Source of the DNA: Sandaracinaceae bacterium
Lineage (GTDB): Bacteria > Myxococcota_A > Polyangia > Polyangiales > Sandaracinaceae
NCBI GenBank assembly: GCA_044220955.1
Contig: JBGAQA010000064.1
Coordinates: 1-38,582 of the forward strand
Length of the DNA stretch: 38,582 nucleotides
Direction: 5' to 3'
A program made the position numbers and the translations under genes. Position 1 is the stretch's first letter; each line of letters starts with the position of its first letter. The notes under the pieces were generated by a model. It had not been told where the DNA came from and ran no database searches. It worked only from the letters and a program-made list of their open reading frames with translations. This document shows positions 1 through 38,582 of the stretch, piece by piece.

Positions 1-2
1 TC

Positions 3-164
3 AGCAACGGCGCGGGCCAGCACTTCTTCGCCGGCAAGACGATCCAGCTCAACGATTTCTTGCGCCGCGGCCTGCTGCATTTCGACATCGCGGGCAACAT
101 TCCGGCGGGATCGCGCATCGACGCGGTGACGCTGCAGCTCACCTGCTCCGCGCCCTCGCAATGA
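3..164 (+). other. Truncated DNRLRE-like domain coding fragment at the window edge (possible chimeric junction)
   Basis: Frame +3 reads SNGAGQHFFAGKTIQLNDFLRRGLLHFDIAGNIPAGSRIDAVTLQLTCSAPSQ*, resembling the RxLLxFD..IPxGxxIxxVTLxL pattern of DNRLRE domains. It stops abruptly and overlaps an opposite-strand lipoprotein frame. Confidence 0.45.
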
Positions 165-333
165 TCGGCCATCGTCAGCGGGTTGCACGCGCCGACGACG
201 GAGTCCGAGCCGAAGAGCGGATCGAAGCAGCAGCTGGCGAGGCCGAGCCCGACGGAGAGCGCGAGCGCGCGCAGGATCGCGCCCGCGAGCAGGCCCCCAT
301 CCCGCCCCCGAGCACGATCGCGCGCCGCCGCAT
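130..333 (-). pseudogene. Cys-rich lipoprotein 5' part with an apparent 1-nt frameshift in a G run
   Basis: ATG 333 overlaps the TGA of the upstream ORF (TGATG) and reads MRRRAIVLGGGMG. One extra G in the run at 294-298 (or 305-309) continues into GLLAGAILRALALSVGLGLASCCFDPLFGSDSVVGACNPLTMADHCEGAEQVSC, with lipobox LASC. Confidence 0.4.
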
Positions 334-599
334 CAGAACCCCGCCGGCAGGCACGCGCGCTCGGTCGTGATCGACGAGTGCGGCCGGATGCAGTCGTAGG
401 CCTCCGCCGTCCGGCAAGCGGCGCCTCCCGCGCTGCCCGCGCAGGCAGCCGCGCAGAACGCCGCGCCCGTCGGCATCGAGCCCAGGACGCACACGCCGCC
501 GGCGGGACAGCCGCGGACGATCCCCGAGCACGGCACCGTGCGAGCGACGCCGGTGCGCGATCCATGGGGCGATGGTATCGCGAACGGCGTCGGCACCAC
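333..599 (-). CDS. Small Cys-rich hypothetical protein (possibly a fragment)
   Basis: 88-aa ORF with 8 Cys (CPAGGVC, FCAAAC, CLPAG), in the style of myxobacterial disulfide-rich modules; no signal peptide seen. Confidence 0.4.
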   Translation of the reverse strand: MVPTPFAIPSPHGSRTGVARTVPCSGIVRGCPAGGVCVLGSMPTGAAFCAAACAGSAGGAACRTAEAYDCIRPHSSITTERACLPAGF

Positions 600-608
600 G
601 AGTGCCCC

Positions 609-656
609 CTCGCTCTCGCTCTCGCTCTCGCTCTCGCTCTCGCTCTCGCTCTCGCT
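609..656. repeat. Perfect hexanucleotide tandem repeat (CTCGCT)8
   Basis: Eight exact copies read directly, starting 1 nt after the stop codon of the minus-strand S9 peptidase. Confidence 0.97.
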
Positions 657-657
657 G

Positions 658-2694
658 CTACGGCGTGAGCCCGAGGTGCCGCTCGAGGAACATCACGGTG
701 AGCTCGGTGAACGTATCGCGGTTCTCCTTGCGGATGAAGCCGTGTCCCTCGTTCCGCGCGAGCATGTACCAGACGTCGTGCCCCTGCTCTCGCACCGCGT
801 GCACGATCTGCTCCGCCTCGCTGACGGGCACGCGCGGATCGTTGGCGCCGTGCGCGACGAAGAGCGCCGCCTGGATGCGCTCGACGTGCGTGATCGGCGA
901 GATCTCGGTGAGCGTCGCGCGCATCGCGGCGTCCGACTCGTCGCCGTACTCGACCCGCCGCAGATCACGCCGGTACGCGGCCGTGTTCTCGAGGAACGTC
1001 ACGAAGTTCGCGATGCCGACGATCTCCACGCCGGCCCGCAGACGATCGGAGAAGTGCGTGAGCGACGCGAGCACCATGTAGCCGCCGTAGCTGCCGCCGT
1101 GGACCGCGACGCGCGAGGCGTCGAGCTCGTGCTGCGCGCCGACCCAGTCGAGCAGCGAGCCGATGTCGCGCACCGTGTCCTCGCGCCGCGCCCCGTCGTC
1201 GAGCGCGAGGTAGTCGCGGCCGTACCCATCGGAGCCGCGGACGTTCGGGGCGAGGACCGCCACGTGCTCCTCGATCACGAGGTACTGCACCAGCGGCGAG
1301 AACCAGGGCCGCGCCTGGGCCTCGGGGCCACCGTGGATGCTCACCACCACGGGGAACGGGCCCTCGCCCTCGGGCCTGTAGAAGAAGCACGGGATCGAGC
1401 GTCCGTCGAAGCTCGTGTAGTGGACCAGCGTCGGCTCGACGAAGCGCGCCGGATCGAGGCCACCCATCTCGCTCTCCGTCCAGCGCGTCACGGCCCGGCG
1501 CCGCACGTCGTAGGTGTACGCGTCGCCCGAGAGCGCCGCGCCCGTGACGGTGAAGGCCACCACCGGCGCGTGCCGCGCGAAGCGGAGGCCCGTGATCACG
1601 CCCGCCGGGATCCCGCGGACGTCGGTCGTGCGCAGCGAGCGCAGGTCGATCGTGCGCAGCACGCTGACGCCGTCCTCGTTCAGCGTGTAGGCGAGCGTGC
1701 GGCCGTCCGGCGAGAGCGCGAGCTCCTCCACGTTCCACGCGACGTCGCCGCTGAGCGGGGTGATCGTGTCGGGGCGCGCGTTGGCGAGCACGAGGTCCGA
1801 GATGCGGAAGTCGTAGAGCTGCACGAACTGGCCGCCCCGGTCGGACGCGAAGAACACGTGGTTCCCGGTGGCGTCGAACACCGCGGCGCGGTCCGCCTGC
1901 GGCTGCGCGGGCGAGAGCGGGATGATGTTTCGCGTCGCGACGTCGACGACGTAGAGGCGCTGCTGCGCGATCGAGACGAACTCCTGGATCAGCAGGCGCG
2001 AGCCGTCGCGCGTGAAGTCGAGCAAGTGCCAGTCGCCCGAGCGCTCGAGGAAGAGCTCGCCCGGGCCCTGCCCGTCGCTCATCCAGATGTCCATGTCGGT
2101 GCCGTTGCGCGCGTTCGACACGTACGCGAGCCGCGAGCCGTCGCGCGACCAGAGGAACTCCATCTGCCGGTGCGTGCCGTCGGTGATCAGCGTCGAGCGG
2201 CCAGTGCCGAGATCGAAGCGGTAGAGCTGGTAGTTCTCGTTCCCACCCACGTCGGACTGCACGAGGACGGCCGAGTCGTCGCCCGGCACGAACGAGGCGC
2301 CGAGGACCGGCTCGTCGCCGAACGTCACCTGGTGGCGATCGCCGAGCGGGCTCGCGATGCGGTGTACCTGCGCGGTGTTCGCGAAGCGCGTCGTGACGAG
2401 CAGCGCCTCGCCGTCGTCCGAGACGTCCTGCACCGTCGCCGTGCGCGTCTCGAGGTACTGCTGCAGGCGTGCGTGCAGCGCGGGCGGGATCTCCGGCGTG
2501 CCGTCGAGGACCACGTCGGGCTGCGCGCTGGCATCGCCCGTCGTGGCGCCCGGGCCGGCGGCCGTGGTCACGGGCGGCGGAGCGGGGGACGCGGGCGGGG
2601 GCTCCACGCACGACGACTGCTGCGACGCCGCAGCTCCGCAGCCGGTCAGGACCGAGAGCACGAGGGAGGCGAGCGCGTTCGAGCGGGCGGACAT
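658..2694 (-). CDS. S9 family (prolyl oligopeptidase / dipeptidyl aminopeptidase) lipoprotein
   Basis: Lipobox VLTGC, beta-propeller-like N-terminal region, IHGGPE, NVRGSDGYG, nucleophile GGSYGG, HGANDPRV (Asp), EGHGF (His). Confidence 0.93.
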   Translation of the reverse strand: MSARSNALASLVLSVLTGCGAAASQQSSCVEPPPASPAPPPVTTAAGPGATTGDASAQPDVVLDGTPEIPPALHARLQQYLETRTATVQDVSDDGEALLVTTRFANTAQVHRIASPLGDRHQVTFGDEPVLGASFVPGDDSAVLVQSDVGGNENYQLYRFDLGTGRSTLITDGTHRQMEFLWSRDGSRLAYVSNARNGTDMDIWMSDGQGPGELFLERSGDWHLLDFTRDGSRLLIQEFVSIAQQRLYVVDVATRNIIPLSPAQPQADRAAVFDATGNHVFFASDRGGQFVQLYDFRISDLVLANARPDTITPLSGDVAWNVEELALSPDGRTLAYTLNEDGVSVLRTIDLRSLRTTDVRGIPAGVITGLRFARHAPVVAFTVTGAALSGDAYTYDVRRRAVTRWTESEMGGLDPARFVEPTLVHYTSFDGRSIPCFFYRPEGEGPFPVVVSIHGGPEAQARPWFSPLVQYLVIEEHVAVLAPNVRGSDGYGRDYLALDDGARREDTVRDIGSLLDWVGAQHELDASRVAVHGGSYGGYMVLASLTHFSDRLRAGVEIVGIANFVTFLENTAAYRRDLRRVEYGDESDAAMRATLTEISPITHVERIQAALFVAHGANDPRVPVSEAEQIVHAVREQGHDVWYMLARNEGHGFIRKENRDTFTELTVMFLERHLGLTP

Positions 2695-2781
2695 GCGGCG
2701 CGAGCCTACACGTTCCGGGGCGGCGAGTTATCGCACGGCGTCCCGGGCCTCCGGTGATGACCCGCGTGAGACGCTCTCGCG

Positions 2782-3918
2782 ATGCGCGCCTGGGCCCTCT
2801 CGTCGATCGTGCTCGCCGTGGCCGGATGCACCGTGCCCTCGAGCGAGGATCCTTGCGAGGGCGTGACGTGCGTGGCGTCGCTGCCTGCGGTGATCGATGG
2901 CACGACCCGCGGGAGCGCGCGCTCGCAGCTCGACACCTACGCGTGCGATCCGGGCACGCCGCTCGGTGGTGCCGAGACGGTCTACCGCGTGACGCTCCCC
3001 GAGGCCGGCTTCCTGGCCGCCGCCCGCACCGACGGCGCTGCGCCCGGCCACACGTCGGTCCGCCTGCTCCGCTCGCTGGACGCCGCGGACTGCCTCGACG
3101 CGCACGCGACGCGCGTCGGCGCGCTGCTGCCCGCGGGTGACGCGTACGTGGTCATCGACTCCGCGCCCGGTGACGAGGGTGACTTCTCGCTTCACGTCGC
3201 GCTGACCACCACCGCCTCGCTCGAGGCGCTCGGCATCGCACACGACGCGGCAGCCGACGCCCTGACCGCCCTCGGGCACGCGTGGGCCTGGGGCGCGACG
3301 CGACGCCACGAGTACGCCGTGATCGACTTCACCCTGCACTCCGCGATGGAGCGCGAGTGGATCGTCGACCTCTCGACGGGCGAGCTCCTGTGGAGCCTCC
3401 GCGTCGCGCACGGGCGCGGCTCGAGCGACCCCGCCGATCTCGCGCACGCCACGACGTTCTCGAACCTGGACGGCAGCCACCAGTCGAGCCTCGGCCTCTA
3501 TCGCTCGAGCGGGACCTACGTCGGCACCTACGGGCCTTCGTTCCGCCTCGAGGGGCTCGAGCCCGGCTTCAACGACGCCGTCTGTGCGCGCGACATCGTC
3601 ATGCACCCGTGGGCGCCGGTCGGCGACGAGTACGTCGGGCGGTGTGGCTGGGCGCGGCCGAGCTTCGGCTGCCCCGCGATCGACGCCACGCTCGCGATGC
3701 CCGTGCGCGACCGGCTCGCGCGCCCCGACGGCGCGAGCCCCGAGGAAGGCGTGCTCCATTTCGTGTGGTATCCGGACCAATCCTGGCACCCCGGCTCGGA
3801 GTACCTGCACGCCGACGCGCCCTCCGCCGCGCTGCGCGCACAGCTCTCGGTGGTGTGCGACTCGAGCCAGGACGGCACGCCCACGCCGCCCGCCTCGGGA
3901 GACTATCCGTGTGATTGA
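2782..3918 (+). CDS. Lipoprotein with murein L,D-transpeptidase (YkuD_2-type) catalytic domain and N-terminal PPC-like domain
   Basis: Lipobox VAGC; VIDFT...WIVDL...VAHGRGS, FSN..GSHQSSLG, LEGLEPGFND, IVMH...RPSFGCPAI (His/Cys catalytic motif). Confidence 0.85.
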   Translation: MRAWALSSIVLAVAGCTVPSSEDPCEGVTCVASLPAVIDGTTRGSARSQLDTYACDPGTPLGGAETVYRVTLPEAGFLAAARTDGAAPGHTSVRLLRSLDAADCLDAHATRVGALLPAGDAYVVIDSAPGDEGDFSLHVALTTTASLEALGIAHDAAADALTALGHAWAWGATRRHEYAVIDFTLHSAMEREWIVDLSTGELLWSLRVAHGRGSSDPADLAHATTFSNLDGSHQSSLGLYRSSGTYVGTYGPSFRLEGLEPGFNDAVCARDIVMHPWAPVGDEYVGRCGWARPSFGCPAIDATLAMPVRDRLARPDGASPEEGVLHFVWYPDQSWHPGSEYLHADAPSAALRAQLSVVCDSSQDGTPTPPASGDYPCD

Positions 3919-3921
3919 GCG

Positions 3922-5136
3922 CTATGCGCGGCGGATCACGACGGCGCTGACGTTGCCGTAGTAGCCGACGGCCGTCACGACGACGATCTTCGTGTCCTTC
4001 CGGACGCGACCCTGCACGAGCGGCGCGACCCTCATCGCGCGCTCCGGATCGGTCGAGACCCACGACGTGGCCGCCGCCATGCCCATCGCCGGCCCACCCG
4101 CGAACGCCTCGCCCCAGATCGACTTCGGCGCCGCGACCGCGACGTCGGATCCGAGCACCTGCTCGATCGCGTGCAGCTCGGCGACGTCGTAGCGCGCCAG
4201 GCCCGAGCAGCTCGCGCAGACCGCGTCGACCTGCGCCGGCGCGACGCCCGCGTCGTCGAGGGCCAGCCGGATGGCGCGCGACACCGCGACGGGCGACGCG
4301 TTCAGGAGGAGCGCGTCGTTCTGCGGTGGCTCGAACGCGGTGCCGTACCCGGCGATCAGCGCGCGCACGTGCGCTCCGCGCGCGTACGCCTCGTCCCGCC
4401 GCTCGACGCAGAGGTAGGCGACGCCCTCGCCGAGGTGGATGCCCGTCGAGTCCGCCGACGCGGGCTCCCAGCAGGCGTCCGCCTCGGCGACCGCCTCGAG
4501 CTTGCTGAAGGCGACGTAGAGCGGCTCGCTCAGCACGTCGCCGCCGCCGACGAGGAACGCGTCGGCGCGCCGGTGGGCCAGGTGCGTCTCGCACGTGAGC
4601 ACCGCGTCGAGCGCGCCGCAGTTGCCGTCCACGACCGTGGCGTTGGGCGCGCGCAGATCCTCCCAGATGCTCACGTACCCGGCGGCCGCGTTGATCACCG
4701 TGTTCGGGAAGCGCGCCGGGTTGATGTAGCGAGGGTCCTCGAGCTCCGCGACGAGGTTCAGCTCGGTGATCGAGTCGAGCGAGCCGTAGGCCGTGGACGA
4801 GCACACGCCGACCTGCTCGGGCTTCAGCGGCCCGGTCCAGGCGCCGTTCTTCTTGAGCCCCGCGTCCTCGAGCGCGCGCTTGGCCGCGACGATGAGCAGC
4901 TTGGTGAGGCGATCGAAATTGCGGTGCCCCTTCTCGCCGAGGTGCGCGCTCGCATCGAACCCGGCCACCTCGGCGACGCGGGCGCCCGGCAGCTTCTCGA
5001 GGGGTAGCGCCGTCACCGGTCCGCCGAACGCGCGGGCCCGCGCCGCGGCGGGATCCTCGAACGCCGCGCGCATCCCCGCGAGGTCGAGCCCGACCGGCGT
5101 GACGAACCCGACCCCCGTGATCGCGAGCGGTCTCAT
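3922..5136 (-). CDS. Beta-ketoacyl synthase-fold protein lacking the catalytic triad (chain-length-factor-like)
   Basis: ITGVGFVTPVG, FPNTVINAAAG, LGEG, GYG and the C-terminal strand match FabF. The Cys site reads DGNCG (Asn at the aligned Cys position), and the His sites read CASCSG and KSIWGE. Start chosen at ATG 5136. Confidence 0.85.
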   Translation of the reverse strand: MRPLAITGVGFVTPVGLDLAGMRAAFEDPAAARARAFGGPVTALPLEKLPGARVAEVAGFDASAHLGEKGHRNFDRLTKLLIVAAKRALEDAGLKKNGAWTGPLKPEQVGVCSSTAYGSLDSITELNLVAELEDPRYINPARFPNTVINAAAGYVSIWEDLRAPNATVVDGNCGALDAVLTCETHLAHRRADAFLVGGGDVLSEPLYVAFSKLEAVAEADACWEPASADSTGIHLGEGVAYLCVERRDEAYARGAHVRALIAGYGTAFEPPQNDALLLNASPVAVSRAIRLALDDAGVAPAQVDAVCASCSGLARYDVAELHAIEQVLGSDVAVAAPKSIWGEAFAGGPAMGMAAATSWVSTDPERAMRVAPLVQGRVRKDTKIVVVTAVGYYGNVSAVVIRRA

Positions 5137-5193
5137 CCGAGAAGGCGCTCTGCGTAACACGCGGGCGCGACGCGCGGAAGCGGAGCCCTCACG

Positions 5194-6921
5194 TCAGAGC
5201 CCGCGGCCGAGCGCCCGGCTCGCGCCGAGCTCCTCGGCGGCCTCGCTCGGGAACGGGAACCAGCGCAGGTCCTCGAAGTCGTCCGACACGTGCGGCTCGG
5301 GCTCGCGCGCCGCGCCGAGCTCGTCGCCCGCGGCCTGGACGAGCTTGCGACCCTCCTCGATGTAGCCCGGCAGGACCCACTCGGGCTCCGTCGCGTGGCG
5401 CGAGCGGTACTCGAGCTTGCCGGACGTGTAGCGCACGTCGTCGAGCGTCATCAGCGGGAGCGTGGGCATGCGCCGGTGCGTCCAGCGACCGCTCTCGGCG
5501 TGGAACTCGTACTGGGGCAGCAGGCGCCAGCCGTCCCGCGCCACGATCTCGACCGCGTCGAGCACGTACTCGAACACGGTCTCGCTGATGAAGTAGTTGA
5601 AGTTCACGCGCACCCAGCCGGGCTTGATGCCCTCGCAGCCCCGCATGATCTCGCGCTCGAAGGAGCGGCTTCGCTCGAGGTCGATGCCGAGCAGGCGGTG
5701 GCCGTAGGGGCCGGCGCACGAGCAGCCCGCGCGCGCTTGCACGCCGAAGAGGTCGTTCAGCAGCTGCGCGACGAAGTTGTGGTGCACGTAGCGCTTGCCG
5801 TGGCGCACGACGAACGAGACGATCGAGAGGCGATCGGCGTCCGGATTGCCGAGGATCTCGAGGTTCTCGACCTTCTGCCAGCGCGCGATCGCGCGGCGGA
5901 TGAAGTGCTCCTCGCGCGCGCGGATCGCGCTCACGCCGACCGCCTGCTTGAGCTGGAACACGAGGCCCGCGCGGATCGACTCCACGATCGCCGGCGTGCC
6001 GCCCTCCTCGCGGTGCTCGACGACGTCGTCGTAGCGGTGCTCGACCTCGTTGACGTACTTCACCGTGCCACCGCCCGGCATCGCGGGGACGTGGTTCTTG
6101 AAGAGCGCGCGCTTGGCGACCAGCACACCCGGCGTTCCGGGCCCGCCGATGAACTTGTGCGGGGAGAGGAAGATCGCGTCCTTGTACGCGAGCGGATCCG
6201 AGGCGGGCGCGCGCATCGAGATCTCGACGTAGGGCGCGGCGGCCGCGTAGTCCCAGAACGAGAGCGCGCCGTGCCGGTGCAGGAGCGAGGCGACGGCGCG
6301 CGTGTCGGTCGCGATGCCGGTGACGTTCGACGCGGCCGAGAAGCTGCCGATCTTCAGCGGCCGCGCGGCGTACTTCGCGAGCTCGGCCTCGAGCTGCGCG
6401 AGGTCGACGTGACCGTCGGCGTCCTCGCGGATGACGACGACGTCGGCGATCGACTCGCGCCACGGCAGCTCGTTCGAGTGGTGCTCGTAGGGGCCGATGA
6501 AGACCACGGGCCGCGCGTCCGCCGGGATCCGCTCGCTCAGCTTCCACTGGCGGTCGAGATCTCCGGGGATGACGAGGTTCAGCACGTCGACGAGCTTGTG
6601 GATCGCGGAGGTGGCGCCCGATCCGCAGAACACCACCGCGTCGCCCTCGTCCGCGCCGCACGCCTCTGCGATGATCCGGCGCGCGTCCTCCCGAAAGCGT
6701 GTGGTCTGCAGCCCCGTGCCGCTCGACTCCGTGTGGGTGTTCGCGTAGCGCGGGAGCACCTCGGCCCGGAGGAAGTCCTCGATGAACCCGAGGGAGCGCC
6801 CCGAGGCGGTGTAGTCGGCGTAGGTCACCCGGCGGGGCCCGAAGGGGCCGGAGATCACCTCGTCGTCGCCGATGATGCCGGTCCGGACCGTCTCGATCAG
6901 CCGCTGGGTCCGCTCGTCCAT
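5194..6921 (-). CDS. Aminotransferase class V-fold PLP enzyme (cysteine desulfurase-like)
   Basis: YADYTASGR, YANTHT, EHHSNELPW, SAASNVTG, WDYAA, SPHKF (PLP Lys), EEGGTP, RAGCSCAGPY. Start at ATG 6921. Confidence 0.9.
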   Translation of the reverse strand: MDERTQRLIETVRTGIIGDDEVISGPFGPRRVTYADYTASGRSLGFIEDFLRAEVLPRYANTHTESSGTGLQTTRFREDARRIIAEACGADEGDAVVFCGSGATSAIHKLVDVLNLVIPGDLDRQWKLSERIPADARPVVFIGPYEHHSNELPWRESIADVVVIREDADGHVDLAQLEAELAKYAARPLKIGSFSAASNVTGIATDTRAVASLLHRHGALSFWDYAAAAPYVEISMRAPASDPLAYKDAIFLSPHKFIGGPGTPGVLVAKRALFKNHVPAMPGGGTVKYVNEVEHRYDDVVEHREEGGTPAIVESIRAGLVFQLKQAVGVSAIRAREEHFIRRAIARWQKVENLEILGNPDADRLSIVSFVVRHGKRYVHHNFVAQLLNDLFGVQARAGCSCAGPYGHRLLGIDLERSRSFEREIMRGCEGIKPGWVRVNFNYFISETVFEYVLDAVEIVARDGWRLLPQYEFHAESGRWTHRRMPTLPLMTLDDVRYTSGKLEYRSRHATEPEWVLPGYIEEGRKLVQAAGDELGAAREPEPHVSDDFEDLRWFPFPSEAAEELGASRALGRGL

Positions 6922-6968
6922 CGCCCCGTTCTGTCGGTCTCTCGCCCGGAGCGCCACCCCCCCGAGTG

Positions 6969-7028
6969 CGCAGCGAACGCGGCGTCACGCGGCTGACGCG
7001 TCGCGTCAGGGTGACACGCCCCGCTGCG
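6969..7028. promoter_or_regulatory. Nested inverted repeat in a divergent intergenic region (candidate TF/EBP binding site or hairpin)
   Basis: CTGACGCG-T-CGCGTCAG (6993-7009), flanked by GTCAC/GTGAC and CGCAGCG/CGCTGCG arms. Confidence 0.5.
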
Positions 7029-7122
7029 AAAGTGGCGCGTGCCGTTGCCAGTTCGACGCAGGTCCAGAACTTCCACGACCGAGAAACGTCGATATTTCAA
7101 GAGAACGATGAAATGTCAGACC

Positions 7123-7138
7123 AGGCACGCGCGTTGCT
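7123..7138 (+). promoter_or_regulatory. Putative sigma-54 (-24/-12) promoter
   Basis: AGGCACG-CGCG-TTGCT versus consensus TGGCACG-N4-TTGCW; GG (7124-7125) and GC (7136-7137) are separated by the canonical 10 nt. Confidence 0.6.
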
Positions 7139-7159
7139 AGGTCGGAGGCGAGCGAGTCC

Positions 7160-7555
7160 ATGGGTCCCCTGAGCCACAGCACGTTGATCATCGTCGAGGC
7201 CGGCGCGAGCGGCGCCGGGTTGACGGGCCGCGTGCTCGGTCAGGCCGACGGGGAGAGCATCCCCGGCTTCGTCGCCCGGGTTCGCGGTGCCGTCGCCCAG
7301 GATGCGGGCCTGCAGCGGGTCGTGCTTGTCGCCGGCGGGGTCCACGACTTCGCGCGCATCGCGGCCCGGGCCGACATCGCGCGGACGGCGGCGCAGTGCG
7401 TGGCGGCTGGCGGCGGCGGAAGCCTGGTCCTCGCGTCGTCGGACGTGCGCGGCGAGCTGGCCCAGCGCGCCCTGGGCGAGATCCTCCGCGAGCAGCTCGG
7501 CTCGAGCGTCCGCGTGTCGATCGCCGCGTTCGACGCCAGCGCGATCGCCGCCTGA
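7160..7555 (+). CDS. Hypothetical protein (131 aa, alpha/beta-like)
   Basis: GGAGG at 7145-7149 upstream, GC3-biased codons, fills the gap before serA. Confidence 0.7.
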   Translation: MGPLSHSTLIIVEAGASGAGLTGRVLGQADGESIPGFVARVRGAVAQDAGLQRVVLVAGGVHDFARIAARADIARTAAQCVAAGGGGSLVLASSDVRGELAQRALGEILREQLGSSVRVSIAAFDASAIAA

Positions 7556-7615
7556 CGCTCGCCGCGGGCGCGCCGGCCTGGCGTCCTGCGCCCGATTCGC
7601 TATAGGGCGCGCGTC

Positions 7616-8827
7616 ATGAGCGGACGCATCCTCCTCCTCGAGAACATCCACGCAGGCGCGAAGAAGAACCTCGAGGCCGAGGGCTTCGAGGTCGAGCTGC
7701 TCCCCAAGGCGCTGCCGGAGGCGGAGCTGGTGAAGGCCGTGCAGGGCTGCGTGGCCCTCGGCATCCGGAGCAAGACGCAGATCACGAAGAAGGTCGTCGA
7801 GGCGGCGCGCGGCTCGGTGCGTGTTTTCGGTGCCTTTTGCATCGGCACCAACCAGATCGCGATCGACGAGGCCACGAAGGCCGGGATCCCGGTGTTCAAC
7901 GCGCCCTTCTCGAACACGCGCAGCGTCGCCGAGATGATCCTCGCCGAGATCGTCATGCTCTCGCGCCGCCTCGGCGACCGGAACCGCGAGATGCACCGCG
8001 GCGTGTGGACCAAGAGCGCCGTCGGCTCGAACGAGGTGCGCGGCAAGACGCTCGGGATCGTCGGCTACGGCCACATCGGGCGGCAGATCGGTGTGCTCGC
8101 CGAGTCGATGGGCATGCAGGTGATCTTCCACGACATCGCGGCGCGCCTGCCGATGGGCAACAACCGATCGGCGGGCAAGCTCGACACGCTCCTCGGCGAG
8201 GCCGACTTCGTGACGCTGCACGTCCCCGAGACGCGCGAGACGAAGGACATGATCGGCGAGGCCGAGCTCGCCAAGATGAAGCGGGGCGCGTTCCTGCTCA
8301 ACGCGAGCCGGGGGACGGTCGTGGTGATCCCGGCCCTGGCCGCGGCGCTCAGGTCCGGGCACCTCGGCGGGGCCGCCGTGGACGTGTTCCCGGTCGAGCC
8401 CGAGGGAAACGACACGCCCTTCGTGAGCGAGCTACAGGAGCTGCCGAACGTGGTCCTGACGCCACACATCGGCGGCTCCACGTCCGAAGCGCAGGTCGCG
8501 ATCGGCCAGGAAGTGTCGGAGGCGCTGATCAAGTTCCTCTCGGCCGGCACGACGACCGGGTCGGTGAGCTTCCCGCCGGCGGAGATGCCCAGGCGAGAGG
8601 GCGTGCACCGGATCGCGCACGTCCATCGCAACGTTCCCGGCGTCCTGCGCGACGTGAACCGGATCGTCTCGGAGGCCGAGGCGAACGTCGTGGCGCAAGT
8701 GCTCGCGACCGATCCCGCGATCGGCTATCTGCTCATGGACCTCGAGGACGACCGCAAGGCCTCGTCGGCGCTCGTCGACAAGATGCGCGCGCTCGACACG
8801 ACGATCAGCGCGACGTTCCTGTACTGA
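7616..8827 (+). CDS. serA: D-3-phosphoglycerate dehydrogenase with C-terminal ACT domain
   Basis: GIRSKT, FCIGTNQ, NAPFSNTRSVAE, GIVGYGHIG, LLNASRG, LTPHIGGST, HRNVPGVL; E. coli-type SerA. Confidence 0.96.
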   Translation: MSGRILLLENIHAGAKKNLEAEGFEVELLPKALPEAELVKAVQGCVALGIRSKTQITKKVVEAARGSVRVFGAFCIGTNQIAIDEATKAGIPVFNAPFSNTRSVAEMILAEIVMLSRRLGDRNREMHRGVWTKSAVGSNEVRGKTLGIVGYGHIGRQIGVLAESMGMQVIFHDIAARLPMGNNRSAGKLDTLLGEADFVTLHVPETRETKDMIGEAELAKMKRGAFLLNASRGTVVVIPALAAALRSGHLGGAAVDVFPVEPEGNDTPFVSELQELPNVVLTPHIGGSTSEAQVAIGQEVSEALIKFLSAGTTTGSVSFPPAEMPRREGVHRIAHVHRNVPGVLRDVNRIVSEAEANVVAQVLATDPAIGYLLMDLEDDRKASSALVDKMRALDTTISATFLY

Positions 8828-9602
8828 ACGAGTCGCGATCTGCGGCGGGCTCGGCGAGCCCCAGAGGAAACGCGCGCACGGTCAGCAGGTGGAGCGCGCC
8901 CGAGAGCGGGCTCGTGGGCATGCGGCAGAAATAGCGGATGGCCGCCGGCAGCGAGCCGAAGGTGCGCTCGATGGGCGCCCAGCGCGCGCTCGCCGCCACG
9001 TTGGAGCGGATGGGCGCGCGCGCGCGCGGGTCGTCGCGGTACGCGCGCACGTAGCCGAGGAGCCGCTCGTAGTAGCTCGCGTCCTCGATCGTGGCCCAGA
9101 GCTGCTCGCTCTTGGGGTGCGCGCCGCGGATGGCCTGGCGCGTCTGCTCCTCGAGCGCCGCGAGGCCGTCCTCGTGCGCGTCGAGCAGCTGCAGATCGTA
9201 CGCGGGGTTCGCGTGCACGACCTGCAGAAGGTGGTCGATGATCACGTCACGCTCCGCGAGCAACCCCGTCGGATCGACCATCGACGCGGGCTCCTCGAGG
9301 ATCCGAAGCACCTGGTGGAAGGCGTAGCCGATCCGGCGCTCCGTGTAGTACTCGGCCGCCGCGGGCGAGATCCAGAATCGAAGCATGTCGATCGAGCCGA
9401 CGGCCATCTGGACGGACGTCGGGACGCGATCGACGTGGCCGAGCGTCGCGAGGCGCGCGAGCCGCCGGTCGAGCGCATCGCGGTCGCGGTACGCCGCGAG
9501 GGCGCGGGCGAGACGCCGCAGCTTGTCGTGGGCGTCGCGCCGGGTCCCGATCGCCCTGCGCACGAGGCGCAGCGGCGACTCCGTGAGCCGCGCCTCTCTC
9601 AC
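8805..9602 (-). CDS. Hypothetical protein (~265 aa)
   Basis: Protein-like part of ORF 8805..10103, starting at GTG 9602, 5 nt after the ceramidase-like stop; overlaps the serA 3' end by 23 nt. Confidence 0.7.
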   Translation of the reverse strand: MREARLTESPLRLVRRAIGTRRDAHDKLRRLARALAAYRDRDALDRRLARLATLGHVDRVPTSVQMAVGSIDMLRFWISPAAAEYYTERRIGYAFHQVLRILEEPASMVDPTGLLAERDVIIDHLLQVVHANPAYDLQLLDAHEDGLAALEEQTRQAIRGAHPKSEQLWATIEDASYYERLLGYVRAYRDDPRARAPIRSNVAASARWAPIERTFGSLPAAIRYFCRMPTSPLSGALHLLTVRAFPLGLAEPAADRDSFSTGTSR

Positions 9603-9607
9603 TTGCC

Positions 9608-12247
9608 TCAGAGCGTCAGCGTACCGGTGTTGCCGTAGGCGTCGGTCACGGTGAGCGAGGTCGCGCCTGCGCCCGCGTCGATCGAGAGGCTGCCGCTCCC
9701 GTCGACCGACACGCCGGTCATCGTGGTGGTGCCGCTGCCGTTGGTGATCGCGACGTCGACCGTGCCGCCGCGGATCGGCGCGAAGCGGGTGGCGCCCGCT
9801 TGCTCGTCGAGCATGCGGTAGCCGTCCGGCGCGTGGTAGCCGGCGCTGAGCGTGACGCTCGTGCCCGTGCCGCCCGTGCGTCGCACCTCGAGCGCCCCCG
9901 CCACGACCTGGAACTCGCTCGAGTGCAGGGAGTAGCTCGGGCCGACGACGACGATCCGGTACGTCCCGAGCGGCAGGCCGGCGCGCGTGGACGGGTCCTC
10001 GAACCCGACCTGACCGAGCGCTGGCACCGCCTGCCACTCCACCGTCCAGTAGTGGGTGCGCGGCGTGAGCATCTCGTCGTGGTTGAGCGGGTCGGGCGTC
10101 CACGACACGATGAGGTCGCCGTCGCTGACGACGCGACCGCTGCGCCGGGTCAGCGGCGCGAACGTCCCGTCCGACTGGCGCATCTCGATCGACACCTCCG
10201 GCGTGCCGTCGAGGGGATCCGCGCCGACGAAGGTGAAGAACGCGCTCTCGAACCGACGGAGCGTGGCGGGGGGCTGGACCGACGCCGGCATGCGCGGCAA
10301 GAGGCGCGTGGTCAGGTACGCCGGCAGGGTCGCGGGCACCGTGCCTGCCATCGGCGAGACGTCCCGGTGGATCGTGTCCTCCGGCGGGGACGGCACCTGG
10401 ACGTGCGTCTCACCCATCGCGGCGTTCTCGCGCTCGGGCGTCGCCAGCATCGGGAACAGGGCCGCGGTCTGCTCGAGGATCATCTCGCCGTCGAGCGGGC
10501 CCCAGAACGTGATCGTCGGCTCGTAGCCGCCGCGGATCCAGTCCTCCGCGACCATGATGTAGCCGTTGTTGTCCTGCGCGTACCCGACGACGATGTGGTG
10601 GTCGGCGGGGACCGTCGTGACGAGCTCGCGCATCCGATCGGCCGAGAGGGTGATCGGCTCACCCGGCAGCACGCTCATGTACCAGTCGCCGATGCGCAGC
10701 GCGCTGATGGTCGTTCGGGTCGTGTCGCAGATCGGCGCGCGCGTGCCGAGATCGAGCGTGAGCGCGGTCGCCAGCAGGCGCTGGACCGCCTCGATTCGGT
10801 TGCACGACGCGTAGGGCCACTCGATCAGGCGGGCCGTGCCGGGGATCTGGGCCGGCGGGACGAAGGGCCCGTTCGCACCTCCGCAGAGGGCCGCGCCGTA
10901 GGGCGCGTTGAACTCGTCGATGGGCGAGATGATCGCCCCGGTCGCGTCGACGACGTTGCGATCGGCGGGCGTGTAGCCGTCCCAGGGCGTGTAATAGAGG
11001 GCGCCGTTTCGCACCGTGAAGCGGGTCCAGTCGGGGCCGCGCTCGATGGAGCGGGTGAGCATCTCCATCGGAGCGTGCTCAATCATGCTCGCGCCCGCCG
11101 AGTCGTACGCGGCCACGAGGGCGTCGAGCGCGTTCCAGCCCACGCTCTCCTCGCGCATGTAGTCGTGACAGAGGACCGAGCCGCTCGGGCACTCGGTTCC
11201 GCTCTCGAGGCCGACGGGGGAGACGTCGCCTCCTGCCCCTTGCAGGTGCATCACGAGCACCGGGCGGTCGAAGTGCTCCTCGAGCACGCGCTCGACGCCG
11301 CCCGCCGACTCGGTCGAGACGAGGACGTTGTCGGCGCCGTGGATCGTGCCGTGCATCCCGAACACGGGCAGGACGGCGAGCGGCGTGCCGGGGGCGCTCG
11401 GCATGCTCGGATCGTAGGTGTCGACGCGGATCAGGAAGAGGTCGTGGTCATCGCGCCGCCCTCCGCTCAGCGCGTCGTTCTCGTCCCGGCGGTCGCGCGT
11501 CACGTGATCGTCCAGGTCGAAGTTCGCGTCGTGCGCGAACCCGATCCGCGCCGGCGCGCGCGTGCCGAGCGCCTGGCGCGCCACCGCCTCGAGGTCGTCC
11601 ACCATCGCGTCGAACACGGATCGGCGGAAGGGGCCGAACGCGACCTGCATTCCGGAGTGGGCCGTGTAGTTCGCGAACGACGAGTGCGAGTGGCTCGTCG
11701 CGATGACGACCCGGCCGGCGAAGTCGGCGCCGAGGCGTTCCTCGAGCTCGTGCACGAGCCCCTGGTAGGCGATGCCGAGGTCCGCCTTCATCAGGAGCAC
11801 CGTGTCGCCGCACGCGTCCATCGCGCCGGGGGTCCCCGTGCAGCCCGTCGAGATCGCGAGCGCGCGCGCGCGCGGCCAGGTCTCGATGCCGACGGAGGGC
11901 GCGAAGGCGCCGGCGATCTCGGTGCGGCGCTGGTCGATGAAGCCGTCGCTGCCGGCGCCCTCCGCGCGGCCAGCGTAGGCCCCCATCGTCACGCCGATCG
12001 GGAAGTGCAGGAACGACTCGCCGACGCCGGCGAAGATCGGCTCGTCGGCCACGGTCCCACCCGCGTGCGCGGTTGCAGGGATGGGCTCGTACGTGCAGTG
12101 ATCGGTCGAGACCGGCACCGCGGGACCGACGTCCCGCCCCGCGTCCGCGGCCGGCCCGGTGTCGGCGCCGGCGTCGTCGGCCGGGGCGGGTGGAGTCGAA
12201 CAGGCCGAGGCGGCCACGGTGAGCAGGACGAGCCAAGATGCGCGCAC
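9608..12247 (-). CDS. Neutral/alkaline ceramidase-family lipoprotein
   Basis: GTG start with GGAGG and TAGAAT upstream; lipobox ASAC; ATSHSHS, FGMHGT, QGAGGDVSP, PGE, GYAQDNNGY and GGYE match the ceramidase N-terminal domain motifs. Confidence 0.8.
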   Translation of the reverse strand: MRASWLVLLTVAASACSTPPAPADDAGADTGPAADAGRDVGPAVPVSTDHCTYEPIPATAHAGGTVADEPIFAGVGESFLHFPIGVTMGAYAGRAEGAGSDGFIDQRRTEIAGAFAPSVGIETWPRARALAISTGCTGTPGAMDACGDTVLLMKADLGIAYQGLVHELEERLGADFAGRVVIATSHSHSSFANYTAHSGMQVAFGPFRRSVFDAMVDDLEAVARQALGTRAPARIGFAHDANFDLDDHVTRDRRDENDALSGGRRDDHDLFLIRVDTYDPSMPSAPGTPLAVLPVFGMHGTIHGADNVLVSTESAGGVERVLEEHFDRPVLVMHLQGAGGDVSPVGLESGTECPSGSVLCHDYMREESVGWNALDALVAAYDSAGASMIEHAPMEMLTRSIERGPDWTRFTVRNGALYYTPWDGYTPADRNVVDATGAIISPIDEFNAPYGAALCGGANGPFVPPAQIPGTARLIEWPYASCNRIEAVQRLLATALTLDLGTRAPICDTTRTTISALRIGDWYMSVLPGEPITLSADRMRELVTTVPADHHIVVGYAQDNNGYIMVAEDWIRGGYEPTITFWGPLDGEMILEQTAALFPMLATPERENAAMGETHVQVPSPPEDTIHRDVSPMAGTVPATLPAYLTTRLLPRMPASVQPPATLRRFESAFFTFVGADPLDGTPEVSIEMRQSDGTFAPLTRRSGRVVSDGDLIVSWTPDPLNHDEMLTPRTHYWTVEWQAVPALGQVGFEDPSTRAGLPLGTYRIVVVGPSYSLHSSEFQVVAGALEVRRTGGTGTSVTLSAGYHAPDGYRMLDEQAGATRFAPIRGGTVDVAITNGSGTTTMTGVSVDGSGSLSIDAGAGATSLTVTDAYGNTGTLTL

Positions 12248-12362
12248 GAAGAACCTCCGGCGCCCGCATTCTACGCGAGGTGGTGTCCGCCGCGGGACTG
12301 CCAACCCGCTTGCGATGCGACACAACGCACAAGTACGCTGCGGGCAACGTGGGTCCTGGAAC

Positions 12363-13121
12363 GTGAAGCGCATCGCCTCGGGGGTCACCGACATCGGTCG
12401 GCGACGCGTGTCCAACGAAGACGCATTCGGCCTCGACGAGGAGCTGGGGCTCTACGTCGTGGCCGACGGCATGGGCGGTCACGCCGCCGGCGAGGTCGCG
12501 AGCCGCGAGGCCGTCGACACCGTGATCGCCATGGTGCGTCGAGACCGCGCGATCGCGCAGGCGATCTCGGCGGGGGACCGCTCGGCCGAGACGCTTCGGA
12601 AGCTCTCTCGCACGCTGGAGGCGGCCATCCAGGCCGCGACGTACATGGTGTTCGCCATCGCGGAGAACGAGCCCGAGCAGCGCGGCATGGGCACGACGCT
12701 CTCGGCGCTCTGGCTCTGCGACGGCGGCATGGGCGTCGTCGCGCAGGTCGGCGACAGTCGCGTCTACCGCGTCCGTGGCGCGAGCGCAGAGCGCTTGACC
12801 GAAGACCACACGCTCGTCGCGTGGCAGCTCAAGCAGGGCATCATCTCCGCCGCCGAGGCGGAGCGATCGCCGCACAAGAACGTGATCACGCGCGCCGTCG
12901 GGAGCCGGGACTACGTCCAGGTCGACACGAGCACGTTCGAGATCTCACCGGGCGACCGCTTCCTGCTCTGCTCGGACGGGCTGCACGGCTACCTCGTCGA
13001 CGACGAGATCTCGAGCATCATGGAGGGACCCGTCGACATCGTCGCGAAGGCGCTCATCGAGGTCGCCAACACGCGCGGCGGGCGCGACAACATCACCGCG
13101 ATCGTCGTCGAGGTCGTGTAG
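12363..13121 (+). CDS. PP2C/Stp1-family Ser/Thr protein phosphatase
   Basis: TDIGRRR..NED, VVADGMGGHAAGEVAS, MGTT, VGDSR, DHT, LLCSDGL, GGRDNIT. Confidence 0.95.
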   Translation: MKRIASGVTDIGRRRVSNEDAFGLDEELGLYVVADGMGGHAAGEVASREAVDTVIAMVRRDRAIAQAISAGDRSAETLRKLSRTLEAAIQAATYMVFAIAENEPEQRGMGTTLSALWLCDGGMGVVAQVGDSRVYRVRGASAERLTEDHTLVAWQLKQGIISAAEAERSPHKNVITRAVGSRDYVQVDTSTFEISPGDRFLLCSDGLHGYLVDDEISSIMEGPVDIVAKALIEVANTRGGRDNITAIVVEVV

Positions 13122-13149
13122 CCTCGAGGTCTGTTCCCGGATCGACGAC

Positions 13150-13185
13150 GGCGTCGGGCTCGACGGGGCCCGCGCGCCCGACGCC
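13150..13185. terminator. GC-rich hairpin between convergent PP2C and HEAT genes
   Basis: GGCGTCGGGC (13150-13159) pairs with GCCCGACGCC (13176-13185); no U-tract. Confidence 0.3.
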
Positions 13186-13223
13186 GCCCGCGCGTCGAGG
13201 GGGCGGCCCACGCCCCCGGAAGT

Positions 13224-14096
13224 TCAGCCCGGCGGCGGCGCAGGCGCTGCGGCGCGCGCCTCGACCGCAGCGATGGCGGCGCTCAGCGCGCTACGAACCT
13301 GCGGCACTCGCTCCACCGAGAGGCGATGACGGAGGGTGGGCAGCACGAGCGCGTCTCCGACCTGACCCAGGGCCTCGGCCGCGTGCTGGCGGACGCCCCG
13401 ATCCGAGTGGTCCAGCAGCCGCCCTAGCGCGTCCATGCGCTCGGGCGCGTCGAGCCCGGCGATGGCGTTGATGGCCTCGGCCCGCTCCTCGGCCTCGCGA
13501 CCGCTCTCCCGGACGAACGCCTCGAGCGGCCCGAGCGCGCCCGGGTCGCGGATGCGACCGAGCGAGCGCACGACGTCGACGCGCACGCTGCTCTCCGGGT
13601 CGTGGAGCAGGGCCGCGAGCGGGCCGACGGCGCGCGTGTCCCGGATGACGCCGAGCGCGAGCGTCGCCCACTGCCGGGCCGAGGCGTCCGTGTCCGAGAG
13701 GAGCTCGATCAGCGCAGGAACGGCCGCCGGATCGGGCAAGCGCCAGATCGCCGCAGCGGCCACGACGCGCACGTCGACGACCGGATCGCGCAGCGCGCGC
13801 ACCAGGTCGGGCACGGAGTCGCGCGCCGCCAGGCGACCGAGCGCGCGCCCCGCCGACGCGCGGACCTCCCACTGCGGGTCCTCGCGAACGAGCCGCCGCA
13901 GGACGGGGACGAGCTCGGCGCGATGCGATGACGCACGGCGCCCGAGCGCCTCGGCGGCGGTCGCGCGCGCGGTGGCGTCGGTGCCCGTCAGCTGGGTGAA
14001 GTTCGCCTGGTAGTCCTCCGCGGACATCTCCTGCGCGGCCGCGCAGCGAGGCGCGAGGAGCAGTGCGAGCGCGAGTGCGTAGGCGGCGAGCTTCAT
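13224..14096 (-). CDS. Exported HEAT/PBS-lyase repeat protein
   Basis: Signal peptide MKLAAYALALALLLAPRCAAA followed by repeated L.D....VR..A..ALG.. motifs. Confidence 0.88.
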   Translation of the reverse strand: MKLAAYALALALLLAPRCAAAQEMSAEDYQANFTQLTGTDATARATAAEALGRRASSHRAELVPVLRRLVREDPQWEVRASAGRALGRLAARDSVPDLVRALRDPVVDVRVVAAAAIWRLPDPAAVPALIELLSDTDASARQWATLALGVIRDTRAVGPLAALLHDPESSVRVDVVRSLGRIRDPGALGPLEAFVRESGREAEERAEAINAIAGLDAPERMDALGRLLDHSDRGVRQHAAEALGQVGDALVLPTLRHRLSVERVPQVRSALSAAIAAVEARAAAPAPPPG

Positions 14097-14220
14097 GACG
14101 TATGCGGCGTGAGGCGCCCACGGCGCGTGCAACCGAGCCGGGATCCCCCGTCGAAAATCCTAACACAGACGGCGCGCGCGCCGCTGGCATTCAACGCGCG
14201 GCCCTCGGTGCAGCGGCCCG

Positions 14221-15969
14221 TCAACGCGCCGCGCTACGGCCGCCGTCCCGGACGAGCTCGCGCAGCTCGGGGAAACCCGCGAAGTGCTGCATGATCGCCG
14301 CCGCACGCTGGGCGATCTCGTCCGACAGGGTGTTGTGACGTCGATCGAGGTCCGTGTTCTGGGCGCGCATCGCGCCGAGCTCGACGTCCTCGGCGGCGTT
14401 CATCCCGCCGAGGCGCCCCTTCATCTGCGAGACCTGGAAGCGCAGATCCTCGCGCTCGCGCTCCCGCACGCGGAGCTTGTCGGAGAGGGCCTGCACGAGC
14501 TGGTCGGCCTCGAGCCAGGCGGCGGCCAGCATGCCGGCGCTGCGGAGCTCGGTCGCGACCTCGCGATCCACGATCGCCTTGCTGCTGCGCACGATGTCGA
14601 GCGCGCGGGCGAGGGGCGCCTCGCTCGTCGCGTGCCGCTGCCGCGCCTCGGCGAGCTGCCTGTAGAGGTCGTCGATCTCGCCCGCGGCGCGCGACTCGTC
14701 ACGGCTCAGCTCGTCGATCGCGCGTCCGAGCCGGAGCCGCACGTTGCGGACCTCTTGCTCACGCGCGGTCGTCGACGTGCCGACCACCGCGAGGTCGCGC
14801 TCGAGCGACCGCGCGTCGGCGATGCGCCGCCCGAGCTCGTCGATCGCCTGCGTCAGCCACGGGGGCGGCTGAGGTCCGTGAGCGCGGCGGGCGAGGTCCG
14901 CGAAGAAGCGCAGGCGCTCGTCCCACGCGGCGGGGAGCTGCGCGCCCGCCGCGAGCGGCGAGATCGACGGCCCACCCACCGCAGGCGCGGCGCTCGCGCC
15001 GGCACCGGGCACTCCGATGACGCCCGAGGCGGGGGGCGTCGACGGGATGGTGTCGTGACGCCCCGAGATCGACGCCCGTCCGAGCGACGAGGGCAGCGAC
15101 TCGGCGATCTTGCGCAGCATCAGCTTCTTCACCAGATGATCGAGCGCGTCTGGGATGCCGCGCGCCTTGCTGCTCGCGGCGGGGGCGGGCTCGCGCATGT
15201 GCTTCAGGATCAGGTCGGGGGTCGAGCCCTGGAACGGCAGCTGGCCCGTGAGCATGTGGAACAGCACGCAGCCGACGGAGTACAGGTCGGCGGCGAAGGT
15301 GAGCGGAGCGCCGCGCGCTTGCTCGGGCGCCATGTACTCCGGCGTGCCGAACACCGCGCCGGTGGCCGTGAGGCGCAGCTCGCCCTTCATGTGCGCCAGG
15401 CCGAAGTCGAGCAGCTTCACGTAGTCGCGGCGGCTCTGGTTGCTGACGAGGTAGATGTTGTCCGGCTTGATGTCGCGGTGAATGACGTCGAGCTCGTGCG
15501 CGCGCGCGAGCGCGGAGGCGATCTGCGTCGTGATGTCGACCGCCCGCGTGATCGAGATGGGACCGTTGGCCAGCTCCGCGGCGAGGGGCTTGCCCTCGAG
15601 CAGCTCCATGACGAGGTACACCATCCCGTCCTCGGTCTCGCCGTAGTCCGTGATGTCGATGATGTGCTCGTGGTCGATCCGGTTCGCGGCCTTCGCCTCG
15701 CGCAGGAAGCGGCTCCGGTTGGTCGGGTCGACCGCCAGGTCGGGGTTCAGGAACTTGATCGCGACGTCGCGCCCGAGCACCTCGTGTCGCGCCCGGAACA
15801 CGGTGCCGAAACCTCCGGCCCCGAGCTTCTGCGTGACGACGTAGTGCCCGCCGATGGCGCGCCCGAGCATCGGGTCCGGCAGGTCCCGGAGCGGGGTACC
15901 GTCGAACGGGCAGACGCGGGGATTCCCTTTGTCCTTGTACCGCCCGCCGCAGACGTCGCAGACCTTCAC
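14221..15969 (-). CDS. Hanks-type Ser/Thr kinase with N-terminal Zn-ribbon-like motif and C-terminal coiled coil
   Basis: GTG 15969; CDVC..CPFD; GAGGFG, VAIK, HRDIKPDN, DFG, GTPEYMAPE, DLYSVG; helical C-terminus with no TM segment. Subdomain XI appears deleted. Confidence 0.92.
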   Translation of the reverse strand: MKVCDVCGGRYKDKGNPRVCPFDGTPLRDLPDPMLGRAIGGHYVVTQKLGAGGFGTVFRARHEVLGRDVAIKFLNPDLAVDPTNRSRFLREAKAANRIDHEHIIDITDYGETEDGMVYLVMELLEGKPLAAELANGPISITRAVDITTQIASALARAHELDVIHRDIKPDNIYLVSNQSRRDYVKLLDFGLAHMKGELRLTATGAVFGTPEYMAPEQARGAPLTFAADLYSVGCVLFHMLTGQLPFQGSTPDLILKHMREPAPAASSKARGIPDALDHLVKKLMLRKIAESLPSSLGRASISGRHDTIPSTPPASGVIGVPGAGASAAPAVGGPSISPLAAGAQLPAAWDERLRFFADLARRAHGPQPPPWLTQAIDELGRRIADARSLERDLAVVGTSTTAREQEVRNVRLRLGRAIDELSRDESRAAGEIDDLYRQLAEARQRHATSEAPLARALDIVRSSKAIVDREVATELRSAGMLAAAWLEADQLVQALSDKLRVREREREDLRFQVSQMKGRLGGMNAAEDVELGAMRAQNTDLDRRHNTLSDEIAQRAAAIMQHFAGFPELRELVRDGGRSAAR

Positions 15970-16026
15970 GGGACCCCCGACTGGACCCGCAGCGTACACT
16001 CTTGCTGCATCGCCGGGCAACGAGCA

Positions 16027-16065
16027 CAACACATTGTTGACAGTGCCGATGCGGGAAAACATAGA
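16027..16065 (+). promoter_or_regulatory. Sigma-70-type -35 (TTGACA) overlapped by palindrome CAACA-N3-TGTTG; candidate promoter/operator of the Rrf2 operon
   Basis: TTGACA 16037-16042; inverted repeat 16027-16039; AT-rich island in a GC-rich background; weak -10. Confidence 0.5.
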
Positions 16066-16080
16066 GAGAGCCAGGACGGC

Positions 16081-16539
16081 TTGAAACTGTCGAACAAAGG
16101 GCGGTACGGCGTGTGCGCGATCTTCGACATCGCGTTCCACAACGACGGTCGGGCGACCCAGATCAAGGAGATCGCCGAGCGACAGGCCATCCCCGCGCGC
16201 TTCCTCGAGCAGATCTTCCAGGATCTCAAGCGCGCGGGCCTCGTCGCGTCCCGGCGCGGTCCCCGCGGGGGCTACCAGCTCACCAAGCCCGCCGCCGAGA
16301 TCCGGATCGGGGACATCGTCCGCGCCCTCGAGGGCCCGATCGAGCTGGCGCCGCGCGGCGAGGCCGGCGACTCCGAGGGAGACGCGACGAGCCGCACCGT
16401 CGCCGAGGAAGCGTTCGCGGACGTCTCGCGGCGCATCGAGGCGTGCTTCGACGCCGTCACCATCGAGGCGCTCTGCGCGCGCGGCGAGGCGCTGGGTTTC
16501 CGTCGCAAGCCCCCGAACCGCTACGTGTACGTGATCTGA
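16081..16539 (+). CDS. Rrf2-family transcriptional regulator, CymR-like
   Basis: TTG start MKLSNKGRYG; IKEIAERQAIPARFLEQIF..LKRAGLVASRRGPRGGY; no IscR three-Cys cluster; C-terminal YVYVI. Confidence 0.92.
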   Translation: MKLSNKGRYGVCAIFDIAFHNDGRATQIKEIAERQAIPARFLEQIFQDLKRAGLVASRRGPRGGYQLTKPAAEIRIGDIVRALEGPIELAPRGEAGDSEGDATSRTVAEEAFADVSRRIEACFDAVTIEALCARGEALGFRRKPPNRYVYVI

Positions 16540-16540
16540 C

Positions 16541-17392
16541 ATGGCCGCCGTCGTCGAGAGTGTCCTGTCCCTGATGCAGGGCACACCGCTCGTGCGGCTG
16601 CGGATGGGCGGGCCCGCCGCCGTGTGGGCCAAGTGCGAGCACTTGCTCCCGAGCGGATCGCTCAAGGACCGCGTGGCCGACGCGGCGCTCGCCCGTTCCG
16701 GCGCCCGCGCCGGGGACGCGGTCGTGGTCGCGTCGAGCGGCAGCAGCGCCGCGGCGCTCGCGATCGCCGCCAGGCTGCGCGGGGTGAAGCTCGTCGCGGC
16801 GATGCCCCGGAGCATGGCCCTCGAGAAGCGCAGCCTGCTCCGCGCGCTCGGCGCCGAGCTCGTCCTCACCGAGCCCGAGCAGGGCATGCAAGGCGCACGA
16901 ACGACGGCCGCGCGCATCGCGCGCGAGCGGGGCGTGCCGCAGGTCCGCATCGACGAGGAGGACGGGGCGCGCGTCATCGCGGACGAGATGGTCGCGGCGC
17001 TCGGGGCGGTGCCGGACGCCGTCGTCGTCGGCGCCGGCTCGGGAGCGACCGCGCGCGCGATCGCGGCAGGAATGCGCGCGCATGGCGGCACCCGGGTGGT
17101 CGCCGTGCGCGCCACGAGCCCCACGACGCGGATCGCCGGACTCTCGGCGGACCCCGTCCGCGGGATCGACGACACCCGGACGGTCGAGGACGCGCTCGCC
17201 TGGAGCACGGCGCGGCGCCTCGCCCGCGAGGAGGGCTTGCTCGTCGGCCCGAGCGCCGGCGCCTGCGCGTGGGTCGCCTGCGAGCTGGCGAGCGAGCTGC
17301 CGGCGAGGGCCTGCGTCTGCACGCTGCTCGCCGACACGGGAGAGCGCTACTTCTCGATCGCGCAGTTCTTCGCGCAGGAGCCGCACCGGTGA
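16541..17392 (+). CDS. Degenerate cysteine synthase (CysK-like PLP fold II) protein
   Basis: TPLVRL, SGSLKDR (PLP Lys), EEGLLVGPSAG and DTGERY retained; TSGNT reads SSGSS, the QFxN segment is absent, GTGGT reads GSGAT; only 283 aa. Confidence 0.85.
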   Translation: MAAVVESVLSLMQGTPLVRLRMGGPAAVWAKCEHLLPSGSLKDRVADAALARSGARAGDAVVVASSGSSAAALAIAARLRGVKLVAAMPRSMALEKRSLLRALGAELVLTEPEQGMQGARTTAARIARERGVPQVRIDEEDGARVIADEMVAALGAVPDAVVVGAGSGATARAIAAGMRAHGGTRVVAVRATSPTTRIAGLSADPVRGIDDTRTVEDALAWSTARRLAREEGLLVGPSAGACAWVACELASELPARACVCTLLADTGERYFSIAQFFAQEPHR

Positions 17393-18120
17393 TCGATCGG
17401 GTGCTCGTCATCGGCGCCGGGGGCCTGGCGACGCCCGTCCTCTCGATCCTCGCGCGCAGCGTGGATGCCGCGGTGACGCTCGTCGACGACGACGTCGTGG
17501 ACGAGACGAACCTGCACCGGCAGCTGCTCTACCGCGACGAGGACGTGGGGCGCGCGAAGCTCGACGCGGCTCGCGAGCGGGTGCGCGAGGTGGCGCGCGG
17601 CGCGGGACGTGCGCTCGAGGTTCGCACGATCGAGGGCCGCTTCACGCCCGAGTGCGCCCTGCGCCTCGCCCGCGAGCACGACCTGGTCTTCGAGGGCGCG
17701 GACAACCTCGCGACCAAGTTCCTGGCCGCCGACGCAGCCCACCTCGCCGGCCGGCCGATCGTGCAGGCCGGCGTCGTCCGGTGGGCCGGCTGGGCGCTCG
17801 CGACCTCGCCGCGAGGGGGGGGCGCGTGCCTGCGCTGCGTCTTCGAGGACGTCCCGACCGATCGGGTCGAGACCTGCGCGAGCGCCGGCGTCGTGGGCTC
17901 CGTCGTGGGCGTCGTCGGCGCGCTCGCGGCGGCGCTCACGGTCCGCGCCTTGCTGGGCGACCCGGCGGTCGGGGGCACGCTCCATCACCACGACGCGCTC
18001 GCGGGCACGCTACGACGCCGTCACGCCCGACCACGTCCGGACTGTCCTCTCTGCGGTGCTCGTGCCAGCATCCGCGCGATCGACGAGACGCGCTACGCGC
18101 CCGTGGCGTGCGCGTCTTGA
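17389..18120 (+). CDS. MoeB/ThiF-family adenylyltransferase lacking the N-terminal Arg-finger segment
   Basis: GTGA overlap with the upstream stop; starts directly at VLVIGAGGL; DDDVVDETNLHRQ, GADN, CLRC, TCASAGVVG, CPLC; no rhodanese domain. Confidence 0.9.
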   Translation: MIDRVLVIGAGGLATPVLSILARSVDAAVTLVDDDVVDETNLHRQLLYRDEDVGRAKLDAARERVREVARGAGRALEVRTIEGRFTPECALRLAREHDLVFEGADNLATKFLAADAAHLAGRPIVQAGVVRWAGWALATSPRGGGACLRCVFEDVPTDRVETCASAGVVGSVVGVVGALAAALTVRALLGDPAVGGTLHHHDALAGTLRRRHARPRPDCPLCGARASIRAIDETRYAPVACAS

Positions 18121-18178
18121 GGCGAAGCGGCACGGAGTCGTGTCGCCCTTCGACGCCTCCGCTAGACCAGGAGACCCC

Positions 18179-18457
18179 ATGGCCATCAAGGTTCGCATCC
18201 CCACTCCGCTCCGTACGTTCACCAAGGGCCTCGACGAGGTCGAGGTCGAGGGCTCGACGGTCCGCGCCGCGATCGACGATCTCGAGAAGAGCTACGCGGG
18301 CATCAAGGATCGCATCTGCGACGACAAGGGCGTGCGCCGCTTCGTGAACATCTTCCTCAACGAGGAGGAGGACATCCGCTTCCTCGACGGGCTCGACACG
18401 GCGCTGAAGGCCGGCGACTCGCTCCAGATCGTCCCGGCCATCGCCGGCGGTCGATGA
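18179..18457 (+). CDS. MoaD/ThiS/CysO-like ubiquitin-fold sulfur carrier
   Basis: CAGGAG RBS; VRIPTPLRTFT...RRFVNIFLNEEEDIRFLDGLDT...IVPAIAGGR, very CysO-like; diglycine followed by one Arg. Confidence 0.93.
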   Translation: MAIKVRIPTPLRTFTKGLDEVEVEGSTVRAAIDDLEKSYAGIKDRICDDKGVRRFVNIFLNEEEDIRFLDGLDTALKAGDSLQIVPAIAGGR

Positions 18458-18819
18458 GCGGCGCGCCTCGCCTGCGCTACGTCCGCCAGTACGTGCTCGC
18501 CGAGATCGGCACCGACGGGCAGCGGCGGATCGAGGTCGCCGAGGTGCGCGCCGGCGACGGCGACCCGCGAGCGCTCGAGGTCGCGCTCTCGTATCTCTCG
18601 CGCGCCGGGATGAAGCGGAACGACGACGACGGCGCGCGAATCGACGTCGTGGCTTCGGAGGAGGTCGCGCGGATCGCCGGACGGACGGAGCTGCGCGAGG
18701 CCGCGGCCTTCCTCGCCGGCGCGCTCGCGGCCACGGCCGAGCTGGCTCGCGTCGTCGGCGTCCGCGCACCACCGATCGCGCGCGTCCCGGCGCTCACGGG
18801 GGAAGATGAGCGCGCATAG
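18454..18819 (+). CDS. Small degenerate ThiF/MoeB-like protein (putative inactive E1 subunit)
   Basis: ATGA overlap; RYVRQYVLAEIGTDGQRRI matches the MoeB N-terminus; P-loop region eroded (GDGDPR); YLSRAG retained; C-terminal FLAGALAATAEL helix. Confidence 0.75.
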   Translation: MSGAPRLRYVRQYVLAEIGTDGQRRIEVAEVRAGDGDPRALEVALSYLSRAGMKRNDDDGARIDVVASEEVARIAGRTELREAAAFLAGALAATAELARVVGVRAPPIARVPALTGEDERA

Positions 18820-19735
18820 CCGCGCCCTGGAGCGCATCACCGACGCGGTGGGCGAGACACCCCTGGTGCGGCTGCGCGCCATCCAGAGGGCCGAGTGCCC
18901 GGAGGTCGACCTCTACCTGAAGCTCGAGTACCAGAACCCGGGCGGCTCGGTGAAGGACCGCCCTGCCCTGCGCATGATGCAGGAGGCCCTGCGCGCAGGC
19001 GCCCTCACCAAGGACAAGATCCTGATCGACTCGACCAGCGGGAACACCGGGGTCGCCTACTCGATCTTCGGCGCGGCGCTCGGCGTGCGCGTGATGCTCG
19101 TGATGCCCTCGAACGTGTCGCAGGCGCGCAAGGACATCACGCAGGCGTTCGGCACGGAGCTGGTCTACTCCGATCCGATGGAGGGCTCGGACGGCGCGAT
19201 CCGTCTCGTGCGCGAGATGGTGGCGGCGGAGCCCGCCCGCTTCTTCTACCCGGACCAGTACTCGAACCCGAACAACCCGCTCGCGCACTACCACGGCACG
19301 GGGCGCGAGATCCTCGAGCAGGTCGGCGATCGGATCACGCACTTCGTGGCGGGGCTGGGAACGACGGGCACCGCGATGGGCACCTCGCGCCGTCTCCACG
19401 AGCACGGCCGCAAGATCCACTGCGTCGCCGCGGAGCCGTCCGACGCGATGCACGGGCTCGAGGGGCTCAAGCACCTGGCCTCGTCGATCGTGCCGGCCAT
19501 CTTCGACGCGCGCGCGGTCGACGAGCGCATGGCCGTCGGGACCGAGGAAGGCTGGGACATGGCCGAGCGGGTGCTCCAGGAGGAGGGGCTGCACGTCGGC
19601 CACTCGACCGGCGCGAACGTCTGGGCCGCGGTCGCCCTGGGCCAGCGCATCGGGCGGGGCTGCGTCGTCACGATCGCCTGCGACCGCGGCGATCGTTATT
19701 TCGAGCCGCTGCGCTGGGAGAGACCGAAGAAATGA
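18806..19735 (+). CDS. cysM: Cysteine synthase, CysM-like (intact motifs)
   Basis: KLEYQNPGGSVKDR, DSTSGNTG, PDQYSN, GLGTTGT, HGLEGLKH, CDRGDRY; next to Ubl and JAMM genes as in CysO-dependent pathways. Confidence 0.85.
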   Translation: MSAHSRALERITDAVGETPLVRLRAIQRAECPEVDLYLKLEYQNPGGSVKDRPALRMMQEALRAGALTKDKILIDSTSGNTGVAYSIFGAALGVRVMLVMPSNVSQARKDITQAFGTELVYSDPMEGSDGAIRLVREMVAAEPARFFYPDQYSNPNNPLAHYHGTGREILEQVGDRITHFVAGLGTTGTAMGTSRRLHEHGRKIHCVAAEPSDAMHGLEGLKHLASSIVPAIFDARAVDERMAVGTEEGWDMAERVLQEEGLHVGHSTGANVWAAVALGQRIGRGCVVTIACDRGDRYFEPLRWERPKK

Positions 19736-20253
19736 GCGCTTCCGACGACGACACCTGGATCCGTGGCCCGATCCGCGTGACGCGCGAGGTGATGGAGGCC
19801 GTGCGCGCGCACGCGAAAGAGGCGTACCCGAGCGAGTGCTGCGGCTTCATGTCGGGCCCCGCCTCCGACCCGCCGCGGGTCGACGCGTCCGAGCGTGCCG
19901 TGAACGAGGCCGACCGCTACCACGCGCTCGACCCGGAGCGCTTCCCGCGCACCTCGCGGACGTACTTCAAGATGAACGAGCTCAAGGCCGGCAAGGCCAT
20001 CGACCGCGGCGCCACGACGGGCAGGCCCGTGAAGGTCATCTACCACTCGCACTGCGACGCGGCGAAGGCAGGCGCGCGCGGCGACTACTTCAGCGCCGAG
20101 GACGCGGCGACGTTCGCGCAGGGCAACCAGCTGATGTGGCCCTGCGCGTTCGTCGTGGTGAGCGTCGAGGCAGGCGAGCCCGTCGGCCAGCGACTCTGGG
20201 TCCACCGGCCCGGCACCGATGCGTTCGACGAGGGCGTGCTGGAGATCGAGTGA
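19732..20253 (+). CDS. JAMM/Mov34 (M67, Mec+-like) metalloprotease
   Basis: ATGA overlap; HAKEAYPSECCG (catalytic Glu), YHSH...FSAED (HxH...SxxD). Confidence 0.92.
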   Translation: MSASDDDTWIRGPIRVTREVMEAVRAHAKEAYPSECCGFMSGPASDPPRVDASERAVNEADRYHALDPERFPRTSRTYFKMNELKAGKAIDRGATTGRPVKVIYHSHCDAAKAGARGDYFSAEDAATFAQGNQLMWPCAFVVVSVEAGEPVGQRLWVHRPGTDAFDEGVLEIE

Positions 20254-20273
20254 TCGCGACGCCGGGCGCCGGC

Positions 20274-20663
20274 TCAGGCCTCGGCAGCCGCCGGAGCCTC
20301 GTCGGCCTCGGTGCTGCGGCTCTGGCGGAGACGCGCGGCCTTGCCCTCGAGCTCGCGCAGGTAGAACAGGCGCGAGCGGCGGATGTCGCCGCGCGAGACC
20401 ACCTCGAGGCGCTCGATGCGGGGCGAGTGCTGCGGGAACACGCGCTCGACACCGACGCCGAAGCTGACCTTGCGGACCGTGAACGTCGCGCCGAGGCCGC
20501 CGCGGGCGTGGCGGATGACGACGCCCTGGAACACCTGGATGCGCTCTTTCTCGCCCTCACGGATCCGGTAGTGGACCTTCACCTGGTCGCCCGGGCGGAA
20601 GGTGGGGAGCGTGCGCTTCTGAGCGGCTTCGAGGGCTGCAATCTGCGGAACGGTGTTCGACAT
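20274..20663 (-). CDS. rplS: 50S ribosomal protein L19
   Basis: [56 protein letters not shown]. Confidence 0.98.
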
Positions 20664-20718
20664 GATCTACTCGGGTGACGGGGACGAAGGGGGCGAGCCC
20701 GTCGTCGAAAGGGCGGGG

Positions 20719-20747
20719 CAGGTACCATGGAGAGGTTGCGCGGTCAA
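20719..20747 (-). promoter_or_regulatory. Putative sigma-70 promoter of rplS
   Basis: TTGACC-17 nt-TACCTG then GC-rich CCCCGCCC; nearly identical in layout to the rpsP promoter. Confidence 0.55.
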
Positions 20748-20770
20748 TCGGCAGGACTAGACCGAGGGGC

Positions 20771-21232
20771 ATGCTCGCCGTCGGCACCCACGCGCCCGTC
20801 CTGACCGCCGTCGACCACCGGGGCAAGCAGGTGAGCTCGAAGGCGCTCCTCGAGAAGGGGCCGCTGGTGGTCTACTTCTACCCGAAGGACTTCACGCCCG
20901 GCTGCACGCGCGAGGCCTGCATGTTCCGCGACGCCTACGCCGAGCTCGACGGTCAGGGTGCCACGATCGTGGGCGTGAGCATGGACGACGACGCGAGCCA
21001 CGTGCGCTTCGCGGAGCGCTTCGGCCTGCCTTTCTCGCTGGTCGCCGACCCGAGCTTCGCCATCGCGCGCGCGTGGGGCGTGGCGCGCCCGCTGGGGCTC
21101 GGCGCGTGGCGCGTCACCTACGTGATCGACCACGCCGGCGTGATCCGGGGTGCGTTCCACCACGAGGTCTCGATGAGCAAGCACGTCAGCGAGGTCCGCG
21201 ACCTCCTCGATCGGCTGCGGTCCGCGGCCTGA
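20771..21232 (+). CDS. bcp: Peroxiredoxin (BCP/PrxQ)
   Basis: VVYFYPKDFTPGCTREAC.FRD, GVS.D, RVTYVID. Confidence 0.93.
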   Translation: MLAVGTHAPVLTAVDHRGKQVSSKALLEKGPLVVYFYPKDFTPGCTREACMFRDAYAELDGQGATIVGVSMDDDASHVRFAERFGLPFSLVADPSFAIARAWGVARPLGLGAWRVTYVIDHAGVIRGAFHHEVSMSKHVSEVRDLLDRLRSAA

Positions 21233-21240
21233 GCGCGCGC

Positions 21241-21813
21241 TCAGGGGTCGCGCCGGAAGAGCCGATCGAAGGTGATCGCGGCGGCGGCGCGCACCGAGAG
21301 GTGGTTGTAGTCGGCGCTCCCCTCGATCGGCTCGAGCACACGGTCGGCTCGCGCCAGCACGTCCGGGTGCAGGCCGTGCGCCGTACCGAAGAGGATCAGG
21401 GCGGGCCGTGAGGCGGAGGCGAGCCGCTCACGCATGGAGGCGAACGAGACGGCCCGCGCGGCGAGCTCGGGGCGCGCCTCCGTGACGACGACCTCGGGCG
21501 GCGCGCCGGCCTCGACCTCGATCGCGGCGAGCGCCGCCTCGATCGACTCGACGGGACGGCACCGGGCGAGCGCGTCGCTGCGCTCCGGCACGCGTCGCGC
21601 GCCCGCGCCGGTGCGCCAGTGGTCCAGGATCCGATCGACGAGCAAGCGCTGCGCCGCGATCGGCGAGACGACGAAGTATCCCCGCAGGCCGTACGTCCGG
21701 CAGGAGCGCGCGATGTCGTGCACGTCGACGTTGGTGATCGCGCTCGTGATCATCGCGCCGTCGCGGCTCCGCACGGGGTGGTGGATCAAGGCGGCGTAGA
21801 CCGGCGCCCTCAT
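21241..21813 (-). CDS. SPOUT-type RNA methyltransferase typically found next to or fused with trmD in Deltaproteobacteria
   Basis: [38 protein letters not shown]....[15 protein letters not shown]. Confidence 0.88.
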
Positions 21814-22556
21814 CGCTCGTGCGGCGTGTTTGGCGACACGAGCCCGCGCTCGACGTCCGTCAGCTCGGCCTTCGCGAGCAGATCCGGGCGGCGTGCCGCC
21901 GTGCGCAGGATCGACTGCTCGCGCCGCCAGGCCGCGATCTGCGCGTGGTGTCCGGAGAGCAGCGCCGCCGGGATCCCCTCCCCGCGGAACTCCGCCGGCC
22001 GCGTGTACTGCGGGTACTCGAGCAGCCCGGCCGCGTGCGACTCCTCCTCGATCGAGGCCGCATTGCCGAGCACCCCCGGCAACAGACGCGTGGTCGCCTC
22101 GACCACCGCCATCGCCGCGACCTCGCCGCCCATGAGCACGAAGTCACCGAGCGAGACCTCGACGTCGACGCGCTTTCGCGCGCGCTCGTCGATGCCCTCG
22201 TAGCGCCCCGACACCAGCGTGAGCGCTCCGTGCGTCGCGAGCTCGCGTGCTCGCGCCTGGGTGAACGGCTCGCCCTGCGGCGTCAGCAGCACACGCGTCG
22301 GCCGCGCGCCGCCGCGCTCGAGCTCGCGCGCCTCGGCCGCCTCCATCGCCTCGACCAGGGGGCCCGGCATCATGACCATGCCGCTGCCTCCGCCGTAGGG
22401 CGTGTCGTCCACGGATCGATGCTTGTCGTGCGCGAAGTCGCGCAGCGCGACGGGCTCGATCCCCACCAGGCCCTTCTCGATCGCCTTGGCCACGAGCCCC
22501 GTCGCGACGAACGAGCCGAAGATCTCCGGCAGCACCGAGACGAGATAGAACCTCAT
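21810..22556 (-). CDS. trmD: tRNA (guanine-N1)-methyltransferase
   Basis: [56 protein letters not shown]. Confidence 0.97.
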
Positions 22557-23083
22557 GGCGACCGCGGCGGCTTCTTGGGCCGCGCGCGCTCGACGGGGAA
22601 GTCGCTCGCGTGCGCGATCTCGATGCGGCGCGCGGCGAGGTCCACCCCGGCGAAGTAGGGCGCGACCGCCGGGACCTCGCGCGTGCCCTCCGCGCTCTGG
22701 ACCACGAGGCACGTCGAGGCCGGGTACGTCACCACCCCGACGACCTCTCCGAGAGCCGCCCCGCCCTCGAAGCAAGCGCAGCCGACGAGATCCGCGAGGT
22801 AGAGCTCCCCGGGCCCAGGCGGCGGGAGCGCGTCGCGCGGGACGCTGATCTCGGCACCGGTGAGGCCCTCGGCCGCCTCGCGCGTGTCGACACCGTCGAG
22901 CGCGACGACGAGCATGTCGCCCGCGGGCCGCGCCGCGCGGATCCGAGTGCGCGTGCCGCCGACGACGACGTCGCTCCCGGGCGTGAGCAGCGCGGAGCCC
23001 GCGTTGTACGGGAGCAGGCGGATCTCCCCGTGCACGCCGTGCGCGCGGCCGAGCCGCCCGAGCACGACGAGGACGGGGGCCAC
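22553..23083 (-). CDS. rimM: Ribosome maturation factor RimM
   Basis: [31 protein letters not shown]; canonical position between khpA and trmD. Confidence 0.92.
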
Positions 23084-23091
23084 CGCAGCGG

Positions 23092-23370
23092 CTACTCGAG
23101 GATCTCGAGGACCGCGCGCTTCTTGAGGCGCGCCGAGCTGGCCGCGAGCACCGTCCGGATCGCCCGCGCCGTGCGGCCGTCCTTGCCGATGACCTTGCCG
23201 AGATCGTCCTCGGCCACCGTCAGCTCGATGATCACCGCGCGATCGTCCTCGACCGTCGCGACGCGCACGTCGTCCGGCTCGTCGACGAGGGCGCGGGAGA
23301 CGTAGCGGACGAGCTCCTCGAGCTCCGCGACCCCCTCGGTCGCGGGCCGGGCTCCGCGATCCTCGCTCAC
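23092..23370 (-). CDS. khpA: KH-domain RNA-binding protein
   Basis: [40 protein letters not shown] overlap with rpsP. Confidence 0.93.
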
Positions 23371-23618
23371 GCCTTGGCCGCCGCGCGCTTGAGCGCGTTG
23401 ACGACGTGACGTACGCGCGTCGAGGGCTGGGCGCCGACGCCCACCCAGTGGTCGAAGCGGGCCTGATCGAGCTTCACCGTGCCGATCGGCTTGCTCGGAT
23501 CGTAGGTGCCGATCTGCTCGAGGAACTTGCCGTCGCGCGGGTTCTCCGCGTGCGTGACGACGAAGTGGTAGAAAGGCTGCTTGTTGGTGCCGAAGCGTGC
23601 GAACCGGATCGTGACCAT
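23367..23618 (-). CDS. rpsP: 30S ribosomal protein S16
   Basis: MVTIRFARFGTNKQPFYHFVV....PRDGKFLEQIGTYDP, WVGVGAQPS; GAGGA RBS. Confidence 0.97.
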   Translation of the reverse strand: MVTIRFARFGTNKQPFYHFVVTHAENPRDGKFLEQIGTYDPSKPIGTVKLDQARFDHWVGVGAQPSTRVRHVVNALKRAAAKA

Positions 23619-23676
23619 CGAAACGTTCCTCGAGGCGAACACCGGCCGGGCGAGCCAGGCCGTGTGAAGGGCGCGG

Positions 23677-23705
23677 AAGGTAGCGGCGCTCGCCCGGTCG
23701 GTCAA
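23677..23705 (-). promoter_or_regulatory. Putative sigma-70 promoter of the rpsP operon
   Basis: TTGACC (23705-23700), 17 nt, TACCTT (23682-23677), then a GC-rich discriminator. Confidence 0.65.
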
Positions 23706-23743
23706 GCGCCCGCCCCGGCCCCGCGCGTGGGCGGCGGTCTGGC

Positions 23744-23773
23744 TTGACGCCGCGGGCGCCCGAACGATAGCGT
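23744..23773 (+). promoter_or_regulatory. Putative sigma-70 promoter, possibly giving a leaderless mRNA
   Basis: TTGACG-18 nt-TAGCGT ending 6 nt before GTG 23780; no Shine-Dalgarno. Confidence 0.45.
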
Positions 23774-23779
23774 CCTGCC

Positions 23780-24832
23780 GTGGCTTCTTCGACGGCGGCG
23801 CGCCTCGGGCTCGCCCTGGTGACGGTCGGCTGGGTCTCGGGGGCGGCGCCCGCGAGCGCCCAGCGCATGGACCTGGCGCTCTCGCGCCTGAGCTACCCCG
23901 CGTCGTCCAGCCCGATGGAGACGTATTGCCCCGACACCAGCGGCACGGGCGCCGTCGCCGCGTGCGCGGACGACGGCGAGTGGCGCTCGCTGATCACCGA
24001 GTTCACGGGCGCGCTCATCCCGCCGATGCTCACCCCGGCGCGCACGCGCGGGCCCCGCTCGTTCTACGTCGGTCTCGACACGTCGATCACCGGGATCAGC
24101 GCCAACTCGACGTTCTGGCACCGCGGCACCGAGGGGCAGACGGCGGGCGCCGACATCAACCGCCAGGTCGACGGCGCGCTCGCCTGGACGCGCGTGACCG
24201 TCCGCAAGGCGTTCCCGTTCGGCTTCGAGCTGGGGACCAACATCGGCTACCTGGTGAACACCAGCTACTGGGCGCTGGGCGTCGAGATCCGCTGGTCGAT
24301 CCTCGAGGGCTGGCTCTCGCACGACTGGGTCGTCCCGGACATCGCGTTCCGCGGCGCCGTGCAGACGCTGGTCGGCGATCAGGAATTCAACGCGACCGTC
24401 GCCACGGCCGACCTCTCGATCTCGAATTCGATCATCCTGGGCGACGCGTTCGAGCTCACGCCGATCACCGGCGGCCAGGTGGCCTGGACCTGGTCCGACA
24501 GCGAGCTGGTGGACCTCACGCCCGGCACCAACGCGTTCGCGACGTGCATGCCGAGCAGCGCGACGCCCATGGGCCCCGGCGAGCCGAACTGCGCGGGCAG
24601 CGGCGCCGACTACAACAACAACGCCGTCTTCGCGAGCATCCGGACGATCCGGCCGCGCGCCTTCGTCGGCATCCAGGGCCGCTACGAGGCGTTCACGCTC
24701 ATCGGGATGTTCTCGGGGGACCTGATCCCGCCGACGGACATCGGCTCGAACCACCTGAACGACGTGCACGGCAACCCGCTGCGCATCGATCGACAGTGGC
24801 GGATCGATCTCGGGATCGGCCTCTCCTACTGA
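23780..24832 (+). CDS. Hypothetical exported protein, probable outer-membrane beta-barrel
   Basis: Signal peptide ending PASA-Q, amphipathic beta-strands, C-terminal IDLGIGLSY beta-signal, two Cys-pair loops. Confidence 0.75.
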   Translation: MASSTAARLGLALVTVGWVSGAAPASAQRMDLALSRLSYPASSSPMETYCPDTSGTGAVAACADDGEWRSLITEFTGALIPPMLTPARTRGPRSFYVGLDTSITGISANSTFWHRGTEGQTAGADINRQVDGALAWTRVTVRKAFPFGFELGTNIGYLVNTSYWALGVEIRWSILEGWLSHDWVVPDIAFRGAVQTLVGDQEFNATVATADLSISNSIILGDAFELTPITGGQVAWTWSDSELVDLTPGTNAFATCMPSSATPMGPGEPNCAGSGADYNNNAVFASIRTIRPRAFVGIQGRYEAFTLIGMFSGDLIPPTDIGSNHLNDVHGNPLRIDRQWRIDLGIGLSY

Positions 24833-24856
24833 GTCTCGGCGGCGCTGCGCGCGTGC

Positions 24857-25873
24857 TCAGCGGAGCAGCACGTCGCAATAGTAGCGGAGCTTCTTCACCA
24901 CGGCGCCGTGCGGCCGCGTGTGGATGTCCTTCTTGAGCGCGAGCATGACCTTGCGCTGGATCGTGTAGCCGTTGAGCACCGTCTTGGGCGGGGCCGCGCC
25001 GCCGGCCTTCTCGAGCGCGTCGAAGACCGTCGCGCGCGGCCAGCCCCACTGCGCGAGGTCTGCGTCGTCGAGCTTGTCGATCATCTGCTCGGCGAGCGCG
25101 CGCTTGGCTGCGTCGTTCTTCAGCTCGACCGCCCACTTGTGGAGCGAGTCGGTCACGGGCCGCGAGTGCTGGCTGACCGTGATCGGGTCCCCGGGGCCCT
25201 TCTTGCCCTGGAACTTCTCGCCGTAGTTCACGGCCTCCGGCTCGTTCTCGACACCCATGTACGAGAAGACGCGCTCGAGGTGCTGCTCCGGGGCCGCGAC
25301 GAGCTCCTCGTACTTCACGTGCACGAGCGGCACGGGCCGCTCGCGCAGCATCTTCGCGATCGCCGGCACGTAGCGCTCGACGAGCGGGTTGAACTCGTGG
25401 GCGCGGCCCCAGTCGCCGTCGAAGAAGCTGTTGGCGAAGCTCGAGAAGATCGCGAGCGGGTGCCGGGTGAGCACCACGTACTTCGCCGCGGGGTACACCT
25501 TGGTCAGGAACGGGAGCACCAGCGCGTAGGCCGGCGTCTTGTCCATGAAGAAGCGCTTGCCGGTCGGCACCAGGCTGCGGCCGTAGAGCGTGTCGCAATA
25601 GGCGCGCAGCGCGTCGAGGTAGTCGTCTTCCGCACGCGGCAGCGAGCTCACGAAGAGGCGGATCGCCTCGGCGCTGTTGATGTGATCGAAGGGCGCCTTG
25701 TCGACCGTGTCGTAGTAGCCGAGATAGGCGAGCGGCGTGATCAGGTGCGGCTCGGGGTGCGTGTGCACCTCGGTGTGCGAGCCGATCATGCGCTGCACGA
25801 GCGTCGAGCCGCTCCGCGGCGGCGAGACGACGAAGACCATGCGCTCGCCGTGCTTCCCGAAGTCGTGGTCCAT
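24857..25873 (-). CDS. PAPS-dependent sulfotransferase family protein
   Basis: 5'-PSB SPPRSGST, DKTP, 3'-PB RHPLAIFSS, VKYEELV..PE. Confidence 0.9.
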   Translation of the reverse strand: MDHDFGKHGERMVFVVSPPRSGSTLVQRMIGSHTEVHTHPEPHLITPLAYLGYYDTVDKAPFDHINSAEAIRLFVSSLPRAEDDYLDALRAYCDTLYGRSLVPTGKRFFMDKTPAYALVLPFLTKVYPAAKYVVLTRHPLAIFSSFANSFFDGDWGRAHEFNPLVERYVPAIAKMLRERPVPLVHVKYEELVAAPEQHLERVFSYMGVENEPEAVNYGEKFQGKKGPGDPITVSQHSRPVTDSLHKWAVELKNDAAKRALAEQMIDKLDDADLAQWGWPRATVFDALEKAGGAAPPKTVLNGYTIQRKVMLALKKDIHTRPHGAVVKKLRYYCDVLLR

Positions 25874-25943
25874 AGCCGCGTCGTGGCCGAGCGCGCGGAT
25901 CGTGTCAAACCTTCGGCCGATCCCAGGACCCGAGGACCGCTCC

Positions 25944-27338
<1,395 letters not shown>

Positions 27339-27354
27339 CCTGGCTCGAGCCCGA

Positions 27355-28317
27355 TCAGGGCAGCATGCAAGGCGCGTAGAAGTCCGCCGGAAGCCCGCTG
27401 GCGTACGCGCGCGGCAGCTCGCCGTAGCCGTGGGCCTCGAGGAAGCGCCACGCGCTCTCGCGCGCGGACGAGGGCACGGTGTGGCCCATGCCGTGGTCGC
27501 AGATGAACCCGAAGTCGCCCGCGCCCTGGACGGCGCGGAGCCACGACTCGGTCTGCCGCTGGAACGAGACGAGGACGACGTCGCTCTCGCCGCCGTGCAG
27601 CATCATCGCGGCGAAGCGCGCGTCGGCGGCGTCGCGCGTCGGTGGCCGCGAGCTGCGCAGCCCCCCGCTGTAGGTGACGACGCTCGCGAGGTAGCTCGCG
27701 CGCCGGTAGGCCATCTCGGTCGTGTGGAGCGCGCCGGCGCTGAAGCCGACCGAGTGCACGTGCGCCGCGTCGATGCCGATGCCGCTCCGAGCGCACGCGA
27801 CGATCTCGTCGGCGACGAAGAGGTCGTCCTCCTCGGAGCCGAGGTCGAGGAACCAGGGCAACTGCGTGTTCGCGGGGTCGTGCGCGGGCGCGGCGACGAT
27901 GCCGCCTGCCGCGAGGATCGCGCTCATCGCCGTGTCACCGAGGATGTACTGCGCCTCCGAGGGGGAGCCGCCCGCGCCGTGCCAGACGAGCACGAGCGGA
28001 CCGTCCATCGTGGCGGCCGCGTCCGACACCCAGATCTGCACCGGACGCGCCGCGATCCCGGCCGGTGACACCATCACCGTGCCCGAGCGCGTGAGGTCGG
28101 GGCACGCGCCCGCCGCCGTCGGGAAGCTCGCCGCCGCGCGGATCGCGCCCGCGTCGGTCGGCACCCACGCATCGGGGCCCGCGTCCGGGCGCGCGTACGC
28201 GTCGACCGGCGCCGCGGCGTCGTCGGTCGGGCCGACGTCGGCGCCGGGCGCGGGATCCGCGCAGGCGGCGAGCGAGAGGGCGAGCGTGGCGAAGCCGGCG
28301 ATCGAGGACGTGCGCAT
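27355..28317 (-). CDS. Alpha/beta-hydrolase lipoprotein (PHB depolymerase/esterase-like)
   Basis: Lipobox LAAC; PLVLVWHGAG, GFSAG nucleophile elbow, HGGESD, HGMGH. Confidence 0.82.
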   Translation of the reverse strand: MRTSSIAGFATLALSLAACADPAPGADVGPTDDAAAPVDAYARPDAGPDAWVPTDAGAIRAAASFPTAAGACPDLTRSGTVMVSPAGIAARPVQIWVSDAAATMDGPLVLVWHGAGGSPSEAQYILGDTAMSAILAAGGIVAAPAHDPANTQLPWFLDLGSEEDDLFVADEIVACARSGIGIDAAHVHSVGFSAGALHTTEMAYRRASYLASVVTYSGGLRSSRPPTRDAADARFAAMMLHGGESDVVLVSFQRQTESWLRAVQGAGDFGFICDHGMGHTVPSSARESAWRFLEAHGYGELPRAYASGLPADFYAPCMLP

Positions 28318-28377
28318 GGGGCGCACGTATGGCGGGAAAAGCTTGCGAGCGCAACGATGCTCGGCGGCCGACGACGC

Positions 28378-28569
28378 TCAGCGACCGAGCACGTCGCTCC
28401 GGCGGATCCCGCCGCCCGGCCGATCGAACCAGGAGTCGTCGAGATCGGCCTCCGGGGCGCGGACCTTCTTCGTGGGCAGCTCGGTGATGACGGGGAGGTC
28501 GAACCAGGAGTCGTCGAGCTCGTCCCGGCCGTCCCCATCGGGCCGGGGCGAGCGCTTCGGCGTGTTCAT
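28378..28569 (-). CDS. Small hypothetical protein (63 aa) with duplicated LDDSWFD motif
   Basis: ATG 28569; exact 20-nt direct repeat (28424-28443 and 28499-28518) in frame. Confidence 0.55.
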   Translation of the reverse strand: MNTPKRSPRPDGDGRDELDDSWFDLPVITELPTKKVRAPEADLDDSWFDRPGGGIRRSDVLGR

Positions 28570-28601
28570 GCCCGGATCGTTGCGACGGACGCGCGCCGCG
28601 T

Positions 28602-29441
28602 TCAGCGCCGGCGGCGAGCGACGATCACCTGCGACTCCGACCACGCATCGAGCGGCGTGCGTGCGAAGTCACCGTAGCGCGCCTCGATCGCGAAGCCGTT
28701 GTAGTGGAGCAGCGCCTCGAGCTCGGCCGGGAAGAACTGCCGGTGCGCGAGCGGGCACACGTAGACGTCGCGCGGGTCGGCGACGTCGCGGAACGCGCTC
28801 GTCACCATCTGCGTCTGCGCGATCGCGTCGTACTCGAACGCCTCCGAGTACGCCCTGCGCGCGCCGGTCGTGGGGTCCTTGATCGGACGGCTCTTGTAGA
28901 AGCGCTCCGGATCGCGGATCAGCGCCCGCAGGTCGGGCAGGAGCACGTCGAACACGAGCCGCCCGCGGGGAGCGAGGTGAGCCCGGCACGTCGCGAGCGC
29001 GCGCTCGACGTCGCGCCGCGCGTAGAGGTGCATGAAGACGTTGAAGGGCGCGATGACCAGCGGGAAGCGACGCCTCAGCCGCACCGAGCGGAGGTCGCCG
29101 AGCCGGAGCGTGACGCGCGCGCGGACCGCCCTGCTCTCCCGTCCGAGGCGCGCCTCGAGCCGCTCGAGCATCGGAGGCATGCGGTCGACGCCGACGACCT
29201 CCCGGCCGTCCTTGGCCAGCGCGATGGCCACCCGCCCGGTCCCCACCCCGAGCTCGAGGATCGACCGAGCGTCCCGCTCGCGCGCGACCTCGACGTAGAA
29301 GCGCTGATCGGCGCGCCGCGCCCTGTAGACGTGGTCGTAGTGGGCCCCGTCGACGTAGTGGCCCTCGGTGCCGGCCTCGAGCGCCGCGGGGGTCAGCTGG
29401 GTGGTTCGCGCGATCGAGCCCATCGGGGGAGACGAAGCCAT
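28602..29441 (-). CDS. Class I SAM-dependent methyltransferase
   Basis: ILELGVGTGRV, VGVD...ML, GDLR, FPLVIAPFN, HLAPRGRLVFD. Confidence 0.9.
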   Translation of the reverse strand: MASSPPMGSIARTTQLTPAALEAGTEGHYVDGAHYDHVYRARRADQRFYVEVARERDARSILELGVGTGRVAIALAKDGREVVGVDRMPPMLERLEARLGRESRAVRARVTLRLGDLRSVRLRRRFPLVIAPFNVFMHLYARRDVERALATCRAHLAPRGRLVFDVLLPDLRALIRDPERFYKSRPIKDPTTGARRAYSEAFEYDAIAQTQMVTSAFRDVADPRDVYVCPLAHRQFFPAELEALLHYNGFAIEARYGDFARTPLDAWSESQVIVARRRR

Positions 29442-29539
29442 CGGGGTGACGAAGGAGGTGTGGCACGTCGGGCTCCGATGTGCTTGAAAATGGGGATCGG
29501 CCGGGCTTCGCCCGACCTTTCTGCTTTTTGGGGTTCAAC

Positions 29540-31173
29540 ATGTCGAAGCACGGCTACGTCGGTGTCCTTCGCGCGCTCGTGGTGCTCGTCCTCGGCCTCG
29601 CGGGGCTGGCCCCGACCTCGGTCGCGCACGCGGTGCCCCTCTATCGCGGCTTCGGCGGCCCCGCGGGCTTCGGCAGCGGCATCCTCAACGGCAACGACGA
29701 CGGCTCGACGGGCGCGATCGACCTCACCGGCGCGTTCTCGGGCGGCCTGCGCTTCTACGGCGGGCCCTACACGCAGTTCTGGGTGAACAACAACGGCAAC
29801 ATCACCTTCAGCGGGCCGGTCTACGAGTTCACCCCGATGCCCTTCCCGATCGCCTCGCGCCCGATGATCGCGCCCTACTGGGGCGACGTGGACACGCGCA
29901 ACCGAACCGGCCTGGCGACGGCGGCCGAGAACCTCGTCTACTACCACCTCGAGCCCGGCCGCCTCGTCGTCACCTGGTACAACGTCGGCTACTACTCGAA
30001 CCACAACGACCTGCGGATGAGCTTCCAGCTCATCGTCACGAACGCGACCGACTGCGGCTCGGGCGACTTCGACGTCGAGTTCCGGTACGAGCGCTGCGAG
30101 TGGGTCACCGGCGACGCGAGCGGCGGGATGGACGGCCACGGTGGCACGCCCGCGCAGGCAGGCTTCGACGCCGGCAACCTTCACGACTTCACGGCGCTCC
30201 CCGGCTCGTTCACGGAGAGCATCGTGAACGTGTGTACGACCTCGAACGTCGACATGCCCGGTATCTGGGAGTTCTCGGTCCGCGCGGGCGGGGTCGTCTG
30301 CCGAGAGGACATGGCCTGCACGGTGCCGGGCGCCGTCGGCGCATGCTCGCTCGGCCGCACGCAGTGCGTGATGAACGTCGCCGAGTGCCAGGCCATCACG
30401 ACGCCCAGCGCGGAGCTCTGCGACAACGTCGACAACGACTGCAACGGCATGCCGGACGACGCGCCCGGCCTCTGCGGCTCGGGACTCTCGTGCGTGCTCG
30501 GCCAGTGCGTCGATGGCTGCTTCGAGGGCTCGTGCGCCACGGGCTTCACCTGCGACGACGCGCTCGGCGTCTGCATCGAGGACGCCTGCGTCGGCGTGCC
30601 CTGCGCGCAGAACCAGCGCTGCCAGGGCGGCATGTGCGTCGATGCGTGCGACGGCATCGTCTGTCCGCACGGCGAGCAGTGCATCTCGGGCGTGTGCGTG
30701 GATCCGTGCGAGGCGATCACGTGTGACACCGACCGCATCTGCCGCGGGGGCATCTGCGTGCTCCGGTGCCCCTGCTCGCCCTGCCCGGTCGGCGAGACCT
30801 GCCTCGCGGACGGGACGTGCCTCGCGCGCGGCTGCGACATCGTCCTCTGCGAGGCGGGTCAGTACTGCCAGAACGCCACCTGCCACGACGCTTGCGAGGG
30901 GGTCGTCTGCCCGCACGGCCAGGCCTGCGAGCTCGGGCACTGCACGATCCCGACCCCGCGCGACGCCGGCCCGATCAGCCCCGACGCCGGTACCGACGCC
31001 GGCATGATCGCGGCCCCCGACGCCGGCATGGACGCCTCGCACGGGCCGCCCAACCCGGGCGACGCCCCGCGCGACTGCGGCTGCCGCGTGGGCGCGCGCT
31101 CCGACTTCCCGTGGTCGTTCGCGGTCGGCGCGCTCGGTCTCGCGCTCGTGCTCGCGCGCCGTCGGGTGTCCCG

Positions 31174-31177
<4 letters not shown>
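29540..31177 (+). CDS. Cell-surface protein: nidogen (NIDO)-like domain, Cys-rich repeats, MYXO-CTERM sorting signal
   Basis: Signal peptide AHA; NDDGS, WVNNNGNITF, IAPYWGDVD, VTWYNVGYY, FQL, AQAGFDAG; ELCDNVDNDCNG; C-terminal GCRVG-TM-RRR. Confidence 0.88.
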
Positions 31178-31913
<736 letters not shown>

Positions 31914-31917
<4 letters not shown>

Positions 31918-33818
31918 TCGCGACGACCCGCGCGAAAGAACGAGGCCTCGACGTGAACCGACGACACGCTTTCTTCGCCTGCGCGACGCTCGCCACCCTG
32001 GCGACGCTCGGCGGCTGCACGGTCCGCGGCACGCCTCCGGGCGAGGCCGACGCGTTCATCCCCTTCCAGGACACGGGCACGGGCCCGCGCCCCGACACGA
32101 ACAGCCCGTGTCCCGTCGGTCAGATCGACTGCTTCGGAACGTGTACGAGCGTCGTCGCCGACTCGCGGAACTGCGGTAGCTGCGGCAACGCATGTCCGTC
32201 CGGGACGAGCTGCGCCATCGGCCGCTGCGACTGCATGGCGCCGATGCTCGGCTGCGACGGCATCTGCCTCGATCCCAGCGGCGATCGGATGCACTGCGGG
32301 ACGTGTGACAACGTCTGCGGCTCGACCGAGGAGTGCGTGGCCGGCCGCTGCGTCGTGCAGTGCACCTCGGGCGCGATGCCGGGCCTCTGCAGCGTCGGCG
32401 GCGTCCCGACGTGCGTCGATCGCGCGATCGACCGATTCAACTGCGGCACCTGCGGGACGCAGTGCACGGGCGACGCGGAGTGCCTCAACGGTGTCTGCAC
32501 GTGCCTCGGCGGCGGCACCTCCTGCGGCGGTCACTGCGTGGACACCAACACCGACCCGATGAACTGCGGCGCCTGCATCTCGAGCTGCGGCGCCGGCGGC
32601 ACCTGCGCGGGCGGCCGCTGCACCGCCTGCGGGACCGACCTGACGCTCTGCGGGACGACGCCGCGCTGCGTGAACACCGACACGAGCACGCTCCACTGCG
32701 GTCGGTGCGGCCACGCCTGCGAGGCTGGCCAGGCCTGCATGGGCGGCGCGTGTCAGTGCACGGGCTCGCTCGTCGACTGCGGCACCGGCTGCATCGACCT
32801 CATGAGCACCGTCGAGCACTGCGGCACCTGCTCCGTCAACTGCGGTCCCGGCGGCGCATGCAACGCCGGCGCGTGCACGTGCGCGGTCGGCCTGATGATG
32901 TGCAGCGGCTCGTGCGTCGACCTCATGCGGAGCCACGACCACTGCGGCTCGTGCCCGGTGGCGTGCGGCGCGGGCCAGGCGTGTCACGCGGGCGTCTGCG
33001 AGGCCGTGGACTCGTTCCGGGTGCTCACGCTCGACGCGACGGGCTGCAACGTGCTCGATCACATCTCGCGGTCCGGCGACGACCGCGGCGGCGTCGGAGT
33101 GACGCCGAGCACGTTCCTCGTCACCGGCGACACGTCCACGGTCCGCATGAGCGCGACCGACCTCACCGGCATCACGGCCGTGGGCGCGATCCAGGACGGG
33201 CTCGTGAGCAACATCGACACCGAGCAGGTGTTCGTGCTGCTCAGCGCGACCAACGCCCAGCCGACCTCGAGCCTGAGCAGCACGACGCCCCTGAGCATCA
33301 CGCAGCTCGGAGAGCTCGATCCGGCGACGGGCGTCCTCACCGCGACACGCATCCCGCTCTCGATGCCGATCCCCGTGAAGTACGGCACCGCGGTCATGTC
33401 GGGCTACGGCGAGGCGCTCATCGGCGTTCCCATGTCGCCGAACATCCAGTGGTACCAGATCGACCTCACCAGCGGTGTGGTGACGCAGCTCGGTCTCACG
33501 CAGAACCCCACCCATCGCTCCTGCGAGAACTGGGGCTGGTGGGGCATCGCCGAGCGCTACTCCGGCTCGCACTACGCCGTCTACGTCGAGAGCACGACGC
33601 GCATCGCGCGGCTCTCGATCCCGGACACGGGCACCACGAGCGTCGCGACCGCGACGGTGAGCACGTTCACCGACCTCGGCGACATGTGCTCCATCACGTT
33701 CTCCACGTCGCGGAACCGCTGGTACTTCCACCACGAGTACACGTCCCAGTTCACGCCAGCGACGCCCACCTTCTCCGAGACGGCGGGCTACTGCGGGGCG
33801 ACCTGGGATCGCCCGTAG
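31914..33818 (+). CDS. Cys-rich lipoprotein with tandem D..[NH]CG.C...C (MXAN_6577/STIG1-like) repeats and a C-terminal beta-rich domain
   Basis: ATGA overlap (alternative GTG 31953); lipobox LGGC; seven [NH]CGxC repeats, then a Cys-poor ~270-aa domain. Confidence 0.85.
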
Positions 33819-33821
33819 CTC

Positions 33822-34391
33822 CTACAGGTCGGTTCCCCGGAGGATGTCGGGCGTGTCCGTGAGGACGCGCCCGTTCTCCATGCGCTCGACCCGGAAGAGA
33901 GTCCCCTCGGGCCGCACGACCCAGCTGACCTCGCGCTGGTACGGGTGGTTCATGAAGTCGTAGGACGCGACGCCGTGGAGGTAGAGGCCTCCGTGGTCGT
34001 CGAGGTTCTCCGAGCCGCGGAAGGTCACCTCGAGCGGGGCGCTCGAGAGGCGCTCCCAGACCTCGCGCGCCATCACGCGGTCGTCGTGCTCGACGCCCTG
34101 GTCCATCGCCTGCTTCGCGAGGGCGCGCTCGTGGGCCTCGCCGATCGAGATGGAGGCGGCCTGGTCCCATGCGCGGCGGCGCCACGCGTCGAGGTACGAC
34201 TGCGCGACGCGCTCGGGGGTGCGGTCGTCGATCACGAGCGCGGCGTACTCTTGCCGCTGCGCTTCGTCCTCGGCGATCTCGGTCGGGATGTCGATCGCGT
34301 AGAGCGCGGCGATCCCGATCGCGACCATGCCGCTCGAGGCGGCGAGCACGAGGGGCGTGGACAGGCGCTTGGGTGCGGGTCTCTTGGCCAT
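33822..34391 (-). CDS. Membrane-anchored hypothetical protein, possibly NTF2-like
   Basis: N-terminal hydrophobic segment; TPERVAQSYLDAW...WDQAA resembles NTF2-like/MecA_N helices; TGATG overlap with the HAD gene. Confidence 0.7.
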   Translation of the reverse strand: MAKRPAPKRLSTPLVLAASSGMVAIGIAALYAIDIPTEIAEDEAQRQEYAALVIDDRTPERVAQSYLDAWRRRAWDQAASISIGEAHERALAKQAMDQGVEHDDRVMAREVWERLSSAPLEVTFRGSENLDDHGGLYLHGVASYDFMNHPYQREVSWVVRPEGTLFRVERMENGRVLTDTPDILRGTDL

Positions 34392-35167
34392 CAGCGGGTG
34401 CCGGCGAGGAGGTGTCCTACCACCTCGGCGAAGCCGCGGCCGCGGTCGGAGGGCGTGACGAAGCCCGGGGGTACGGGCAGCCGAGCGAGGTGCGCGGCGA
34501 CGTTGGAGACCCCGACGGTCCGCGCGAAGAACGCGAACGCCGCCGCGTCGTTGCCGGAGTCGCCCACGAACACGAAGCGCGCGCGCAGCCGCTCGGCGTC
34601 GATCCCGAGCGCCGCCGCCGCCCGCACCACCCCGGACGCCTTGTCCCAGTCGCCCGGGATCGCGTGGGCGTGCACGCTCGAGACGAGCGAGCGGGCCCCC
34701 TCGGCCTCGATGATCTCGACCAGCGCGGCGATCGTCACCGGGTCGAGCTTCGCCCGCTCGCCCACGTCGAACGCGAGGTCCGCGCGGCGTGCCGGCTGGT
34801 CGGTCGCGAGCGACACCTCCGGGAGCGAAGACCGGACGCGCGTGAGGACACACTCGAGCAGCGCGGCCTGGGCGACGCGCGCCGCCGGCGGATCGAAGCT
34901 CCCGGTCTCGATCGTCGGGCCCCGCCGCAGCGCCCAGCCGGCGCCGTTCTCGCCGACGGCCGCGGCCACCGGCCAGGTCGACGCGAGCGCGTCGCTCCAG
35001 CCGAGCGGACGCCCCGTCACGGCGATCGCAGCGAGGCCGCGCTCGCGCAGCGCCCACAGCGCCTCGAACGCCTCCCGCTCGAGCACGCCAGCCCGCGTGA
35101 CCGTGTCGTCGACGTCGAAGACGACGCCGTCCACGTGCTGCGCGTCGAGCTCGACGAGTGGTCTCAC
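34391..35167 (-). CDS. HAD-superfamily hydrolase (subclass IIB-like)
   Basis: FDVDDT, VTGR, ENG, DKASG, FVGDSGND. Confidence 0.88.
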   Translation of the reverse strand: MRPLVELDAQHVDGVVFDVDDTVTRAGVLEREAFEALWALRERGLAAIAVTGRPLGWSDALASTWPVAAAVGENGAGWALRRGPTIETGSFDPPAARVAQAALLECVLTRVRSSLPEVSLATDQPARRADLAFDVGERAKLDPVTIAALVEIIEAEGARSLVSSVHAHAIPGDWDKASGVVRAAAALGIDAERLRARFVFVGDSGNDAAAFAFFARTVGVSNVAAHLARLPVPPGFVTPSDRGRGFAEVVGHLLAGTR

Positions 35168-35177
35168 GGCGCCTCCC

Positions 35178-36365
35178 TCACGGGACCACCCGGAACAGAC
35201 ACGCCTTGAGGTAGCGCGCCTCCGGGAACGCGGCCGGGGACGGGTGATCGACGCCCTGCTCCCCGGTCCGCACCAGCACGAGATCGCGGCTCGCGTCGCG
35301 CGCGCCCATCACCGCCGTGCGCTTGAAGTCGGCGAGCTCCATCGCGCCCGAGCACGAGCAGCTGAGCAGGTAGCCGCCCGGCGCCACGAGCCGCGCCGCG
35401 TCGGCGTTGAGCTTGCGGTAGAGCATGCGGGCCTTGTCGAGCGACTTCGCGGTCGGCGCGAGCTTCGGCGGGTCGAGGATCACGAGGTCGAACGTCTCGT
35501 GCTTGCGGTGGAGGCGCTCCATCTCGTCCTTGGCGTCGGCGCGCTCGAACGACACCCGTGACGCGAACCCGTGGCGGTGCGCGAGCCGCGCGCCGACCGT
35601 GATCGCGGGCACGGCGCTGTCGACGGCGACGACCGCCTGCGCGCCGCCGCGCGCCGCGAAGAGCGCGAACGCCCCGACGAACGTGTAGAGGTCGAGCACG
35701 CGCATCCCCGACGCGATGGACTCGACCAGCGCACGGTTGTCGCGCTGATCGAAGTAGAAGCCCGTCTTCTGGGTGATCGCACCCGGGACCTCGAACGAGA
35801 GCCCGCGCTCGAGCAGCTCGAGGCTGGCCTTCTCGCGACCGCGCACCACCCGCGTCTCGGCGACGAAGCCCTCGATGGCGGCGGTCTTCTCGCTCGCGAC
35901 CTCGATGATCGTCTCCACCTCGGCGATGCGCGCCACGTGACCGAAGACCTCGTCCTCGCGTCGCTTCATTCCGATGCTGAGCAGCTGCACGACCGCCGTG
36001 TCGCCCAGCACGTCGACCACGAGGCCGGGAAGGCCGTCGCCCTCGGCGTGCACGAGGCGGTAGCCGGTGGTGTCCACCGAGGGCAGCCCGAAGCGCCGCC
36101 GCAGCGCCTTCGCGGCCTCGATCTTGCGGCCGATCGAGGACCCGTCGAGCGGGTCGTTCTTGTCGCGCGTCGCGATCCGGACGGGGATCGCCGATCGGGG
36201 CGACCAGTAGCCGCGCCCGTGGTGCCGCCCCTCGGGGTCCAGGACGTCGACGACGTCTCCGGGGGCAGGCGCGCCCTCGACCCGCTCGATCGCCTGCGCG
36301 TACACCCAGGGGTGCCCGGCCCAGACGGGCTGGACACGGCCTCGCGCGAGGTGGACCGTCGGCAT
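35178..36365 (-). CDS. rlmI: RlmI/RlmK-like class I SAM rRNA methyltransferase with PUA domain
   Basis: GHPWVY, YRLVHAEGDGLPGLVVD, QKTGFYFDQRDNR, VLDLYTFVGAF, LVILDPPK, SCS, DHP...PEARYLK. Confidence 0.85.
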   Translation of the reverse strand: MPTVHLARGRVQPVWAGHPWVYAQAIERVEGAPAPGDVVDVLDPEGRHHGRGYWSPRSAIPVRIATRDKNDPLDGSSIGRKIEAAKALRRRFGLPSVDTTGYRLVHAEGDGLPGLVVDVLGDTAVVQLLSIGMKRREDEVFGHVARIAEVETIIEVASEKTAAIEGFVAETRVVRGREKASLELLERGLSFEVPGAITQKTGFYFDQRDNRALVESIASGMRVLDLYTFVGAFALFAARGGAQAVVAVDSAVPAITVGARLAHRHGFASRVSFERADAKDEMERLHRKHETFDLVILDPPKLAPTAKSLDKARMLYRKLNADAARLVAPGGYLLSCSCSGAMELADFKRTAVMGARDASRDLVLVRTGEQGVDHPSPAAFPEARYLKACLFRVVP

Positions 36366-36467
36366 GCCCGCGCTGTTTACGCGATCTTCCGCGAATTCGC
36401 TCGCTTGCGGGGGCGAATACGCGCCGCTAAGGTTGAGTCGTACGGTCTCGAGACCGGAGGAGCGCGT

Positions 36468-36701
36468 ATGGGTAGCCTCGGAATGGGTGAGCTGGTCGTC
36501 ATTCTGCTCATCGTGCTGCTCGTCTTCGGGGCGAGCCGGCTGCCGCAGCTCGGCGAGAGCCTCGGCAAGGCCGTCAAGGGCCTCAAGCGTGGCCTGAACA
36601 GCGACGACGACATCGAGGTGACCAAGCGCGTCCCCGAGAAGTCGAGCGCCGACACGACGACCGCGAGCGTCAGCGAGGCCGAGGTCGTCCGCAAGGGCTG
36701 A
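36468..36701 (+). CDS. tatA: Twin-arginine translocase TatA/E subunit
   Basis: GGAGGAG RBS; MGSLGMGELVVILLIVLLVFGASRLPQLGESLGKAVKGLK. Confidence 0.93.
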   Translation: MGSLGMGELVVILLIVLLVFGASRLPQLGESLGKAVKGLKRGLNSDDDIEVTKRVPEKSSADTTTASVSEAEVVRKG

Positions 36702-36722
36702 GGCCGCCGCGGGCGCACTCGC

Positions 36723-37058
36723 TCAGACGTAGTCGCCGCTGACGCGGACCATCACGCTGCGCGTGTTCGTGCGCGCGAGCCAGAGCTCGACGGTCTCGGC
36801 GTGGCAGTGCGCGTGCCAGACGAGCAGCTTCGCGACGACGCGCGTCAGGTCGGTCTCGTCGAGCGAGGGCGCGCGGTCGAAGAGGCGCACGCCCCACTGA
36901 TCCGTCTTCTCGAAGATCTCCGCGTGCGCGACGACCTGCTTCGATATCGGGTCGATCACGTCCCAGAACTGCTTGGCCTTGGCGCTGACGGCGTCGCGCG
37001 CCATCGGCGCCGTGACCTGCCGGTACTCGAGACGGTCGATCTCGATCGGGTCGCTCAT
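36723..37058 (-). CDS. Hypothetical protein (111 aa) translationally coupled to prkA
   Basis: ATGA overlap with the prkA stop, AGGAG upstream, GC3-biased codons. Confidence 0.75.
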   Translation of the reverse strand: MSDPIEIDRLEYRQVTAPMARDAVSAKAKQFWDVIDPISKQVVAHAEIFEKTDQWGVRLFDRAPSLDETDLTRVVAKLLVWHAHCHAETVELWLARTNTRSVMVRVSGDYV

Positions 37059-38582
37059 ACGTAGCGTCGGCGCAGGAGCTCACCGAGCGAGTCCGCGAGC
37101 GCGCGCTCCTGGTAGCCGTGCCGCTCGATCATGCGGCGCAGCGTGTCCTCTGCCCGCCTCACGCGATCCGCGGGGACGTTCTTGACGTTCTTGGCGAGGA
37201 AGGCGAGCGCGTCCTCGACGATCTCGGCGATCTGCTTCTTGCGCTTCTGGAACGTCGCCTCCCGCACCTGCGCGAGCAGGCGCGGGAACACGCGCGGGAA
37301 GCTCGGTTTCTCGCCGGGGTGATCGATGGCGTGCGCGGCCACGGCGCTCATGATGTCGCGGCGGAACGCCTCCTGGCCCTTGGTGACGCCGAGCATCTGC
37401 TCGACGTTGTCCATGAGCTTCTGGTCGGGCTCCTCGTCCTTGCCGGTCATCGCGTTGTAGATGCGCTCGCGCTTGAGCGAGTACGAGACGTGCGTGACGT
37501 AGCGGTCGAAGAGCTCGACGTACTGCGCCTCGTCGACCAGGCCGGTCGCGGTGCGGACCTCCTCGTCGACGCGGTCCAGCCAGCGCGTGCGCACGACGTC
37601 GATGAAGCCGCGGTGATCGTGGTAGCCGCCCTCGACGGGCTCTTTGAGGAAGTCGAAGTCGTCCGAGTCGCAGAGCTCGCGGATCTTCTCGAGCACCGAG
37701 AGCGGCGAGAGACCGCCGTGCTCGGCGTCCTGCGCCGCGTCGAGCAGGAGCGTGCGGATCTCGCGCGGTGAGGCGCCCGTCGAGCCCTCGTAGAGCGCCC
37801 AGCCGTCGGACTCGTGTCGCAGCTCGGCCCAGCCGGCGCGCAGCTCGGCGATCTCGTCGTTCGAGAACCGGTTCGGGATGGTCAGGGAGTCGTAGTAGTC
37901 GGCCTTCTCGATCGGCGTGAGCTGCACGGCCAGGTGGCCGAGCTTCTTGTTCGCGTAGCTGTCGAGCACGGGACGGCGCAAGCGGGTCAGCACCGCCCAG
38001 AGCGCGGCGACGTACGTCGCGTGCGGCGCGACGAGGCCGCGCACCTGAGGGACGATCTGGCCGTCGTAGATGGAGCGCTCCGCCGAGTGCTCGAGCAGAT
38101 AGGGGACCTTGATCAGCGAGAGGCGCCCGCGGAACGAGCGGTACTCGTGGTGCTCGCGGAACGCCTTGAGGTGCACGTCGTTACTCGTCGCGACGAGCAC
38201 CGTGTTGAGCGGCATCACGCTCTGGCCGAGCGAGATCTCGCCCTCCTCGATGGCGAGCAAGAGGTAGCGCCACGCGTCGAGCGGCCGCTTCAGCAGGTCC
38301 GAGAACTCCAGGATCCCGGAGCTGGCGTCGACGAGGTCGCCGTGCGTCTCGTAGAGCGCGAGCGACTGCAGCGACGCGGGCAGCGAGCCGAGCGATCGAT
38401 CGACCGTGATCTGCCGCTCCTGCGCGTCCACGGCCATCTGCGGCCCGACGGTGACCGCACCCTGCCGGTAGCGCTGCGAGACGTAGAAGCGCTCGACGCG
38501 GACGTGGGCGAGCACCTTCGCCAGGTCGCCGCGGTAGGCGGTGAGCAGCGCCTCGAAGATCTGACGGTTCTTCGCGCCGAGC
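37055..38582 (-). CDS. prkA: PrkA/YeaG-family AAA+ serine kinase-like protein (5' end outside window)
   Basis: GILEFSDLLKRP, VLVATSN, IKVPYLL, APHATYVAALWAVLTRL, EGSTGASPR, LFDRYV, HGY; frame open to the window edge. Confidence 0.85.
   Translation of the reverse strand, partial: LGAKNRQIFEALLTAYRGDLAKVLAHVRVERFYVSQRYRQGAVTVGPQMAVDAQERQITVDRSLGSLPASLQSLALYETHGDLVDASSGILEFSDLLKRPLDAWRYLLLAIEEGEISLGQSVMPLNTVLVATSNDVHLKAFREHHEYRSFRGRLSLIKVPYLLEHSAERSIYDGQIVPQVRGLVAPHATYVAALWAVLTRLRRPVLDSYANKKLGHLAVQLTPIEKADYYDSLTIPNRFSNDEIAELRAGWAELRHESDGWALYEGSTGASPREIRTLLLDAAQDAEHGGLSPLSVLEKIRELCDSDDFDFLKEPVEGGYHDHRGFIDVVRTRWLDRVDEEVRTATGLVDEAQYVELFDRYVTHVSYSLKRERIYNAMTGKDEEPDQKLMDNVEQMLGVTKGQEAFRRDIMSAVAAHAIDHPGEKPSFPRVFPRLLAQVREATFQKRKKQIAEIVEDALAFLAKNVKNVPADRVRRAEDTLRRMIERHGYQERALADSLGELLRRRYV

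Follow-up and report, generated by a model that had tools for sequence, protein, structure and literature searches.

The passage from the symmetric homodimers of MoeB and ThiF to the active/inactive pairs of canonical E1 enzymes is a textbook transition. E. coli ThiF and MoeB (ThiF-ThiS and MoeB-MoaD; PDB 1zud, 1zfn, 1jw9) are symmetric homodimers with two sites, as described in the accessible part of PMC12355090. In eukaryotes, SAE1-UBA2 and NAE1(APPBP1)-UBA3 carry the inactive and active adenylation subunits on separate chains. According to the preprint describing BilD (PMC10557695), all bacterial E1-like proteins known before it were homodimers. BilD, from the BilABCD defence system (PDB 8tyz), is an inactive/active adenylation pseudo-dimer with one site, whose key Arg9 is supplied by the inactive half; it is a single chain that includes a CYS domain, and it acts alongside an E2 to conjugate proteins. 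A further asymmetric case is yeast Tcd1-Tcd2 (PMC13139853), a tRNA-modifying ThiF-family heterodimer of two full-length proteins in which the inactive paralogue provides stability and an arginine finger, the latter being nearly dispensable. As for gene context, the closest system is mycobacterial CysO-CysM-Mec with MoeZR, operon class 4c of Iyer et al. 2006 (PMC1779556), which groups a ubiquitin-like protein (Ubl), a JAB peptidase, a cysteine synthase and an E1-like gene; the E1 there is a single gene fused to a rhodanese, and the accessible part of that article mentions no inactive E1 partner.

The locus described here, in a window of 38,582 nucleotides (the whole stretch of DNA analysed) from a Sandaracinaceae bacterium, shares with the E. 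coli systems the fold and catalytic residues of the large subunit, the position of the finger and a ThiS-type carrier, but places finger and active site on separate genes, with a partner of about half a domain. The operon comprises the following genes:

16027..16539, + strand: Rrf2-family regulator, the operon's first gene (Pfam Rrf2, E 8e-36)
16541..17392, + strand: CysK/CysM-like PLP enzyme, divergent and short, 283 aa (Pfam PALP, E 5e-43)
17389..18120, + strand: active-type adenylation subunit, a ThiF/MoeB domain without the N-terminal arginine-finger helices (Pfam ThiF)
18179..18457, + strand: ThiS/MoaD/CysO-type ubiquitin-like sulfur carrier, the Ubl (Pfam ThiS, E 3e-13)
18454..18819, + strand: minimal inactive adenylation subunit, 121 aa (family profile against ThiF/MoeB)
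18806..19735, + strand: CysM-like cysteine synthase (NCBIfam cysM, 320 bits with a cut-off of 394; Pfam PALP)
19732..20253, + strand: JAB/Mec-type metalloprotease (Pfam Prok-JAB, E 5e-13)

The Rrf2 gene is conserved upstream in most related loci, and a promoter/terminator scan returned nothing exceeding chance; no RNA entry appears among the sequencing runs. As in CysO-CysM-Mec, a Gly-Gly-ending Ubl, a CysM-like enzyme and a JAB peptidase share one operon, the CysM-like enzyme scoring below its equivalog cut-off; the product of 16541..17392 reaches 150 bits with NCBIfam cysKM (cut-off 344), and the Ubl scores under the cut-offs of SAMP1 and moaD_arch. The Ubl C-terminus is Gly-Gly-Arg, which leaves one residue for trimming; the JAB/Mec-type protein would trim this tail and release the product, and the enzyme encoded at 18806..19735 would probably accept the thiocarboxylated carrier. 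The operon genes examined (Rrf2, PALP, ThiS, PALP, JAB) include no E2, and neither a rhodanese nor a sulfurtransferase is present in the operon. The context of Rrf2, cysteine synthases and JAB points to sulfur-carrier activation rather than protein conjugation. Elsewhere, on another contig, the genome encodes a full-length MoeZ, a ThiF protein with an N-terminal part that reads as rhodanese-like, and two related loci (L117 and L120) encode a fusion of TusA with the large subunit.

The large subunit (243 aa) starts with a GTG that overlaps the cysK stop codon and corresponds to a bare ThiF domain with neither cysteine half-domains nor UFD. It covers positions 22-237 of the 238 in Pfam ThiF (161 bits, cut-off 28), aligns to residues 30-245 of E. 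coli ThiF (E 3e-28), and its AlphaFold model opens with strand E4-8, which bears out the preliminary description of a ThiF/MoeB domain that begins at strand beta1 and lacks the N-terminal segment. The motifs GAGGL (9-13), NLHRQ (41-45), C147xxC150, T162-C163 and C219xxC222 are found, with the P-loop, Arg44 (ThiF Arg70), Lys57, Asp105, both zinc CxxC pairs and Cys163 intact, and the catalytic residues (P-loop, NLxRQ Arg, Lys, Mg-binding Asp, CxxC) are invariant or nearly so in 67 aligned rows. In the 60 in-frame residues that precede the P-loop, an RYxRQ-like motif is absent from all of 80 loci, and likewise from 19 more distant ones. The sequence upstream in frame, said earlier not to be ThiF-like, is an off-frame shadow of cysK, its GC by codon position being 0.98/0.68/0.58 versus 0.80/0.55/0.91 in the large ORF. 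A frameshift or wrongly placed start was rejected, as the three upstream frames contain no ThiF N-terminus and the truncation is common to all 80 loci.

Motif loss in the two genes is complementary, as had been proposed: the finger helix is absent from the large protein, and the ATP and zinc motifs from the small one. The latter, with RYVRQ (8-12), GDGDPR (34-39), YLSRAG (47-52) and GALAATAEL (89-97), retains the N-terminal helices with Arg11, beta1, helix 2, beta2 and the C-terminal dimer helix, and has no P-loop, NLxRQ or CxxC. Its sequence alone matches MoeB/ThiF families weakly (E 0.009-0.07), whereas small-family profiles match the N-termini and last helix of PDB ThiF/MoeB chains at E 5.6e-6 and E. 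coli ThiF at E 9e-9. The aligned segments are ThiF 1-59 and 198-224 and MoeB 4-94 and 199-220, which equates Arg11 with ThiF Arg11 and MoeB Arg14. In a structure search with the small-protein model, the top five rows are all E1-superfamily chains, namely MoeB (Z 8.1, rmsd 3.2, 114 aligned), APPBP1 (Z 7.7, rmsd 3.2, 111 aligned), Uba4 (Z 7.6), MccB (7.5) and PaaA (7.3), although a range of Z 7.3-8.1 taken alone is middling; SAE1 gives Z 5.6 and residues 4-192 of BilD Z 6.1. Foldseek returned nothing at E up to 0.001, with ThiF, MoeB and Uba4 chains occupying ranks 1-14 (best E 8.5e-3). The kinship with ThiF/MoeB suggested earlier thus holds at the level of profile and fold.

That the small ORF might have arisen as a frame by chance, or be a pseudogene in decay, could be argued from the fact that its sequence alone finds no ThiF match in Pfam and that a profile-profile comparison with the large subunit detects no similarity (probability 0.2). 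Against it, 296 clusters at 50% identity match the small protein at E up to 1e-10 (the best 150 measuring 92-210 aa), dN/dS is well below 1 (0.14-0.28 in five closer pairs, 0.42-0.57 in four distant pairs), and the model has a pLDDT of 91.9. Codon bias is genic (GC3 0.90). In the 147 homologues, position 11 is Arg in 144 (one Lys, two gaps) and position 8 is Arg in 104, while neither P-loop nor NLxRQ occurs in any. Conservation across orders and classes refutes the pseudogene reading, which we regard as practically untenable; the small ORF is a genuine derivative of ThiF and under selection.

Both genes contain beta1, the helix following the P-loop and the last dimer helix. Simple gene fission is rejected on the grounds that both retain homologous segments, and since the homology overlaps, the two are degenerate duplicates, not pieces of one cut gene. 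The earlier proposal of subfunctionalised duplicates is in line with the complementary motif loss and is refined, from split halves to overlapping copies. Two full-length E1 copies occur in locus L191 (cysK-E1-thrC-Ubl-NIL-E1-JAB), and L215 shows part of this two-copy arrangement (E1-thrC-Ubl-E1). Beyond such loci, partner sizes are graded: 190, 147-159, 129-148, about 120 and 89-100 aa. In a tree computed in quick mode from 55 full-length E1s and 27 truncated ones (a careful search being unfinished), the truncated E1s form one side of a branch with SH-aLRT 99, but among these 82 proteins the first copy of the two-copy loci does not come out as their sister. In the profile match ranking of the 55, the first copy of L215 comes best and that of L191 seventh. 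It is therefore gene order that links the pair to a two-copy ancestor.

Conservation of the pair extends over Polyangiales and into further classes of Myxococcota. When loci were chosen by the large gene alone, 75/80 carried the small gene, the others ending at a contig edge (four) or having it elsewhere in the genome (one). Among 41 relatives, it is present in 29 of the 32 that have the truncated E1, and six have neither. The co-occurrence across Myxococcota, which the preliminary description had put forward for checking, is therefore tight; a phylum-wide search with the small profile matched 222/251 genomes, mostly through MoeZ N-termini, so that small genes cannot be counted from it. Two loci, L081 and L095, have the large and small genes side by side while neither a Ubl nor a cysteine synthase match occurs nearby. 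Genome G015 has a Rrf2-Ubl-JAB locus without either E1 gene.

Truncated MoeB genes do not commonly lack the small gene, but in one genus, g3, none was found. Its four genomes (G007, G023, G017 and G292) all retain the truncated E1 and its catalytic motifs, and profile searches for the small gene in them find MoeZ N-termini only; G007 is one contig and G023 two, both 100% complete. In G007, G023 and G292 the Ubl gene is directly followed by cysM, and in G017 no close Ubl match was found. At E1 position 106, three of the four have Arg versus Asn in 67/67 partner-bearing E1s, G017 retaining Asn106, and in all four, positions 34, 87 and 108, together with the predicted-interface positions 16, 172 and 186, are off consensus. 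The four genomes constitute one lineage, however, and its E1 changes may be drift. Its apparent loss from one genus suggests that the small partner is much preferred without being indispensable.

Complex prediction for large and small proteins, with their own alignments and ATP included, gave 0.92 versus 0.01 for the best of three controls; this level is reached by 116/157 solved complexes and 2/215 mismatched pairs, figures that apply to the present set-up only approximately, and resemblance to MoeB/ThiF dimers of known structure may account for the high score. At least 90% of contacts are shared between the runs, and the partner pLDDT is at least 89. The predicted MoeB-like interface joins residues 7-17, 44-52 and 79-98 of the small protein to 39-46 and 164-186 of the large one, and so takes in RYVRQ on the small side and the NLHRQ loop on the large side. 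Mutual information between the proteins over 67 paired rows (Neff 31) shows no enrichment, placing five of the top 50 pairs at the interface with 3.4 expected. On balance, a heterodimer is likely. Of the obligate heterodimeric E1 originally envisaged, the MoeB-like heterodimer is predicted, while the genus that keeps its truncated E1 with no small gene found makes the word obligate doubtful. As for the idea that the arginine completes the partner's site, RYVRQ lies in the predicted interface, and the finger is a candidate reason for the pairing.

From the observed homology, motif loss, conservation and co-occurrence, and from the predicted dimer, we infer a mechanism whose catalytic steps, sulfur source and product would be as follows, a reading that we consider quite probable. 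Two duplicates of one ThiF/MoeB gene, having lost complementary parts, would today make up a dimer that is asymmetric and has only one active site. The JAB protease would first remove the terminal Arg from the Ubl, and the 243-aa subunit would bind ATP, Mg and Zn and adenylate the C-terminal Gly-Gly of the trimmed carrier. The 121-aa subunit would stand in for the second protomer of the MoeB homodimer, packing its last helix against that of the large subunit and placing its N-terminal helix with Arg11 beside the partner's ATP loop; it would stabilise the enzyme and probably raise its rate. Ubl-AMP would be converted to the thiocarboxylate by a sulfur donor outside the operon, the candidates being the rhodanese-bearing MoeZ or a TusA-type carrier, and the thiocarboxylated Ubl would then serve the CysM-like enzyme, in the manner of mycobacterial CysO-CysM-Mec.

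A stricter version, to which we give slightly less than an even chance, holds that the large subunit is inactive alone for want of the trans arginine, the partner-less genus having survived only by compensatory changes such as the Arg beside the Mg-binding Asp. The near invariance of Arg11 over very diverse homologues fits it, as do position 106 and the six further changed positions, although these belong to a single lineage in which drift is possible and G017 has Asn106. In addition, a 2026 paper (PMC13139853) states that the MoeB Arg14/ThiF Arg11 finger is non-essential and reports that Tcd1 R59A lowers activity by only 26%. The same literature lends some credit to the opposite idea, that the large subunit is a finger-less homodimer and the small protein either helps folding or acts as a regulator or inhibitor that competes for the dimer surface, rather than as a catalytic complement: E. 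coli TcdA functions without the finger and Tcd1 is needed mainly for Tcd2 solubility (PMC13139853), the short UBA5 isoform without the N-terminal extension still activates UFM1 (accessible part of PMC12355090), and the truncated E1 persists in four genomes with no small gene found. We consider this unlikely, since an inhibitor would not need the finger arginine that is so widely kept, the two genes share an operon and are coupled in translation, and what the large gene has lost at its N-terminus is exactly what the small one retains.

The genome's complete MoeZ could activate the operon Ubl, as mycobacterial MoeZR serves both MoaD and CysO (accessible part of PMC3227635). It could even pair with the large subunit as the source of finger and rhodanese, the small protein being an accessory; a full-length rhodanese-ThiF protein occurs in nearly all relatives, g3 included, and the operon has no sulfurtransferase. 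Such pairing leaves unexplained both the selection on the small gene and its linkage to the large one after loss of the other genes, and appears very improbable.

In the openly accessible main texts searched, no description of a two-gene bacterial E1 was found, and subscription papers may bear on this novelty; the nearest precedents are the single-chain BilD, compared with which the present system has two genes in a sulfur-metabolism operon, and yeast Tcd1-Tcd2. The parallel with eukaryotic E1s drawn in the preliminary description stands for architecture only, given the sulfur-transfer context: unlike SAE and NAE, the pair has no cysteine half-domains, UFD or E2 among the operon genes examined, its inactive subunit is far smaller, and it probably originated independently, out of a bacterial MoeB duplicate. 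We lean slightly towards a broader view, in which a bacterial two-chain active/inactive E1 arose independently of SAE/NAE when a sulfur-carrier MoeB was duplicated and the copies decayed in complementary ways, with living intermediates from two full-length copies down to a partner of ~90-120 residues, about the smallest possible inactive subunit, and with one genus that appears to have escaped dependence via a cis Arg beside the Mg-binding Asp. If true, the family would provide a natural series in which to test how asymmetry arose from homodimeric E1s. The system offers graded intermediates and a natural partner-loss lineage, and its small size makes the minimal contribution of an inactive subunit (arginine, stability or both) testable with recombinant proteins. 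It also offers a function for a few hundred protein clusters that are now hypothetical or unnamed.

A run of seven overlapping genes, all encoded on one strand, occupies positions 16027-20253 of the window.

Genes of the run, with coordinates, strand and basis of assignment
16027-16539, +, Rrf2 (profile search)
16541-17392, +, CysK-like enzyme (profile search)
17389-18120, +, ThiF-family protein, the large ORF (profile search)
18179-18457, +, ThiS-type Ubl with a Gly-Gly-Arg C-terminus (profile search)
18454-18819, +, 121-aa ORF, the small ORF (ORF between the Ubl and CysM-like genes)
18806-19735, +, CysM-like enzyme (profile search)
19732-20253, +, JAB protease (profile search)

The CysK-like protein (16541-17392) is short, with 283 aa, and scores far under the family cut-offs. 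The nearest named loci of the large gene belong to Sandaracinaceae and Polyangiales assemblies. Elsewhere, the genome encodes a full-length ThiF protein (MoeZ) with a rhodanese-like N-terminal part and an intact RYSRH motif, in addition to a TcdA-like match and three ThiS/MoaD genes.

Every motif listed for both ORFs in the preliminary description was found on re-reading the sequence. The large ORF does lack the N-terminal segment, with the Pfam ThiF match starting from position 22 and that to E. coli ThiF from residue 30, and its structure model opens with a beta strand (pLDDT 94.8). The in-frame upstream sequence is, as proposed, not ThiF-like, being the shadow of cysK. An alignment scan with the large subunit found 285 relatives, and among the best 80, which were kept, none (0/80) has an in-frame RYxRQ-like motif up to 60 residues upstream of the P-loop. 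The C-terminus of the large protein (window 18091-18114) carries a conserved Arg-Tyr...Cys tail (Arg235 in 63/67, Cys241 in 60/67), possibly a cis arginine or a sulfur-carrying cysteine; MoeZ has Asp-Tyr...Cys in its place. A TusA sulfurtransferase domain is fused to the C-terminus of the truncated E1 at loci L117:4306-5208 and L120:2396-3283, and probably also to that of L121. At L119:3836-4894, a single open frame covers both the truncated E1 (ThiF) and the Ubl (ThiS), through either a true fusion or a lost stop codon; the small gene and JAB come next.

The proposed homology of the small ORF to ThiF/MoeB was borne out by family profile and structure-neighbour searches. As a single query it gives weak family-model scores; 22 of 23 family members match the MoeB model at E<=0.1 (best E 5e-12). 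A profile of 147 rows, namely the query and the 146 representatives left from the 150 listed after exclusion of four long sequences, aligns with ThiF 1-59 and 198-224 and with MoeB 4-94 and 199-220. This alignment places Arg11 on Arg11 of ThiF, which PMC13139853 identifies as the finger; the small-protein residue is Arg in 144/147 rows, and Arg8 in 104/147. The P-loop and NLxRQ are each found in 0/147 rows, and CxxC in 1/147. The top five structural neighbours of the small-protein model (pLDDT 91.9) are all E1-family chains, with Z values that are middling taken alone (MoeB 8.1, APPBP1 7.7, Uba4 7.6, MccB 7.5, PaaA 7.3); Foldseek with the same model returned nothing significant, ThiF ranking first. 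Comparison of the small and large subunit profiles detected no similarity, which fits the loss of different parts from each. Five closer pairs give dN/dS values of 0.14-0.28 for the small gene and 0.08-0.19 for the large one; for four distant high-GC pairs, the small-gene values are 0.42-0.57. Arg50 (residues 50-52, window 18601-18609), within the predicted interface, is kept in 145/147 Polyangiales-type partners, the position being Ala in MoeB and in most longer partners of other classes. At L092:5041-5592, a JAB protease is in frame with the small subunit through to the contig end.

The small gene lies downstream of the large one in 75 of these best 80 of 285 relatives. Four loci (L043, L059, L076, L099) end too early to show it, and at L082 the large gene is isolated, with Ubl-small-JAB elsewhere in the same genome. 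At L081 and L095 both genes adjoin in a locus without a Ubl, cysteine synthase or JAB match. Among 41 relatives, the truncated type occurs in 32, 29 of which have the small gene; in three others the small gene sits at the end of a contig with no large gene scored, and six have neither. In a phylum search, 20 of the 150 matches listed were chosen by eye (short frames or long coverage): a small-type gene follows the ThiF gene in 20/20, and ThiF is truncated in all 19 with a visible N-terminus. These regions include seven of other classes and three of other orders; the partners there are longer (129-190 aa) and nearer to MoeB. The two-gene arrangement is real. Separately, L248 (genome G015) is an Rrf2-Ubl-JAB locus lacking both E1 subunits, suggesting that MoeZ could activate the Ubl.

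Folded with ATP, the two proteins scored 0.92, the highest of three controls reaching 0.01; the mark used is reached by 116/157 solved and 2/215 mismatched pairs, rates that apply roughly here. The runs share at least 90% of contacts, with partner pLDDT of at least 89. The tightest predicted contacts place small helix 83-94 on large helix 171-182, and, as in the MoeB dimer, the interface takes in residues 7-12 of the small protein and 39-46 of the large one. Because MoeB and ThiF dimers have been solved, the score may show likeness rather than binding, and covariation between the two proteins gave no signal. On balance, the large and small proteins probably form a heterodimer. The preliminary description had postulated an obligate heterodimeric E1: homology, co-occurrence and the predicted MoeB-like dimer support the heterodimer, but its obligate nature is challenged by the truncated E1s without a detectable partner in g3, a related genus of the same family.

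There, the gene order Rrf2-cysK-truncated E1-Ubl-cysM-JAB, with no gene between Ubl and cysM, is seen in G007 (L216; one contig, 100% complete), G023 (L217; two contigs, 100%) and G292 (L246; 96%), and G017 (99%) has the truncated E1 on its own (L218). The partner was not found with three small-family profiles plus Pfam ThiF in G007, G023 and G017, or with one small-family profile in G292; a very divergent copy is possible. Relative to 67 rows (the query and 66 of 70 paired loci), the g3 E1s retain the catalytic motifs yet vary at positions fixed elsewhere: the otherwise invariant Asn106, after the Mg-binding Asp, is Arg in three of four, and positions 34, 87 and 108, together with predicted-interface positions 16, 172 and 186, are changed in all four. 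From sequence, the E1 seems to have been remodelled once its partner was lost, in one lineage only, and Arg106 might replace the finger in cis. It has been described that the finger is non-essential in MoeB and ThiF, that Tcd1 R59A lowers activity by 26%, and that Tcd2 solubility depends on Tcd1 (PMC13139853); short UBA5, without the N-terminal extension, still works (PMC12355090). A strictly obligate heterodimer is somewhat doubtful.

Concerning its origin, two full-length E1 copies occur at L191 and L215, among 80 metagenome loci with mainly ordinary full-length E1s, possibly the state before the split. The order at L191:4067-8964 (cysK-E1-thrC-Ubl-NIL-E1-JAB) is shared by L122 and L124, both of which have a truncated first copy and a degenerate second one, suggesting duplication followed by complementary decay. 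A quick tree grouped the truncated proteins together and did not confirm the link to the two-copy loci. According to PMC10557695, known bacterial E1-like proteins are homodimers, single-chain BilD excepted. The available parts of PMC11354881, PMC12355090 and PMC2888440 name no two-gene bacterial E1, and a literature search, whose reach did not extend to the 2009 E1 superfamily survey, likewise found none, in agreement with the earlier impression that the arrangement was undescribed.

Most likely, the JAB enzyme would expose the Gly-Gly of the Ubl, which the heterodimer would then adenylate at one active site, with a rhodanese or TusA as the subsequent sulfur source. Both cysteine synthases are missing from the operon in several relatives (e.g., L029, L031, L032, L044 and L098, the first three being close relatives), making the end product less certain than the activation step. 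By analogy with the mycobacterial CysO thiocarboxylate (PMC3227635), and with a matching operon class described (PMC1779556), the CysM-like enzyme would consume the Ubl thiocarboxylate.
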